The position numbers and the translations under genes were made by a program. The notes beneath the pieces were generated by a model. The model saw only the letters and a program-made list of their open reading frames with translations. It searched no databases and had not been told where the DNA came from. Below, piece after piece: positions 1 through 64,000 of a DNA stretch of 64,000 nucleotides. Source of the stretch: a virus (Duplodnaviria; Caudoviricetes); the IMG/VR virus record IMGVR_UViG_2848581113_000005, positions 18,406 to 82,405 of that record; one strand, 5' to 3'. The stretch's first letter is position 1; each line of letters opens with the position of its first letter.

Positions 1-74
1 CCCGGGCTTAAAAACAGTGAAAGATGAGTGAAAAGTACCCGATTTAAATTTCATTTTTCGCGGGTATAAAAAAA

Positions 75-135
75 GACCCAAGGTGGCGGTCCCTTGGGTC
101 GAGAGTGGCAGGAATTTGACCCGCCCCTCCCCCTT
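75..135 (-). other. Putative cos site (HK97-like 3'-overhang class)
   Basis: Directly downstream of the HNH gene; the minus strand reads GGGGAGGGGCGGGTCAAA...GACCCAAGG-GACCGCCA-CCTTGGGTC, a CGCC-rich core between 9-bp inverted arms (75-100). Confidence 0.6.
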
Positions 136-188
136 GTAAACTATGGCATTCGAAATGATTACGCTGGAAATTAATATTCACTCAGCCT

Positions 189-539
189 TCAGCGTGATCG
201 CTCTGTGGCAGTCTTCTGTCGATGGCAGGCTTCACACAGTAGTTGTAGATTGCTTAACACATCGGTGCCGCCATGCGCTTTGAGTTGGATATGGTCAACC
301 GTCGTGCCTGTGACTGCTCGTCCCTGTCGTAAGCAGTGCTGGCACAAATGATTATCCCGTTGTTTTACTGCAATTTTTAACTTATCCCACTGACTGCCAT
401 AACCACGAGCATGTCGGCTTTTGCCCTGCTGGTGACGTTGCCAGCCTGTGTGAAGATGGTCAGTACAGTAGCCGCTGCGGTCGATGGTAGTCTTGGGGCA
501 GCCTTGCTTGCGACAGGCTCGGGGAATACGGGGTAGCAT
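189..539 (-). CDS. Terminase-associated HNH endonuclease (HK97 gp74-like)
   Basis: RGYGSQWDKL...RDNHLCQHC...VDHI...GGTD...NLQLLCEACHRQKT; lies between the lysis genes and the cos site; start moved to MLPRIPRAC. Confidence 0.9.
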   Translation of the reverse strand: MLPRIPRACRKQGCPKTTIDRSGYCTDHLHTGWQRHQQGKSRHARGYGSQWDKLKIAVKQRDNHLCQHCLRQGRAVTGTTVDHIQLKAHGGTDVLSNLQLLCEACHRQKTATERSR

Positions 540-957
540 GTTCAGCCCTCGATATAGCAAAAAACCACCCGAAAGTGGCAGATTATCAAGCTCTCAGTAA
601 GTCTTTATAGTTTTGCGGAAATGGAACTCCTGGCTCTTTTTTGAGTCTCCCTATTTTATTTACAATTTCCTCTTTTTCCTTTTCGGTGGCTGTCTTATAG
701 AAGTCTTTAGCTGTAACTGGCACAACTCTTTTAGCTTCATGCCATGGTCTGTGGTAAGGCTCCTCTAGACCCTATAGCATATAAAAATTGTGTAGCTCAG
801 TGCATAGCGCAAACTGGAAACATATCAATCTGTTTATAATAAATCGAAAGATAGGACGGTAGCATTCCCACCGTCCTTTCATCACTCACCTACACTGTGT
901 CCTAACATACTCCTGCAGCCTTGAAATGTTTGAATTGGTGAGGAGTGAGCGGTTTAT

Positions 958-2337
958 TTAGTCAAATTGAACATCAAAAGGTTTATTATCTCTAGCTAAC
1001 TCTAATAACCTTAATGCTTCTCTTGAATATTTACGAGTAAAGCTTGATTTGCCTGTTCTTACCTTTTGATGATATATGTTATCTGTTTCCTTTATATCTT
1101 TCCCTGTAGCTTCTTTGATTTTTTGTATTAATTGATTTACGTAATTCCAATTACGATATCCAAGGGACTCTGCTAAAGACGTCATTGTAAAACAATAATT
1201 AGCATTAAATAAATCTAACGAATCACCATCGGTAATTCCATAAACTCTTTCTAATTTACCATCATCTAAGGCTAACTCAGTCAACCTAGTATAATCAATA
1301 GAAACTGTATTCATGGGTATGTCAGAGTTAATCAGCTTATAGTTTCTTGCTAATAATGCTCTCAATACCTTAGGATTAACATTATCCATTGCTGGATGAG
1401 CAGCAAAGGCTTCAAACACCCATTTAAAATCATTAGATACTATTCTTTTTATTCTTACATGCTTATTATTATCAATATTAATCATCGCTTCTCTGGCAGG
1501 ATAAGAGTTTTCATCTATTTCTTTATCTCTATTTAGTATATAGATGTTAGGAATCAACTCCCCCTCTTCCGATAGGATTTCATCTATATCAGACAAAATT
1601 CCTTTTATATTTTCATCCTCAATACTATAACCAATAAATATTAAAGGATGTTCAGCAAAAAAAGTTAATAATTTAGCACTAAGGTATTTTTTCTTACTCA
1701 AAAAATCATCGTAATCATTTCTATTGATAACAATTGATGCTGGCTCATTACAAGAGCCATGTATTTTAAATATTTCTCCAGTGCTACTATTAACTAACCT
1801 TATGATTTTTTGTCCAACTATAATTTCATGGTCAGGAAAAATTCCATCAATTATATTGTCGTAATTAGTTGTTACAATGGAGTGTGGATGAATGGATTTT
1901 AATGATTTTATTTCATCAGCAAACTCATTTTCATCAATTATTTCCAGACGATTAAAAAAATCGGCTATTTTATACTTCAGGTATATATCTCCATCATAAC
2001 GTTCACTGAATAATTCTTCAGGAAAATTAGACTTCCCTTCCGCCCAAGCCCAATCCCTATAAGCATCTGACAAGATAGTTCCAATGTCTATTAGTGACTC
2101 ATTTTTTTGTGTGTAATACGCGAATGGACGCTTAATTTCTGGACATTGCTCCATTAAATTTTTAAGCAAACTCTCCCAATCTGGTCCGTTCGCGTACCTT
2201 CTTGTCAGGCCTGAACCAATAAATAGAATTGGCTGACACTCAAGACTTTCTAGGCATGCTTGAATATCATCCGTTACATCTAATTGATATTGCTTATAAT
2301 CTCTGTTCATAGGATTTATCATTGATAACGAATACAT
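958..2337 (-). CDS. SIR2-like (SIR2_2) domain protein with a small C-terminal domain; candidate anti-phage NADase moron
   Basis: Motifs PILFIGSGL, PDWESLL, IVTTNYD, IFKIHGS, PLIFIGYSIED; AT-rich compared with flanks; AGAGGA RBS before MYSL. Confidence 0.85.
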   Translation of the reverse strand: MYSLSMINPMNRDYKQYQLDVTDDIQACLESLECQPILFIGSGLTRRYANGPDWESLLKNLMEQCPEIKRPFAYYTQKNESLIDIGTILSDAYRDWAWAEGKSNFPEELFSERYDGDIYLKYKIADFFNRLEIIDENEFADEIKSLKSIHPHSIVTTNYDNIIDGIFPDHEIIVGQKIIRLVNSSTGEIFKIHGSCNEPASIVINRNDYDDFLSKKKYLSAKLLTFFAEHPLIFIGYSIEDENIKGILSDIDEILSEEGELIPNIYILNRDKEIDENSYPAREAMINIDNNKHVRIKRIVSNDFKWVFEAFAAHPAMDNVNPKVLRALLARNYKLINSDIPMNTVSIDYTRLTELALDDGKLERVYGITDGDSLDLFNANYCFTMTSLAESLGYRNWNYVNQLIQKIKEATGKDIKETDNIYHQKVRTGKSSFTRKYSREALRLLELARDNKPFDVQFD

Positions 2338-2435
2338 AAGATAATCCTCTCTATAAATATTTAGCCTGTCTATTAAGATTAGCAATTTTTGCTAGGTATC
2401 ACACAGAGTTATCCGCTCTTCTTAATCTCTATACC

Positions 2436-2888
2436 TCAAAATTGGCATTCGGCCATACTCCACTCCCTTAGTCCGAGGAATTGGGCTTCGAGGGTTTCTA
2501 GTTCTCCGAGGAGATGTACATAATCCTGTTCAGCGTCTTTCGCCAGTTTGGCGGGTCTTGAACCACCCACGCTGGAGGTGGTAGTGGTTTTAAGCACTGG
2601 ACAGTTGGCTTTGACGTACACGCGCTGAGTATTGGCACGAAGATCATTACTAAGCTGATTAATCTTAGATTTGGCATTGGCGAGTTCCTGAGTGTATTTG
2701 CTATCCAATTCATGCAGCATTTCAATATGTGTGTTCTGGTAGTTAATGGTATCGTTCAGTTGCTGGATTTCTGTTATCTGGCCGTTATTGATGCCAAGCT
2801 GTTTCTTATATCCAGAGCGGTATAAGAAGGCTGCTGCTGAGGCAATCATCAACGCAATAACCGTACCCTTGGTGAAATTGAGCTTCAT
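2436..2888 (-). CDS. Rz-like i-spanin
   Basis: N-terminal TM segment, coiled coil, RVYVKANCP motif; follows the endolysin. Confidence 0.9.
   Translation of the reverse strand: MKLNFTKGTVIALMIASAAAFLYRSGYKKQLGINNGQITEIQQLNDTINYQNTHIEMLHELDSKYTQELANAKSKINQLSNDLRANTQRVYVKANCPVLKTTTTSSVGGSRPAKLAKDAEQDYVHLLGELETLEAQFLGLREWSMAECQF
2498..2677 (-). CDS. Rz1-like o-spanin embedded in Rz
   Basis: Alternative frame within Rz; lipobox ILSAC followed by a Pro-rich region PLPPPAW...PPNW. Confidence 0.8.
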   Translation of the reverse strand: MPNLRLISLVMIFVPILSACTSKPTVQCLKPLPPPAWVVQDPPNWRKTLNRIMYISSEN

Positions 2889-3319
2889 GATAAAAACATC
2901 TGGCGTTCAGATGCCCTGCGATTATCCAGCCCACGCAATACCTTGCCTGCTGCTTTATTCCACCGAGGAAACTCTGCCGCTGCGCCTTTATAATCACCTT
3001 GATTAAGCTTCTTCAATAGCGTGGAGCCAGAAAAGTTACCACTGCCACAGTTGAATATAAACGAGCACAAAGCATCGAACTGGCCTTGACTCAAAGGGAC
3101 TTTAACCCTTTGTATTAATGTGGTGTAAATAGATTGGAGATCATCCCGTAAGAATGCTTCAGCCTGTGGTTCTGTAATCACATCACCTTTTTTAACCCCT
3201 TGGGTATGACCGTAACCAATTGTCCACGGGATACCATCGGTTGCCGGATCGGGGTAGGCTTGCAGCTTCAGACCTTCATACTGTTTGATGCACTCAAGAC
3301 CTTTATCGCTGATTTCCAT
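2885..3319 (-). CDS. Endolysin, GH24 lysozyme
   Basis: EGLKLQAYPD...WTIGYGHT, QFDALCSFIFNCG, GLDNRRASE. Confidence 0.95.
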   Translation of the reverse strand: MEISDKGLECIKQYEGLKLQAYPDPATDGIPWTIGYGHTQGVKKGDVITEPQAEAFLRDDLQSIYTTLIQRVKVPLSQGQFDALCSFIFNCGSGNFSGSTLLKKLNQGDYKGAAAEFPRWNKAAGKVLRGLDNRRASERQMFLS

Positions 3320-3641
3320 CAGAAGATGCTCCCGTTTTTTTCTCTGCCACTTTACGTAATAATTGACCGATAAAGTCCGTCCCCAAGTAACCCATCATCA
3401 CACTGCCGATATAGGCTAAGTCAGGATTCAGACCAAACAGATTTAAGACATCACGAATGAACCAAGCGAACATGGCACACATAAAGGCATCGATAGAGAT
3501 TTTTAGCCAACCTCCACCGTTATAGCGACCGCGAAGGAAAGCCATTGTCCCGGCGAGTACCGCCCCGATGCCTTGTTCTTTTATCGATATGAGCCAGTCA
3601 CCAAGGTGTGCCCAGATATCAGGATTTTCTTTCATCTTCAT
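3303..3641 (-). CDS. Lambda S-family holin with Met-Lys-Met dual start
   Basis: Three hydrophobic segments, GYLGTDFIG motif, basic C-terminus, MKM start; hairpin over the RBS (3646-3680). Confidence 0.9.
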   Translation of the reverse strand: MKMKENPDIWAHLGDWLISIKEQGIGAVLAGTMAFLRGRYNGGGWLKISIDAFMCAMFAWFIRDVLNLFGLNPDLAYIGSVMMGYLGTDFIGQLLRKVAEKKTGASSDGNQR

Positions 3642-3806
3642 ATTTCCACCCCATCAGAACAATGGGTGTCCATGGGGTGAGTGATATCAACTCCGGTGAA
3701 TTAACTAATAGGTAATTGCCTGATGTAGCTCAAGCAGGCTATTCTGTGCAACAAAAACATTTTTTTGAGGGAAAGGCTGTACCGAAGTACAGCCTTAAAC
3801 TAACGA

Positions 3807-4790
3807 CTAAGAATAAACTACACCAGGAACTTTATCTTCGAAGATAAATTCAATCTCTAACGTTTCGCCAATATGTTTTTTAAACAGAGCTCCAATTTCA
3901 TCGAGGGAGTAATTATTGCTTACCGGATAAGATAAGGTACCTTTTCTGCTTACGTGACCATTAAAAATTTTGATTTCTTTGCCTAAGCACCGAACTACCA
4001 GAATTTTGTTCCCAAATTCTTGTCTAACTGTCTCATTACTCTCTTTATCGACATCTAACTCAACAGACTGAATATTCCCCCAATGTCTACTTTCATGACT
4101 GGAATAAAAGCCTGCAAGATTCTTTATTGGTGTATTATTACTAATTTCTTCCCAAGCACCAAAATTAAGTCCATCAATAATCTGAGCATAGCCAAACAAG
4201 TTATCAGGATACAACCTCTCTTCAGCTACGCCTGTACCAATTGTTATTTTCCCTTTTAATCGAAATGTTGAATCTGACTTTACTTCTGGCTCCAGTTCTG
4301 GTTTCAAATCAGGTGTTGGCTCTGGTTTTACTTCTGGCTCAGATTCTGGTTTCGAATCAGGGGTTGGTTCTGGCTTTACTTCTGGTTCCGGGTCTGGTTT
4401 CGAATCAGGTGTTGGTTTCACCTTCTCTTCAAAAAACTGCCAATCACAAGCCATCATATCTTCCTGCGTTGGCTGCCACGGCACAAAGTTACCGTGTTCA
4501 TTGCGCATATCGATATGCGTCAAATAATCATATTTAGTCCCAACTGCAACACCACCAACTGCATAAGCACTATCTTTCTCCACAGTTAAATCATTTACAC
4601 GTGGAGTGATAACCAGATACATCTCATTATTCCCTTGGCAATTAACCCAAACAGAACGAGTAACACGCTTGCGTAGTTTTAATTGAATCAAAGCCCAAGA
4701 AAAAGAACCCATCGGTGCAATAAAACAATCACACTGATATTGTTTTGGATCAAATGGGCATTCATGTTCAGGCTTAATAAATTCAGACAT
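3807..4790 (-). CDS. DUF2829/Tad2-like domain fused through a Pro-rich linker to an unknown C-terminal domain
   Basis: GSFSWALIQLKLRKRVTRSVW ... HIDMRNEHGNFVPWQPTQEDMMACDW is the DUF2829 (Tad2) signature. Confidence 0.75.
   Translation of the reverse strand: MSEFIKPEHECPFDPKQYQCDCFIAPMGSFSWALIQLKLRKRVTRSVWVNCQGNNEMYLVITPRVNDLTVEKDSAYAVGGVAVGTKYDYLTHIDMRNEHGNFVPWQPTQEDMMACDWQFFEEKVKPTPDSKPDPEPEVKPEPTPDSKPESEPEVKPEPTPDLKPELEPEVKSDSTFRLKGKITIGTGVAEERLYPDNLFGYAQIIDGLNFGAWEEISNNTPIKNLAGFYSSHESRHWGNIQSVELDVDKESNETVRQEFGNKILVVRCLGKEIKIFNGHVSRKGTLSYPVSNNYSLDEIGALFKKHIGETLEIEFIFEDKVPGVVYS
4274..4417 (-). repeat. Three 48-bp coding tandem repeats (PTPDSKPxxEPEVKPE)
   Basis: Three 16-aa units visible in both protein and DNA. 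Confidence 0.9.
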
Positions 4791-4942
4791 ACTATTTCCT
4801 TATATTTATAAATAATAGGAAGACAAATTTAATATTTAACTTCCATTCTATGTTAAACATCCTGAATATATTAAACAATTATAATGATTTAATATATCGA
4901 TTCGCCTTGTGTGGTCATATCTACAATTCACTGAAATCAATT

Positions 4943-5980
4943 TCATTTATTTGTGAATATTTTGATTTCCTGCTCAGTCCGCTTAAACCGTTCCTCTTCC
5001 AGTTCAACACCCAGCACACGACGATTGAGTTTCAACGCGGCTTTCAGTGTTGCCCCGGAACCCATAAAGAAATCCGCCACCAGATCCCCTTCCCGGCTGC
5101 TGGACTGGATAATATGCGCCATCAGGTCTGCTGGTTTTTCGCACGGATGTTTGCCCGGATAATATTGCACGGGCGCAAAATGCCAGACATCAGTATAAGG
5201 CACGGCAGCTGTCACTGAGAACGAACGGCGCATCAAACCATATTCCTGCCGCAATTCATCATACTGACGCGACAGGGTTAAATGAGAATCCACCAGATCA
5301 GAATACGGGGTGCTCAGTTCACCACGCTGGTGCTTTTCTTTGGCGATACGGTCAAACAGCACCTGCAACTTTTGGTAATCAGTTTCATTGGGTAACTGCC
5401 ACTGGCTATCGCTGAACCAGTGACTGGCCATCTGCTTCCCAGTGGCGGCGTGAATGTCTTTTGCCGTGACACCTAACGTTTTTCGGGCATCACGAAAATA
5501 ATCGACCAATGGTTTAAATACTAACTGTTTCAGGTCCTGACATTGTTTGAAATAGCCATCACCTTTCGAGTGATAAGGTCCCTGGTAATGTTCGGCAAAA
5601 ATGATGCGTTCGGTGGCTGGAAAATACATTCGCAGGCTTTCTTTGTTTTGTCTGCGCCACGGGCCGGACGGTTTCGCCCAGATAATATGGTTCAGCACGT
5701 TAAACCGTTCCCGCACCAGCAGCTCCGTATCAGAGGCCAGACGTGAACCACAAAACATATACAGGCTGCCGTTCGGTTTCAGTACCCGCCAAAACTCGGC
5801 AAGCAGTTCATCCAGCCACGCAAGATATGCCGTGACGTCTGCCCACTGGTTATCCCAGCTGCAGTCTTTCACGCGAAAGTACGGCGGGTCAGTGGCAATT
5901 AAGTCGATACAGTTATCCGGCAGGGTTTTGATAAATTTCAGCGAGTCGTCGTTAATTAATGTGACAGGGCTTAAAGGCAC
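4943..5980 (-). CDS. N6/N4 DNA methyltransferase (beta class)
   Basis: DPPY motif near the N-terminus, HPCEKP, and C-terminal DFFMGSG SAM-binding motif. Confidence 0.92.
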   Translation of the reverse strand: MPLSPVTLINDDSLKFIKTLPDNCIDLIATDPPYFRVKDCSWDNQWADVTAYLAWLDELLAEFWRVLKPNGSLYMFCGSRLASDTELLVRERFNVLNHIIWAKPSGPWRRQNKESLRMYFPATERIIFAEHYQGPYHSKGDGYFKQCQDLKQLVFKPLVDYFRDARKTLGVTAKDIHAATGKQMASHWFSDSQWQLPNETDYQKLQVLFDRIAKEKHQRGELSTPYSDLVDSHLTLSRQYDELRQEYGLMRRSFSVTAAVPYTDVWHFAPVQYYPGKHPCEKPADLMAHIIQSSSREGDLVADFFMGSGATLKAALKLNRRVLGVELEEERFKRTEQEIKIFTNK

Positions 5981-6068
5981 AGTAGTTTTCCCTAAATCAA
6001 TGCTGGCGGATTTTCAGGAAAGCCACGGTGAAAAGCGTTAACCTTTCACCGTGTAAGACATCATCCTA

Positions 6069-6269
6069 TCAAGGGTTACGCTTGAAAAACATGTCATCGT
6101 CCCGGCTTTCCATCAAACCCGCCAGACGAAATTGTGTTAACAATAATTGGCAGCGGGGTTCAGGTAGCCCCGTCAGGGTAGAAACATCGGAAACCGAGAC
6201 CCAATCATGCGGGGGAATGGTCTCTAAAACGCAGGCGGCGGATGTTGTCATATCTTCATGTTTTAGCAT
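6069..6269 (-). CDS. Small phage hypothetical protein (HTH-like)
   Basis: GAGG RBS before MLKHED; first gene after the Q-dependent promoter region. Confidence 0.55.
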   Translation of the reverse strand: MLKHEDMTTSAACVLETIPPHDWVSVSDVSTLTGLPEPRCQLLLTQFRLAGLMESRDDDMFFKRNP

Positions 6270-6361
6270 GATAAATGTAACCTCTTGGTGAGTTTTCGTG
6301 CATAAACACACATGTAACTCTGACCCATGACAACAGCAAGTCTTATGTTTATTTCAGGCAT

Positions 6362-6386
6362 AAAAAAACCCCGCATTAGCGAGGTC
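6362..6386 (-). terminator. tR'-like intrinsic terminator downstream of Q
   Basis: Minus strand GACCTCGC-TAAT-GCGGGGTT followed by a T run. Confidence 0.6.
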
Positions 6387-6448
6387 TGATAAATCGGTAT
6401 ATTCAGTGACATTACAATCACGTTATCACAATATACCGACTTTTGTAA

Positions 6449-6847
6449 TTACGCAACCGCTCTAACCAATTCTTTTCGCACACCTTTATTTATTTCCAAC
6501 GTCACCCCAGAGACCGCCAGAACGCCTTCGATAAACCCTTCCGCTACCTGTACCCGTTTGGTCACTTCGTTATGGGAAATCCCTAACGGGTCACTCATCG
6601 ACCGCAATGCGATCCCTTTAATATAGTGCAGCACAATAAGCTGGAATAAATAAGGATCATGTTGTTTCAATCGCAACACAGCCGCATCTAGCGCCATGCC
6701 GTCATCATCACAACACGGGGAACGCATTCTCCGGTTACGGGGCAGCAATCTCTTAAATCCGGCAGCCACGGAGGGCCAGTCTACCGGGCTTTTGCCCTCA
6801 CAGACCCATGCGCCCCATTGGTTCAGGATCATTCGCATATCACGCAT
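6449..6847 (-). CDS. Late antitermination protein Q
   Basis: MRDMRMILNQWGAW...VAAGFKRLL...CCDDDG...AEGFIEGVL. Confidence 0.9.
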   Translation of the reverse strand: MRDMRMILNQWGAWVCEGKSPVDWPSVAAGFKRLLPRNRRMRSPCCDDDGMALDAAVLRLKQHDPYLFQLIVLHYIKGIALRSMSDPLGISHNEVTKRVQVAEGFIEGVLAVSGVTLEINKGVRKELVRAVA

Positions 6848-6859
6848 TGGTGTCCTCGC

Positions 6860-8755
6860 TTATCCACATTCATTTTCTGTAACATTCTGCCTCTTCCACA
6901 CTTCGTCATACTCAGACACCGGCATATTAGCGATATAGTGATAGGGTTCAGCCTGTTCCTGGTGTAAAAACTGATGGGATTTTTTGTCCAGATAAAGCCC
7001 AATACCGCCCTCCCAGCCATTGCCGTTCCGTTGTTTTTCAATCAGTATCATGGCGGCCGGACCGGCCAGTTTTTCCCGCTCCTTATCCGTTAACATTGCC
7101 CCGGTTTCCTGCTTTTGCAGTACACGTTCACGAGCTTTATTACGCCAGATAATCATCAGGTTGTCTGTCAAGTCGGTAATCGCCCCAGTGCCTTTGACAT
7201 CCATCTTCCCCGTCGGTCTCTCTTCACTGTCACCTTTCCGGCTGTGTGTCACCAAAATCACATGGCTGCGGGTTCTGTTTTTGAAGTCACACAAAGCATC
7301 CACAAAGGCTTTCTGTCCATTGTAATCATCTTCCCCGATACCACATTTCATCAGGCTGTCGATAACAAACAGCTGGATACCATAACGACGCTGCGCATAG
7401 TTAAAGATATCAATCACTCTCGCGGCTTTTGCCGTTCCCGTCAGGCCAAATACCCACAGCCGATCATCGTAAAATTGAAATGCCGAGTCGATTTCTATCA
7501 CAGGTGGTCTTTCTGAGCAGGCCGCCTGCTGGGTCAGGCGCTTAAGCAACTGCCCCGGTTTCAGCTCGAAAGAAGCCACACAAGCGCGTATTCCCTGCCC
7601 CATCGCTTCACACAGCAAATGCCCGACCATTTCACTTTTCCCATGTCCGTTCACACCATTAAGCACCGTGAGTTCTGACTCGCGAAAACTGAAATGAGGG
7701 TTCAACATGTCCCACGGTGTTTTAAACAGACAATGTTCCTGACCGTAGAAAGCATCAATCGTGTCCTGATAAAACTCTCTCGCACTGCACAACTCTTCCG
7801 GATCAAAAAAGATCGCCGTTTCAAGACAACGCACCACGTCATCCTGTGTCATACCCGCCTGTAAGCACGCGTTGATATCCTTGTACGGTAACCTGACTAG
7901 CCGACAGCGATATTCGCCCAATCGGTTGGCAATCTCTTTTGCGGCTTCCCGTCCCACGTCGTCGTTGTCCATTGAGATCCAAATTTCCTCAAAGCGATCA
8001 AGGTTGTGGTATTCAAACTCAATCCACTGCTGCTTGGCGCCCTTACCGCCCCCGAACGGCACAGAAAGGGCCGGCAAACCGTACTGGTGATAACTCATGC
8101 AGTCGATCTCCCCTTCACACAAAATAACTAGCCGGACGTGATTCGGTATCGCCTGCCAGCCAAACAGACAGGGTTCACACTGAGATTCAGCCATAATGAC
8201 TTTCTTGCCATTGGGACGCTCAGTGCTGATGCGCTTGACTTGCAACAACTCCCCGTTTCGTTTGTAAGGAAACGCAATAGCAGGTAATTCTCTGTTTTCA
8301 GCATGAAACCAGACACAGGCATCACCTATCTCAAACGCTTCCGCCGTCTGGCGGGTGATCCCCCGGCTTTCCAGATAGGCATAGCACACGTTGGGTTTAA
8401 AGACATGTTTCGTCAGCCTGTTGCGATCTGGCCGGACAAAGTTTTTTTTCTGCTTCGCGACGAAGTGGTGATCGTCATCCGCAATCCCCAGAAACTGTTT
8501 TGCCTCAGCCATGGCTTGATGCAGACTACAGTCACGCACCTGCACCCATAAATCCAGCAGATCACCACCGGTTCCTTCTGCAAAGTCAGACCAGACTTTC
8601 TTGCCGGACAGATTAATTTTCAGGCTTTTTCCCGCTTCGCCATTGACCGATCCCACTACCCACTCATGCCCTTCCCTACGCCCGTCGGGCAGCAGGTATT
8701 TTGTTACCCGCGCTACGCTACCCCAGAGTTTTTCCGATAGTTCTTTTGGTGTCAT
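6860..8755 (-). CDS. Primase-helicase (TOPRIM plus SF4 helicase, T7 gp4/Twinkle-like)
   Basis: CEGEIDCMS and DNDDVG TOPRIM motifs; GVNGHGKS Walker A; FVIDSL; LVTHSRK. Confidence 0.92.
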   Translation of the reverse strand: MTPKELSEKLWGSVARVTKYLLPDGRREGHEWVVGSVNGEAGKSLKINLSGKKVWSDFAEGTGGDLLDLWVQVRDCSLHQAMAEAKQFLGIADDDHHFVAKQKKNFVRPDRNRLTKHVFKPNVCYAYLESRGITRQTAEAFEIGDACVWFHAENRELPAIAFPYKRNGELLQVKRISTERPNGKKVIMAESQCEPCLFGWQAIPNHVRLVILCEGEIDCMSYHQYGLPALSVPFGGGKGAKQQWIEFEYHNLDRFEEIWISMDNDDVGREAAKEIANRLGEYRCRLVRLPYKDINACLQAGMTQDDVVRCLETAIFFDPEELCSAREFYQDTIDAFYGQEHCLFKTPWDMLNPHFSFRESELTVLNGVNGHGKSEMVGHLLCEAMGQGIRACVASFELKPGQLLKRLTQQAACSERPPVIEIDSAFQFYDDRLWVFGLTGTAKAARVIDIFNYAQRRYGIQLFVIDSLMKCGIGEDDYNGQKAFVDALCDFKNRTRSHVILVTHSRKGDSEERPTGKMDVKGTGAITDLTDNLMIIWRNKARERVLQKQETGAMLTDKEREKLAGPAAMILIEKQRNGNGWEGGIGLYLDKKSHQFLHQEQAEPYHYIANMPVSEYDEVWKRQNVTENECG

Positions 8756-8812
8756 GGTGCTTTTCCCTTTAACTTGCTAAATCCATAGCGAATCGCCAGC
8801 CTGTTATCAACA

Positions 8813-9541
8813 TCATCGTTCGATGTAGTAATAGTTCCCATATTTCTGAATGGGAGAATGATCCGGGCTCTGATTTTGTTGTGGCTCCCGCTGATACGTT
8901 TTCGCGTTACGCAACCAATTGTTCAATGCCCGTCCCCAATCCACAAACTGACTGCCTTTGCTGGCATGATGGTCAGCAAATTTTAAAAATTCTTCCCGCA
9001 GGTTCACGCCCAGTTCATTAGCCAGTGCCTGATGCTGTGCTGTTGGGAGAAAAATGTTTGGCAAGGAGTGTTTGTTTTCCGTTTTTTGTGACGATTTCTC
9101 GCAGACGTCTATAACAGGTTCCTTGACTGGTTCAAAAGAGTGACTGGTTCTGGTGCCATCTGGCGGCATAGGGGGTATATCACCTGACGGCACAGGGGTG
9201 CCAACAGGTGGCATAGGTATGTTTTCTGGCGGCACAGGGGGTATGCTTTTTGGTGGCACAGGGGCAGCCGATAAATTCAGGTAATAGACATTCGAGGCAT
9301 TTCCCTTACCGTTATGGTTACCCAGCCGGTTTTCCTTGATAAGCAGCCCCATCTCAATCAGGGCATCAATGTGACTTCTCACCGCACTCTTACTACATTC
9401 GCAATGATCTGCAATGTGTCGGTATGAAGGCCAGCACTCGCCTTTGTCGTTTGCATTATCCGCTAATTTTATAAGCACCAGTTTTCTCAGGGGGTTTCCT
9501 ACCCTGATACTCATTGCCTTCGCCATCAGACTCATACTCAT
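8813..9541 (-). CDS. Phage replication initiator (N-terminal HTH, C-terminal DnaT-like region)
   Basis: RKLVLIKLADNANDKGECWPSYRHIA HTH; DWGRALNNWLRNA C-terminus. Confidence 0.85.
   Translation of the reverse strand: MSMSLMAKAMSIRVGNPLRKLVLIKLADNANDKGECWPSYRHIADHCECSKSAVRSHIDALIEMGLLIKENRLGNHNGKGNASNVYYLNLSAAPVPPKSIPPVPPENIPMPPVGTPVPSGDIPPMPPDGTRTSHSFEPVKEPVIDVCEKSSQKTENKHSLPNIFLPTAQHQALANELGVNLREEFLKFADHHASKGSQFVDWGRALNNWLRNAKTYQREPQQNQSPDHSPIQKYGNYYYIER
9161..9264. repeat. Five iteron-like repeats (GRYGGCAYAGG) inside rep; probable origin
   Basis: Five copies spaced 21-24 bp apart, about two helical turns. Confidence 0.65.
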
Positions 9542-9633
9542 GCCGTTTCCCCCTTACAGTACGCTAAACAACATCCACATGTTCATATCGGACTCATCCA
9601 AAACGCCATGCATAATCCACCACCGACGGGAAC

Positions 9634-9870
9634 TTATTCATGGGCTTTGACTTCAGGCGTTGGAAAAACTTTAGGCAGATCAGGACGCAGTTCATGAGCC
9701 AAGACTTCCCCGTTCGAAAAAACTACGATATCAGGCACCAACGACACCGAAACCCGTTTTTTTCCGTATAACCATGCGCTGATGAGAGATTGTCTGCACC
9801 CAAGAACCTGAGCCAGCTTTGTTTGACTACCTGCAATTTTTATAACTTTTTGTATCACGCTGTTTTTCAT
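9634..9870 (-). CDS. Cro-like repressor (YdaS family)
   Basis: AGSQTKLAQVLGCRQSLISAW...HELRPDL; GGAGAAGG RBS; divergent from cI. Confidence 0.85.
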   Translation of the reverse strand: MKNSVIQKVIKIAGSQTKLAQVLGCRQSLISAWLYGKKRVSVSLVPDIVVFSNGEVLAHELRPDLPKVFPTPEVKAHE

Positions 9871-9902
9871 TAATGCCTTCTCCAACACTACAGCAATAAT
9901 CT

Positions 9903-9968
9903 TATCACTATAGATCAATGTAAATCACTATTGGTGTATTTGTAAAGGTATCACTTTAGAGATAGAAT
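9903..9968. promoter_or_regulatory. OR-like operators and PRM-like promoter of prophage A
   Basis: Three sites resembling TATCACTWWAGTGATA at 9903, 9923 and 9949; TTGTAA(9940-9945)-17bp-TAGAAT(9963-9968) points toward cI. Confidence 0.7.
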
Positions 9969-10011
9969 GAGAAACAGATGTTCCAAGACAGGAGTGCTTG
10001 GGCTATATCAT

Positions 10012-10225
10012 GTATTTCACGTAAATGCGGGAATAACAATCACGGTTCGCCGGTGTCTTTACCTAAGCTCACAGATTCCCCGTAAGTACGGGGATAACTG
10101 AAATCTGGATGCTGCCGTTGCGGGTATAAGCACAGGTTCCCCGTAAGTACGGGGATAACTCACAGACAGTTAGAAGCCAATAATCCTTTTTAAATAGTTT
10201 CCTCATCGGTACAGAGATTGAACTG
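10012..10225 (+). CRISPR. Cas-less type I-E-like mini-CRISPR array: two near-identical repeats, two degenerate flanking repeats, three spacers
   Basis: AGATTCCCCGTAAGTACGGGGATAACTG (10073-10100) and AGGTTCCCCGTAAGTACGGGGATAACTC (10134-10161); degenerate GTATTTCACGTAAATGCGGGAATAACAA (10012) and AGTTTCCTCATCGGTACAGAGATTGAACTG (10196); period 61/61/62 bp; the TCCCCGT-AAGT-ACGGGGA hairpin matches the I-E layout GTGTTCCCCG...CGGGGATAAACCG. Confidence 0.85.
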
Positions 10226-10283
10226 AAGAGATAAATTGATTTGTTCTCTGTAAATACGAAGGTAAACCACTCATGAGGCACTT

Positions 10284-10895
10284 ATGACTCTTGCTGATAG
10301 ATTGAAAGAAGCCATGGCAGATAAAGGGCTTACCCAATCCGCTCTTGCAGAAAAAGCCGGCATGGCTCAATCCATGATATGGAAATTACTCTCAGGAAAA
10401 GCAGCCAAAACAGGTAAGCTCGTTGATTTGGCAAAGGCGCTTGGCGTACGCCCGGAATGGCTCAGTGATGGCAGCGGTAGTAAATATCAAACGGGTGAGG
10501 CTGATTTTGCTGTCATGCATGACAACCGTTATGTACCTATAAAAATTTATGAGGAAGAACAAGAAACCCATGAATCATTCATGGTTCCTGCCCTTTCTGA
10601 ACTGCAAACCCATTTTGATTCATGCCGGGCTTATCGTATCACCCAGAATACAGGCTGCGCTGAAGCGCCGGAAGGGACTTTAATCATTGTTGATAAAGAT
10701 GAAGAAACTGCCAATGATGATTTAGTCTATGCGCGTATAGGCGATCATTATTCGGTTTATCGTTATAAGCAAGGTGGCTCAGTCAGCTTTTTGTCTGTTG
10801 ACGACACGCGCATACCCTTGATAACCCTTTCACCTGGCATTGACATAATTGGTGTTATTGTTTATTTATTTCGTGACATGAAACGGAGACGATAA
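10284..10895 (+). CDS. CI-like repressor (HTH plus degenerate S24-like domain)
   Basis: LADRLKEAM...LTQSALAEKAGMAQSMIWKL...LAKALGVRPEWL; the C-domain lacks obvious GDSM and xKR catalytic motifs. Confidence 0.88.
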   Translation: MTLADRLKEAMADKGLTQSALAEKAGMAQSMIWKLLSGKAAKTGKLVDLAKALGVRPEWLSDGSGSKYQTGEADFAVMHDNRYVPIKIYEEEQETHESFMVPALSELQTHFDSCRAYRITQNTGCAEAPEGTLIIVDKDEETANDDLVYARIGDHYSVYRYKQGGSVSFLSVDDTRIPLITLSPGIDIIGVIVYLFRDMKRRR

Positions 10896-10983
10896 TTCTC
10901 TCATTCCATATCAACCTTTCACGCATAACCTCCCGGTTTCACTCGAAATACGCCCAAATCTTTCCTCCCTTTACGCCAAGACA

Positions 10984-10999
10984 CTGTTTTTTAACACAG
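10984..10999. promoter_or_regulatory. Putative LexA box
   Basis: CTGTTTTTTAACACAG fits CTGT-N8-ACAG; it sits inside a longer inverted repeat. Confidence 0.5.
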
Positions 11000-11102
11000 C
11001 GTCTTGGGTGTTACTTGACTCATTGCAATTATCAATTCATGAAACAATTTCAATCCTATAAAATTATTTAATATCAATGAGATAATTAAATAAAACCAAT
11101 TT

Positions 11103-11187
11103 TTATCACTATAGGTATGGATTTAACAGAACTTAGGTGATAATGTTAGTCTCATCAAAGTGATAGGAATAATCACCAAAAGATTAA
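11103..11187. promoter_or_regulatory. OL-like operator cluster and PL region of prophage A
   Basis: ATCAC/GTGAT half-sites as at OR: TTATCACTATAGG, TTAGGTGATAA, AAAGTGATA, AATCACCAAAAGATT. Confidence 0.6.
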
Positions 11188-11199
11188 TAGCGAGGATTT

Positions 11200-11619
11200 A
11201 TGAGTACCTTTATTTCTGGCACTACCGAGAAACCGACTACAAAACAAAAAAACGCCATAAGCATTAAATATATTATTGCAAATATCGCACAAGCAGACGT
11301 TTTGCACTCAGGAACAACACAGATCCCCTTTTTGGCAGACCCGCGTTTGAATTCATATAATAAGTACAAACACCGGAATAACTGCATGGATACAAAAAAT
11401 AAAAAGGAATTCAAATATCATATACTGACGACCTATCTGGCCAGCCAAAAACAGACAAAGCCGGCTCCTTGCTATAAATTAGAAACTATCATCGATTACG
11501 GTTATGCGCTCTATAAGCGGAGAGGACGGTATATGTATTTAATTGATATCATCCCTATTATTAAAACAAAAAATAAAACACCATTGGCAATAAAAAACCG
11601 TTACACAACAAACCAATAA
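11200..11619 (+). CDS. Hypothetical protein, first gene of the PL operon
   Basis: GAGGA RBS; position after OL; no recognisable family. Confidence 0.4.
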   Translation: MSTFISGTTEKPTTKQKNAISIKYIIANIAQADVLHSGTTQIPFLADPRLNSYNKYKHRNNCMDTKNKKEFKYHILTTYLASQKQTKPAPCYKLETIIDYGYALYKRRGRYMYLIDIIPIIKTKNKTPLAIKNRYTTNQ

Positions 11620-11951
11620 AATAAAAAATATAATTTTTATAAGTATAGAAACTTAATTACAGTGACTGCACTGGGGAATATTTCGATATAAATTTAGACC
11701 GGTTACACATAAGAAGAGAATATGAAATATATATTATATGAGAACTACAAAGCTGGAATAATTTTTCATACTGATATGATGAACGAGAACCTGATGTGGT
11801 GATCTACAACTAAAGATTAAAAAAACTCAAATGGTATTCCTCAGCACTGGACCGGAATACATCATTTTTGTGTGACGGATGTGAAGGTAACCACTGAAAA
11901 AGTTGTCAGGGTGGCTTTGGCAAGCAATTATCAGAAAGGAAGTAGTAAGTC

Positions 11952-12134
11952 ATGGCAACGAGATACATTAGTCTTAAAGAAATGTGCAAATTGGTAGGGA
12001 AGAGCCATCCTACTTTGTGGCGGATGTGGGCAAAGAGAAACGAATTTCCAAAACCATCAAAGACAGAAAGCGGAATTTTTTTGGGCTGGCCTGAAGAAGT
12101 TTATGAAAAGTGGGTTAAAGAGAAAAATCCTTAA
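11952..12134 (+). CDS. AlpA-family regulator, probable excisionase of prophage A
   Basis: RYISLKEMCKLVGKSHPTLWRMW...FPKP...GWPEEVYEKW; next to the att site. Confidence 0.8.
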   Translation: MATRYISLKEMCKLVGKSHPTLWRMWAKRNEFPKPSKTESGIFLGWPEEVYEKWVKEKNP

Positions 12135-12185
12135 GACACCCATTAGAACACCTGCACTTCCTGCAGTATCTAGAAAAAATTGATA

Positions 12186-12198
12186 AGTTATTGATTTT
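12186..12198 (-). promoter_or_regulatory. IHF-like site next to the att core
   Basis: Minus strand AATCAATAACTTA fits WATCAANNNNTTR. Confidence 0.55.
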
Positions 12199-12200
12199 AA

Positions 12201-12245
12201 TGGTACGCCCTACAGGATTCGAACCTGTGACCTACGGCTTAGAAG
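12201..12245 (-). tRNA. 3' 45 nt of tRNA-Arg(UCU) (argU-like); att core duplication, not a complete tRNA
   Basis: Minus strand CTTCTAAGCCGTAGGTCACAGGTTCGAATCCTGTAGGGCGTACCA: anticodon loop with UCU, T-arm GTTCGAATC, CCA end; 5' half absent. Confidence 0.9.
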
Positions 12246-12306
12246 AAAGTAGGTTGTTAAATATCATATTGAAATATAAAGATTTACCTTTGCTCGCATC
12301 GTATTT

Positions 12307-12379
12307 TGTGTCGTTAATTGTCTAATAATGATTTTGGTTGTTGTTCATGTGTCGTTAGTAGAGACACAAAAACGACACA
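12307..12379. repeat. Integrase arm-type sites (ACGACACA and its inverse)
   Basis: TGTGTCGT at 12307 and 12348, AGACACAA at 12362, ACGACACA at 12372; the same motif occurs at 63948 and 63959. Confidence 0.75.
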
Positions 12380-12425
12380 GTACCTTGTGCATTAGATGTG
12401 TATGCTTTGCCCTTGTTCCACCAGC

Positions 12426-13688
12426 TTACTCCCCAATCTTCTCCCTCACATTCCACACCGAATCCTCCGGCATCTGCACACGGACATCCAGACGGCATCC
12501 TTCGGGAATGTCACAGGGTTCACCGTCGGCATAATAGACCCGCTCATCCCCCACGAAGGTTTTTATCTGCCAGTTCTGAAAACGTTCTGGTAAGTGGCTG
12601 TGCTGACGGTGGAAGACCTCTATCGTGATGCTGCCGTCTTTTTCCACCCGGTCATCAAGGTAAATCAGTTCGAGGCCGTTGTTGTTCTTCGGTGAGGAGA
12701 TACCGCCGTGTACACCCCATGCTTTATCTGAATTATAGCCGAGGATATTCTCTATCTGATAATGGCCCGGGCCCAGTTTGGTGACCGTGGCCCCTTCCGA
12801 TTCGTCGTTGGTGGTAAAGGTGCCGTCGGGGTGGATTTGGATGATGGGGGAGGAGGCTCTGAGAAAACCGTTGCTGTCTTTGGTGGTGTTGCCTGTATTA
12901 TAAAAAGATATCCACTTAGTCCACTGACCACCAGATCGAAAACGAGTTGCCATCCTATTACCTTCAATTTGCAGCTGAGCTATTCGCCCGGTGTTGTCAC
13001 TACCCCCGTTTCGCGTCATAACCATAATAGGGGCATAATCAGCCCAATAATTATCGGCACCATAGCCACCTGCACCATACCAGCCAGTTGTAACCAGATT
13101 ATTCGCATCGGCAACACTCTGTGCTTGTGGATATGCAATTGGATTTGTCCCTACACCATAATCACCCAGTTTTAGAGCATCCGCTAAACCAAGGTTTTTC
13201 ACAAACTCCTGTTTATTGGGAATATCTGCGCCGTTCTGGGATTTCGTTAATTTCCCCTCAACTGACTGATTTAAATCATTCATCGCGGCATACAGCGCCT
13301 TAATCGACTGCAACGCCACCGTCTGACCGTTCGGCAGTGTCACGTTGATCACGCCATTCTGCGACATCCATTTATCCATGTTCTGGAGGAACTGGACGAT
13401 ATAGCTGTTAATTGCCACCATATGCCGCGCCGCATCCGAGACGGTATCGGGAACGGTCGTTTGTATCTGGTAGGTCACATTATTCAGGGTGACGGGGACC
13501 TTATCGGCCAAAACCAATTCCGTATCAGAGTTCACCGCCTGAATCAGGTGCAACAAGTTATCCTTGCCGGACTGGATGACAATAAGTTGTCCCGGCGCCA
13601 CCCCGTTGATGTTGGCTTTAAACTGGGTGCCCGTGCCCCGGACAATCGCCGAGCCGGACACAGTGCTAAGAGTGCCTTGTGAATACAT
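12426..13688 (-). CDS. Tail fibre protein
   Basis: MYSQGTLSTVSGSAIVRGTGTQF N-terminus, KSQNGADIPNKQEFVKNLGL motif, C-terminal DSNGFLRASSP...DIPEGCRLDVRV domain. Confidence 0.88.
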   Translation of the reverse strand: MYSQGTLSTVSGSAIVRGTGTQFKANINGVAPGQLIVIQSGKDNLLHLIQAVNSDTELVLADKVPVTLNNVTYQIQTTVPDTVSDAARHMVAINSYIVQFLQNMDKWMSQNGVINVTLPNGQTVALQSIKALYAAMNDLNQSVEGKLTKSQNGADIPNKQEFVKNLGLADALKLGDYGVGTNPIAYPQAQSVADANNLVTTGWYGAGGYGADNYWADYAPIMVMTRNGGSDNTGRIAQLQIEGNRMATRFRSGGQWTKWISFYNTGNTTKDSNGFLRASSPIIQIHPDGTFTTNDESEGATVTKLGPGHYQIENILGYNSDKAWGVHGGISSPKNNNGLELIYLDDRVEKDGSITIEVFHRQHSHLPERFQNWQIKTFVGDERVYYADGEPCDIPEGCRLDVRVQMPEDSVWNVREKIGE

Positions 13689-13706
13689 AGGGTTATTCCT
13701 GATTAT

Positions 13707-14363
13707 TTATGCGAATGGATCGTGGGCGATGAAAATATAGTCAGAAAGGCGAGATTCCATTTCATCTCTATAAGGGTTATAGCCTGCAAAACTAGACCAG
13801 TACCAAGTTATTTCCAATGTCTTATTTTTGTAATTCATTATTGGATTATATAAATACCATTCAGTTCTTTCTGTTTGTATGGCAACTAACGAAGAAAGTA
13901 TTAGGCCTTTCCCTGAAAATGGATACACTGTATTGTAATAATTCTTGCCTGACCTGACATAATTATTGAAACTTCTTATATCTACTAACTCAGTAATTTG
14001 TAGTGGAAACAATGTTGACGAATAAAACAAATTACCACTTTCATTGTAAATATTTAAACCTGTTCCGTTGGCTTTATCGCTGGGCAATATTCTTCTGTAG
14101 GCGTACACAATACAAGACTCGCTACAGAAAAGCCTCCCTTGATCATAGTTGACCATAGGGTCACACGATACACCGTTTTTGGGTTTGCAGAAGAACAGAT
14201 AATCACTGGCGTTTGGAAGCAGGAGCTTAACATTGGTGACTTCCCTCATTCCATTCCAGAATTGAGCATTATCAGCAGCTTGGAATACCGCTTCTAAGAC
14301 CATACACTCCGTATTTGAAACAGCTATCTCTTCACCGTCAAATCTAATGATTCCTCTACTCAC
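13707..14363 (-). CDS. Tail-tip accessory protein
   Basis: Between J and the fibre; GLNIYNESGNLFYSS motif. Confidence 0.6.
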   Translation of the reverse strand: MSRGIIRFDGEEIAVSNTECMVLEAVFQAADNAQFWNGMREVTNVKLLLPNASDYLFFCKPKNGVSCDPMVNYDQGRLFCSESCIVYAYRRILPSDKANGTGLNIYNESGNLFYSSTLFPLQITELVDIRSFNNYVRSGKNYYNTVYPFSGKGLILSSLVAIQTERTEWYLYNPIMNYKNKTLEITWYWSSFAGYNPYRDEMESRLSDYIFIAHDPFA

Positions 14364-14670
14364 GGTTCACCTTCATAAGAGTGCAGTATGGTTTATTGGT
14401 CAGTGGAACACTTAGCCACCACTTCACAATTCCATTTTCGATCCTAATATTGGCGGGTGCTTGATATTTATAGCCGTTACCCAACCACCCTATCTCTAAA
14501 TTACTTGAACAAATTACCGTTAAATCATTACCATACTTAAGATATTGTTGGGGAATATTCCAACTGGTCATGCCGGATTCAACATAAAAAGATTCTAAAA
14601 CGATAGAAGTATTTTGGAGCAGATCGACTGACCTGCCGTAATTATCGTATATTTTAAATTTAACTGACAT
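14356..14670 (-). CDS. Small tail-tip protein
   Basis: Translationally coupled to J; FKIYDNYG motif. Confidence 0.6.
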   Translation of the reverse strand: MSVKFKIYDNYGRSVDLLQNTSIVLESFYVESGMTSWNIPQQYLKYGNDLTVICSSNLEIGWLGNGYKYQAPANIRIENGIVKWWLSVPLTNKPYCTLMKVNRE

Positions 14671-17600
14671 TATTCAACCACCATTTCTATACGTAATTTC
14701 CCATTAGTATCGTATAATTTGATTCCGTTTCTGTTTATGCGAATTCCGTTACCGTTTATATCAAACGTATTCCTCTTAGCATCAAGAGTGAATCCTTGTT
14801 GATTGGGAATATAATTACTTGATGTGATGCGCTCTGCGACCCGGGCTTCATTAAACAAAGCCTTATCGATAAACAGGTCCTGAATAAACACCTGCCCGTT
14901 TTTAATCACAAAAACAGGCTCAGATTTCCCATTGGTTGGATTGACCACGGTAAATTGGTTGGCCCTGACAGCAAAATGAGTCTCAATCTGTCCGTTCTTC
15001 ACCTCAGTACTAATTGCCAGTCCAGCTTTGTAAAATTGGTCTTTGTACCAAACCCCAGCCCCTATGTCATAAATGGCATACCCGTCACCCTTCGCATCAA
15101 AAACAGCGGTGGCCTTGGTCTGAACAGCCGCAGCATTCTCACCAACATCAGCCTGCACTTTTTCCATTTTCTCAGCAAGCGCTTTCTGGTCGGTTATCTG
15201 TGTTGTTTTTACTTCCAGTATTTCCGCCCGCATCTCGCCATTTTCTTTCAGTTGGCGCTGAACCACAGAGCCGATGAGGGAGGCATTTTCCATTATGGCC
15301 TCGTTGGTAAAATCGAACTGCCCTTCCAGCCGCTTTCCGGCTTCGGTGGTGAGGAACTGGTCCCCTGCCGCCTGCACTATCCAGCGGGTATCCGTTGACG
15401 ATTCGCCCCGGACAAAGTCTGTCCACGGGGATGGGTTGCCGGATTTATCCACCAGCCGCGCCCGGAAGTAGAAGGCCACCCCAGCGGCCAATCCCTGCAT
15501 TGTGTGCGTGCGCTGGGGATAGGGAATATCCGCCAGCAACATCAGCCCTTCGCCGTCATTGGTCTGGCTGTACTGAATTTCCGTTTTCAGGGTATCGTCG
15601 GTCTGGGGGGCAAATCCCCAGTCCAGCTGGATACCGAAGAAAATCGGTGTGGTCCTGAAACCCAGTGGAGCGGGCGGGTTGCCTTCCTTGCCCTTCAGGT
15701 GGGTTTCGGTCGCATTGGCCCAGATACTGGAAATTTCCGCTGCATTAATCGCCCGCACCCGTGCCTGATAACGACCGGCGTAGATATTGGGAATTTCAAA
15801 GCCCTGTGTTGAGGTTCGGGGTGCCGATATCCAGTTGCCGTTATCCCGCCGCCACTCTGCTTCATAGGCGATGGCATTTTCCACGGCCTCCCATGTCACG
15901 CGCAGTGTGGTCACCGCTATGCCCTGATGCACACGGCTATCACTGCTGATAGTCACGTTCTTCGGCGGTGACTGAACCCCCGGCGGGATCACCGAAATGG
16001 GGCGTTCATCAATCCGGGTGCCGGTGTCGATATGGGTATATTTGCCGGGGTTGTGCTCCACGGCGGTGATCTCAAATGACACCCCGTCTTCCCCTTCTTT
16101 GATGCCCGTGACCCTGAACTGCTGAAGCGCCAAATCGGACGCATCAATAGACCAGACACTTTCGGCCATCGGTGTTTCTGAATACAGGGCAGTGACTGTG
16201 ACCACGCTCCCGTTAACCGCCTGAATGGTCCGCCCCTGCGCCTTGCCGGACGGCAGGTTCAGAATTAACCGCTCCCCGATTTTCGCCGACGATACCCTGT
16301 CCAGCGTGATATTGCGTCCATCTACGGCACGGATGCGACCGCCCAATACCCGGCCTGAAAACATCTCATCCACGATACCCAGAATGTAACCGGGCAGGGG
16401 AATTTTTCCCTCCAGCCCCACGGTGAACGTCACCATGCGGTCATACTCGTTGGTCAGCAACACCCATTTACCGCGCCGGATGGCTTCACTCTGGCGGGTA
16501 CACCCAATCGCCGTGATATCGGCCTGCCTGACCTGAAAGCGTTTTATCAGCCGGTTATCGAAGACCGGTTCAACCGCATCCTGATAGCCATTTTGTGGAT
16601 CGGACCAGCTCACCATGGCCGTGGAATAATGGGTTTTCTCGCTGGCACTGGAATAGTTAAATTTCCCGTCCCGGACATTGGCACGGGTATAGAGATAATC
16701 CATGTCACGCGGCATATCCGCCAGCGCATTCATGTTATTGTTGGCCCAATAGGTCATGCCCCGGAAAATACCCGCAATATCCCGCAGTACCGTCCATGCA
16801 TCCTCCTGTGACTGGATATAGACATTGCAGGTATGGCGTGGCTCTTTCCCACCCTTGCCATCAGGCACAAGCTGGTCACAATACTGGGCAATGCGATACA
16901 GGTCCCATTTGGCCAGACTCAGGTTTTCTGCCTTCACACGGGTACCAATGCTGAACCGGTCATTGATCATCAGGTCATACAGTACCCACGCCGGATTGTC
17001 AGTCCATGCCCATTTAAACACTCCACTCCAGACACCGGCATAAGTGCGGCTATCTGGATTGTAGTTATCCGGTACACGAATGATGCGCATTTTGGGCTCA
17101 CAGGCTATCTGCGGGATGTTCCTAAACTGCTTGGCGTCAAACTGGACAAACAACAGGGCGGTTTCGGGGTAGCTCAGTTTGGCGTCGATAATTTCCGTGA
17201 TGGATTCAACGACCATCGTATCCTCAATACGGCCTGTGTTTTGTTTGGGGGTCAGACGGCGTACCCGCACCTGCCAGCCAGAATGCGCCTCAGGCAAATC
17301 AATCCGGTGTGAGCGCTCGTATTTGGTCATGGTTTTGCCATCGACTGCCGTTTTCAGGACTGCCTGATACGCGCCGCCATCCGTCGCCACCTCAAGGGTG
17401 TAATCAATGCGATACCCGACCGTGTCCATGTTATCTTGCTGCTTGAGTAATCGCGGCCATGACAGGCGAATGCGTACCGCCGATAGCTGGGTATTGGTGA
17501 CCGATTTCACCCACGATTCGATTAACTCCGTACCGACCGTCAAGTCGTTCTCGACCGCCGGCATGCCGGGGATATAATCCTGATGGGGCGTGCCGGGACG

Positions 17601-17825
17601 AAATGCCCATTTCACCCCGTCAAAATTAGCCTGACCATCAGGGCCCATGAGCGGCGTGTTATCGACAAAAATATTGGTGCCGTCCAGCCCGCCCGCGAAT
17701 TCGCCTTCTCCCAGCGCAAGCAGGATCTTGGCATAGGAGGTTGATTGCAACGAATCCGGCGATTCGACCGGCGTGCGCGGGTTTTCCTGACCCCCCTTAC
17801 TGCCCTGAATACGCTGTTTTTCCAT
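14670..17825 (-). CDS. Host specificity / central tail fibre protein J
   Basis: IQGSKGG...LALGEGEFAG, WAWTDNPAWVLYDL, GCTRQSEAIRRGKW, FN3 regions, C-terminal PVFVIKNGQVFI. Confidence 0.95.
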   Translation of the reverse strand: MEKQRIQGSKGGQENPRTPVESPDSLQSTSYAKILLALGEGEFAGGLDGTNIFVDNTPLMGPDGQANFDGVKWAFRPGTPHQDYIPGMPAVENDLTVGTELIESWVKSVTNTQLSAVRIRLSWPRLLKQQDNMDTVGYRIDYTLEVATDGGAYQAVLKTAVDGKTMTKYERSHRIDLPEAHSGWQVRVRRLTPKQNTGRIEDTMVVESITEIIDAKLSYPETALLFVQFDAKQFRNIPQIACEPKMRIIRVPDNYNPDSRTYAGVWSGVFKWAWTDNPAWVLYDLMINDRFSIGTRVKAENLSLAKWDLYRIAQYCDQLVPDGKGGKEPRHTCNVYIQSQEDAWTVLRDIAGIFRGMTYWANNNMNALADMPRDMDYLYTRANVRDGKFNYSSASEKTHYSTAMVSWSDPQNGYQDAVEPVFDNRLIKRFQVRQADITAIGCTRQSEAIRRGKWVLLTNEYDRMVTFTVGLEGKIPLPGYILGIVDEMFSGRVLGGRIRAVDGRNITLDRVSSAKIGERLILNLPSGKAQGRTIQAVNGSVVTVTALYSETPMAESVWSIDASDLALQQFRVTGIKEGEDGVSFEITAVEHNPGKYTHIDTGTRIDERPISVIPPGVQSPPKNVTISSDSRVHQGIAVTTLRVTWEAVENAIAYEAEWRRDNGNWISAPRTSTQGFEIPNIYAGRYQARVRAINAAEISSIWANATETHLKGKEGNPPAPLGFRTTPIFFGIQLDWGFAPQTDDTLKTEIQYSQTNDGEGLMLLADIPYPQRTHTMQGLAAGVAFYFRARLVDKSGNPSPWTDFVRGESSTDTRWIVQAAGDQFLTTEAGKRLEGQFDFTNEAIMENASLIGSVVQRQLKENGEMRAEILEVKTTQITDQKALAEKMEKVQADVGENAAAVQTKATAVFDAKGDGYAIYDIGAGVWYKDQFYKAGLAISTEVKNGQIETHFAVRANQFTVVNPTNGKSEPVFVIKNGQVFIQDLFIDKALFNEARVAERITSSNYIPNQQGFTLDAKRNTFDINGNGIRINRNGIKLYDTNGKLRIEMVVE

Positions 17826-17876
17826 ATTCCACCCACAAAAAAAGTCGCTGCAGCGACCTGATGAACACATTAAGAT

Positions 17877-18452
17877 TTATTGCTGATCTTCCGCATAGAT
17901 GCCGGCTGAGATAATCGCCCCGCCAATACGGCGCTTGCCATAGCCCACCGGCACGGGATTCCCCTGTGCGATGGAGTTGACCGGTCCCCCAAAGGCATAG
18001 GACGGTTTATTGTCCGGATCTTCCCGTCGGGCCAGTCCCCCCGGCATCGGCGACAGCATCTGCACCACGCCCCCCAGCATCATCGACACCCCTGACATCA
18101 CCAGCGGCACCCCGTATGGCGTGGCCCACATAAACGCCCCGGCCACCACCATCACCGCCCCGAGGATAGTCTGAAAAACACCCCCGCGTTTGCTGCCAAT
18201 CACCACCGGGGCAATGCGGATGTCGTCCTCACCGGAAAATGCCAGTTCATCCCGGCTGATATTGCGTTTTCCGCTGAACACCGCAAAGGTCAGTCCACGC
18301 TCTTTCGCGGTCAGCAGGAACTTTTCGAAGCCGTCAATTAAGACAGACAGCGCCCGGATGGCTTCCCGGGGAGATGATACGGCCAATTGATACTCCCGCC
18401 CGAAGCGCGCACCGAGTATTCCGTATAACCGTATTATTCGTACTGTTTCCAT
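17877..18452 (-). CDS. Tail assembly protein I
   Basis: IRLYGILGARFGR...PSYAFGGPVNSIAQGNPVPVGYG. Confidence 0.92.
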   Translation of the reverse strand: METVRIIRLYGILGARFGREYQLAVSSPREAIRALSVLIDGFEKFLLTAKERGLTFAVFSGKRNISRDELAFSGEDDIRIAPVVIGSKRGGVFQTILGAVMVVAGAFMWATPYGVPLVMSGVSMMLGGVVQMLSPMPGGLARREDPDNKPSYAFGGPVNSIAQGNPVPVGYGKRRIGGAIISAGIYAEDQQ

Positions 18453-18455
18453 GAT

Positions 18456-19196
18456 TCACTCCAATAAAAAACCTGCCGAAGCAGATTGATGTCGATAACG
18501 TAAGATTAATCTCGTTCGCTCCTGCCAGTACCCACTGTAAGACACGCGATTGCTAAGCTGCCCATACATATGGTGTAACATTAATCCCTCACCGAGATAG
18601 ATCCCGGCATGATTGGGTTCTTTGGCCTGTACCTGCATAATAATCACATCACCGACCTGTAATTCATCACTACACTCAATAAATCCAGCAGTAGCATAGT
18701 TCTGCATATACAGGTTTTCGCCCCGATTCCACCAGCCATCTGAACGCGCAAAGTCTGGGATATCAATATTGCGTTCCAGCCGATACCAGTCACGGACAAT
18801 GGCATAGCAGTCCCAGATGCCGTGCACGAACGGGCGACCGAGCAAAGGCTTGATGCCTTCGTTGGGCATTAAGGTACGGATATCCCCCTCCGGCCACGAC
18901 ACAATCACCCACGGGAGTTGTGACAGGTCGCACTGGGCGATATCCAACTGGCTGGGTTGCGTGGTGGCGTCAGGGTGGCTGTGAACAATGGCAACAATCG
19001 TTCCGGCATCTTCGGCTCTCGCGTAGTCTTCGGGGTGAAGGCTGAATTGTTCTGTGGGTGAAGGGGCGGTATTGCGGCAGGGAATATAGTGCTGTTTGCG
19101 GCTGTTTTGTATCACCAGACCACAGCATTCATTGGGGTATTCGGCCTGTGCGTGGTCGGTGATATCACTGACAACATTTTTACGTAATATTTTCAT
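18456..19196 (-). CDS. Tail tip protein K (JAB plus NlpC/P60)
   Basis: ECCGL, VHSHP, WDCY, NHAGIYLG. Confidence 0.92.
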   Translation of the reverse strand: MKILRKNVVSDITDHAQAEYPNECCGLVIQNSRKQHYIPCRNTAPSPTEQFSLHPEDYARAEDAGTIVAIVHSHPDATTQPSQLDIAQCDLSQLPWVIVSWPEGDIRTLMPNEGIKPLLGRPFVHGIWDCYAIVRDWYRLERNIDIPDFARSDGWWNRGENLYMQNYATAGFIECSDELQVGDVIIMQVQAKEPNHAGIYLGEGLMLHHMYGQLSNRVSYSGYWQERTRLILRYRHQSASAGFLLE

Positions 19197-19197
19197 A

Positions 19198-19938
19198 TCA
19201 CCGCCTTAGCAGTGCAGAGCCGGGGAAGCCACCAAACGGAAGCTGATTACCTTTTCCAAAACGCACTTCGCATCCCGTAGACAACAACCCAGAACATGCA
19301 TCTTTCGAAGGATCGTCAGTCGGGTTACCATCTTCATCAAAATACTTTGTTCCCGTGTAGTTGCAGGGAGACTTACGATACAGTCCCCGCATACACCATG
19401 TGCACAAACTATGAATTTGGCGTGTTGGAATTTTAATACCCTGTAAATCAGCAGGGGAAGACAAGGCAAAATGCACCTCGGTATTGTCTTCATGTGTCTT
19501 ACTGTCAATATAGAAAACATCGATTCTTTCCTGCGTGGGATCGGCTTCTGGATTCCCGTCTGGAAAATTACGGGCATCCAGATAATGCGAAAATGTCATA
19601 TGAATCGTGACGCGCGCCTGAACTAGGTTCTGATACGCCAGACACATTGCACTAATGGTGCCATCCAAATTGGCGACACTGAGCAGGGGTGAGACAGTTC
19701 CACCATCACTATTTACCTCCAAACCCTCAGTTCTGACAGGCCACGCTTTATACTCCTTGTCCTGCCACCAAATTGATTTAGCGGGTAAATTATCAACATA
19801 TCCCAGTTCCTTTTCTGTGTAAGGAATAGAGTGATTATGAAAGTACAGCTCTGGCCCACCAAATGCCGAACCATCGACAGCAAATAATAAGACTTTGTTT
19901 CCTGCTTCCAGTTTTTGTACGTCTGACGTTATGCTCAT
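19198..19938 (-). CDS. Minor tail protein L
   Basis: C-terminal Cys cluster and LPFGGFPG. Confidence 0.92.
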   Translation of the reverse strand: MSITSDVQKLEAGNKVLLFAVDGSAFGGPELYFHNHSIPYTEKELGYVDNLPAKSIWWQDKEYKAWPVRTEGLEVNSDGGTVSPLLSVANLDGTISAMCLAYQNLVQARVTIHMTFSHYLDARNFPDGNPEADPTQERIDVFYIDSKTHEDNTEVHFALSSPADLQGIKIPTRQIHSLCTWCMRGLYRKSPCNYTGTKYFDEDGNPTDDPSKDACSGLLSTGCEVRFGKGNQLPFGGFPGSALLRR

Positions 19939-20282
19939 GCGCTAAATGCCTGTTCAAATGTTGCTGATATTTTCATAACTCCACCCGCCATCGGAGTCAT
20001 GGTTATTGAGTCTGCTTTAATACGGTATAATCCTTTCTCACCGAATGGTGGCGTCCATATAAATGACTTCAGGGTGTGCCTTCGAATAAACTGAAAAATG
20101 GGCATCACTTCATCTTTCAGCCCCATGTAAGAGTAAGGCCATATCTGGGTTTCCGGATTAATGCCATCTCCTGAAACCTGCTTATAGCCATCACCAAATT
20201 CAACCACTCTGATTCGATGTTTAAATTCACCGCTGGGCGAGTCCTGAATTTGAGTTCGCCATTTAAATTCTTCAATAGCCAT
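19935..20282 (-). CDS. Minor tail protein M
   Basis: FGDGYKQ...GIN, SFIWTPP, ATFEQAF. Confidence 0.92.
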   Translation of the reverse strand: MAIEEFKWRTQIQDSPSGEFKHRIRVVEFGDGYKQVSGDGINPETQIWPYSYMGLKDEVMPIFQFIRRHTLKSFIWTPPFGEKGLYRIKADSITMTPMAGGVMKISATFEQAFSA

Positions 20283-20293
20283 ATAAGCACCTA

Positions 20294-20383
20294 TAAAAAA
20301 ACCTCACCGAAGTGAGGTTATTGAATGTAAAAAAACCGCAGTTAAGCGGCCTTAGAAATGAAAAACCCGCACGAGGCGGGTTT
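20294..20383 (-). terminator. Three stacked intrinsic terminators
   Basis: Hairpins AACCTCAC/GTGAGGTT, CCGC/GCGG and AACCCGC/GCGGGTT, each preceded by an A run on the + strand. Confidence 0.7.
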
Positions 20384-21110
20384 AGGGGTATAGTTTATCT
20401 TTACTAATGATATTGACCAAATGGTGGCAAGGTTCCATTGATAGCTTCATTTCCGACCCCCATAGAGCCATGTCGTGCTGATCTAACCCATCTGCACTCC
20501 ACGGAAGGATACCTTTAATCCCATGTCCATATGGTGTTAACACATCTATAAATTGTTTTTCCGTACAGTCATAGACTCTGACTTCACCAATTTTTATCAT
20601 TCCTTGCGCCCATAATCGACCACCTAGAATGGTTTGTATATGATCACAAATTAAATAATCATGTTTTGAAAGCAAGCATTTATATATTTGCTTGGCAATA
20701 CCAACACCTTGATAGTTAATGAGTACTTCAATACCTCTTATCTGTTTACCTGTTTTTAGAATACCATCGTCATAAAAGTTAAAATCATTAAATGCTACCC
20801 TGCCAATCAGCGAATCTTCATTAGGTTCATGCATATCTAATGACAATAATTCTTCAATTATCTGCCATTTTTTTAACCCTGCGCTTTTTAGTACGGCTGC
20901 ATGATGCGAATAGAAATCCTTTGTTCCGCATCCCATCTCGACTAACTCGCAATAGTAATCGAACTCACTACCAATTAATGCATATTCAATCACTCTAACT
21001 AAATCGCCATCAGAAGATAAGTAATGAAATGTGTCTATTATTGTCTCTGATGTACTGAAAGGCTTGCGCTTTAAATCCTTAGAATAGTTTTTAGTGAAAT
21101 TAGGAGCCAA
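20382..21110 (-). CDS. GNAT-like acetyltransferase moron protein
   Basis: IRGIEVLINYQGVGIAKQIY resembles the GNAT acetyl-CoA motif A; AT-rich. Confidence 0.55.
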   Translation of the reverse strand: MAPNFTKNYSKDLKRKPFSTSETIIDTFHYLSSDGDLVRVIEYALIGSEFDYYCELVEMGCGTKDFYSHHAAVLKSAGLKKWQIIEELLSLDMHEPNEDSLIGRVAFNDFNFYDDGILKTGKQIRGIEVLINYQGVGIAKQIYKCLLSKHDYLICDHIQTILGGRLWAQGMIKIGEVRVYDCTEKQFIDVLTPYGHGIKGILPWSADGLDQHDMALWGSEMKLSMEPCHHLVNIISKDKLYP

Positions 21111-21125
21111 TTCGCTATCTCCGGT

Positions 21126-21476
21126 TTAGTGAAGAGATAAACTATTATACTGTGACATAAAACCAATAATTGAAGATTTAATCAGCTTTATAGTCTTATC
21201 AGCATCTATGCACAATTCAGGGTATTGTGTTTTAGGGTCAACTATAACATTCACTTTGTTACGTCTGTATAAGAATTCCGCAAAGGGAACAACATAAAAG
21301 GCATCGCTTTTATTATCGTTGTTTATTGTAACGATAAATATTTGCCGATTAGGATCATTTCTAAAGCTCAACCGTCGAATAAAAAAATCTTTCTGCAAAC
21401 GGTCATCAAAGAACCTATCAACTATTTCCGTCGAGTGGCTAATAGTCTGTATAGATCTGGTATGTTCAGTTCTCAT
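21126..21476 (-). CDS. Hypothetical moron protein, co-transcribed with the GNAT-like gene
   Basis: 116-aa ORF 15 bp upstream of the GNAT-like ORF; AT-rich. Confidence 0.65.
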   Translation of the reverse strand: MRTEHTRSIQTISHSTEIVDRFFDDRLQKDFFIRRLSFRNDPNRQIFIVTINNDNKSDAFYVVPFAEFLYRRNKVNVIVDPKTQYPELCIDADKTIKLIKSSIIGFMSQYNSLSLH

Positions 21477-21662
21477 ATAGCCCCTAACGTTATGAAATTA
21501 AAGTAAATAAATGATTGGCATTTATCTCATTGGCAAATTACCTTAAGGTAATCATAGGGGCATCTTGATATCAAATCAATAACCGCGGTTATATTTCTTT
21601 TGTTTCGTTGACCATTAAAACGTATCAAAATGTTTCAGTTTTTAGCCATCCGTGGCTTGGGG

Positions 21663-22487
21663 TTAGTTTAGCAAACCAACTTTCCGTTCAAGCGCACGCT
21701 TCGTCGAGTAAGTCGCTCCGGATACATCCCATAAGTAAGTATGAAACCTAGAAGTAATCGGTGAATTCAGTAATACCATCGCTGGTGATATCGATTCTTC
21801 CCAAATGTCAGCCATCTTCTTAAGCTGTCTGTAAATTACACCAATGTTACTTAATTCAAGAGATAGGTCTATTTCCGTAGATTGAGGTACAAACAATTCT
21901 TCACGCCCCAGAAACTCACCTTCAATCGCTTTGGTTGCCAGATACTCTATTGCAGAGGGTAATTGTTCATCTGTAAGCTCATTTATATGACTTACTCCAA
22001 ACTCATGATGCACCATTTGGAATAGCTTCTTGCTATTTATTCCATATTTGCCCATCAACGTATTAACCAGACCACGTAATGGTGTACGATCTTCGACTGT
22101 GGTTTTTTTAGCTTTAACCTCGCCAGTTGTCCAGTATTCATAAAGAACGTCATCACACTCTTCCTGATAACGGATAACTTTATCCCTGATCGATGCTTTC
22201 ACTTTATTAGGGCTGATAGTGGCTAACCAGCCAGCAAGTTTGCGGAGGGCTAGACAAGCCATATTGCGTTTTTTGCCATCTGCGGCAACTATAACGATTT
22301 CCGTTACAGTTGATTTAAATCTTTGTTTTATCTTCTCTAATTGCGATTGCCAAGCTAAACCCATGCCATCAACAATAGGTCGCATAGGTACATATGGTTC
22401 ACCATTATAATTAACCAAATATAGATGATCGCCGTGAAATGGGACGTTGATTGTGTTACTTGATTCATTAAGTGGTATACTTAGCAT
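21663..22487 (-). CDS. Antirepressor (P22 Ant N-terminal domain)
   Basis: VPFHGDHLYLVNYNGEPYVPMRPIVDGMGLAWQSQ...LRKLAGWLATISPNKV...YQEECDDVLYEYW. Confidence 0.9.
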   Translation of the reverse strand: MLSIPLNESSNTINVPFHGDHLYLVNYNGEPYVPMRPIVDGMGLAWQSQLEKIKQRFKSTVTEIVIVAADGKKRNMACLALRKLAGWLATISPNKVKASIRDKVIRYQEECDDVLYEYWTTGEVKAKKTTVEDRTPLRGLVNTLMGKYGINSKKLFQMVHHEFGVSHINELTDEQLPSAIEYLATKAIEGEFLGREELFVPQSTEIDLSLELSNIGVIYRQLKKMADIWEESISPAMVLLNSPITSRFHTYLWDVSGATYSTKRALERKVGLLN

Positions 22488-22565
22488 GTCTATATTCCTT
22501 TGGTCGGTATTAGACGATTTAGAAGCCCCTCGCTATTACCAGTAGTTCGGGGCTTCGCTGTTTTA
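22488..22565 (+). ncRNA. Sar-like antisense RNA over the antirepressor RBS
   Basis: Extended -10 TGGTATACT (22473-22481) inside the ant 5' end; GAAGCCCC...GGGGCTTC hairpin followed by a U-rich tail; same layout as P22 sar. Confidence 0.55.
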
Positions 22566-22736
22566 AGTCAATAACATTTATTACGTGATTGTTACGTTTT
22601 GTAAAGATTTCTATAGTGAATTTGGGAAGCGCTTCTAAAATTAGACCAATCAATCTATTATTAACGGGTGATCGGTTGCATTAGTTATATAGTGTGATAA
22701 TTTAGCTAGCTTCCTACCGTCCGTAGCATTCAATCC

Positions 22737-23447
22737 TTAAGCTACTTCTACTTTCAAATCCGTAGCTGAAAATCTACCCATTTTGGCGTGATACCACTGT
22801 GAACCGCGCTGTTCTGCTTCTTTCATCATTTGACGCAGTGCTTTTTCGAATGACTCTTCATGCACTACTGACATTTGAGTAACTTGTCCGCCCGGTGCAA
22901 CATGAGGGACTTTTTTGTGAGGCACTGACCAAGCCATGACCAGCTGCCTGCTTTTGGCATCACTCAATCCATAAGTAGCTTTTAGGTAACTATAACCTTG
23001 GTAACCAACGGGAATAGTACCTTGCTCCATGTGTTCCATTTTCTGCTCAACAACAGCGATACGGCGATCGTGTTCAACATTTGCCAATGCCATAGCTGCA
23101 ATGATTTCATTTGGCGTTGTTAGCCTGCTGTTGTACATAGTTTCCAATTTATCGACTAGTGAACGGCGAACCGTCTTTGATTCGCGAGCAGCAACACGAA
23201 GAGCCTGTTTGATATTCATTGAGATTACCTCAATCGGCCTACCGCCAGCTTCGCCAGAAGGTTTTACGAAAGTTTCGTAAAACTCTCCATTGAGTTCATC
23301 CTTGATTCTATTTAAAAAGTCGTTATTTCTGATTGGCTTTTCATTGCATTCTTGACGTGTTTGGTTCACAAGAATCAACAACTGCTGGGTGTCAATGGTT
23401 TTTTCGGTGACAAAATTGAAGCTATTTGCTACATTGTGATTAGTCAT
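22737..23447 (-). CDS. Antirepressor-like / Rha-related DNA-binding protein
   Basis: IRNNDFLNRIKDEL, GGRP, QALRVAARESKTVRRSLVDKLE; GGAG RBS before MTNHN. Confidence 0.7.
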   Translation of the reverse strand: MTNHNVANSFNFVTEKTIDTQQLLILVNQTRQECNEKPIRNNDFLNRIKDELNGEFYETFVKPSGEAGGRPIEVISMNIKQALRVAARESKTVRRSLVDKLETMYNSRLTTPNEIIAAMALANVEHDRRIAVVEQKMEHMEQGTIPVGYQGYSYLKATYGLSDAKSRQLVMAWSVPHKKVPHVAPGGQVTQMSVVHEESFEKALRQMMKEAEQRGSQWYHAKMGRFSATDLKVEVA

Positions 23448-23640
23448 TAAAAACTCTCCGTAGAGTTGGTCTGTTTGAAACCAGTAGCCGTTAACTACTG
23501 GTTTTCTGTTTTTAGAACACCTGCAAGTGTTCTGGAAAATTGAATTGTCATTCGTTACAATGGCTAAGTTGTTTATCTCGCACGGTAAATGACACTCAGA
23601 AGCCCTAACTGTCCCCAAAACAGTTGGGGTTTCGTTGTTT

Positions 23641-23811
23641 CTATACTGCATTCTTTCGTTGCCCTGCTACTCTATTCATTCTGTCTTTCAATGTTTTCAC
23701 AATCTCAGCGTTTAGAGAGCGCTCGCTTTTGTCTGACTCCTCTTCGTACCACGCTCTAACTTCGGGTGGCATTCTTAAAGGATAAGGGGGGATTCTTTGC
23801 TTATGACTCAT
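23641..23811 (-). CDS. Arc-like ribbon-helix-helix repressor (56 aa, not in the ORF track)
   Basis: Hand translation MSHKQRIPPYPLRMPPEVRAWYEEESDKSERSLNAEIVKTLKDRMNRVAGQRKNAV; AAGGA RBS. Confidence 0.85.
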   Translation of the reverse strand: MSHKQRIPPYPLRMPPEVRAWYEEESDKSERSLNAEIVKTLKDRMNRVAGQRKNAV

Positions 23812-23936
23812 AATGATTCCTTTTTTCTCCTTGAAATCAACTTATCATGGTTAAATGATGGATCATAAGGACTCACTTGTCAAACATATATTTGCTATCT
23901 AAACTGCCGGATAGTGAGTCTAAAGGAGTCAACATA

Positions 23937-24347
23937 ATGTCACGTATAGCGCCATACCCTTTACGAATGCCGCCTGAGTTAAGGGAAGCGTTAGAAGAGA
24001 GAGCGAAAAAATCAAAGAGAAGCCTCCAGCAAGAGGTCATTTACCACATTGATATGTCGCTACAACTCGAAAAGCTTCTCGCATCTGCACCTCCATCATC
24101 AGATGATACTTATACGCGGATGGCAAAAGCATTGAGGCTGGAAAACGAAGTCAAAAAGAAGAATGAAGATATTGAAAGACTAAAAATGCAAGTCAGTTTG
24201 TTGGCTGAGTCAACTAAAGGGTCTGACATAAATAGATTTAATACCATTCGGCAAAATGTTGAGATCATGCGATCAGCTATAAACAAGATTGAAAACGCAA
24301 TGCCACCAGAACTAATAGCCACAAACCCCAACAAAAAAGCCCCGTGA
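23937..24347 (+). CDS. Mnt-like Arc-family repressor with a coiled-coil C-terminus
   Basis: PYPLRMPPELREALEERAKKSKRSLQQEV; divergent from arc as in P22 immI. Confidence 0.8.
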   Translation: MSRIAPYPLRMPPELREALEERAKKSKRSLQQEVIYHIDMSLQLEKLLASAPPSSDDTYTRMAKALRLENEVKKKNEDIERLKMQVSLLAESTKGSDINRFNTIRQNVEIMRSAINKIENAMPPELIATNPNKKAP

Positions 24348-24389
24348 TGGGGCTGATTGGCTTTTGGGTACTATTTACAAATAGGGCTA

Positions 24390-24554
24390 TTACTTCTCAT
24401 GACCACCTGACAATTCATTATCCCAGTACTTTATTTTCCTGATGAATGCTTCATGAATTTCACTAGGCAGAGTGCGCTTTATTGTGGATATTTCATCTTC
24501 AAAATCTTTATAGATGCTAGTTGAATCCCGCCCTGCCTGTAGGTGACTATTCTT
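24390..24554 (-). pseudogene. 3' remnant of a paralog of the 25177-25764 gene
   Basis: Start-less frame ...YKDFEDEISTIKRTLPSEIHEAFIRKIKYW... aligns by eye with ELHYQSEIEILNKGLPKAIRNQFQERYIYW. Confidence 0.5.
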
Positions 24555-24568
24555 AAATTGAATTGTTT

Positions 24569-24862
24569 CTATTTCTTTATTGTTTCAGACATGTTTTTAT
24601 CATACTGATCTTGAATGTAATTAAACATCTTTATAGCTTCAGAACATTCATCATTTTTTTTATTTTTCAACTTACAGCTATAATAAGTCAGCGTATTGAT
24701 GCTTGAAATGGCACTTAAATTCTCAATTTGCCATTTACAAAAGTCAGGGTCTTCATGCCCTGAGCAAGTGGCATTTACCATTTCTATAAAAAAATCTTTC
24801 TCAATTTCTTTTGCTTGCCCAAGTGCCGGAATGAGAAGCACTAACCATAAAAATTTTTTCAT
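24569..24862 (-). CDS. Small secreted protein with four Cys (moron)
   Basis: Signal peptide MKKFLWLVLLIPALGQA; GGAGG RBS. Confidence 0.7.
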   Translation of the reverse strand: MKKFLWLVLLIPALGQAKEIEKDFFIEMVNATCSGHEDPDFCKWQIENLSAISSINTLTYYSCKLKNKKNDECSEAIKMFNYIQDQYDKNMSETIKK

Positions 24863-25176
24863 CTATACCTCCAATAATTTTTAACTTATGCAATGGTAGC
24901 CTATAGATATTGCAATTTGAAGCAAACAAAAACCCACCGAAGCGGGTTATAAATTATGGTTTGTATGTAGTTTATCGGCTCGGAAGTCTTATAGTTATGC
25001 AGGTTTGCACAGTTTACCTTAATAAGTTATGCGCATATTTGCATAGTGCTTTTTCAATGAGTTAGATTTAATCCAACCATAACAAACTGATTTCACTTAA
25101 TTATAACGAATCGTTAGAACCAAAAAAAGCCCATAGGATTATTTGGCTCTTGGGGCAGATCATATGACTCTTCATA

Positions 25177-25764
25177 TCATTCGTTAAGCTTAATACTATG
25201 AAGCCAATATATATATCTTTCCTGAAATTGGTTACGTATTGCTTTTGGTAGCCCTTTATTAAGGATCTCTATTTCCGATTGATAATGAAGCTCTATCTCT
25301 TGAGTTTCCTTGTCTATGTTTGCTTTTATCAACGTTTCTGATAATTCCTTAACCCTATCATCTATTAATTCTATTCCATCCTTCCTTCTTTTATAGAAAA
25401 ACTCAGGTGGGACTTTGGATGGCTTAAACTTTTTAAGAGTTACTTCTTCTATTTTTTCTTGAACTTCGCTGCCACAATGCTTGCATTTAAGCGCTTCAAT
25501 GTTGATCAGCTCTGCACAAAATGGACATTTTATTTGATTGCTTTTACTATCACCATCAAGAGCTTTCCTTCCTCCAAAGATAGTCAACAGCAAGCCACAC
25601 AAAGCAACAAAACAGCTAATCAATAAGAAATTTTGTCTTTGTGCCACTAACCCGATATTGTTAACCCTTCCACCATATCCAGTTGCTACACTCACATCCA
25701 TATTAAGTGATGCAAAAATAGCAATAACACCGATTACCAGAAGGAAGATTCCAAAATTTTTCAT
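25177..25764 (-). CDS. Membrane protein with a zinc ribbon (moron)
   Basis: Two TM segments, then KCPFCAELINIEALKCKHCG. Confidence 0.8.
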   Translation of the reverse strand: MKNFGIFLLVIGVIAIFASLNMDVSVATGYGGRVNNIGLVAQRQNFLLISCFVALCGLLLTIFGGRKALDGDSKSNQIKCPFCAELINIEALKCKHCGSEVQEKIEEVTLKKFKPSKVPPEFFYKRRKDGIELIDDRVKELSETLIKANIDKETQEIELHYQSEIEILNKGLPKAIRNQFQERYIYWLHSIKLNE

Positions 25765-25833
25765 CCCAAGCCTCTATTTAATTAATGCATTGATTGATTA
25801 TTCCATGAACAAATTAAATTATTTAAACAAAAT

Positions 25834-26312
25834 CTACAATTTCCAGCCACAAGCTGTGGATATTTCTTTTGCGACTTCATTTATGTGGTCTATTTTAAAT
25901 TCGACGACTATTTGAGTCTTTCCATATGGTTTATACCCAAAGATTACATTTTGTTTACCATATATTTTTTTTATGAACCCCACTGGACTTGGAGCAAAAG
26001 CAGAATCATTACCTCCCCCATAACCCAACTTTCAGTTATTGCATTTTTTTTATCTATCCTGAATGTCACTTTAGTATAATCGTCAATTCCTAGATATTCA
26101 TCTGTCGCAAGGTAAGCTTCTGTTCTATTGTTCCCACATCGTAATACTAATGCTCCCTCTCCGCTTTCTGGTGACAAAACAGCGAAGTAGTCAACCTTAT
26201 CTGTGAGCTTATTTACTTCTTTTGTAATAAACCATTTACCAAGATCTTGATATTCACTTGCAGTTGAAATTAACGGCAACAAACAAGTGAAAACCAATAA
26301 TAACCTTTTCAT
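25834..26312 (-). pseudogene. Secreted VasI/TagO-like protein split by a 1-bp frameshift
   Basis: Signal peptide, LVLRCGNNRTE, C-terminal TACGW; adding one G at 26024-26026 joins the 113-aa and 64-aa ORFs. Confidence 0.6.
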
Positions 26313-26500
26313 CCTTCACCCTCATTCTAATCAGATACATGAATCTTAGTTAAAATGCGATGCAAAATGAAGCAAAATAGACAGTTGCAAGTCGTAATGT
26401 GATCTACGCATAAGCATATATTCCCATTTAATTTATGGTTACATCTCAGCCCAAAGCAACCAACCGGAGGGATGGCTGATTAACTCCGGGGAGATGTGAT

Positions 26501-27028
26501 ATGGATAGAAATAAATACAATGAGAAATTTACAAAATTTCCATATAAAACAAACATTCGCGAAGATGACATTAATAATGGGGGTATAGACCTAACAAAAG
26601 AACCGCATCGAATTGATGAAATTCATGAAATCCAAGACTATCCTTTTATGAAAAAAATCTTACTAAATATTAACGCAAAAAACCAAACATACATGACATT
26701 TGGTTGTGATTTTGGCATCTTAAATGATAACCATTGTGGGTATATCGATTTTTCATATAGACCAGACAAAATTCCTGCTGACTATACCGCCATACGAAAT
26801 TTAGATAATGATTTTTATAGGTATTTATCTAATCTTGATTTACCTTGGAGTGCTCCCGGTAGTCCAGTAGACTACGCCAAAAACGCGCTTCGTTGGGAAT
26901 ATTCAGGTCTAGTAGTTTATGATTCCCCCAAATATGAGAAAGTTTCTCTTTGGATGCGTGCGAAAGAGTATGAAGCTCTTGAGTGGTTGGCAACTTATGT
27001 TCATGACTTTTTGATTGATCATCACTAA
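26501..27028 (+). CDS. Hypothetical moron protein, opposite strand to the late operon
   Basis: 175-aa ORF with GGAG RBS and a terminator at 27046-27068. Confidence 0.75.
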   Translation: MDRNKYNEKFTKFPYKTNIREDDINNGGIDLTKEPHRIDEIHEIQDYPFMKKILLNINAKNQTYMTFGCDFGILNDNHCGYIDFSYRPDKIPADYTAIRNLDNDFYRYLSNLDLPWSAPGSPVDYAKNALRWEYSGLVVYDSPKYEKVSLWMRAKEYEALEWLATYVHDFLIDHH

Positions 27029-27083
27029 TCATAATTATTTCTCACAAAAAGCCACCGTATTGGTGGCTACTGGTTAATAATTT

Positions 27084-29924
27084 CTACCGCCCTTTGATAG
27101 TACGATACAGCGCAGATGCAGGATTGTTTAGCATTTGATTAACACCAACCTCAACCATCTGCTTGAATTCACGCCTAACTGCTGCATCATTGCCGCTAGT
27201 AGATGATTGCTGCTGCTGCAAAGGCGAACTGACATTAATATCACCCATGTTGAAATTTATACCACCAGCCGCTAGTGGCTGCATTCCGTACATCTTAGGA
27301 GTTGGCGCGCTGATCGTTAAAGGTTGGGAACCGCCAACATGACCGCCAGAGGCATAACCTTTCTTGGCGCTATCCATTAAGCGATATAAGTTAGCCACAC
27401 CAAGACGCTCCACCGCTTCTTTAGTGAATACAAACTCTCCACCGTGAACGACACCTTTAGGCTCGTATTTACCACCATTTCCAGTATAACCCCCTCCAGC
27501 AAATCCAAGAGCCGCCCCGAATGAAGTGCCACCAAATGCTGCTTTCATGGCTTGCAACATAGCCATTTGCATAAGCATCTTGGTGATCATACTAAGAATG
27601 GATTTGGTAAAGTCGGCAAAATCAGCCTTGCCTGTGAGGAGGAAATCAGCCATTGAGTTACTCATGCCAGCAAATGCAGCCTGTGAGATCTGAGCAACAT
27701 TAGCATAAGTATTTGTGGCTTGATCTTGGAAGTCAGCAAAGCCTTTCTGGATGCCTTTTTGCCAATTGCTCCGTAACGCCTCTTCTTCTTCGAAGTGTTT
27801 CTTTAGCGCATCTTTTTCTTCTGGTGACTTCGCTTTTTCCAAAGCAATATCTTGTTGATAGATTCGGTCAGATTTTCCAGCACTATCAGTTAATGCTCTT
27901 GTTCGTGCATTAATTTCCTCGATTCGCTTGAATTGCTTGTCCAGCTCAGCATTCTTTTGCTTCTGTAACTCAACTTCGTCACCCACAACAGCTAATGCGC
28001 GTTGAGAAGCTAGAATGGATTCTTTTTGCAGAAGTAGTGATTGTTCATCTTGAGTCAGCTTTCTCTTTCCTTGAGCTTCTTCCAAAATGGCAATTTTGGC
28101 TTCCGTATCCCACAACTTTTTACGCTCAGAACTGATAACATCATTGATGGTCTTATGTTCTTTAAGGACTTTTAGCTGAACTTGCAGTGATAACAGAGCT
28201 TGATTTGCTGCTTCATCAGCACGAGTGCCTGCATCAACCTTGAATTTAGGCTCTTTTGGAGGTTTTTTTCCAGTACCGGGCATTTTACGGTCCCGGTACT
28301 TATAGTTAATCATTTTCTTCGCTTCTTGATACTGCTCCTCAGTTAATGCGTATTTTTCGGCTTTTAGTTTCGCTAACTCTTCATTTCTTTTGGTTTCCCA
28401 ACTCGAATAATTATTATGCCATTTTTGGCGAATTCTAAATTTTTCAACCTCTATCTGCTCTGTATTCTTTTTAGATTGCTCACTAGCATTCTTAATATCA
28501 ATTTGAAATTTTTCTTCTTTGAGAGCTTCTATTTCTTTTTTCAGTCCATCAATTCTATATTGTGGCGTGATGAATAAATTACTCAGACTTCTCAGCAACT
28601 CTTCTTTTTCGCGTATTTGTTCCTCTAACGTGTTTTTCCGACCTTTATTAAGCATTGCATCCCAAGCGCTTTTAGCGGCATTTTGGATACCCACCCACGC
28701 AGATTCCAAATACCCTAAATTCTGGGTGATATCTCTTGCTCCATCGTTAATGGATTGAGCGTAGGCATCAATAGCGACTCTGGCTGCCTCTGTTTTATTG
28801 CCTTGCAATTCTAAGGTACGAATTTGCTCCAGCTGTGCAACGGTTAAATGGTGATTAGCTTTCTCCAATTCCAGCGACATTTTTAGCGGTTCATCCTGCA
28901 ACCGTTGAAACTGGCTGATTGTCGTCTCAACGGCCTGCCCGGTAATGTAATTCATCTGGGCTGCTGCCTTAGCAATACGGGATATTTCATTGTCTCTGAA
29001 TAACCCTGTACCAACGACACTTGAGATAGATGCGGCCATTTCAGACCGAGTTATCCCGCCACCCACCATCACTCGGGCCATTTCATTGAGCTGTCCGGCT
29101 GTTTTATTCGCGTAATTGCCCGTTAAAATGAGCTGTTTATTAAATTGAGTAAATTCCTTTTCTGCATCATAAGCAGCCTTGGCAATCCCTCCCACCGCAG
29201 TAACAACCAGACCAATACCTCCACCCCGCAATAACCCTCCCATACCAAGAGTATTTGCGATATTTTTTAGATTATTAATAGCGGACTTATTTTTTCCGTC
29301 TAAATCACCGGTGGCCTTGCTCGTTTCTTTTAGTTTATTGATATAAATCTCTGCCGCAGAACTGACGCCTAATTGCGCGGCTCGATGCCTCAGTAGCTCA
29401 TTACGGCTCAGGTTTTGAGTTGCCAACTGGTCTTTTAATCTGGCAAGAAACATCTGACCCGCAGCTGATTGTTTCGCATCAGCATCTGCCATCTGTTTCT
29501 TTTTGCCAATAATGTCAGACAGAATATTGCGGTAAGACTCAAGGTCTAACTTTTCGGATTGCCGGGCTTTTCTGGCCGCAGCCTGAATTTTGGTTAACTG
29601 TTCTGACGCAGTGGCATTACGTTTAATAGCATCGATTTGTTTAAAGAACGACTCCGCGACTTTATCCTGTTCCGCCGCAAGAGTCTTTGAGGCTGACGCT
29701 GCTTGCCGTTCCTTGGTGGCCAAATCCGCAATACTTTTGTGTATCCGGTCAATTTCTTTCGCCATTGCCGCAGAAGCTGCGGACTGCTTTTCCGATTGCC
29801 CTGTTAACTGGCCTGTGGCGTTACTGGCCTTTTCAGCCGCATCTTTGAATGAGTTTAACTTCTGCTCGCCTCTCTCCAGATCAGAGGTATTCACCTTTAA
29901 TGAAATAGTCGCTACATCAGTCAT
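27084..29924 (-). CDS. Tail tape measure protein
   Basis: Long helical Ala/Lys/Gln-rich protein; FNKQLILTGNYA; GGYTGNGGKYEPKGVVHGGEFVF. Confidence 0.95.
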   Translation of the reverse strand: MTDVATISLKVNTSDLERGEQKLNSFKDAAEKASNATGQLTGQSEKQSAASAAMAKEIDRIHKSIADLATKERQAASASKTLAAEQDKVAESFFKQIDAIKRNATASEQLTKIQAAARKARQSEKLDLESYRNILSDIIGKKKQMADADAKQSAAGQMFLARLKDQLATQNLSRNELLRHRAAQLGVSSAAEIYINKLKETSKATGDLDGKNKSAINNLKNIANTLGMGGLLRGGGIGLVVTAVGGIAKAAYDAEKEFTQFNKQLILTGNYANKTAGQLNEMARVMVGGGITRSEMAASISSVVGTGLFRDNEISRIAKAAAQMNYITGQAVETTISQFQRLQDEPLKMSLELEKANHHLTVAQLEQIRTLELQGNKTEAARVAIDAYAQSINDGARDITQNLGYLESAWVGIQNAAKSAWDAMLNKGRKNTLEEQIREKEELLRSLSNLFITPQYRIDGLKKEIEALKEEKFQIDIKNASEQSKKNTEQIEVEKFRIRQKWHNNYSSWETKRNEELAKLKAEKYALTEEQYQEAKKMINYKYRDRKMPGTGKKPPKEPKFKVDAGTRADEAANQALLSLQVQLKVLKEHKTINDVISSERKKLWDTEAKIAILEEAQGKRKLTQDEQSLLLQKESILASQRALAVVGDEVELQKQKNAELDKQFKRIEEINARTRALTDSAGKSDRIYQQDIALEKAKSPEEKDALKKHFEEEEALRSNWQKGIQKGFADFQDQATNTYANVAQISQAAFAGMSNSMADFLLTGKADFADFTKSILSMITKMLMQMAMLQAMKAAFGGTSFGAALGFAGGGYTGNGGKYEPKGVVHGGEFVFTKEAVERLGVANLYRLMDSAKKGYASGGHVGGSQPLTISAPTPKMYGMQPLAAGGINFNMGDINVSSPLQQQQSSTSGNDAAVRREFKQMVEVGVNQMLNNPASALYRTIKGR

Positions 29925-29962
29925 TTTGTTTCCTTCGGGTATAAAAAACCTCCCGAAGGAGG

Positions 29963-30721
29963 TTATGCAACGTTTGGATAAATGAGCTTCATCTGGCCTT
30001 TTATGTTGAATGCTGCCATGCACCTAGCTTCGAAGTCTTTATAATCAATACAACTTTTCGCAATGTTAGTGATCGCAGTCATTTGAGTACCAACAGAATG
30101 TAGCGCTTCATCTTTCAGGAATTGATGTATCTTTTCGCCACTGTCTTTTGCTGATTCTTTGGCTGCTTCATAGACATAATCAGGCAAAGCAACACCATAG
30201 ACCCATTTAGCCGTAATTTGCCCAAATAACGCAGGGCTGCCGCCAACATGACCAAAGTATGGAAGCCCAGTCATCTTTGATAGCGCTTGGTAATACGGTT
30301 CTTGGAATCGTTTTTCCCACGTTGTTGGTTCTTGGTAGGTTAATAGCCCGATAACCTGATCTTCTGTTAACGTCAGGTTCTGCGCCATCAGCATATTTTT
30401 GATGTGGCGGTCACATGCTCTGGCAAATTTAGGGGAGAGCCAGCGAGCGAATTCAATAACCAGTTCAGGATGAATCCAAGTACCGCCATAACGTCCTTTT
30501 TCAGTTCTAACTAAAAGACGGGAAATCCCGCCTTTAGAATTTATTGCTTCTATATCAAGTTCTTCACCAATTTCTTTTAAGTACTCTTTGGTTGAATCCA
30601 ATCTCAACCAATCAAATACCTTTTTCCCAAAATGCGTTGCAGCAGTAGTCGCATTAGCCCAACATTCGTTACTAAATGGAAATAGTTGTTCGTCGTACTT
30701 CATAGGGATTATTTTTGTCAT
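29963..30721 (-). CDS. KilA-N domain protein with a P63C-like C-terminus
   Basis: WANATTAATHFGK...WLRLDSTKEY...GGTWIHPELVIEFARWLSP; WEKRFQEPYY. Confidence 0.85.
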   Translation of the reverse strand: MTKIIPMKYDEQLFPFSNECWANATTAATHFGKKVFDWLRLDSTKEYLKEIGEELDIEAINSKGGISRLLVRTEKGRYGGTWIHPELVIEFARWLSPKFARACDRHIKNMLMAQNLTLTEDQVIGLLTYQEPTTWEKRFQEPYYQALSKMTGLPYFGHVGGSPALFGQITAKWVYGVALPDYVYEAAKESAKDSGEKIHQFLKDEALHSVGTQMTAITNIAKSCIDYKDFEARCMAAFNIKGQMKLIYPNVA

Positions 30722-30894
30722 CGTAAGTACCTTTAGGTGATAGAGTCTGTTCACGTAGGAATGAGCGACCCAAGACGGTACGATGACAACCATCGCCCAC
30801 CCTCAGACTCTATCCCTTAAGACTCTCGGTTTTGCGCCCGTGACAGCGCCAGAAATGAAAAAACCTCCACTAGGGAGGTCATTGAATGGATTGA

Positions 30895-31196
30895 TTATTT
30901 CTTATGCATGACTTCGAGTGACTTCATCTCCATTACCCGAATATCGTTAAATACGGTCGCCCTGTCTTTGATGTTGAGGTAATCCATGACCTGATTTAAT
31001 GGCGTGTAATCCAGCCCTGTCGCACCGTTCATACCTACGCGCCACTGTGTTCGCATGGCGCTGAACACGAGGTATGAATCCCAGATATCAGGCCACACCT
31101 CAACATCATATTCCTCGGGAATGAAGCCAAATGCCCGTTCAAAATCTGCGGCATCTTTTGCATTCATTCCTCCATACATGGATTCAGCGACCGCAA
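30895..31196 (-). CDS. Tail assembly chaperone, frameshift extension (gpT-like, DUF1799)
   Basis: TQWRVGMNGATGLDY; open in the -1 frame from the slippery site. Confidence 0.8.
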
Positions 31197-31499
31197 TCAG
31201 TTTTTTTCGCGATGACCCAATAATTCGTTGTAATACGTGGTCGTGATTGCCGTTGTAGCTGACGGGTAGTTGTCCAGCAGTAACTTGAGATTATCCACGT
31301 TATAGGGTTCTGCTATCGCCCAGTCAGCAATAATTTGCTCAAAAAAGGCCTGCGCGGGCATTTCACGCATGTTATCCAGCTCACTGATAGGTTTGTGATG
31401 AAAGGTGAAGGTGACAACCTCGGGGATTTCTTGCCCTGCGACGGGGATCTGAACATCTGCCTTGAATTTGGGGTTAGGAACGAGTGTAAACTTGGCCAT
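31197..31499 (-). CDS. Tail assembly chaperone (gpG-like)
   Basis: MAKFTLVPNPKFKADVQIP...REKN; ends GAA AAA AAC TGA. Confidence 0.85.
   Translation of the reverse strand: MAKFTLVPNPKFKADVQIPVAGQEIPEVVTFTFHHKPISELDNMREMPAQAFFEQIIADWAIAEPYNVDNLKLLLDNYPSATTAITTTYYNELLGHREKN
31200..31206 (-). other. Programmed -1 frameshift heptamer A AAA AAC
   Basis: XXXYYYZ just before the stop; the -1 frame reads LIAVAESMYGG into the next ORF. Confidence 0.8.
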
Positions 31500-31539
31500 C
31501 TAAAAAATCCTCAAAAGAAAAGCCCCAGAGGGGCTAACA

Positions 31540-32199
31540 TTATTCTGCATTGGTATAAATCTGCATTTCTGATTTAAGGGAAAAGCGGGCGGTGACGTTT
31601 TCTACTTCATTCATTGCCGTATTGGGTACACGCTGGAACGAAACGGAAGCAGTGTAATAGCGGTCTTCTGCGGCACGTTTGTTGTAGAATCGAATGGCCG
31701 TGATTTGCTTACTGTCATCCAGCCTCATCAGTAACTGACGAATGGGCAACTTAGCATCATGCGCAAAGGTATAGACCTGAACGACTCCATTTTTATAGGT
31801 GTCGATGGTTTCTGCCTGTTCGTCTTCCAAAAACTGAACTTCCTGCGTTTGCTGCTCGCCGCCCTCGGTTGAAAGCGTCATTACCTGTGGCATGACTTCC
31901 CAAGCCAGTACTTTCTTCAATGATCCCGCTCCACCTCCCGCAGGAAATACATTTTTATCTGAGGTGTCCAATCCCTCAAGCGTGATACTTTTTTCAGTCA
32001 CCGTTTTGACACGATATACGCCAGAGGCTTTCTTCCAGCCAGAACTGACATGAACGATATCTCCCTTAGTAATACCCGCAGCGGAGTCTGGTGTTAGCAC
32101 AACTTCTTCTGCGTTAGATGCTGCGGAGAATTTCACTTCATCCCCGTATTTGCTAGCAAGGTAAACACGGGAACCATTGGGAATGTTATAGGCCATCAT
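31540..32199 (-). CDS. Major tail tube protein
   Basis: YNIPNGS..., SNAEEVV, FPAGGGAGS, GGEQQ; position in the tail module. Confidence 0.88.
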   Translation of the reverse strand: MMAYNIPNGSRVYLASKYGDEVKFSAASNAEEVVLTPDSAAGITKGDIVHVSSGWKKASGVYRVKTVTEKSITLEGLDTSDKNVFPAGGGAGSLKKVLAWEVMPQVMTLSTEGGEQQTQEVQFLEDEQAETIDTYKNGVVQVYTFAHDAKLPIRQLLMRLDDSKQITAIRFYNKRAAEDRYYTASVSFQRVPNTAMNEVENVTARFSLKSEMQIYTNAE

Positions 32200-32242
32200 T
32201 AACCTCTTTTATGCATAAAAAAAGCCGCTATCGGCGGCGGTA

Positions 32243-32644
32243 TTATCGAACTGAATCACATCGGTATGATGTACGTATGGGAAGGGTGTAGTTAGTGCCA
32301 TCCTGAATAGACGGAAAAAGAGCTGGCTCATCGTTAAGGTATAAATCATCAGCTAATGACAGGCCGTTCTGTAAATAACCAGTCACCCGGTCAGCAATCT
32401 GCATTAAGACAGCATCACCTGAGCCAGATTTACCAACAACATTCATCTGAATCACGCCACGAAAGACAGGCATATCTAGCGACAGTCCGATATTTTGCGG
32501 TGTCGCAGGCATAATATGCAGTTGCAGATATGTCTCATTAATGTCATCAAACGGCATGTTGGGCCACGCCACCTTGAGGCTTTCCCGCTTGGCTATGTTT
32601 GCAACCAGCCTTCGAATAGCATTATTTATCGCTGACTGATTCAT
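32243..32644 (-). CDS. Tail terminator-like protein
   Basis: VAWPN, RGVIQMNVV; upstream of the tail tube gene. Confidence 0.75.
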   Translation of the reverse strand: MNQSAINNAIRRLVANIAKRESLKVAWPNMPFDDINETYLQLHIMPATPQNIGLSLDMPVFRGVIQMNVVGKSGSGDAVLMQIADRVTGYLQNGLSLADDLYLNDEPALFPSIQDGTNYTLPIRTSYRCDSVR

Positions 32645-33222
32645 GGTTTTGTCTCCGTCACTGCCTCGCTAAAGAATTTCTGGAATTCCTGTGCGGTGAC
32701 GGCGATCATGCCATTGGGCGCCTGTGTTGAGTGCCCCATTTCAAGACGATAAGCATAAGGAACAACATTGGAGAAATAGACAGCTTTGACACCAACCTTA
32801 AACTGCCCAATCACCAACTCCCCCACGGCTTTGGTCATAGTGCCACTTTTATCAATGCGTCCGGTTTCTTCCGTCGGGATATCATCAAAGGTGACCTGCC
32901 AGTTACCCCGGAATCGACCGCCGGTATAACCCGGAGGTGCTTTGATATCCATAGAATCCTGTGAGCGAGCGCGTTTCTTTAGCTGCCGTTTTTTGGGTGT
33001 CAGATTACTGGGGTCTGAACGCTGATGTTCATTCCAGTCATGAACCGCCTGATTGTATTCTCTCGCCGTTTGGTTGATTTTCCACAGTTCGGGATTCCCC
33101 ACCGGTGACATGATAACCAATCGCGACAGTATCTTGATAAATGCCCCTCTTGATGCCGCCTCAATATTACCTTTGGCTTTATTCACAAACGCATCAATGG
33201 ATGCCATAAACGGATCTGCCAT
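32641..33222 (-). CDS. Neck/tail completion protein (HK97 gp10-like)
   Basis: SPVGNP, GGRFRGNW, PYAYRLEMGHSTQAPNGM. Confidence 0.8.
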   Translation of the reverse strand: MADPFMASIDAFVNKAKGNIEAASRGAFIKILSRLVIMSPVGNPELWKINQTAREYNQAVHDWNEHQRSDPSNLTPKKRQLKKRARSQDSMDIKAPPGYTGGRFRGNWQVTFDDIPTEETGRIDKSGTMTKAVGELVIGQFKVGVKAVYFSNVVPYAYRLEMGHSTQAPNGMIAVTAQEFQKFFSEAVTETKP

Positions 33223-33223
33223 A

Positions 33224-33577
33224 TCACGCCCTTAACTGAGATTGATAACACAGCACGATATCAGCAGGCTTGATTGGGTTAGGCTCAATAATCCTCAGCC
33301 AGACTTCATCCACCAGCACCAAATCGCCTTTAGCTATCTGAGTGTCTGGAGAAAAGACCATCTTGATATCCGTAGACAACACTAAAGAGCCGTCAATTTC
33401 ATTAGGGCTATATCGAGTCTTTACACCGACAACATTAAATTGACTCTCCAGTTCGTGATGCTCTTTGCCCTCATCATCAACCCAATGTCGCCCGGCACGC
33501 TTCACCTGAAATTGAGCGCCATATTTTTTCAGTAATCGCTCAGTCGTTTTCTGCATTCTGGGATAGAAAGCTGCCAT
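33224..33577 (-). CDS. Head closure protein
   Basis: RLLKKYG, IDGSLVLSTD; synteny. Confidence 0.7.
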   Translation of the reverse strand: MAAFYPRMQKTTERLLKKYGAQFQVKRAGRHWVDDEGKEHHELESQFNVVGVKTRYSPNEIDGSLVLSTDIKMVFSPDTQIAKGDLVLVDEVWLRIIEPNPIKPADIVLCYQSQLRA

Positions 33578-33578
33578 A

Positions 33579-34061
33579 TCACCCCCTGAATACTTTAAAT
33601 GTCATCCCACCACCGGATAAGAAATCACGCAGCATTGAGTTAAACCAAGTGATGTTTGGCGAGCCCGAGTTAGTGCCCTCCGCATACGTGACCGACACAG
33701 CCCCACTCACGGATTCAGACAGTACCTCACCACCCACCGTAGGCGTTAAATCGTGTTCCAACGAATCGATCGCCAGCCGACACTGAGCATGAGTCAACGG
33801 CAGAGGAATAGCATCATCTGGCACTAATTCCCCATCAACATAAATTCCTTTACGCGGGAAAGCCAACGACTGATTTTTATTGGTTCGGTTTCCTTTCCAA
33901 CGCTTTGTTGCCAGATAATCCATCGCCTGAAACAGCAACGACGGCAGAACGCTATCATCCGGCAGGGTATAACCTCGCTGAACGGCAAACTGCTTTAAGT
34001 CCTCAACACTGGCGTAACTATTGAAGGTTGGCGAGTGTTTATCGGCATCAATCATGTTCAC
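33579..34061 (-). CDS. Head-tail adaptor protein
   Basis: NSYASVEDL, AMDYL, QSLAFPR, VSVTY. Confidence 0.75.
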   Translation of the reverse strand: MNMIDADKHSPTFNSYASVEDLKQFAVQRGYTLPDDSVLPSLLFQAMDYLATKRWKGNRTNKNQSLAFPRKGIYVDGELVPDDAIPLPLTHAQCRLAIDSLEHDLTPTVGGEVLSESVSGAVSVTYAEGTNSGSPNITWFNSMLRDFLSGGGMTFKVFRG

Positions 34062-34095
34062 CTCAAAAAAATAAAGGGGCAGATGCCCCTATTTG

Positions 34096-35106
34096 TTATT
34101 GACCGTCGGCCGTATTCTTCCCTTTACTACCAGAAACAGGTTTACCACTTAACACTGCCGCGAACGGGACGTTTTTACGGTCAAACTTACGCTCCCAATT
34201 AGTCGCTTTGGCAATATCAGTGATTGACGGGGTTTTGTTTGGGTCTTCCTCACCCAACCAACTGAAACCAGCGGGTTGCAGGATAAAGGTTTTGCGTTCC
34301 CACAATACCTCAGCCCCACCTCCATTACCGCCTGATGCCTTACGGTCTAATTCAACCGGGGTATGAGGATTACCGCTGCCGTAACCAAATGCACCACCGC
34401 CGAAGAAAACAGTCAGATAGCGCCCATCTTCATATTTCAGGCTGTCATCCATAAACAGCGGCTTGCCCAGATAGGTTTGCAAAATAATACGGCCTTCCGA
34501 ATCGCGAATGGTTTCAATCAGGTTCTTGGTCGCCATCTGTTTCATAACCACGGAGTGGACACCGATAGCGCTGAATGTGTCGGCGGCATCACCGGCTGTA
34601 AATGCCGCGTCAATCAGATTGTCGGCTGAAATTTCATCACCACCTTGGATCACCATGTCGCTACCATCCTTCGCAATGTTACTGCCGATAATCCCACGTG
34701 CAGTACCAATCAGATAGCGTTGCCATTGGCGAGTCCAGTAGGTCCCGAAGCGGTTACGGATATGCGCCATGGGTTCACTGTTTGCCAGTTCTGCGGCCAA
34801 GTCCGCCACACCGTAGCCTTTGTTCAAGAATAAAACGCGTGTTTTCAGACTGGATTGACTGGCTTTCCCTACCGCACCGATTTGGTCAGGGTTATCCGAG
34901 GTTGCATTAGGCGCTTCATTTGCGTCTAAATCATTCCAGTAGTTGATCGTTGCTGTTCCCTGACTATCAGAAGCAATAGCGTCTAATTGAGGCAGGCGAG
35001 TAATGATACCAGATTCAAATACAGCGGTTTTTTCCGGGCTGTTCACCGGTGCAATGGCTTGATAATAATCACCACGAAAAATATCGGATAAACGAGTTGT
35101 TGGCAT
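34096..35106 (-). CDS. Major capsid protein
   Basis: TTRLSDI, YWNDL, YWTRQWQ, NWERKFDRKNV; follows the scaffold gene. Confidence 0.88.
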   Translation of the reverse strand: MPTTRLSDIFRGDYYQAIAPVNSPEKTAVFESGIITRLPQLDAIASDSQGTATINYWNDLDANEAPNATSDNPDQIGAVGKASQSSLKTRVLFLNKGYGVADLAAELANSEPMAHIRNRFGTYWTRQWQRYLIGTARGIIGSNIAKDGSDMVIQGGDEISADNLIDAAFTAGDAADTFSAIGVHSVVMKQMATKNLIETIRDSEGRIILQTYLGKPLFMDDSLKYEDGRYLTVFFGGGAFGYGSGNPHTPVELDRKASGGNGGGAEVLWERKTFILQPAGFSWLGEEDPNKTPSITDIAKATNWERKFDRKNVPFAAVLSGKPVSGSKGKNTADGQ

Positions 35107-35123
35107 AAATTGATACTCCTAAT

Positions 35124-35828
35124 TTACTGAGTTTTTTGGAGGCGTTTAAATTCCTCGGGATCTTCATCAAATAAACGGATGCGTTCAGCTTCCGTATAGT
35201 CGTGCCAAGTTCTACCGCCGCCCCGAGCAACAGTCTGGCGCTGACCTTCACCTCCGGTTCCGGTCGCTTTACTGCCGATAACAACAGGCGCAAACAGCTT
35301 GTTGCCACGAAATTCTTTTTCTAAATCGTCAATAGTGAGTGCTGACGGCTTGCCTTCCGCATCAATCACACGCGTTTTTCCCTCTTCAACAATGAGACGT
35401 GATTTGATATGAGGAAGAAGTAACGCTGCACTGTCACCCGCCAGTTTCGCCGCCAGAGACTGCGCCACGTTATCCACCAGCAAGGTGCGCAAATTGCCGT
35501 CTTTTTCGTCGAGTTGGGCTAACAGTTCTTTTTCACGGGCAGAGAGTTTTTCGGCCCAGCTTTTTTCCAATGCTTCAATGTCACCGTTCTTGCGGGCTTG
35601 TTCCTCAGCGGCTTTCTTTGCGGCCTCTTCCGCCTGTCGGCGTTTCTCCTGCTCCGATTTCTTTTCAGAAAGCAGCTCATCCACTTTTTTTTGCAGACCG
35701 GAGACATCGGGAATGTCTGGCATCCCTTCAATATGCAACTGATATTGATCGCCCTGCGCTTTGTACATGGCTTTTTGCTCATCCGTTAGCGCCTCAAATT
35801 CTTCTTTCGTTAATAAAAATTTAAACAT
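35124..35828 (-). CDS. Scaffolding protein
   Basis: Coiled coil SGLQKKVDELLSEKK, GDIEALEKSW, SKATGTGG. Confidence 0.75.
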   Translation of the reverse strand: MFKFLLTKEEFEALTDEQKAMYKAQGDQYQLHIEGMPDIPDVSGLQKKVDELLSEKKSEQEKRRQAEEAAKKAAEEQARKNGDIEALEKSWAEKLSAREKELLAQLDEKDGNLRTLLVDNVAQSLAAKLAGDSAALLLPHIKSRLIVEEGKTRVIDAEGKPSALTIDDLEKEFRGNKLFAPVVIGSKATGTGGEGQRQTVARGGGRTWHDYTEAERIRLFDEDPEEFKRLQKTQ

Positions 35829-35914
35829 CGTCAACCTCAGGTTTTGATGATGCAGTCGCTGACTGCGGGTAATAAAAAAGGCCACCGAAGTGACCTTATG
35901 ACCATGTTAGCTGA

Positions 35915-37035
35915 TTAGTCATAACCAGCTTCCCTGAATGCTTGTCCGTCAATCTCTTTCAGTTTCGCCAGTGAGATAAACTCGCCCTTGTCTGTATAGA
36001 ATTGCGAAGGATGCATACCCCCTCTTGCATGAGTCGGTAGCGCACTTCACCAAAGACTTGCTTTTGTCTCCATGCAGGTTGCCGCTGTATCCATTCAAGA
36101 AATGTCGTTTCGGTGGGCACTTGACCATCCATTGATGCTCGAGTTCCTTCGTTCATTTCATCAACATCAATGCCAAGTTCGCGCCAGGATTTCACGACCA
36201 ATGTTTCGATTGAGCGACAATTAAAATGAAGTTTACCGGGGCCTTGCAGATACGGAACTTTGTGACCGATAGGCTTTCCATTCAGCGTATATTTAAGTCC
36301 GTCACGCACAATGCAATCATGGGAAGTTTTATTATCTAGCGTGGACACCCAGCACTTGCAATCCAGAATAGCTTTGTTGGCTTCAACAAACTGATTTCTT
36401 GCCGTGGCTTGTAAGTGATTGATGGCGGTCTTGGCGATACTAGTCGCATTGGCCCGGCTAATTTGCAATGCGCCATCTTTGTAACCCTGATTAGCATGAC
36501 CGCGTATTTTTCGCCCTATGTCTACCGCACTCTCCCCGTTAAGGTAACCCTTACGTACCGTGTTATTAATACGGGCCATCCGATCTTTTTCCAGCCCCTC
36601 CGCCCATTCAGACAGTAATTTGCCTTGGAAGGGGCGAGACATCACCGAAGAATACAGCATATCTTCTGTGATGCTCATGAGCGGGTACTGCCTGAGTACG
36701 GCATTAGGCAGCAGGGAATCAAATAAAGAAGGATAGAAACTAATCTCATAACGAACGTGTTCCAGCATTTCACGAGACAACACTGACAGTGCATTATCGA
36801 CAGCATTTTTATTAATTACCCTGACGCTGAATAGCAATGATTCTAATTTTCGCACCGTAAAACTGTTTGCATCCATGTTTGTGTCATCCAGTGCCACTAT
36901 TAACGAGGCAGTTAACTGTGCATCAAACTCATTCAATGCCTTAACCACCCGACGCGCAACACCTGTTGAATAACGCCCAGAAAACAGGGAATGTGCAATC
37001 AACTCATCCATGATGGTTTCGTTGATGGATTTCAT
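35915..37035 (-). CDS. Minor head protein (SPP1 gp7 / Mu F family) with a 1-bp frameshift near the 3' end
   Basis: WVSTLDNKTSHDC, HFNCRS; one extra G at 36018-36022 gives ...EGGMHPSQFYTDKGEFISLAKLKEIDGQAFREAGYD ending at 35915. Confidence 0.8.
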
Positions 37036-37039
37036 TTAT

Positions 37040-38416
37040 CTACCCCAGCATGTCAGGTTCTTTATTTCGGAGTTGATCTTCGATAGCCTCCGGCAATTCG
37101 TCCTGTGGAACAATGTTGATGCTTTGCAGGTATCGAATGAAATCGACCTTACGCATTTCGCCAGACTGGACAGCAGATAGCAGCGTGGAAATGGCCGCAG
37201 AATCAAGCTGGGCAATGTCATAGACTTTGTTCAACTCAATTGTGGCTCCCCCTGCACCAGCGAATTGAACGCAGAACTGGAGCGCCCGGCTAAATGCTTG
37301 TTCAACATTGCCGGCACATAGCGATAAAATGGAGTTATCCGTCTGCGCCTCGTTTTGTGCCTGTGTAGCTGTTCGTGCCGATGTGCCGCGCTCCACCAGT
37401 TTAGCCCCCAGCATGGCCATCTGCTTTTCCCGGCGCTCAGCTACGGTGATTTGGATATTGCGCTCTTCAGGTTGGGCGAATTTCATATCACCGTTTGGCG
37501 GCAGCAATATTCCATTACGTGACCCCACCGTAAAGCCATCAGAAAAATATTTATCCGCCCATACTTCGGTCAGTCCCGTCAAGGCCACCATCGGCTGCCC
37601 TACTGTATGGGCTGATTCTGCAATATCGGCTTCAGCCTGATAATGTTTGATATTCACATAGGCAATATCCGCCAGTGGTGGTGCATCCGGTGTGTGATCA
37701 TTGTTCATTGAGCCTATCCATGACCACGGCAATTCAAATAATGGCTGACCTGTTGCATCTTTCAGTTCCACCCAGTCATGCGCAATCAAATTGCCGTCCT
37801 GATACCAGTGTCGTGAATATGCCCGCCCCTCAATGAGCCTCAACTCAATCCAGTGATCAATCAGTTGCAAATCAAAGTTATCCGTGTCCTTCGGCTCTTT
37901 ATAATGCACCACCACCAGCGATGTTTTCCCGTTGGTCACCCGCCAGTTAATAATTTCCTTGGCGGTAAATAATCGGATATAGGGGCGTCCTTTTTCAGCC
38001 TCTGATTGAATGCCCGAACCAGAAAAATCACTCAATAAACCTGCTCGCCCGCGCTGTAATACTTGGGATAACGCATCGCGTATCATCTGTGTTAATGGCT
38101 GGCCTTCACCATCAATATCCGTTTCCAGATACTCAATGCCCCCGGAGATATCAATTTTGACGGGTTTATTGAATGCAATACCCAATAACCCACTCAGGGT
38201 GCGCCCCGTCGCGTTGATAAATGACGCCCGGAGCAAATAACGCTCATAGCGCTTATTACTTGCATCATCCTTCTCTTTCTTATCTGCCGGATGGGGCAAG
38301 TACCTTTCTTTCCGGCTCTTAATCACCCGTTCGCCATCAACACAATCGCCGATCATGTTCCATTCTGACAAAAACTCGGTGTAGGCCGGATGTCTGTAAT
38401 CAACGTTTGTGCTCAT
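37040..38416 (-). CDS. Portal protein (DUF4055-type)
   Basis: YERYLLRASFINATGRT, PPLADIAYVNIKHYQ; directly after TerL. Confidence 0.88.
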   Translation of the reverse strand: MSTNVDYRHPAYTEFLSEWNMIGDCVDGERVIKSRKERYLPHPADKKEKDDASNKRYERYLLRASFINATGRTLSGLLGIAFNKPVKIDISGGIEYLETDIDGEGQPLTQMIRDALSQVLQRGRAGLLSDFSGSGIQSEAEKGRPYIRLFTAKEIINWRVTNGKTSLVVVHYKEPKDTDNFDLQLIDHWIELRLIEGRAYSRHWYQDGNLIAHDWVELKDATGQPLFELPWSWIGSMNNDHTPDAPPLADIAYVNIKHYQAEADIAESAHTVGQPMVALTGLTEVWADKYFSDGFTVGSRNGILLPPNGDMKFAQPEERNIQITVAERREKQMAMLGAKLVERGTSARTATQAQNEAQTDNSILSLCAGNVEQAFSRALQFCVQFAGAGGATIELNKVYDIAQLDSAAISTLLSAVQSGEMRKVDFIRYLQSINIVPQDELPEAIEDQLRNKEPDMLG

Positions 38417-38417
38417 G

Positions 38418-39989
38418 TTAGTTCCAGTTGAAATTGAGTGTTTTTGTGAAGCGCAGAGGCTTATGCAAGACGCGATACCGTGTCGCATCCCAATCGTGAT
38501 CTTCCTGCTCGGTGTCAACATCATCAGAATTTTTAGTGTCACGAACTAAAACAGGAACGCGACTAATCCAACCCCGGCAATGGTCGAAGACATAGAACGC
38601 AGGTTTTTCTGGCATACCTGATTCTGATTGCTTACCTTCAATGACCGCCTCTAACATGTCAGCGAAGAGGGACGCACCATTGATACGAGAGCCGGGGTTT
38701 TTGTTTGCTTTCACCCATTCGACTTTTTGTGCCTCCATTTTTTGAGCTATGGAATCCTCATCGTCGTTCGGTGTATAAATTGAGTTATCAGCGGGTCCCT
38801 TTATCACCGTCTTACAAATGCCGGGCATAATATTAAGCTGGCCTTGTGTTTTGCCCTCTTTGACTATTTCATCGGGGATCGTTGTCTCTAACCCAACTAA
38901 GCGCTCATCAATCCACTTAATACCTTTCGCAACATTGGTTGATGACATGCTCAACCCTTTGTTTAACTCATCAGGTGGACAACCGTACCATTCTCCAATC
39001 AAAATTAATGATCCTGCTGGTGGACAAAATGTACGGCCATTAGACAAGGTTGCTTCTGTGCCGTCTGACTCAGCCCACCACAAATTAGAGAAAGGCTTTG
39101 ATTCTCCCCAGTCGTGAGAGCGATCAACCGTCCAGCTATCCGGAATTTTGAATGGCTTGATAACGTGGTAATTAGCATTCCACAGATGGTCAAAGCGTCC
39201 GCCACTGGTAACATCCCATGAACCCTCAACCCATGCCTTTCTTCGGTTTGGGTCTTTAATGCCCATCAACGTTGCGATGTACTGCGGGTCTAGGTAGGGG
39301 TTTTCTTTAAATGATCCGTGGATGGCTACGCGAGTTAGCGTGATATCTTCGTCTCGCTCAGTCTGTGGATTGAAGACCTTCTGAGTCTCACGAATAACCG
39401 TTCCACGCGGCGCAGGTTCGATAAACCGTTTCTTAACCCATGTGTGACCGATGCCAAACGGGTTTGTTGTGCTGAAAGTTTCCAATGGGATCGGTTTTAA
39501 CAAAGAGCCGTCTTCAAGTGGGTAATCCTCCGGCCTGAATGATGAGCGGCGACAAGAGAACATGGCTTCGTAAAAGTCGGCTGATTTCTGTTTGGTTAAT
39601 TCGTTAAAGCCGATAAAAGGGAATTCCTGCCCGTGATAATCCCAATAATCATCGGCTTCTTTGCCGAACCGAAATAACAACTCTTCACCTGTCGGCCATA
39701 CCCAACGTAATTCTGACGCCGAAGCCAGAAAGCGAGCACCATCTTTAAACAGGCGATACATACGCTTTGATTGGGTAATGATGTCAGCGAGGTTTTTATA
39801 TTCCGTATCGAATATCACCCCACGCCAGAATGAACCATAGCCAACACCGACATTGCGCCGGAAGCGTGCGAGCTGTGCCGCTGTTTTACCGGGTCCTCGT
39901 GTGCCTTCATACAGAATTTCGTTACACGGGCAACTTAATGATAACGACTGTGAGCCGGGCAGCGGTTTCCAAACCACATTGTAATTCAT
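38418..39989 (-). CDS. Terminase large subunit
   Basis: GTRGPGKT Walker A, IGFNELT Walker B, TTNP, DWGESKPFS, EDHDWDATRY. Confidence 0.93.
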   Translation of the reverse strand: MNYNVVWKPLPGSQSLSLSCPCNEILYEGTRGPGKTAAQLARFRRNVGVGYGSFWRGVIFDTEYKNLADIITQSKRMYRLFKDGARFLASASELRWVWPTGEELLFRFGKEADDYWDYHGQEFPFIGFNELTKQKSADFYEAMFSCRRSSFRPEDYPLEDGSLLKPIPLETFSTTNPFGIGHTWVKKRFIEPAPRGTVIRETQKVFNPQTERDEDITLTRVAIHGSFKENPYLDPQYIATLMGIKDPNRRKAWVEGSWDVTSGGRFDHLWNANYHVIKPFKIPDSWTVDRSHDWGESKPFSNLWWAESDGTEATLSNGRTFCPPAGSLILIGEWYGCPPDELNKGLSMSSTNVAKGIKWIDERLVGLETTIPDEIVKEGKTQGQLNIMPGICKTVIKGPADNSIYTPNDDEDSIAQKMEAQKVEWVKANKNPGSRINGASLFADMLEAVIEGKQSESGMPEKPAFYVFDHCRGWISRVPVLVRDTKNSDDVDTEQEDHDWDATRYRVLHKPLRFTKTLNFNWN

Positions 39990-40480
39990 TCACCTAATAC
40001 CCCGCCCTGTTGCTGTTGTGCGACTTTTTCCCAATCATCCACGCTGTCACATGCAGGAACGGGCATAATGTTGTGCGTCGCCTCAACTTTCTGCTCTACC
40101 TTGTGTCTGTTGGTATAAACATCCCCACACTCTTTTGCGGCTTGCTCAGCTAATTGTGCAGTTAGCGCAAAATTACGCATGCCCTCAGCTTTAACCGCCA
40201 TTCGGTCTAGCATTCTCAAACGGTAGGCTTTATTCGCTATGGGGATGTCTGTTATTTCGGTTTGGAATCGTTCACGGGTTTCATTAAAAAGCTCTACCCA
40301 CTTTTTCGCTAATTTACGCCCACTTGACTTTGTTGGGTCATGAGATTCGACTTGCTGGCGGCTCACTTTTAACCCAAATTCATTTTTGACGGACTCAACC
40401 ACTTGGGAGGGGGTATCATAGCAGGCAAGGGATTGAATAATATAAATTTTAACCTCTGACTTTAACGCTGCCATAATCAA
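39986..40480 (-). CDS. Terminase small subunit (DUF2280)
   Basis: IIQSLACYDTPSQV, HDPTK, IPIANKAYRL. Confidence 0.85.
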   Translation of the reverse strand: MIMAALKSEVKIYIIQSLACYDTPSQVVESVKNEFGLKVSRQQVESHDPTKSSGRKLAKKWVELFNETRERFQTEITDIPIANKAYRLRMLDRMAVKAEGMRNFALTAQLAEQAAKECGDVYTNRHKVEQKVEATHNIMPVPACDSVDDWEKVAQQQQGGVLGE

Positions 40481-40504
40481 TACCTGTCAAAACTAGTCAA
40501 AAAT

Positions 40505-41167
40505 TTAAGCCAGTTTCATTAAACAGGTTCCGCACGCTCTGGATATATTCAACCTAGCCACTTCTGGCTTTTCGCTTGCGGCATCAATGATTGCTTGAAC
40601 CTCTTCACTAGCGCCATATCGACGAACAACGCCGACAAACTCTTCTACATCATGCCCTCTTAATTTCAGCTTGGGCATACCTTCCTGTGTGAACTTGGGT
40701 GCGCCAAATTCATCCATATCTTGTGCTATATGGTAAAGCTCATGATCGACCAATGCGCAAAACTCAGCATCAGAACATTGAGCGCAGTAATCAGCCGCTA
40801 ATGTGATAACAAACTTAGGTATGCGACCAAACCATTCATACATTTGTTGTTCCATTCTGGCTTTCTGCCAACCACCAGCACGCATCATGACCTCTTCACA
40901 TTGACCTAGTACATACCGACCTTTCTTATTGAATGAGTTTGAGGCCCACATAAAACAAATATCAGCATCAATTAAGTGCATATGATCAGGATTATGAATA
41001 TCGCCATCATCGTCGAGTAGATGCTGCTGTACCCACTCATTAACCTCTGGGGCGGGGGCTATTTTTATGTGCGGAGAAAATGCTTCGATAAACTCATGTG
41101 GTGGATATGGCCTAGCTAATGCTTCATCACTCATAACTTCCTCAATCAGAACATTTAACTGGCTCAA
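40505..41167 (-). CDS. Putative phage metallopeptidase
   Basis: LVDHELYH (HExxH) and HDVEEF. Confidence 0.8.
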   Translation of the reverse strand: MSQLNVLIEEVMSDEALARPYPPHEFIEAFSPHIKIAPAPEVNEWVQQHLLDDDGDIHNPDHMHLIDADICFMWASNSFNKKGRYVLGQCEEVMMRAGGWQKARMEQQMYEWFGRIPKFVITLAADYCAQCSDAEFCALVDHELYHIAQDMDEFGAPKFTQEGMPKLKLRGHDVEEFVGVVRRYGASEEVQAIIDAASEKPEVARLNISRACGTCLMKLA

Positions 41168-41499
41168 TTTATATTTTGATAAACACTTCCGCTGAAACTA
41201 CCAGAATCAAGATCAGAGATAGATTCAATTACAGCATTGACAGCATCCGAAAAAGGAACGGAGAAAAATTCATTGTGTAACCAATAACTCTCCAGTTTTT
41301 TATGTGCCATTTTTTCAATAAGCCTGTAATCAAATCGCCTCTCTGTTACAAAGCTTTCGATAACGGAAAATCCAAATTTTCTTTTTAATTCAGCAAATCT
41401 TCCCAAGCATTTTCCACGAGCAGACATGCCGACTTTTACCTTAACGCCATCAGTGGCAACGTAAATTCGACCACCTCTATCGGCCTTCTTCTTTCTCAT
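41164..41499 (-). CDS. GIY-YIG / T5orf172-like protein
   Basis: GRIYVA...VKVGMS...IEKMAHKKL...NEFF. Confidence 0.7.
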   Translation of the reverse strand: MRKKKADRGGRIYVATDGVKVKVGMSARGKCLGRFAELKRKFGFSVIESFVTERRFDYRLIEKMAHKKLESYWLHNEFFSVPFSDAVNAVIESISDLDSGSFSGSVYQNIN

Positions 41500-41742
41500 A
41501 ATGCTTTCCTTTAGGTGGTAAGCCTAAGTTCACGCGGATATAGCAGTCCACAGAGTTAAAGCAATGCTGCTTACCCTATAGACTCATCTCGTGAGGCTCT
41601 GTGTTTGAATAGCCCGTGACGGGCAGATTGAGAAATAACTAATTGGATTAAATAAAGACCTAAACGAGACCACTACCACCAAAAACCTACACAAAACTCT
41701 ATCAAGCAGCCTCAAGGAAGCCGCTTTGTAGCATTTTGTAAA

Positions 41743-42285
41743 TCAGCGATTGCTTATTGATATCCAGTCCATTTGGCCTCTTTCTTCTATCTGAGCAATC
41801 TGATTCAATAACTGCGGCTTCTTCTCTCTTCCCCAGCGACGAAGTAGACGACCTGACATACTGGCCACATCTTTTTCTTTCATGTATTCCAGCATGACAG
41901 CATTGCGCTCTTGTTCCATTGAGTGGATATTCTTCTTAATAACACCAGCCATCCAGTTAAAGGCTGCAATGAAAGCCTCTTTGAATCTAATAGCCTCCGC
42001 GCCAGTAAATCCCATGACTAACATCATCCACCCATCTTTAGTCATCCGATAGAATGGTTGTGGTTTGCCGTTCTGTAACTCGTTGTTTTCATGGCAAAGC
42101 GTAAAATTGCGCTCTGCAAATTCAGATGAACAAGACTTGATAACAGAACGCGTTTTTCGCAAAACATCCTTATGCTCTCGCTTAAAAACTTTCGCCACTT
42201 TAAATGTATCCGTCTCTGTTTCCTGTCCAGACATAAAAACCAAATCACGAAAATCAATTCCGTTTACTATTGTTGGGTAATTCAC
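41743..42285 (-). CDS. Rha-family regulatory protein
   Basis: VAKVFKREHKDVLRK, YRMTKDGWMMLVMGFTGAEAIRFKEAFIAAFN. Confidence 0.9.
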   Translation of the reverse strand: MNYPTIVNGIDFRDLVFMSGQETETDTFKVAKVFKREHKDVLRKTRSVIKSCSSEFAERNFTLCHENNELQNGKPQPFYRMTKDGWMMLVMGFTGAEAIRFKEAFIAAFNWMAGVIKKNIHSMEQERNAVMLEYMKEKDVASMSGRLLRRWGREKKPQLLNQIAQIEERGQMDWISISNR

Positions 42286-42715
42286 GATGCTTATCCTTAA
42301 CTTAGGTAATGAACCTTTGCCGCATAGGAGATCAGCCCATCGAGTAGCATCAGTTTTAGCTGATTTCTCAAAGGCTCATTCCTAAATAAAGGCTCGATGT
42401 TTAGATTAGCGCTGCGGTGCGCGATGAAATGCAGATATAAAAATGCCACCAGCCCGTGTGCGTTGGGTACGCGATAGGTACGGGGTGATGACATGGGTTA
42501 TTGCTTTAACCACTCAAGGGAATGGGTAAAGGAATAATTACCTATTTTTAATTAAAGTGTCACCAATCACTCTTATTCGTCTTTGAGCGTTGGCTTCTTA
42601 TGTATCATTATTTTTCCCTAAAAAAATTTCTGTATTTTGTGAATTAGGAAATTCCAAATTTGTTCCCATTACATACAATTTAATCTCTTTTTCTTTTATA
42701 TTTAAGGAGATAAAT

Positions 42716-42895
42716 ATGAGCTATACTTTCCAAAAAGGTGATGTGGTTATTCTCAAAAGTGGTGGACCCGAAATGACAATAGATTCACGCGACACGTACT
42801 CACAAGACGTTGAAAAATATAAATGTTTCTGGTTCGTTGAAGGCAACTTACAGAAAGACTCATTTGACGTGGCTACTTTAGAAAAAGCAGAATAA
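42716..42895 (+). CDS. YodC/DUF2158 small protein (moron)
   Basis: FQKGDVVILKSGGPEMTI...CFWF...SF; AAGGAG RBS. Confidence 0.85.
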   Translation: MSYTFQKGDVVILKSGGPEMTIDSRDTYSQDVEKYKCFWFVEGNLQKDSFDVATLEKAE

Positions 42896-42948
42896 TTATA
42901 TAGGCGCTTACCCTAAGTAAGCACCAAATTGCTTCAACCACCCCAGAA

Positions 42949-43149
42949 TCATTTGCTCTGGGGTGATGTATTCTCTACTCTCTGATTCCATGATTGAATA
43001 GCAGAATCATGATCACAGTCTTCTGGCCCATTAGCATTACAGTCAATACATTGCACAAAAAACCATGGGCCATCTGAATGCACGTTCATTTCTGTGCGCT
43101 CACTATTACAAAATGGACACGGTTTAATTTCATCTATTTCAGCCATCAT
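42949..43149 (-). CDS. Lar-family (restriction alleviation-like) zinc-finger protein
   Basis: KPCPFC...VQCIDCNANGP...AIQSWNQRV. Confidence 0.75.
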   Translation of the reverse strand: MMAEIDEIKPCPFCNSERTEMNVHSDGPWFFVQCIDCNANGPEDCDHDSAIQSWNQRVENTSPQSK

Positions 43150-43612
43150 TACCTCTACATTCAGTCTTCACATAATCCCTCAGTCCAAGGTACTGGGCTT
43201 CGAGGGTTTCCAGTTCTCCGAGGAGACGTACATAATCCTGTTCAGCGTCTTTCTCCAGTCGGGCGGATCCTGAACCATCCATGCCGGGGGAGGAAGCGGT
43301 TTCAGACACTGGACATTCTGCCCTGACATACACGCGCTTAACGTGAGTGCGCAAATCATCGCTAAGCTGAGTGATTTTAGATTTGGCATTCGTTAGTTCC
43401 TGTAAGCGGGTGGTGTCTATTTCTGCAAGGTGTTTGATGCGTTCTTCCTTGCTGGTGATGAGGGCGTTTTTTTGTGATAACTGGGTGTTCAGTGATTGAT
43501 TATCTTTAGTGAGCTGTCCATTCTCTGCATACACCGAGTAGATGAAATGGACCGCTGAACCCATCAGAGCCACAAAAACCATCACCGCGATAGCCTTAAC
43601 TTTCCACTTCAT
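43139..43612 (-). CDS. Rz-like i-spanin
   Basis: TM segment plus coiled coil; homologous to 2436-2888. Confidence 0.9.
   Translation of the reverse strand: MKWKVKAIAVMVFVALMGSAVHFIYSVYAENGQLTKDNQSLNTQLSQKNALITSKEERIKHLAEIDTTRLQELTNAKSKITQLSDDLRTHVKRVYVRAECPVSETASSPGMDGSGSARLEKDAEQDYVRLLGELETLEAQYLGLRDYVKTECRGNDG
43180..43389 (-). CDS. Rz1-like o-spanin
   Basis: Lipobox TLSAC, Pro-rich, nested in Rz. Confidence 0.8.
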   Translation of the reverse strand: MPNLKSLSLAMICALTLSACMSGQNVQCLKPLPPPAWMVQDPPDWRKTLNRIMYVSSENWKPSKPSTLD

Positions 43613-43739
43613 CGCCGTAACACCAATTTAATAAAAGACAGCAGCCCGCCAATGATCAAGAAAAACTCCCACCCCTTCACACCTAACAGAGACAGAATGA
43701 AAGCAAACAGGAACAGCAGCCCAGACAGATAATGATCTT

Positions 43740-44141
43740 TCATAGGAGTTCATATGCCTTTGTAAACACATCATCAGAATAGGGTTGCTGGCCGTTCTCA
43801 TGCTGGATAATGGACTTAGCCAATGCAATCAGGGTTTGCTTGTTAACTTCAATCTTATCGAACGGGTCAACATTGAGCGCCCTGGCAACCCCGTTAATGT
43901 AAGCCGTGGTGTTATTTTCATTGCTGGGCGCATATCGATTGATGATTTTAGAGATACTGTTATGCCCGCCTTTATGGTAATTCAGAAGCAACTTCATCAA
44001 TGCCCGGATACCATATTCAGCAGATTCAAACCGACAGAACCGCTTTTCGATATTCCAGTCATGAGGCAATTGACCCTGCCACTTATTAGCAGGATTGTGA
44101 TCAATGTTGCCGGGATTGTTATTGCGTATGCCTCTGGTCAT
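43740..44141 (-). CDS. Putative endolysin (RGIRNNNPGNI lysozyme-like family)
   Basis: Between holin and Rz; motifs RNNNPGNI, RYAPSNENNT, IIQHENG. Confidence 0.75.
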   Translation of the reverse strand: MTRGIRNNNPGNIDHNPANKWQGQLPHDWNIEKRFCRFESAEYGIRALMKLLLNYHKGGHNSISKIINRYAPSNENNTTAYINGVARALNVDPFDKIEVNKQTLIALAKSIIQHENGQQPYSDDVFTKAYELL

Positions 44142-44461
44142 TGCTTATCTCCCAAACGCTTATTGATAGCCCGAACAGCAAAGCCGCGGATTTTCTCAAC
44201 ACCAATAAAACCGATGGCGCCACCAATAGCCGGTGCGAAACTGCCCGGAATGCCAAACATCTCCAAGCCACTGGATACACACCATGACAGAGCGCCGCAC
44301 AGTAAGGCTTCGACCCAGCGGTTTTTGCGTTCCACGCCGTCATAAATCAGACGACCGTAACAAATCAGGATGGCCAGGATAGAGCCGGATATCTGCGGCC
44401 ATGAATGCTTTAGGCCGTTTAACAAATCGGCCCACAAATCAGGATTTTCTTTCATTTTCAT
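44138..44461 (-). CDS. Lambda-family holin with MKM dual start
   Basis: Three TM segments, GGAIGFIGVEKIR; leader shared with the prophage A holin. Confidence 0.88.
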   Translation of the reverse strand: MKMKENPDLWADLLNGLKHSWPQISGSILAILICYGRLIYDGVERKNRWVEALLCGALSWCVSSGLEMFGIPGSFAPAIGGAIGFIGVEKIRGFAVRAINKRLGDKQ

Positions 44462-44712
44462 ATTCCACCCCATCAGATAATGGGCGTCCGTGGGGTGAGA
44501 GAGTCGCCCCTGTGAGTTGAGTTAATAGGTTGCCAGCCGCAATGCATGTATACGGATGTGATGAGAGTGATTGCGGTGGCAAATACAGAAAAGGCCACGC
44601 CAGAGCGCAGCCTTGATATTTTGAACTAGCCGGAATTACCGGAGGGTTGGGTGTTATCCGTGATCAAATAACCACTATCCGTTATCAAATAGCGTTATCC
44701 GTGATCAAAGGG

Positions 44713-45027
44713 TTATTTCCCGTTCGGCTTCTCTCTTGTCGCCCAATAGCGATCGTGTTCTTCCGGCGTGGCTTTCTGGTCTTCAAATAAGTCCGCAATT
44801 TTAAAACCATCAGGAAGCAACGCCCATGCAACATAAAAGTATCGAGGTTTAAATTCTTCTCCTATCCATGGATAAATACCGACACATTCTCCGTCGTCAA
44901 ATCGGACATAGCCAATATGCCAACCGTCACAAGGGTTATAAACCAGTACTTCTTGATCATCCATATCAAATGTAGGCAGTTCAGAGGCAGGACGAAAAAC
45001 CAAGGATTCTGTTACGGGTGTAGACAT
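44713..45027 (-). CDS. Hypothetical phage protein
   Basis: 104-aa ORF after Q; YNPCDGWH and AWALLP motifs. Confidence 0.65.
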   Translation of the reverse strand: MSTPVTESLVFRPASELPTFDMDDQEVLVYNPCDGWHIGYVRFDDGECVGIYPWIGEEFKPRYFYVAWALLPDGFKIADLFEDQKATPEEHDRYWATREKPNGK

Positions 45028-45145
45028 TTGTTCCCCCAGAAAGCAAAAATCCCCGCGAATGCGAGGCCTGACAGTTCGATAAGCTATGTGACATTGCTAT
45101 CACTCTTATCACGATAGCAGTATTTTTACGATCGTAAAGTTATTT

Positions 45146-45565
45146 TCAGAAATTGCTGCATAATTGGTGTAAGTTAGTATCATCTGACTCCATCTGAACG
45201 TATTTATCCATTTCCAATGGCACATCCAGCATCATTAACATGCCATCAATGACCCCCTCAGCTTTTTGTAATCGCTTCCCAATGTAGGTATCAGAACAAT
45301 GATAATCATTTGCCAGCTGCATAAAGGTTTTGCCGAAAACGTAATAGTCGAACAGCAAATCATGCGCCTCACTGTTTTTCTTGTTCAGCCTCGCCATGCA
45401 ACCGGAGATAATTAATGCATCATCGTCACAACATTGCGACCTAGATTTGACCTTATTAGGGATCAACCCTTTAAATCCCGCCGCAATAGACGACCAAGAA
45501 ACCTCTTCCCGATTATCAGCTGCCCACGCTCCCCAGCGCTCCATTACCCATTGAATATTACGCAT
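45146..45565 (-). CDS. Late antitermination protein Q
   Basis: [14 protein letters not shown]...IAAGFKGL...CCDDDAL...AEGVIDGML. Confidence 0.9.
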
Positions 45566-45860
45566 TGGCTTCTCCTGCATTTATCTTTTGCGAGCTTTTG
45601 CGCAGGCAATCTTGTTTAATAATCACATTCCCAGTGGTATCACCTGATTCTTTGGCGAGAGCGGTGATGCCCCTTTGATTCCCCTTGAGTTTTGATTTTG
45701 TCATCAGAACTCCATTGCAGATAACGTGATACTGGCACTTAAAATCACGGGCGAATTTGCCAACTGTTATCCTGTTTATACCCAGCTCTCGGGCTAGTTG
45801 GGTCTGGTTGCCTCGATGCTTTATCAGTAAGTCGGGGATTGATGTTGTTTCTACTGTCAT
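45558..45860 (-). CDS. ninH: NinH-like protein
   Basis: [28 protein letters not shown]...HVICNGVLM. Confidence 0.8.
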
Positions 45861-46402
45861 GCCGCCTCCCGCCTCAGTTCCCTGAGTCTCTCTTTGTAGT
45901 GATCACGGATCTGCTCGTAATCTTCCCGTTTCCATTTCGGTAGTGCATGGTGAGACATCAGCCGGTCAAAACGTGCCTGACCAATTTTCTCAATCAGCCT
46001 GGGCATGTAATTATCGATATTCCCCGACAGGTAGTTATTGCAGGCTGAACACTGCTTATGGCAATTGTCCTCATCAAACCGGAGTTCTGGATAAGCACCC
46101 TGTGTTCGGTAATGTCCTGCGTGCCATTGCCCCTCATGGAAGCGCCCACAACTGATACACGGGTCGTATTTATCCCGTTCACGAATGAAGGCGTTAAAGG
46201 CTGTCTGGGCTTGTCTGGCGAAATGTGAGAGGGGTTTTACGGCTAACTTGCGGGCTTTGAGTTTGTCGCGGGCTTCTGTTTCTTTTCGTCGTCGTAGTGC
46301 TAATTCTGCGCCGTGTTCTGGGCTACACCACTCGGTATTGTCATATTGGGGATAAAACCATTCATGACAGATTTTACACTTTCTCCGCCTTAGTTTTTTC
46401 AT
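45857..46402 (-). CDS. ninG: NinG/Rap recombination endonuclease
   Basis: WCSPEHG, FIRERD..PCISCG, AGHYR, LRFDEDNCHKQC..CN. Confidence 0.9.
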   Translation of the reverse strand: MKKLRRRKCKICHEWFYPQYDNTEWCSPEHGAELALRRRKETEARDKLKARKLAVKPLSHFARQAQTAFNAFIRERDKYDPCISCGRFHEGQWHAGHYRTQGAYPELRFDEDNCHKQCSACNNYLSGNIDNYMPRLIEKIGQARFDRLMSHHALPKWKREDYEQIRDHYKERLRELRREAA

Positions 46403-46874
46403 TCCTTATTTTCCCGTATGTTTCAAACCAGAACACAACTGGAGATAAATCAAACGATAGTTTCCCGAATCGCTGAGCTGCTCTCAGTGACTGAGTTCTA
46501 TGAATTGAGTTCTGTAATTGTCTAGTGATTATTTGTCTAAATGACTCGATATCTGCACAATTTTTATAAATATTGCAGCTACGGCATGAGGGCATAATAT
46601 TTTCAATAGTGTCATTCTCTGGATAATGACAGTGACCATCTCCGTATCTCATAACTGGCTCCGCGTGGTCAGCATGCCAGCCTTTTTCGGGTAGATCGCA
46701 ACCACAGTATGAGCACCGCCCTCCAAACTTCTCTCTGATGATTGCTCGTTGCTTTTGGGTTAGTTTTAGTTTGATTTTATTAGGTTTATCAACCTGTGAA
46801 TCACTAGATCTCAGTAACTTATGAGAGTGTTCTAACCATTGTCCCATTCCTTTACGCACAGTTATCTTTGCCAC
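46374..46874 (-). CDS. HNH endonuclease
   Basis: GGRCSYCG, WHADH, NIMPSCRSCNIYK. Confidence 0.85.
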   Translation of the reverse strand: MAKITVRKGMGQWLEHSHKLLRSSDSQVDKPNKIKLKLTQKQRAIIREKFGGRCSYCGCDLPEKGWHADHAEPVMRYGDGHCHYPENDTIENIMPSCRSCNIYKNCADIESFRQIITRQLQNSIHRTQSLRAAQRFGKLSFDLSPVVFWFETYGKIRNEKTKAEKV

Positions 46875-46966
46875 TTATCCCCCTAATATCAGTCCCATAA
46901 TTAACGTGAATGCTATCCAAAAGCCAATGAAGATGAGGTATCTCACAGTTCCTGCTCCTTCTTGAG

Positions 46967-47410
46967 TTATATTCTATGGCCGTAATAATTCATCGCGTAA
47001 CGGCTCTCAGTGAGTTTTACACCCTGATATACAGCCCATGCCTGTGAATATTCAATTAAGCTACCCATACGCTTGATACTCATTTTGGCGGTACTCTCTC
47101 TTGCCAGTGGCACCAGTTCACCTTCCAAGCCCTCGATTACCTGCCCCTCTTTTCCGGTCGCTTTGGCATGACCGGAGACAAAAATACATTTCCAGTCCTG
47201 CAATCCCCATTTGTTCCCAGCCCAAACAATGCCCTGCTTAGAGACGTCACCACATAACGCATGGAACTTATCGTTCTGCGGTAGTGTTCGACTTGAGTCT
47301 GCAATGGTGATTTGGATGGGAAATTCGTCGTTGAGAGGGAGTGTGTCGAGTGTGGCTTTCAGGTTATCAAGTATTCGCGCATTTCGTAGCAGAAAGATCT
47401 GCTTATCCAT
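46967..47410 (-). CDS. ninB: NinB/Orf recombination mediator
   Basis: RTLPQNDKFHALCGDVSKQ, DWKCIF, GLEGE, STAKMS. Confidence 0.88.
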   Translation of the reverse strand: MDKQIFLLRNARILDNLKATLDTLPLNDEFPIQITIADSSRTLPQNDKFHALCGDVSKQGIVWAGNKWGLQDWKCIFVSGHAKATGKEGQVIEGLEGELVPLARESTAKMSIKRMGSLIEYSQAWAVYQGVKLTESRYAMNYYGHRI

Positions 47411-47420
47411 CTAATCTCCG

Positions 47421-47657
47421 CTATAGACTTTCATAAGTTGCGTTTTCTGCACACCAGTTCCTCATTTCTGCACTATTAATTTGCGGATTGTATGCACATG
47501 GCGGCTCAGATTTAGATTTATACCCAGCCCAGTAATACCAGCCGCTACGATGCTCTGCCGTTCCACATTTAGTGCAGATGTGAACCTTGCATGATTCTGA
47601 CCATGAGTAATTGTGGTTCGCAACATTGTTTGCCCGATCAATCGCTGTTCTTGCCAT
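47421..47657 (-). CDS. Small Cys-rich hypothetical protein
   Basis: In-line ORF in the nin region. Confidence 0.55.
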   Translation of the reverse strand: MARTAIDRANNVANHNYSWSESCKVHICTKCGTAEHRSGWYYWAGYKSKSEPPCAYNPQINSAEMRNWCAENATYESL

Positions 47658-47659
47658 TG

Positions 47660-48079
47660 TTATTTACCCTCTGGTTCCAATAGTTCATCGGGAATATCAA
47701 TCTCGTTACCTAATTGGGAAGCAACTACAGCACGGCAGATGGCGATTTGTGGGGTTTTTCCTTCTTGTGTTTGGAAGATAGAAAAATCATCTTCTAATCT
47801 CACTATCCTTGAATTAGCTATCCAGTAAGGGCCTCTAAATGCCACGTAAGCTAAGTCATCAAGGTACTTATCAATCAACTGACCACACAGCGCCCAATCG
47901 GTTGAGGGGGAGTATGGATAATATTCTGGCATCAAATTGCCATTAAAATCCCTACATATTAAATTTGGAATTCCTACAATGCATTTCCCGCTCTCGCTAA
48001 TTACTGTTGGACTATGTTCAATCATTGCCACCGCATAATCCAACGCCCGGCCTGTCAGTTCACTCGTTTTTAGTTTCAT
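47660..48079 (-). CDS. NinX/DUF2591-like protein
   Basis: ELTGRALDYAVA, YSPSTDW..CGQLI, TPQIAICRAVV. Confidence 0.75.
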   Translation of the reverse strand: MKLKTSELTGRALDYAVAMIEHSPTVISESGKCIVGIPNLICRDFNGNLMPEYYPYSPSTDWALCGQLIDKYLDDLAYVAFRGPYWIANSRIVRLEDDFSIFQTQEGKTPQIAICRAVVASQLGNEIDIPDELLEPEGK

Positions 48080-48258
48080 TTCAAATTCTCCTCTGGCGGC
48101 AGGTACTTATGAGCCTTTCTTAACTTTACAATCAGCTCTATATTCTCTTCGGTTAGTTTTTCAATGTACTTGCATAATTCAATAACATTCTGCTTCGATA
48201 CACTGCCAGGAGATACCGATCCACTGATAATATCTTTGGCTAAAATTGGTGCGTGCAT
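48076..48258 (-). CDS. Hypothetical protein
   Basis: Coupled ORF after the DnaC-like gene. Confidence 0.5.
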   Translation of the reverse strand: MHAPILAKDIISGSVSPGSVSKQNVIELCKYIEKLTEENIELIVKLRKAHKYLPPEENLK

Positions 48259-48279
48259 CTCAAAAGTCCTTAGTGTGGG

Positions 48280-49005
48280 TTATTTGACTTGGCGGCGGTA
48301 ACTCTGCCAATTGAAATTAACCACAGTGGGTGAGCCCATTCTTAAGCGGTCAATGACTCGCTCACCTAAAACGTCGGTCAGTTGGTCAATATCTAAATTC
48401 GTCAGTACGCCAACCGGTTTTTTGTTTGCCAGACGCCGATCCACCACCTGAAAGATAATCAGGTCTTCATTCAGGTTATTGCGCTGCACACCAACGTCAT
48501 CAAGCACCAATAAATCCACCGAACACAAATCATCAATCAATGCAGACTCATTGATTTTTGCGTCTTTCTGGTAGGTTTCCCGAACGCGCATCATCAAATC
48601 AGGCAGTGTGGCAATCAGAATGCTCTTTCCGTTTTGGATGATGTGATTACCAATAGCGGCGGCAAGATGATTTTTCCCTGTGCCAGGATTGCCACAAAAA
48701 ATAAATCCTCCAAATGAACGACCGAAGTTCTCAGCAAAGCATTTAGCCTTTGCCAGTGCCTTGCGCTGCTCAGGTGAAGTTGTGATGTAATTATCAAACG
48801 AGCAATTCTGGTGCAGCGGACTAATCCCAGAGCGCCCCATGATCCTATTCAATCGGTTAACACGGTTTTCTTCGACAATGCGCCTTGAATCAATCTCAGC
48901 CTGTTCACGATGCCACGCCATTAATTCTGCGGCATGAGTGAATTTGGGCTTGATGTGGTCAGGCATCATCCGGCGAAAACGGGCCAGTGTCTCTGCCATG
49001 CTCAT
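48280..49005 (-). CDS. DnaC-like helicase loader
   Basis: GNPGTGKNHLA Walker A, LLVLDDVG Walker B, LGERVIDRL. Confidence 0.92.
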   Translation of the reverse strand: MSMAETLARFRRMMPDHIKPKFTHAAELMAWHREQAEIDSRRIVEENRVNRLNRIMGRSGISPLHQNCSFDNYITTSPEQRKALAKAKCFAENFGRSFGGFIFCGNPGTGKNHLAAAIGNHIIQNGKSILIATLPDLMMRVRETYQKDAKINESALIDDLCSVDLLVLDDVGVQRNNLNEDLIIFQVVDRRLANKKPVGVLTNLDIDQLTDVLGERVIDRLRMGSPTVVNFNWQSYRRQVK

Positions 49006-49796
49006 TAGAAATTCTCCGAAATGAATTGCTCAGTACGTACTGGTTGCGTAATGCGAGAGCCAACACGGTGCTTGTAGCGGTTGGCCTGCTGGTTGTTCTG
49101 GTAATTCAGCTTCTGGCTGGCTGTGATAAACCACTTCTTCGGTCTTTCAGTCTGAAATTCAATATCCAGTCTCTGTAATTCATGCCGCAGGTTGATATTC
49201 ATGTACAGGTCTTCCCACGCTGAATAGTCTTTGTGGTTTAAGCGGATCACTTGTCCTTCAAACGCGTACTTGCTCGACATCGGATGAACACTGGCAGACG
49301 GATTTTGATTTTCATCAGCGCAAGCCGGCTCATCGGCTTGGGTGTTTATAGGGTTAAAGGAATCAGGAATCAGGTTAAAGGAATCAGCAGGGATAGTTGT
49401 ATGCTCTTCTGATTCTTGTACTGTACTTGTATGGTGCTTTTCTGGTGCTTCTTTATTATCAATAGGTTGCGTTATTTGTTCCGGTATCTCACTGACCGCT
49501 TCTTTAACGTGAGGGTTCTGATGTTTCTTCCAGTTATTAATCTGGATAAAATTATTCCCGTCTACTACATATCGGGTGATGAAATTCTTTTTATGCAGTT
49601 GCTGCAATAAATCATCGCAATCTGTATTATCATAAGGGAGAATCATTGCCTTAATTTTACGTGGTTTATCTTCTAACCGACCTTCACGATCAGCAATCGT
49701 CCATAAACCAGCGAATAATAATCTTGCCAAGGGTTCACATTCGGCCAAATCATCATTAGTGAAAAAGCCCGGTTTAATATTTCGAGACCTAGCCAT
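49005..49796 (-). CDS. Replication initiator (O-analogue) with internal iteron-like repeats (~49351-49393)
   Basis: MARSRNIKPGFF...ADREGRL; repeats GGTTAAAGGAATCAG. Confidence 0.85.
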   Translation of the reverse strand: MARSRNIKPGFFTNDDLAECEPLARLLFAGLWTIADREGRLEDKPRKIKAMILPYDNTDCDDLLQQLHKKNFITRYVVDGNNFIQINNWKKHQNPHVKEAVSEIPEQITQPIDNKEAPEKHHTSTVQESEEHTTIPADSFNLIPDSFNPINTQADEPACADENQNPSASVHPMSSKYAFEGQVIRLNHKDYSAWEDLYMNINLRHELQRLDIEFQTERPKKWFITASQKLNYQNNQQANRYKHRVGSRITQPVRTEQFISENF

Positions 49797-49805
49797 GACA
49801 GCTCC

Positions 49806-50552
49806 TTAAAACGGTATATCTGTTGTGTCTATTGGGGGCGCGGGGAGACGAGGACCAATGAATGCCGCCTGCTCTTTCAAATAGGCCTCGTACATTTGGT
49901 CTGTTTCACTCTGGATTAAATAAGCCGTTCCGTTTTGGAAGAAAAGTGAAAACGGTTTTTCTCTGTTTTTCTTGATGAGATTGTTAACAGCGAATCGTAT
50001 TAGCCTATCAGCGGCAGATAATTTACAGCCGAAAACTGCCACTCCCAGACTCTCAAAGAGTGCAGCGAGATTCAGCGATTTTAATTTTTCAGTACAAATA
50101 ACATCGTAAGCATCCGCTAATTCCTCGACAGTCACCCCGACTCTAATTAGTCCATGCTCTTCGCATAAAAATATAATTTCCTCCAGAGGGGCATTAAAAA
50201 ATTCTCTGGATTCATTAATGCGAAATTCAGATAGCATTTCATGCACAGCCGCCTCATCATAAGAAGGGTCTTCTGAATAAAAAGAAGCAGCTATTTCAAA
50301 CTTGAAAGGAACGCCAGTCGCAGATGCTAATTCCTTTGCCCTGATTTCTGGCGAAGTGGTCGTCATACCCACTTTAAATATTCCCGGCATGTATTTATTG
50401 CTGAGCACATAAACCCAGCCTTCAACGCGGAAATTTTCCGATAATTCCGCATGTGTTATTATTCCTTTATGGACTTCCATTTCTTCTAAGTGCATAATTA
50501 CCTCTGTGAAATGTTGTTTTTGAGAGGGGCTTGCATACCGTTCTCTCATCAC
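49806..50552 (-). CDS. GIY-YIG / T5orf172 (MUG113-like) protein
   Basis: GWVYVLSN..MPGIFKVGMT...RAKEL..TGVP...REFF. Confidence 0.85.
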   Translation of the reverse strand: MMRERYASPSQKQHFTEVIMHLEEMEVHKGIITHAELSENFRVEGWVYVLSNKYMPGIFKVGMTTTSPEIRAKELASATGVPFKFEIAASFYSEDPSYDEAAVHEMLSEFRINESREFFNAPLEEIIFLCEEHGLIRVGVTVEELADAYDVICTEKLKSLNLAALFESLGVAVFGCKLSAADRLIRFAVNNLIKKNREKPFSLFFQNGTAYLIQSETDQMYEAYLKEQAAFIGPRLPAPPIDTTDIPF

Positions 50553-50914
50553 TCAATCAGCAGTTCTAATTGCTTTTCGGAAGCCTCAGTTGCGTCAACA
50601 ACTGGGGTTTTTCTTTTTGGGTATCTGAGTTCATCCAGAATGGAAAGTAACTTGCTGGCCTCAACGCCTGTCAGCACAATATTGGCTTCACATCCCGGCG
50701 CCGCGACACTGCCTTCAGGTAATCCCAAGTTCACAATCATTAAACTGGCTAATTTTGCTATCCGGTTTTTGTCTCTACTCAATGAAGACGGATGAATTCC
50801 CATTTCACGTGATAAGTCATTGTTTCCATACTCCAAAACAGATTTAAGAAAATACGATTCCAGATATTGAGCACTACACGTAACGCGAGTATTGCGAGTT
50901 TTTGCAACTTCCAT
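50549..50914 (-). CDS. CII-like protein
   Basis: MGIHPSSLSRDK HTH; first gene after cro and nutR. Confidence 0.7.
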   Translation of the reverse strand: MEVAKTRNTRVTCSAQYLESYFLKSVLEYGNNDLSREMGIHPSSLSRDKNRIAKLASLMIVNLGLPEGSVAAPGCEANIVLTGVEASKLLSILDELRYPKRKTPVVDATEASEKQLELLIE

Positions 50915-51002
50915 TTGATATATTTCCTAACGTTAAATTAGTTAATGTTTGTTTAATAAAAATACAAAATCGTCAGCTATCCTGAGATAGATGAGGATTA
51001 AT

Positions 51003-51131
51003 CACGAACACGGCGTCATGGTGTCAGCCTTTACGGGTTGTCCCCGATTGCCTGAGATCAAATCTCGGCGCTATTTCGGTTTGCTAGGGTTCACCTATTG
51101 GCCTGTCGTGAGGGCAGATTGTTAAAGAGCG
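51003..51131 (-). ncRNA. nutR: boxA plus an extended conserved structured RNA
   Basis: CGCTCTTTAACAA (51131-51119) followed by a 108-nt element homologous to 52361-52483. Confidence 0.8.
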
Positions 51132-51138
51132 TGAATAA

Positions 51139-51345
51139 TTACATGAATCTTTGTGGGTACAAGATCTGCATCTCGTTAATCATCCCTTTGTAAAATTGAG
51201 ATAGTTTTTCAGCCATCTCCAGAGATGCCGCTTGATTCCCACGCTCTAATCGGCTCAAGTTACCAACATCACAATTAACAGCTTCTGCAACCTCAGCAAT
51301 TGTTAAATTGTTTTTGAGCCTAATTTTTCGCAATGGCGTTTGCAT
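51139..51345 (-). CDS. Cro-like repressor
   Basis: MQTPLRKIR...LTIAEVAEAVNCDVGNLSRLERG...EMQILYP; AAGGAG RBS. Confidence 0.88.
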   Translation of the reverse strand: MQTPLRKIRLKNNLTIAEVAEAVNCDVGNLSRLERGNQAASLEMAEKLSQFYKGMINEMQILYPQRFM

Positions 51346-51360
51346 ATTTATCTCCTTTAA

Positions 51361-51423
51361 ATGCGTTATACGCATATTATTACACAAAATGAATATGCGC
51401 AAGACGCTTTGAGTGAAACGCAA
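51361..51423. promoter_or_regulatory. OR operators of prophage B
   Basis: ATGCGTTATACGCAT, ATGCGCAAGACGCTT and TTGAGTGAAACGCAA 15-bp palindromes. Confidence 0.75.
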
Positions 51424-51443
51424 AAAATGAGTCCAATGGCAAA

Positions 51444-52118
51444 ATGAAAATCGGTTCACAAATAAGAAAGCTTCGCAAAGCGAAGGGCATGACAATCCTT
51501 GAACTAGCCAATGCTATAAATAGCGATGTGGGTAACATCTCTCGTCTTGAAAGAAACAAACAAGGCTATACAAATTCAACAATCTCGAAAATAGCCGAAG
51601 CGTTGGAGGTTAAAGTGGCTGATTTATTTACTGAGAGTAATGAAAATGAATTATTAGTTAAAACCAACCTAACCCGTAAAAAAAAATACTTCAAAATTGG
51701 GGCATTGGATGTAGAAGCCAGTGCTGGCCCTGGTATTTCAACGGGAGAATTCATAGAAACAATAGGGTCTATAGAATACACAACTGATGAAGCTAAGCTA
51801 ATTTTTGGCAATAGGCGCGAGGACATAGTAAAGGTTATCGCTGTTAAAGGGGATAGCATGAGTGGTACGATCGAATCCGGAGACCAAATATTTGTTGATG
51901 TTACAGTCAATCACTTTGATGGCGATGGCATCTATGTTTTTTCTTTCGGACGTGCATTGTATGTAAAACGACTTCAACTTCAAAAGAATAAGCTGGCTGT
52001 TTTGTCTGATAATCGAAATTATCAGACATGGTATATTGAGGAAAATGAGGAACCTCAATTATTCATACAAGGGAAAGTAATTGTTAGCCATTCCCATGTT
52101 TATCGGAAGCATGGATAA
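51444..52118 (+). CDS. CI repressor (HTH plus S24 peptidase, RecA-cleavable)
   Basis: ASAGPG cleavage site, VKGDSM Ser, YVKRL Lys. Confidence 0.93.
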   Translation: MKIGSQIRKLRKAKGMTILELANAINSDVGNISRLERNKQGYTNSTISKIAEALEVKVADLFTESNENELLVKTNLTRKKKYFKIGALDVEASAGPGISTGEFIETIGSIEYTTDEAKLIFGNRREDIVKVIAVKGDSMSGTIESGDQIFVDVTVNHFDGDGIYVFSFGRALYVKRLQLQKNKLAVLSDNRNYQTWYIEENEEPQLFIQGKVIVSHSHVYRKHG

Positions 52119-52265
52119 CCCAATCAAATTATTAATTAAAGCCTCCTATTGGGGGCTTTAATTTTGCCAATTTAATGATTTGCGTCACAAATAAAATATT
52201 CCACATAAAAATTATTCTCTTTTAATTCAAATGATTATGTATTTTTTACATCATAACTCAAAATA

Positions 52266-52294
52266 TGCGTTTGACGCATATGCTTAAAGCGCAT
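52266..52294. promoter_or_regulatory. OL operators and PL of prophage B
   Basis: ATGCGTTTGACGCAT and ATGCTTAAAGCGCAT overlapping TTGACG -35 and TATATT -10. Confidence 0.75.
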
Positions 52295-52337
52295 ATATTG
52301 TATTCATCCAAGGCACACAGCCAAAGATAATCTCCAC

Positions 52338-52483
52338 CGCTCTTTAACAACTCAAACTCCCACGACAGGCAACTGACGAGCCCTAGCACATTGAAATTGC
52401 GCCAAGAATGACTCTTAGGCAATCGGGAAATGCAGGAGCAGATCAACCCCGTAAAGGCGCACTCGTTAAGAAGCTGGGTCGTG
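52338..52483 (+). ncRNA. nutL: boxA plus an extended conserved structured RNA
   Basis: CGCTCTTTAACAA (52338-52350), then a CACGAC...GTCGTG-enclosed element homologous to nutR. Confidence 0.8.
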
Positions 52484-52806
52484 TATTAACCAAAAGGAAA
52501 ACTAATCATGGTTTAACAAAGCGGACAGACCGCAAGCGCAATGCGTTAATTCTGCGGTAGTGACGCAGACCTGAGTCACCAAGGAATGGTGAGCCTGTGT
52601 AGCGACGGGTCAAGGTTCATAATTACAAATAGCTCCGGCACTCCAAGTTGACTGCCAATCAACTACCGGTTAGAGATGAGGGATTCTCGGGAATACCCTT
52701 TTCTACGCACTCAAGGGCATGAGCGCGACCACTGCGAGAGTGTGGTTGGCTAACTGTAGGCCATTCAATGAGTGGTCTATGGTGAGTTAATTAACGGAGA
52801 AATTCC

Positions 52807-53058
52807 ATGAACGACAAAGATTATTGGCTGGAAAATATGCTGGATGGTTTTTTCGCTCAAGAACGTCAAAAAGAACGCAGTAATTTCTGGAGCAATCGCG
52901 AACCTAAACAGCGTATTACCAAACAGGAACGCGACACCATCAATGTACTCAACAGCTTTATTCCGGCAATCAATAAAGCTCCAGCAAAAGAATGTGCTTC
53001 AACCAACAATAAACCTCCCCGTCGTAGACTGGGATCGGGGAATGTGACAGCTCAATAA
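52807..53058 (+). CDS. Candidate N-like antiterminator (by position)
   Basis: First ORF of the PL operon; basic C-terminus RRRLGSGNVTAQ reminiscent of P22-type N ends; no N-terminal Arg-rich motif. Confidence 0.4.
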   Translation: MNDKDYWLENMLDGFFAQERQKERSNFWSNREPKQRITKQERDTINVLNSFIPAINKAPAKECASTNNKPPRRRLGSGNVTAQ

Positions 53059-53071
53059 GAGAGGTTATTAA

Positions 53072-53566
53072 ATGGAGTTAACGCAACGAAAACTAAAAGA
53101 CATACTTAGTTATGATCCAGAAAGTGGTCTTTTTCATTGGAGAAAGGTGGTTAGTGGGCCAGTAAAAATCGGACAAATTGCAGGAACTAAGAATAGTAAT
53201 GGTCACATAATGATATCTATTTCAAGAAAGCGTTATGTGGCACATAGATTAGCTTGGTTGTACATGACCGGTAAATGGCCTACCGGTGAAATAGATCATG
53301 TAAATGTTATTGGTTCTGATAATAGATGGAATAATTTACGACTATGTACAAGATCTGAGAATGAATGCAATAAAGGGTTGAGAAAAGACAATACATCTGG
53401 CTTTAAGGGTGTTTGCTGGAATAAAACAAATAAAAAATGGATAGTGAAGATTAAATTAAACAACAAAACTAGAAATCTAGGTGGTTTTAATGATATTGAG
53501 CTCGCCGATTTAGTCGCTAGAGAAGCCAGAGAAAAATATCATGGTTTATTTGCTAGACATAACTAA
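53072..53566 (+). CDS. HNH homing endonuclease with an AP2-like domain
   Basis: YDPESG, AHRLAW, IDHVN..DNRWNNLR, NTSGFKGV. Confidence 0.9.
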   Translation: MELTQRKLKDILSYDPESGLFHWRKVVSGPVKIGQIAGTKNSNGHIMISISRKRYVAHRLAWLYMTGKWPTGEIDHVNVIGSDNRWNNLRLCTRSENECNKGLRKDNTSGFKGVCWNKTNKKWIVKIKLNNKTRNLGGFNDIELADLVAREAREKYHGLFARHN

Positions 53567-53955
53567 TTCCGAGTGGGCTGTGGTGAGTTAATCATTACAG
53601 TGAGGTGCAATGTGAGTAGAAGTAATAAAGCGCTGGATTCGTTAAGTATCTGCGTATCACTATTAACAAATAGAGCTTTTCTGGGAAGAATAACAAAGAA
53701 AAAGGGAATTCCTGATTTTGTATGTATGATTGGTGCGCGTCGTGATATCACCCATGAAGTATTAGACACCGCGTCACAGATTATTACCAATAACAATAAA
53801 GTTGACAGACCAACAATTATTGAGGTTGGTGATATTAAATATAAATTAGAACTCATTGAGTTAAAATAATAGCGGCCTCGCAAATGCGGGGTTTTTTATT
53901 ACCTGAATTAACAAACCATATTGTTGATGTCAACGAAATGGTAATAGGAGAGATT

Positions 53956-54192
53956 ATGGAGTGGATTAAGCTTAGTGAAAAGAAGCCTCCATATGGTGAT
54001 TATTTGGTACTATTTCGAGATATATTGAATGGATACAATTATTCAGTAGTAACATTTTGCGAAGTTTCTAGATGTATTGATTGCGATGAACTTATAGACA
54101 CATGGTATGTCTCTCCGGGAGGAGGACATAAGTTATATGAATCCGAAATCATTTATTGGATGCCACTACCACAACCGCCAACAGGAGAATAA
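53956..54192 (+). CDS. DUF551-like protein
   Basis: MEWIKLSEKKP...YWMPLPQPP. Confidence 0.75.
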   Translation: MEWIKLSEKKPPYGDYLVLFRDILNGYNYSVVTFCEVSRCIDCDELIDTWYVSPGGGHKLYESEIIYWMPLPQPPTGE

Positions 54193-54194
54193 CA

Positions 54195-54887
54195 ATGGCT
54201 ATTTGTCCTGAATGCTGTGGAGATGGGAAAGAAACCTGTAATAATCCTGACCACGGATTTATCAGTGCACTATCTTTTCATGATACTGGTCGATTAGGTT
54301 GTCCGGGATGCGGACATGATGAGTTTCATAAAGTAAAAAACGGGGGTGATTGTGAAGTATGTCAAGGGAGCGGCGAAGTAACAGAAAGATTATTTCAAGC
54401 TTACTGTAAGAGATATGATTTCGATTACCACGAACACATAGAAAACGTTATTGAAATAAATAATAGCATGAAAGAATGCGGGAGAATAACAATGGCTAAA
54501 CATATTCACGCTGATTTAATGATGGAATATGCGAAATTAGCGCAGGAGACAGATAGGCCTCATGAATATTTTCAGGAACTATATTGTGATGAATGGCATG
54601 ATATGGATTCACAATATTCATTTCGTCCAAATATACATTATAGACGTAAACCCCGCACTATCAAAATCGGAAACTTCGAGGTTCCTGAGCCAGTGAGGGT
54701 ACCATTGGAACTTAATGTAGCTTATTGGTTTGTCGATTTCTCTCAGGAAGGGTTGGTAAGAGGAAGTTCATGGGATGACTGTGATTTTGAACACAATGCT
54801 CTCAACAAGGGGCTAATCCACCTCACCCGCGAATCCGCCGAACTGCACGCCAAAGCCCTTATTTCTCTGACTAAGAAAAAGGAATAA
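54195..54887 (+). CDS. Cys-rich zinc-finger ORF read in frame into a conserved phage hypothetical; probably two genes, second start 54492
   Basis: CPECCGDG...CEVCQGSG, then MAKHIHADLM...YRRKPRTI; duplicated RBS-start sequence. Confidence 0.6.
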   Translation: MAICPECCGDGKETCNNPDHGFISALSFHDTGRLGCPGCGHDEFHKVKNGGDCEVCQGSGEVTERLFQAYCKRYDFDYHEHIENVIEINNSMKECGRITMAKHIHADLMMEYAKLAQETDRPHEYFQELYCDEWHDMDSQYSFRPNIHYRRKPRTIKIGNFEVPEPVRVPLELNVAYWFVDFSQEGLVRGSSWDDCDFEHNALNKGLIHLTRESAELHAKALISLTKKKE

Positions 54888-54889
54888 CT

Positions 54890-55153
54890 ATGGGTGACGT
54901 AGGCGATGATTACAGGATGTGGAGAGAAGAATTAAAAAGACGCAAGGAAGAGCGCCGTTCAATCAACAAAGATAAATTACACCAGATTGATATTCCATAC
55001 TCCATAGGTAATAACGGAACTATTCATTTCAAAACCCCACAGGGAAAAGTGCTGTTCTACCCCTCTGTAAATAAGTACCAGTATAAACAAACAGTCAAAC
55101 TTGGCCCTTTAGAGGCAGCGGTTAATCTCGCCAAGAAACTCGGCGCTAAATAA
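54890..55153 (+). CDS. Hypothetical phage protein
   Basis: MGDVGDDYR...; AAGGA RBS. Confidence 0.65.
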   Translation: MGDVGDDYRMWREELKRRKEERRSINKDKLHQIDIPYSIGNNGTIHFKTPQGKVLFYPSVNKYQYKQTVKLGPLEAAVNLAKKLGAK

Positions 55154-55341
55154 TCCAACCCAGAAAATCATTAATCGTTTTCACTAACGAGGGATTTCTA
55201 TATGCGTAATAACATGCTCGATGGCTGCGCAATCGTACCCCAAAAACCACAGGCCATCAGGAACCGGCGCGCATGGAAGCGCCGTCTCGCACTCTTTATC
55301 ACCTTATCAATCGCATTTATTCCAGTCTAACGGAGGTCAAT

Positions 55342-55614
55342 ATGTTGCCATCAATAAATTACCAATATGTCTTGAAAGATGAGCGGATATCTAACGGGCG
55401 AATTCATATCAATTATCACGATATGGGTGACATGCAGTTCAATATCCCATTCAAAGAAGTTGCTAGCCGTTCTGACTTCGATATCAGCGATATATTTTCT
55501 TATGCCAGAGCGCATTGCGATAAAAAACGTCTTGCTGAGGAAATGCAAAAAGCTGGCTTCACTTATCGAGAGGTTATGGCTATAGCCCAGTATATGGAGA
55601 AGGAGGCAGCATGA
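55342..55614 (+). CDS. Hypothetical phage protein
   Basis: GGAGG RBS before MLPSINY; coupled to the next gene. Confidence 0.6.
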   Translation: MLPSINYQYVLKDERISNGRIHINYHDMGDMQFNIPFKEVASRSDFDISDIFSYARAHCDKKRLAEEMQKAGFTYREVMAIAQYMEKEAA

Positions 55615-55889
55615 AACCCTTCAATTGCGATCCCTGCTGGATGCAGGACGAAGCCGAAGAGCGCCGCAGGGAAGAAGCGGCGCATCAGGAGGCAATAGAA
55701 GCAGAGCTTAGGGAAGAAGCCGAAGAAATTGTCCTAACATTTATCGATAATCCTCTTTCGGAAGAGGCTGACAAAATTCTAGATCCCATCTTTAAGAATA
55801 ATTCGGCTGCATGGGACGTCTTCGTCGCGGCACTAGATACCATTGTAATAATGGATTTGAAAGAGAAATCAATGGGGAGGATAGCATGA
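55611..55889 (+). CDS. Acidic hypothetical protein upstream of RecT
   Basis: ATGA overlaps on both sides. Confidence 0.65.
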   Translation: MKPFNCDPCWMQDEAEERRREEAAHQEAIEAELREEAEEIVLTFIDNPLSEEADKILDPIFKNNSAAWDVFVAALDTIVIMDLKEKSMGRIA

Positions 55890-56818
55890 GTACAGTAGTG
55901 CAAAAAGTTTTTGAAATTATCAATCCGCTCAAAACGGACTTTGAGCAGATTTGCAGTGAGCCCAACATAGCATTTAAAAGGGAGTCCGAATTTGCTATGC
56001 AGATATTTGCTAATAACGATTATTTAGCAGGCGTAGCAATTAATAATGTTATTTCCGTTCGCAGTGCTGTGATGAATATCGCAGCGATAGGTATCAGCTT
56101 AAACCCAGCGCAAAAGCTTGCTTACTTAGTACCAAGAGATAAAAAAGTCTGTCTTGATATTAGCTATATGGGATTGATGCACATCGCCCAGCAATCAGGT
56201 GCGATTAAGTGGTGTCAGTCCAGCACTGTAAGACAGAACGACAATTTTCATCTGACCTCTATCGATACCGCTCCCAAACATGAATATAACGCTTTTGCCA
56301 CCCAACAACAGCGAGGTGAGATTGTTGGTGCTTACACGGTTGTCAAAACTGAGGATGGCGACTACCTGACTCATACCATGACCATTGCTGATATCTACGC
56401 CATTCGTGACAGGTCAAGCGCATGGCGGGCGTGGATTTCAAAACAAAAAACCTGCCCGTGGGTGACTGACGAAGAGCAGATGATATTAAAAACAGTGGTT
56501 AAGCAGGCCGCGAAATACTGGCCTCGTCGAGAACGATTGGATAAGGCCATTGATTACGTCAACACCGAAGCGGAAGAAGGTATCGATTTCAGTAGTGAAC
56601 AATCACAGCCTCGTGATATTACGCCAGCCAGCGAACAGCAGTTAAAAGATATCTCAGACCTGATGATCGAGGTGGATGGCGAGTGGAGCGATAAATTCCT
56701 TGCTTACATCAGTCAAAAGTTTAAGCGACAAATCAACCACCCTGAACAGCTTACTGTTTTTGAAGCTAATACCATCATTGATATGTTAAAAGCAAAGGCA
56801 GGGAAAAATGATAAGTAA
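55886..56818 (+). CDS. recT: RecT-family ssDNA annealing protein
   Basis: [46 protein letters not shown]. Confidence 0.9.
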
Positions 56819-57515
56819 CGACATCGTTCTAAACAGAACCGGCATTAACTTATCCGCAATAGAGCAAGGAAGTGAAGAATGGATGTCGCTTCGTCTGGGG
56901 GTTATCACTGCCTCAGATGTCTGGAAAGTGCTCACGAAAACTAAATCAGGGACATCATGGACAGATACAAAGAAAACTTACCTGAACACTTTGATCGGGG
57001 AAGTTTGTACAGGCGTATTCAAAGAGGTCAACGCAAGAACGTTAGCCTGGGGAAAAGACTACGAACTGGAAGCACGCATGACATTTGAGTTCTACAGCGG
57101 GTTAACCGTCAAGGAAGAGCCGATAATTTTCAAAGATGACAGTCTCAGGTCTGCCTGTTCGCCGGATGGTATTTGCAATGATGGTGCTGGGCTTGAGTTG
57201 AAATGCCCTAACACAACGGAAGTGTTTATTGATTTGGCTTTGAACGGCATTAACGCCATGAAAAAGGAATATATCGCTCAGGTGCAATATTCAATGTGGA
57301 TAACCGGAAAAAGTGTCTGGCACTTTGCCAACTACGACCCCCGAATGCCGGGAGGAAAAGAAATTGTTCACATGCCAATCTATCGCAATGAAGACATGAT
57401 GAAAGAATTTGATGAACAGATCCCTGAATTTATAGAAAAGATAGATGAGGGATTAAATAAGTTAGGAGTTGAGTTCGGCAATCAATGGAGGGGGAATGAC
57501 CAAAGATCCGAGTAA
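56808..57515 (+). CDS. Lambda exonuclease / YqaJ-family exonuclease
   Basis: QGSEEWMSLRLGVITAS, CSPDG, GLELKCP, QVQYSMW. Confidence 0.92.
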   Translation: MISNDIVLNRTGINLSAIEQGSEEWMSLRLGVITASDVWKVLTKTKSGTSWTDTKKTYLNTLIGEVCTGVFKEVNARTLAWGKDYELEARMTFEFYSGLTVKEEPIIFKDDSLRSACSPDGICNDGAGLELKCPNTTEVFIDLALNGINAMKKEYIAQVQYSMWITGKSVWHFANYDPRMPGGKEIVHMPIYRNEDMMKEFDEQIPEFIEKIDEGLNKLGVEFGNQWRGNDQRSE

Positions 57516-57723
57516 ATATTTTGAAGGGAAGCCCTGCCCACATGGACATACTGAACGCTATATATCAACAGGGGATTGTGTGATTTGTGCCTGCGAAAGA
57601 AATCGACTGGCAAAGGCGAAGAAGAGGTGTAACAAGGAGAAAAAGCCTCACGAAACACCACCTCCCCTTATTGATTTCCAACACCGAGTTACTGTACTCG
57701 GCAATATAAATAGAAACCTCTAA
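57496..57723 (+). CDS. Small zinc-binding hypothetical protein
   Basis: YFEGKPCPHGHTERY...CVIC. Confidence 0.6.
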   Translation: MTKDPSKYFEGKPCPHGHTERYISTGDCVICACERNRLAKAKKRCNKEKKPHETPPPLIDFQHRVTVLGNINRNL

Positions 57724-57746
57724 CCCTATCCCCAAGGTAAAACACC

Positions 57747-58598
57747 ATGATTCATGTTGTCAGTTTCTCTGGCGGCAGGACATCGGCTTATCTCGTTTAT
57801 CTGATGGAACAGCGCCGCAAACAGGGTGAGGATATTCGCTATGTATTTATGGATACGGGGGCGGAACATCCTAAAACCTACAGATTTGTTAGGGAGGTTG
57901 TGAAATTCTGGGATATCCCGTTGATAGTATTACAAGCTGATATTAATCCGCAGCTGGGTGCATCTAATGGCTATACCGTCTGGGAACCGAAAGATATTCA
58001 GACACGGATGCCTGTCTTAAAACCTTTTAAAGATATGGTAAAAAAGTACGGTACACCCTATATCGGAGGTGCATTCTGCACTGACCGCCTAAAATTGAGG
58101 CCATTCAGGGACTATTGCAATGATCATTTCGGGAAAGGAAATTACCAAACATGGATAGGTATTCGTGCAGATGAGCCACGGAGATTAACCCGCAAGGACG
58201 GAGTGAGTTATTTAGCCGATATTTCAGATTTCGATAAGCAAGATGTTTTGGATTGGTGGGAAGAACAACCGTTTAACCTGTCTATTCCGGAGCATCTTGG
58301 CAACTGCGTGTTCTGCATTAAAAAGAGCAGTAAGAAGCTAGGTCTGGCCTGCCAAGATGAGCCGGGAATGAAACTAGCATTTGAACATACATGCATATCT
58401 CCCTCTTATGTAAGAGACGGACACAGAAAGACCTCTCGCGAAATCATGTATCGCGGGAGCATGTCACTGAATGGAATTGCTACGATGTATTCAAATGCCG
58501 ATTATCAAAACCTGTATCAAGAAATGATTGCCGCTAAACGGTTTGATACCGGTTCCTGCTCTGAATCCTGCGAAATATTCCAGCTAGACCTATTTTAA
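57747..58598 (+). CDS. PAPS-reductase-like (PP-loop) phage protein
   Basis: VSFSGGRTS, DTGAEHP, CTDRLK, IGIRADE, GNCVFC, SCSESCE. Confidence 0.85.
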   Translation: MIHVVSFSGGRTSAYLVYLMEQRRKQGEDIRYVFMDTGAEHPKTYRFVREVVKFWDIPLIVLQADINPQLGASNGYTVWEPKDIQTRMPVLKPFKDMVKKYGTPYIGGAFCTDRLKLRPFRDYCNDHFGKGNYQTWIGIRADEPRRLTRKDGVSYLADISDFDKQDVLDWWEEQPFNLSIPEHLGNCVFCIKKSSKKLGLACQDEPGMKLAFEHTCISPSYVRDGHRKTSREIMYRGSMSLNGIATMYSNADYQNLYQEMIAAKRFDTGSCSESCEIFQLDLF

Positions 58599-58640
58599 CC
58601 CTACCCTAACACTACGCTGTTTAATCACCGGAGGCTCCAA

Positions 58641-58811
58641 ATGGCTAGGTGCGATAGCCCATATAAAGACCGAGTATTAACCGAAGAACAAAAAGAGGAT
58701 TGTTATTACTGTTCTCATTGTGATGTTGAGATGCTAAATGATGACAAAGCATTCATTGGAGCAGACCAAACAGCATATTGCTGTGAGCAGTGCTATATCG
58801 ACTCTCAATAA
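58641..58811 (+). CDS. 56-aa Cys-rich zinc-finger protein (not in the ORF track)
   Basis: GGAGG RBS; MARCDSP...CYYCSHC...YCCEQCYIDSQ. Confidence 0.6.
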   Translation: MARCDSPYKDRVLTEEQKEDCYYCSHCDVEMLNDDKAFIGADQTAYCCEQCYIDSQ

Positions 58812-58853
58812 CTAACCCTATCACTACGCTGCTCTGCGGCGGGAGGATTTATT

Positions 58854-59183
58854 TTGCACATCGAAACATCAAATGTAGTGAAAATACTAATCACTGACGA
58901 ACCTAAACACGATCCTATCCATGTTTATCTGGAAGATTACGGAAATAATCAGGGAAGAATAACTATCTCTGAATATGGCGAGTCGTGGACAGCGTTCTGG
59001 GGAGCGATGGGCGGCTCATTATCCGATTTCATTATTAGAGTTAATAACAGCTATCTCATTGGATATTTAGCACCTAAATTTGGTGCCCGCAGCATCAAAT
59101 ACAGACGGATGGACTCTCGTTTAAATGCCGTGAAAGCAGCATTAAGGAGATTACATGCACACCCCGTGGAATCCCGATCCTAG
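58854..59183 (+). CDS. Hypothetical phage protein
   Basis: DPIHVYLEDYG..GRITI..YGESWTAFWGAMG; GGAGG RBS with TTG start. Confidence 0.7.
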   Translation: MHIETSNVVKILITDEPKHDPIHVYLEDYGNNQGRITISEYGESWTAFWGAMGGSLSDFIIRVNNSYLIGYLAPKFGARSIKYRRMDSRLNAVKAALRRLHAHPVESRS

Positions 59184-59580
59184 AGCAATCCAACGCGTTA
59201 ACGACCCTTACCCCATCCCGACACACTGCCGTTATTGCAACCGACACGTCACGATAGCCCATCATCTGGATGTGTTTAAGCAAATCCATGATAACAGCCG
59301 CTGGCCTTGGCTCTATTACTGCTGGTCATGCGGTGCACGTGTCAGCATTCATCCGGGAACGGATATTCCCATGGGGTCATTGGCCGATAAACCAACACGG
59401 ATCGCCAGACTGTCCGCTCATCAATATTTCGATGACGTCAGAGTGCGATGGAATTTGGAACGCATGGAAGCGTACCAATGGTTAGCAAGCCAACTGGAAA
59501 TCAGCCTCAACGAATGCCACTTCGGTTGGTTTGATGTTGATATGTGTGAAAAAGCTAAATATGTGATGAGGTTTAAATGA
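59155..59580 (+). CDS. DUF3268-like zinc-finger protein
   Basis: CRYC, CWSCGARVSIHPGTDIPMGSLAD, CHFGWFD. Confidence 0.8.
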   Translation: MHTPWNPDPRAIQRVNDPYPIPTHCRYCNRHVTIAHHLDVFKQIHDNSRWPWLYYCWSCGARVSIHPGTDIPMGSLADKPTRIARLSAHQYFDDVRVRWNLERMEAYQWLASQLEISLNECHFGWFDVDMCEKAKYVMRFK

Positions 59581-59783
59581 GAAAATTAACAACAGCCAGT
59601 GAGTTATTGAAACGCGATTTTAATTCTCACTACGCGCGGTATAGAAAATATTGGAGAAATACTAGAAATAAACCCTATATGCAACGTTCATTTAAAATGA
59701 CTCAATCTCGGAGAGATAGGGTATTGAGACAAATAATTAAACGTGATTTGGCGGCGGGGAATGCGTATTTTGAGTGGAAGTAA
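59577..59783 (+). CDS. Small basic hypothetical protein
   Basis: ATGA-coupled ORF. Confidence 0.5.
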   Translation: MRKLTTASELLKRDFNSHYARYRKYWRNTRNKPYMQRSFKMTQSRRDRVLRQIIKRDLAAGNAYFEWK

Positions 59784-59786
59784 ATA

Positions 59787-60356
59787 ATGACTGATTTTAT
59801 ATCGCTGGCAGATGGCGGAGAATTAACCGCCGAGAACTGGAATGATTTTGTTAAACGCCTCGAATATCAACATAAAGGCGCTGGTGTTGATCGGCATTTC
59901 ACTGCATATCCCTCATTCACGGTGAGAGAGCGAGTGCGAGTCATTGGCAATGACGATGATGAGGTAGGAATATATTTTAATGGAGAGGAATATCATTGCA
60001 TAGATTCATTTCTGGAAACACTGGATGAAGAGCAAGAAAGGGAAATAGTAGATTACGCGCAAGATGCATATTTCTCTGATTGGGATGATTGCAGTGATAA
60101 AGAAAAAGCAGAGAGCATAATATATATACTGGAAGAGGAATACTCGTATATTTTCTACTGGAAATACGATTATAAAACTGTAAATACTCATTTAACCAGA
60201 GAGGCAGCAGAACGTTTCATTGCACGTAAAAAACATGACCACGGGCAATTATCTGTTTATGTCGAGTCATTTTATTGGTGCCGGGAAATGCGAGCATTAA
60301 TAGATGGAATATTGACAGGAAAAATAAAGTATATAGGTGATGATAATGAACAATGA
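59787..60356 (+). CDS. Ead/Ea22-associated hypothetical protein
   Basis: VNTHLTREAAERFIARKKHDH..LSVYVES. Confidence 0.65.
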   Translation: MTDFISLADGGELTAENWNDFVKRLEYQHKGAGVDRHFTAYPSFTVRERVRVIGNDDDEVGIYFNGEEYHCIDSFLETLDEEQEREIVDYAQDAYFSDWDDCSDKEKAESIIYILEEEYSYIFYWKYDYKTVNTHLTREAAERFIARKKHDHGQLSVYVESFYWCREMRALIDGILTGKIKYIGDDNEQ

Positions 60357-60765
60357 ATTTAAAAATAATACCCTCGATGATATTTCTAGCAGACTGAAAT
60401 CAGCATCGAAAGTATCAAAAAACTATAACATCAATGAAATAACAGTTGATTGCGATGAGTTAATCAAGCTTTGTGACGCTGCAAAGAAACTCTCTGAGTA
60501 TGAGTGTATTATCGGAGCGTATGAACAAGATAATGCAGATTGGCATAAATTGGTTGACAGGGATGGTTCAGCCATATGTAGATTAGTTGATATTGTTTTA
60601 AATTTACAATCGAAAATCGCTGAATATGAAAGTATGGAGCCTGTGGGATTTACTAATGGCATCGAATTGAAGTACGTTAAAAATGGGCAGCATGGATTTA
60701 TTCAAGTCGAAAATACAGAAAAAGATTTTTTGCCTATCCCTCTCTATCGCCACCCCAACAAATAA
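60346..60765 (+). CDS. Hypothetical phage protein
   Basis: EPVGF...PIPLYRHP C-terminus. Confidence 0.6.
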   Translation: MNNEFKNNTLDDISSRLKSASKVSKNYNINEITVDCDELIKLCDAAKKLSEYECIIGAYEQDNADWHKLVDRDGSAICRLVDIVLNLQSKIAEYESMEPVGFTNGIELKYVKNGQHGFIQVENTEKDFLPIPLYRHPNK

Positions 60766-60776
60766 CGAGAACCCTC

Positions 60777-60973
60777 ATGGATATTATCGACGCAGCAAAT
60801 GATTTAACAGAGCTGAATATATCCATGCTCTCCAGAACCGGAAACCACCACTAACCAGCATCAACAGTATGTGTAGATGGTGTGAAACAGAACCAGCAGC
60901 AGAAAACAGTGCATTCTGTAGTCGAGAGTGCGGGGAGGATTATGAGCGGGATCGGAGGAAAGATGGGAAATGA
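60777..60973 (+). pseudogene. TraR/DksA-like C4 zinc-finger gene with a 1-bp frameshift
   Basis: MDIIDAANDLTELNIS; adding one C at 60823-60824 continues HALQNRKPP...CRWCE...FCSRECGEDYE. Confidence 0.6.
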
Positions 60974-61184
60974 TGCAATGACCGACCGTGAAGTAGTTGA
61001 TGCCGCAATTAAACTAGCAGGTAAGTTTTATAGCATGATGGGGTTTCGCCATAGAGAAGGCTTTGAATATTGGAAGTCCCCTCATCCCCAAGAGCAATTA
61101 GTTTTTGAATACGCCGTTCAGGCATTTGAGGATTTAAGGGGTACTGATGTCTATAGTGCTATAGATAGCTTAGAAGCGGAGTAA
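60963..61184 (+). CDS. Hypothetical phage protein
   Basis: MTDREVVDAAIKLAGKFY..MG..; GGAGG RBS. Confidence 0.6.
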   Translation: MGNDAMTDREVVDAAIKLAGKFYSMMGFRHREGFEYWKSPHPQEQLVFEYAVQAFEDLRGTDVYSAIDSLEAE

Positions 61185-61396
61185 TTAATGATAACTAAAT
61201 CAATAAGTGAATTAATACCGAATAATGTAATTAATATACTAAATGGTTGGTATAGGGTCAGGTATTTACAATATAACGACCGTGTTACGGTAATTGATTT
61301 ACAGCATGAGAATGACCAATTATCACCTTTTTGTGACATGACCTGTATTCATATATCAATTAATAAAGACTTGGATATTCATTTTGAGGTGAAAAA

Positions 61397-61639
61397 ATGA
61401 AACAGGTTCAAGCAATGGTGACGCTGGTATTAATTGATGGCGTGACTTACCAAATAGCGCTACCGAAACATATTATTGCGATTCAAACCAAGCAAGCATT
61501 AGCTATAGCACAAGAGTTTGGAGGTACAATAGTGAAATGTGATTTTGCACGTATTAAGCCAATGGAAGTTGAGGGCTTGCCTTTTAATATCAGAAATAAG
61601 AGTGACGCGGAGTATGAAATACGACCTGATATTAGCTGA
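61397..61639 (+). CDS. Hypothetical protein
   Basis: GAGGTG RBS; in-line ORF. Confidence 0.55.
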   Translation: MKQVQAMVTLVLIDGVTYQIALPKHIIAIQTKQALAIAQEFGGTIVKCDFARIKPMEVEGLPFNIRNKSDAEYEIRPDIS

Positions 61640-62321
61640 TCCCCCTTGGCAATATAATAACGCTGCCAGCAACGGAGCAGCCAATAACCACTACACCACC
61701 ACCGATTTCTACGCTCTCACCCGTCTCTCCATCGAAAAAATAGCCGCTGATAACTCTGTCCTTGCCATGTGGTACACAGGGAATTTTGCAGCTGAAGCTA
61801 TGGAACTGGCTAAAGCATGGGGATTCAAGGTTAAGACCATGAAGCTATTCACATGGGTCAAGCTCAACAAGCTGGCAATGGATCGCATAGACAAGGCCAT
61901 TCAGGAAGAAAGGTTGCTTGATAGCTGGGATTTCTTAGAACTGCTTAATACTGAAACACGGATGAACGGCGGCAACTACACCCGCAGCAATACCGAGGAT
62001 GTATTAATCGCTATTAAAGGCAATGGACTGCCAAGACAGAACGCCAGTGTGAAACAAGTTATCTATTCATGCCTGGGTGAGCATAGCCAGAAGCCGAGAG
62101 AGGTTCATTATCGACTCGAACAACTGTACGGCGATGTCCCACGCATTGAATTATTCGCCCGTGAATCCGTGTATGGCTGGGATTTATACGGCAATGAATC
62201 ACCTGTAAACAATATTACATTTATTAACGAGGTTAGATATGAACACACCCAAAATAACCATCGAAATGACCAAACAGGAAATCAAAGAGTATTTAAACAC
62301 CGATCTCCCAATGTCAGATGA
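61614..62321 (+). CDS. MT-A70 family adenine methyltransferase
   Basis: YDLILADPPW, AWGF, FTWVK, YTRSNTE, HSQKP, RIELFAR. Confidence 0.9.
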   Translation: MKYDLILADPPWQYNNAASNGAANNHYTTTDFYALTRLSIEKIAADNSVLAMWYTGNFAAEAMELAKAWGFKVKTMKLFTWVKLNKLAMDRIDKAIQEERLLDSWDFLELLNTETRMNGGNYTRSNTEDVLIAIKGNGLPRQNASVKQVIYSCLGEHSQKPREVHYRLEQLYGDVPRIELFARESVYGWDLYGNESPVNNITFINEVRYEHTQNNHRNDQTGNQRVFKHRSPNVR

Positions 62322-62416
62322 AGATTGTATTGAAGTAATCCAAGGTGACATTGCGTTTATTTTGGAACGAGGCGGATTTCAGGGAATAAAAGAAGAAGAC
62401 GTTACTGTCAAAATTT

Positions 62417-62629
62417 ATGCCTAACACATTCGAGAACGGACGCCGACAGGTGGCAAGGGAGTGCCTGAAGGAACTGAATGCCCTACCCAAATATGATGAC
62501 CAAGCAGTCACCGCAATACTCGATAAATACACCCTCAAATTTAAACCACTCAATCACATGAGGTTCAGTGCTAAATCAGTACTGGGCCATTATGTGCGGA
62601 TGATTCAGAAGGAGATGAAAGATGGATAA
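62417..62629 (+). CDS. Hypothetical phage protein
   Basis: In-line ORF coupled to xis. Confidence 0.55.
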   Translation: MPNTFENGRRQVARECLKELNALPKYDDQAVTAILDKYTLKFKPLNHMRFSAKSVLGHYVRMIQKEMKDG

Positions 62630-62960
62630 TGAAGATGATATTTGGGATACAAAAGAAGCAGCAAAAAAATTAAAAACCACTCCAAGAACCATAGCTAATC
62701 TGATATCTACAGGAATTCTAGAGGGTAAACGGGTTGGCAAGGGATATAAAACAACTAAATCTGCGGTTCTTGCATATATTAAAAGCCCGATGCAAACTCA
62801 TGGAGCGAGCAAGGGTGATCGTAATGGAGAAAAATCATGTCAATCACCCAAAGAAACGGAGTATGGCACTGTCATTTCTTTACACCGTCAGGAAAGAGAA
62901 TTAGGAAATCTCTTGGCACGAGGGATAAAAAGCAGGCGCAGGAGCTTCATGACAAATTAA
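62622..62960 (+). CDS. Excisionase-like HTH protein overlapping int
   Basis: [31 protein letters not shown]. Confidence 0.75.
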
Positions 62961-64000
62961 AGGCCGAAGCTTGGCGAGTAGACCGGCTAGATGATCTGCC
63001 AACTCGTACATTTGAAGAATGCTGCATTCGTTGGCTCAGAGAAAAAGAGCATAAACGATCACTGGATGATGATAAAACGAAAATTGAATTTTTCTTGCGG
63101 CATTTTTCAGGTCGGGATGTTTCAACAATAACAGCAGATGAAATTTACGATGCTGTATCAAAAATGAAAAATCGTAAACATTATCAAGTCTGGGAAAGTA
63201 AAAGAGATGCCGCTCTAAGAAAAGGGGAAAAGCCTCCTATATATGAGGCTATTCCAGTTAGCCAAGCAACAAAAAGCCAGCACTTATCATTCATTAGATC
63301 GCTGTTAAGGGCAGCGGTCAATGAATGGAGCTGGATTAAGTCAGCTCCTGTTATAAAAACCAAAAAACCAGCAAGTAAGCGTATAAGATGGCTAACAAAA
63401 GATGAAGCAGCGAGACTCATCGAATGTATGCCTGAAAGTATAAAGCCCGTCGTCATCTTTGCATTAGCAACAGGGCTTAGACGTTCCAATATCATAGATA
63501 TGGAATGGCAACAGGTCGATGTACAAAGAAAAGTAGCATGGATAAACCCAGAAAATGCAAAGGCTGGAAAAGCTATAGGTATAGCTCTGAACGATACTGC
63601 TTGTCGAGTATTAAGAAATCAGATAGGAAAGCACGCACGGTGGGTATTTGTCCATACCAAGGCTAAGCATCGACCAGATGGAACATTGACCCCGGCAGTG
63701 AGAAAGATGAGGGTTGATGATAATAGCGCATGGAATACTGGTCTAAAAAAAGCAGGAATCGAAGATTTCCGTTTTCACGACCTCCGGCACACATGGGCAA
63801 GCTGGCTCATACAATCGGGAGTTCCGCTTTCCGCACTACAAGAAATGGGCGGTTGGGAATCAATTGAGATGGTAAGGCGATATGCACATTTAGCGCCTAA
63901 TCATTTAAGCGAACACGCCTGTAAAATTGATGAGCTTTTTAGAGATAACGACACAAATACGACACAAGGGAAAAATCAAGCAGGTCTTAGAATAGCATAA
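62837..64000 (+). CDS. intD: Tyrosine integrase, DLP12 IntD / P22 Int family
   Basis: [35 protein letters not shown]; 387 aa and close throughout to the argU-targeting IntD as recalled. Confidence 0.95.
63948..63966 (+). repeat. Integrase arm-type direct repeat ACGACACA x2
   Basis: Same motif as 12307-12379. Confidence 0.75.

What the first reader, a model, noticed from the sequence alone, without database searches (positions are those of the whole stretch)
51003..52483. Twin ~110-125 nt structured RNAs replace boxB at both nut sites of prophage B
Seen: both early transcripts have boxA CGCTCTTTAACAA followed 8-10 nt later by homologous elements. Right (51110-51003, minus): CACGACAGGC..CCCTAGCA..GAAATAGCGCCGAGATTTGATCTCAGGCAATCGGG-GACAA-CCCGTAAAGGC..TTCGTG. 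Left (52361-52483): CACGACAGGC..CCCTAGCA..GAAATTGCGCCAAGAATGACTCTTAGGCAATCGGG-(20 nt)-CCCGTAAAGGC..GTCGTG. They share a closing helix CACGA/TCGTG, a compensatory change (GCCGAGA/TCTC-A-GGC versus GCCAAGA/TCTT-A-GGC) and a CGGG/CCCG stem with a variable loop. Known: lambda and P22 use a short boxB hairpin; HK022 uses a two-hairpin put RNA. Inference: this is a distinct multibranch antitermination RNA working with NusB/S10 at boxA.
Basis: partly seen in the sequence, partly recalled or inferred. Interest (0 to 1): 0.75.

Follow-up and report, generated by a model that had tools for sequence, protein, structure and literature searches.

The report
BoxA-linked folded RNA at phage nut sites
Both early transcripts of this Xenorhabdus prophage carry the host's ribosomal boxA signal followed by a conserved 110-125-base folded RNA, where lambda has its small boxB hairpin; this RNA family is in no RNA catalogue and probably lets RNA polymerase ignore stop signals.

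Summary
The two elements (52361-52483 +, 51110-51003 -) are real homologues. Each lies 8-10 nt after the only two boxA copies in the window, one after PL and one after cro.

They belong to a large structured-RNA family (class I):
- 35 distinct copies in Xenorhabdus prophages.
- Diverged subtypes in E. coli (104 of 5426 complete genomes), in Yersinia phages YeP4-6, and in many IMG/VR proviruses.
- Covariation supports five of the seven modelled helices: 20 of 26 pairs show double changes, and 96.5% of cells pair against 75.7% when shuffled.

Neither Rfam 15 nor four literature searches describe it. Covariance models find no match in HK022 put.

Evidence for function is comparative only:
- The boxA equals the host rrn boxA.
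- The RNA always follows boxA at the head of early operons, upstream of terminators.
- Among 21 sister phages anchored on one PL gene, 15 carry boxA plus this RNA and 5 carry an HK022 put-like RNA in the same slot.
- In Xenorhabdus the nutL slot alternatively holds two other unrelated folded RNAs.
- No N-like protein is shared across the family.

Best reading (about 0.6): a new boxA-dependent, probably protein-free antitermination RNA.

Earlier agents of this scan reached the same reading for the E. coli subtype on other DNA.

The parts
52271..52299 (+). PL-like sigma-70 promoter (TTGACG-17-TATATT) overlapped by ATGCG...CGCAT operator-like palindromes
   Evidence: 10 of 12 matches; palindromes read
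52338..52350 (+). boxA of the left transcript (CGCTCTTTAACAA)
   Evidence: the same 12-mer flanks the host genus's 16S genes
52361..52483 (+). Left (nutL-position) class I RNA element. Helices: 52362-52365/52479-52482; 52368-52369/52474-52475; 52375-52378/52464-52467; 52382-52384/52455-52457; 52401-52407/52413-52420 (bulged A); 52424-52427/48-51 i.e. 52448-52451
   Evidence: R1 hit 52359-52485, 116.5 bits; helix coordinates
52493..52517 (+). Shine-Dalgarno-like AAGGAAAA followed by a two-codon mini-ORF (ATG GTT TAA, 52509-52517). Similar start-stop or one-codon ORFs follow the L copies of other Xenorhabdus prophages
   Evidence: read; not tested further
52484..52806 (+). ORF-free, hairpin-rich PL leader between the element and the first gene
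   Evidence: a 187-nt contig of one size-fractionated RNA library lies on 52513-52699
52678..52705 (+). Weak terminator-like hairpin followed by TTTTCT, ahead of the 83-aa ORF
   Evidence: -11.9 kcal/mol including A-U pairs with the U tract; the hairpin alone is only about -5 kcal/mol
52807..53058 (+). 83-aa ORF in the N position (orf83): two predicted helices and a basic disordered tail; the family is known only from Xenorhabdus
53874..53903 (+). Intrinsic-terminator-like site inside the PL operon (8-bp stem, 5 G-C pairs, T run)
51444..52118 (+). cI-like repressor (HTH plus S24 peptidase type)
51139..51345 (-). cro-like HTH gene, first gene of the rightward (minus-strand) early transcript
51119..51131 (-). 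boxA of the right transcript (CGCTCTTTAACAA), 8 nt after the cro stop codon
51003..51110 (-). Right (nutR-position) class I RNA element. Helices: 51109-51106/51007-51004; 51103-51102/51013-51012; 51095-51092/51023-51020; 51088-51086/51030-51028; 51069-51063/51057-51050 (bulged A); 51046-51043/51037-51034
   Evidence: R1 hit 51001-51112, 110.9 bits; helix coordinates
50955..50999 (-). Hairpin followed by TTTTGTATTTTT immediately after the R copy (tR1-like position); the hairpin is conserved after R copies of other prophages
   Evidence: -9.7 kcal/mol, z -2.56
50549..50914 (-). cII-like gene, first gene after the R copy
   Evidence: (weak PHROG CII hit, E 8e-4)
45212..45565 (-). Q-type late antiterminator gene at the distal end of the rightward early operon
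   Evidence: PF06530, 176 bits; record 63617-63970 = window 45212-45565

Best explanation
Each element is the RNA half of a nut-type processive antitermination signal. As the early transcript emerges, the rrn-type boxA recruits host NusB-S10. The adjacent 105-135-nt multi-helix RNA sits exactly where lambda has boxB. It has a closing stem, an extension stem, an invariant purine-rich internal loop, a hairpin with a bulged A and an optional fourth hairpin. This RNA folds and, I infer, docks on the elongation complex (RNA polymerase and/or NusA). There it would do the job that N bound to boxB does in lambda and that put RNA does alone in HK022. The modified polymerase would then read through the terminators that follow: the hairpin with U tract after the R copy, and the weak hairpin at 52678 and the terminator at 53874 after the L copy. 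Shown here: the RNA family, its structure, its fixed link to boxA and to the start of early operons, and its replacement by put-like RNA in sister phages. Inferred: read-through itself, dependence on Nus factors, and independence from any phage protein.
For: 1. A real, conserved structure. There are 35 distinct Xenorhabdus copies, and RNAalifold finds 26 pairs, 8 of them with compensatory changes. Across 54 distinct sequences of six subtypes, 96.5% of cells pair against 75.7% in shuffles and 26-40% when the partners are slid. 20 of 26 pairs show double changes, with 0 of 500 shuffles reaching the observed covariation score.

2. A fixed link to boxA that does not depend on how copies were found. 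43 of 43 copies found by a core-only pattern have boxA 8-12 nt upstream. All 15 class I copies found through a neighbouring protein have it too, 19 nt before the model hit in the 14 measured. Both copies found by the covariance model in genomes have it.

3. The boxA is the host's rrn boxA. In X. ehlersii the 12-mer occurs 17 times against 0 in the reversed control, and 12 of these flank the six 16S genes.

4. Position. The element follows a repressor-controlled promoter or cro.

5. Slot swapping with a proven antiterminator. Among 21 loci anchored on one PL-operon protein, 15 have boxA plus class I. One has a deletion remnant. Five have no boxA and instead carry an RNA 82-89% identical to HK022 putL over 45-74 nt, with the same downstream flank.

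6. A terminator must be passed. All 20 of those loci that carry a module have a strong hairpin plus T run (-7.8 to -15.7 kcal/mol) between the module and the anchored gene. The window has terminator-like sites after both copies.

7. No shared phage partner. The RNA core is nearly invariant while the repressors of the Xenorhabdus loci range from 84% to below 30% identity. orf83 is absent from 136 loci fetched outside Xenorhabdus (1.35 Mb). The lambda N36 model finds nothing in the record.

8. The L and R copies are old paralogues, kept separately: 61% identical to each other, but 98% and 96% to their positional counterparts in other prophages.
Against: - There is no functional data of any kind.
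- The terminator-like hairpins in the window are weak: about -5 kcal/mol for the stem alone at 52678 and -9.7 after the R copy.
- Every Xenorhabdus locus searched that yielded orf83 also carries a class I copy, so a phage partner cannot be excluded there.
- N proteins diverge too fast for HMM negatives to count for much.
- boxA alone can nucleate a Nus complex on rrn (established knowledge), so the folded RNA might do something else.
- The cross-subtype alignment was fitted to the model, which inflates the paired percentage.
- Three helices (P3, the 2-bp pair and most of P1 within Xenorhabdus) hardly vary, so they are not supported by covariation.
- The one RNA library that holds this prophage shows a contig on the leader, not on the element.
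Confidence: 0.62

Rival explanations
1. It is a protein-dependent nut site. The folded RNA is an oversized boxB equivalent that binds a phage antiterminator: orf83 in Xenorhabdus, and other unrecognised proteins elsewhere. That protein then bridges to NusA and RNA polymerase as lambda N does.
For: orf83 sits in the N position and is found in 25 Xenorhabdus loci, all of which carry class I. It is small and basic, with a conserved RRRL..GG.TAR tail predicted to be disordered. The invariant internal loop of class I can be drawn as a 3-bp mini-hairpin with an A-rich loop, and class II RNAs hold a CGCA-NAAA-UGCG hairpin; both are boxB-like in flavour.
Against: orf83 has no homologue in 136 loci fetched outside Xenorhabdus by HMM (E up to 1) or tblastn, nor anywhere outside Xenorhabdus in 5.8 billion proteins (12 hits). 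It has no PHROG or Pfam family. It lies about 320 nt downstream, behind a terminator-like hairpin. The RNA core stays invariant across phages with unrelated early genes. The same phage can use class I at nutR and an unrelated class II or III RNA at nutL. Sister phages use protein-free put in the slot.
Confidence: 0.2
2. It is a riboswitch-like attenuator. The conserved junction binds a small molecule or host signal and decides whether the hairpin just downstream terminates transcription, which would couple early phage transcription to cell state.
For: A multi-helix junction with near-invariant unpaired nucleotides is typical of aptamers. A hairpin, often with a U-rich tail, follows within 8-35 nt in several subtypes.
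Against: The downstream genes are unrelated: cII, the orf83 leader, or a 246-303-aa protein of unknown family. The constant partners are boxA and an early promoter instead. I saw no overlap between the 3' strand of P1 and the following hairpin that could form a switch. The element is interchangeable with put and with two other RNAs.
Confidence: 0.05
3. It is a structured RNA with another role: a processing or stability element, a translational control site for the leader's mini-ORF, or a stable decoy or small RNA released from the early transcripts. On this view boxA alone provides the antitermination.
For: boxA by itself supports Nus-dependent antitermination on rrn operons (established knowledge; tight NusB:NusE binding to rrn BoxA in PMC2800207, passages read). 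A small-RNA library holds a 187-nt piece of the PL leader, so processed leader fragments may accumulate.
Against: The contig does not cover the element. The R copy has no mini-ORF after it. A stability or processing role does not explain either the strict 8-12-nt spacing from boxA or the swap with put.
Confidence: 0.08

Closest known systems
HK022 put RNAs (putL, putR)
   Same: A cis-acting folded RNA placed after PL and after cro. Paralogous L and R copies flank the immunity region. In sister phages of the E. coli subtype a put-like RNA occupies the very slot that boxA plus class I occupies. put needs no phage protein (PMC9378689, passages read).
   Different: put is about 70 nt with two stem-loops and binds the beta' zinc-binding domain (PMC9378689). 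Class I is 105-135 nt with four to five helices around a junction. Models R1 and R2 find nothing in HK022 or in the put-like loci. Class I always has a consensus boxA, whereas 0 of 5 put-like loci do.
Lambda / P22-type nut sites (boxA - spacer - boxB with N and Nus factors)
   Same: A boxA followed after a short spacer by a folded RNA. One site lies after PL and one between cro and cII, ahead of terminators, with a Q gene at the end of the right operon.
   Different: There is no 15-nt boxB hairpin and no recognisable N. The boxA is the full rrn consensus rather than lambda's weaker variant; that lambda's is weaker is recalled, and is consistent with the 10-16-fold tighter NusB:NusE binding to rrn BoxA in PMC2800207.
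Ribosomal RNA operon antitermination leader (boxA with NusB/E/A/G, SuhB, S4)
   Same: The 12-nt boxA is identical to the one before 16S and in the 16S-23S spacer of the host genus. A host-only complex is plausible.
   Different: The rrn leader has no counterpart of the class I RNA that I know of (recalled, not tested). The phage element sits at repressor-controlled promoters.
EAR (eps-associated RNA) of Bacillus
   Same: A roughly 120-nt structured RNA that promotes processive antitermination within an operon (recalled).
   Different: It belongs to a different phylum and context, has no boxA, and is a different RNA. No Rfam family matched the element at an E-value up to 10.

Membership tests
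Lambda-type nut site | boxA that binds NusB-S10, upstream of the hairpin | tested here: met
   CGCTCTTTAACAA lies 8-10 nt upstream of both copies. It is identical to the host rrn boxA. Binding itself was not tested.
Lambda-type nut site | boxB: a short (about 15-nt) hairpin with a GNRA-like pentaloop | tested here: not met
   The position is filled by a 108-123-nt multi-helix RNA.
Lambda-type nut site | A phage N protein with an arginine-rich motif encoded next to nutL | tested here: inconclusive
   PF11438 gives no hit at E up to 1 in the record. orf83 has no PHROG or Pfam family. It is basic and partly disordered but confined to Xenorhabdus.
Lambda-type nut site | One site after PL and one between cro and cII, ahead of terminators | tested here: met
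HK022 put RNA | Sequence and structure similarity to putL/putR (two stem-loops, about 70 nt) | tested here: not met
   R1's best hit in HK022 has E 0.41 and lies outside the put region. R2 gives no hit in HK022 or in 5 put-like loci. The architectures differ (against PMC9378689).
HK022 put RNA | Acts in cis without phage protein or Nus factors, through the beta' zinc-binding domain | not testable with these tools
   This needs reporters in rpoC and nus mutants or in vitro transcription. Only the shared slot could be shown here.
Any Rfam 15 family | Covariance-model match at or near the gathering score | tested here: not met
   The window gave 0 hits at gathering. Nothing lay on the element at E up to 10 in 50500-53200. 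Nothing lay on the E. coli, Yersinia or other subtypes at E up to 1.
Riboswitch | Association with a defined set of downstream gene functions and an overlapping expression platform | tested here: not met
   The downstream genes are unrelated. No overlap of P1 with the next hairpin was seen. Ligand binding is not testable here.

The most novel reading that the evidence does not exclude
This is a third class of protein-free RNA antiterminator, and the first that is Nus-dependent. The folded RNA replaces N bound to boxB by docking on the elongation complex, while the rrn-strength boxA loads NusB-S10. Temperate phages of E. coli, Yersinia, Xenorhabdus and relatives would thus take over the host's ribosomal antitermination machine with RNA alone. 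Class I, class II (APSE-1-like), class III and put would be interchangeable cassettes for this one job.
Probability: 0.4. Interest if true: 0.85.

Novelty: new variant of a known kind. Interest (0 to 1): 0.72.

Why it matters
Only two kinds of RNA are known to make bacterial RNA polymerase termination-resistant by themselves: HK022 put and Bacillus EAR (the latter recalled). How N-less lambdoid phages read through their early terminators is mostly unexplained. This family would fill that gap. It is common, occurring in about 2% of complete E. coli genomes, in many Xenorhabdus species and in Yersinia phages. It is also easy to test in E. coli. Its combination of a consensus rrn boxA with a large folded RNA suggests a hybrid of the rrn and put mechanisms. 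The cassette-like exchange of unrelated RNAs in one slot offers a natural set of functional analogues for structural work on how nascent RNA reprograms RNA polymerase.

Tried and rejected
- **blastn of the L copy.** A search against 50,697 phage records found no match.

- **Wrong coordinates.** I gave reverse-complement coordinates for minus-strand loci. The queries were therefore primase and other coding DNA, not the element. Their hits (APSE, Klebsiella and Salmonella phages) say nothing about the element. I repeated the searches with correct coordinates:
  - one search found Yersinia YeP4-6 only;
  - one search found nothing;
  - one search found the four E. coli phages.

- **APSE-1.** I then checked it directly. 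It has a promoter and a consensus boxA after its repressor, but R1 and R2 find no class I RNA. It carries the class II RNA instead.

- **RNA evidence.** One size-fractionated RNA run (contigs only) holds a 187-nt contig on 52513-52699 and nothing on either element. Contigs cannot show absence, strand or ends, so this neither supports nor weakens the reading.

- **My terminator-finding script.** It was too strict and missed known hairpins, so I draw no counts from it.

- **orf83.**
  - The fold has low confidence (pLDDT 63.7, pTM 0.24) and I did not search with it.
  - A sub-threshold Pfam hit to phage ALC (E 0.026, 14.6 bits against a cut-off of 25) is taken as chance.

- **Family-level genome search.** R1 matched in 3 of 151 genomes sampled from the Xenorhabdus family group. 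Only 24 candidates per genome were scored, so this is a floor.

- **Chance matches to the patterns.**
  - 35 of 52 genome contigs stretches came from unrelated taxa. None of the 35 passed the family-signature filter, and none scored above 19 bits with R1.
  - 9 AT-rich coding matches turned up among L082-L189.

- **Literature.** Four searches found no description of a boxA-linked folded RNA at phage nut sites. The library lacks most subscription journals.
  - Passages read: PMC9378689, PMC11893012 (an ordinary N/boxB system, not related) and PMC2800207.
  - A term search of PMC3177189 returned nothing.
  - All other papers were seen only as search listings.
  - Supplements were closed. Supplementary Figs 10-11 of PMC9378689 (an alignment of ten put RNAs) and Supplementary Table S2 of PMC2800207 (boxA sequences) may bear on the comparison.

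- **Rfam and put.** Rfam seems to have no put family: nothing matched at E up to 1 over the HK022 immunity region.

- **Not run.** Complex prediction, fold search, the search of protein representatives, the protein-atlas search and a metagenome scan.
Full report
**1. The observation**

The window comes from an IMG/VR provirus record of 82,405 bases. The region is a lambdoid immunity region:
- a cI-like repressor at 51444-52118 (+);
- a cro-like gene at 51345-51139 (-);
- a cII-like gene at 50914-50549 (-);
- a PL-like promoter, TTGACG-17-TATATT, at 52271-52299, overlapped by ATGCG...CGCAT palindromes.

The 12-mer CGCTCTTTAACA occurs only twice in 64 kb. One copy lies at 52338 on the + strand, after PL. 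The other lies at 51131 on the - strand, 8 nt after the cro stop codon. About 0.30 matches are expected by chance.

They align block by block. They fold into the same multibranch shape, although the single-sequence z-scores are modest at -2.28 and -1.05.

**2. A family in Xenorhabdus**

Exact-pattern scans built from conserved blocks gave three results:
- 13 and 16 IMG/VR stretches;
- 52 stretches in genome contigs;
- of those 52, 17 lie in Xenorhabdus (12 named species and 2 unnamed strains), and the other 35 are chance matches in unrelated taxa that lack the rest of the element.

This yielded 44 elements, 36 of them distinct. All 43 that have upstream sequence carry a boxA-like GCTCTTTAA 8-12 nt before the element, although the search pattern did not include boxA.

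Thirty-five distinct copies were aligned. RNAalifold gives 26 pairs:
- P1: ACGA/UCGU.
- P1b: a 2-bp extension.
- P2: 4 bp, with U-A in 24 sequences and C-G in 11 at one pair.
- P3: an invariant CCU/AGG pair set.
- An invariant 2-bp pair around the loop AAAYYGAAAU.
- P4: 7 bp with a bulged A, with A-U in 20 sequences and U-A in 15 at one pair.
- P5: CGGG/CCCG with a loop of 5-24 nt.

Many loci hold two copies on opposite strands about 1.2-1.5 kb apart, flanking the repressor gene.

The window's two copies are only 61% identical to each other. Each is 98% (L) or 96% (R) identical to the copy in the same position in another prophage. P2 splits cleanly into an L type and an R type. The two positions are therefore old paralogues, each under its own selection.

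**3. The family is much wider**

A covariance model of the Xenorhabdus copies (R1) found weaker matches in three places:
- another IMG/VR provirus (25.8 bits);
- two further genomes of the same GTDB family (39 and 34.5 bits; 3 of 151 genomes matched);
- in each case just after a sigma-70 promoter and a boxA.

Of the distinct sequences, 9 were chance matches in AT-rich coding DNA. The rest form at least six subtypes with different helix sequences. One subtype lacks P5, and one natural variant has lost it (L146).

Named carriers are:
- four E. coli phages of the vB_EcoM-606R2 group;
- Yersinia phages YeP4-6;
- 104 of 5426 complete E. coli genomes, nearly always with no annotation under the match.

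On an alignment of 54 distinct sequences fitted to R1, 96.5% of cells form standard pairs. The figure is 75.7% in shuffles and 26-40% when the partners are slid by one to three columns. Twenty of 26 pairs show changes on both sides, including all four pairs of P1, which never vary within Xenorhabdus. An alignment fitted to the model leans towards the structure. Even so, the sliding control and the independent MAFFT/RNAalifold result point the same way.

**4. Not a known family**

- Rfam 15 gives nothing at gathering score in the window.
- It gives nothing on the element at E up to 10.
- It gives nothing on the other subtypes at E up to 1.
- Class II and class III RNAs also have no Rfam match.
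- HK022 put does not match R1: the best hit has E 0.41 and lies elsewhere in the genome.
- HK022 put also does not match the broader model R2, built from all subtypes.
- put is described as about 70 nt with two stem-loops, acting without protein factors through the beta' zinc-binding domain (PMC9378689, passages read).
- Four literature searches found no description of this element. The library is incomplete.

**5. What it does: comparative evidence**

(a) The boxA is the host's own. In X. ehlersii the 12-mer occurs 17 times against 0 in the reversed control. Twelve of these lie about 150 nt before, and 240-300 nt after, the six 16S genes. NusB:NusE binds rrn BoxA 10-16 times more tightly than lambda nut BoxA (PMC2800207, passages read).

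(b) The constant neighbours of the RNA are boxA and an early promoter, not any particular gene. It is followed by:
- cII (R copy);
- a 320-nt leader and orf83 (L copy);
- in the E. coli and Yersinia subtypes, an unknown 246-303-aa protein, DUF2800, an Enc34-type ssDNA-binding protein and a DNA polymerase.

(c) Slot swapping. Notes of earlier agents of this scan claimed that sister phages carry put in this slot, and I tested the claim. I fetched 21 loci through a protein of the PL operon, so the set is independent of the RNA.
- 14 have an R1 hit with boxA 19 nt upstream.
- One more is found by R2.
- One is a deletion remnant.
- Five have no boxA and instead carry, right after the promoter, an RNA 82-89% identical over 45-74 nt to the HK022 putL stretch (E 1e-10 to 1e-14).
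- The same flanking sequence follows either module.
- I located HK022 putL and putR from the gene layout and their mutual similarity.

(d) A terminator to pass. All 20 loci that carry a module have a strong hairpin plus T run (-7.8 to -15.7 kcal/mol) between the module and the anchored gene. This hairpin is the terminator of an RprA-like sequence.

(e) Alternative RNAs at nutL in Xenorhabdus. The nutL slot after boxA holds class I, or an unrelated class II RNA that APSE-1 also carries after its boxA, or a class III RNA. nutR keeps class I throughout. By loci, 13 are I+I and 7 are I+II; of the 7 scored I+other, two distinct sequences (L008, L015) are class III, one is a class I variant and one a chance match. 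Some loci are the same prophage seen in two collections.

(f) The window itself has:
- a hairpin plus U tract right after the R copy;
- a weak one before orf83;
- a better terminator at 53874 inside the PL operon;
- a Q gene at the far end of the right operon.

**6. Is a phage protein needed?**

orf83 is conserved in 25 Xenorhabdus loci at 37-77% identity. It has 12 database relatives, all Xenorhabdus hypothetical proteins. It belongs to no PHROG or Pfam family. Its low-confidence model shows two helices and a basic disordered tail.

It could be an N analogue, but several points count against that:
- It is missing from 136 loci fetched outside Xenorhabdus, 1.35 Mb in all.
- The RNA core is invariant while the repressors diverge to below 30% identity.
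- orf83 lies behind a terminator-like hairpin.

I therefore favour action with host factors only, at roughly two to one over a protein-dependent nut.

**7. Expression**

One public size-fractionated RNA library holds a 187-nt contig, 100% identical, on 52513-52699 in the PL leader. It ends at the weak hairpin. It does not cover the element. Because it is a contig, it shows no ends, strand or level.

**8. Verdict**

The twin elements are real. They are members of a widespread, structurally well-supported RNA family that is not catalogued, and they are tied to an rrn-type boxA at the nut positions of temperate phages. The most likely function is processive antitermination, in a form that differs from both lambda nut and HK022 put (confidence about 0.6). 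The main rival is a protein-dependent nut site (0.2).

Earlier agents of this scan reached the same reading for the E. coli subtype on other DNA. This window adds three things: the twin L/R arrangement, the Xenorhabdus subtype, and the class II and class III alternatives.

Noticed in passing
L006 6489-6640 (+), L012 7524-7680 (+), L010 8429-8280 (-), L060 4747 (+), L068 6618 (+); APSE-1 L192 2407-2260 (-): A second, unrelated folded RNA of about 150 nt (class II) follows boxA at the nutL slot of several Xenorhabdus prophages and of Hamiltonella phage APSE-1. It holds a CGCA-NAAA-UGCG hairpin and conserved GAUGUA and GAGAAGAUUAGC blocks. It has no Rfam match at E up to 1 and no R1 or R2 match.
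   Followed up: partly
L015 4963-5110 (+), L008 7843-7700 (-): A third RNA (class III) follows boxA at the nutL slot of other Xenorhabdus prophages. It has no Rfam match at E up to 1.
   Followed up: no
window 52493-52517 (+), and after the L-side RNAs of L004, L005, L008, L011, L013, L014, L015: A Shine-Dalgarno-like AAGGA(A/G) is followed by ATG plus zero or one codon and a stop (a start-stop or mini-ORF). It is conserved just after the nutL-side RNA, whichever RNA class precedes it. It may be a ribosome-loading site.
   Followed up: no
window 52513-52699 (+): A 187-nt contig from a size-fractionated RNA library matches the PL leader at 100% identity and ends at the hairpin before the T run at 52700. 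The leader may yield an abundant small RNA.
   Followed up: partly
L079 7037-7144 (-), and the hairpin GCCCGCC...GCGGGC plus T run in L193-L213: An RprA-like sequence (RF00034, 51.9 bits, below the gathering score of 70) with its terminator sits in the early-left leader of the E. coli-type prophages. It is on the same strand as the PL transcript and downstream of the boxA RNA or put module.
   Followed up: partly
L146 6498-6603 (-); L202 about 2248-2330 (+); L209 2848-2975 (+): Natural variants of the E. coli subtype: one lacks the P5 hairpin, one has an internal deletion that removes the invariant loop, and one has a 2-nt deletion in that loop. They could serve as ready-made mutants.
   Followed up: no
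window 6494-6847 (-): A second Q-type antiterminator gene (PF06530, 150 bits) belongs to the other prophage in the record. That prophage has no copy of the boxA 12-mer in the window.
   Followed up: no
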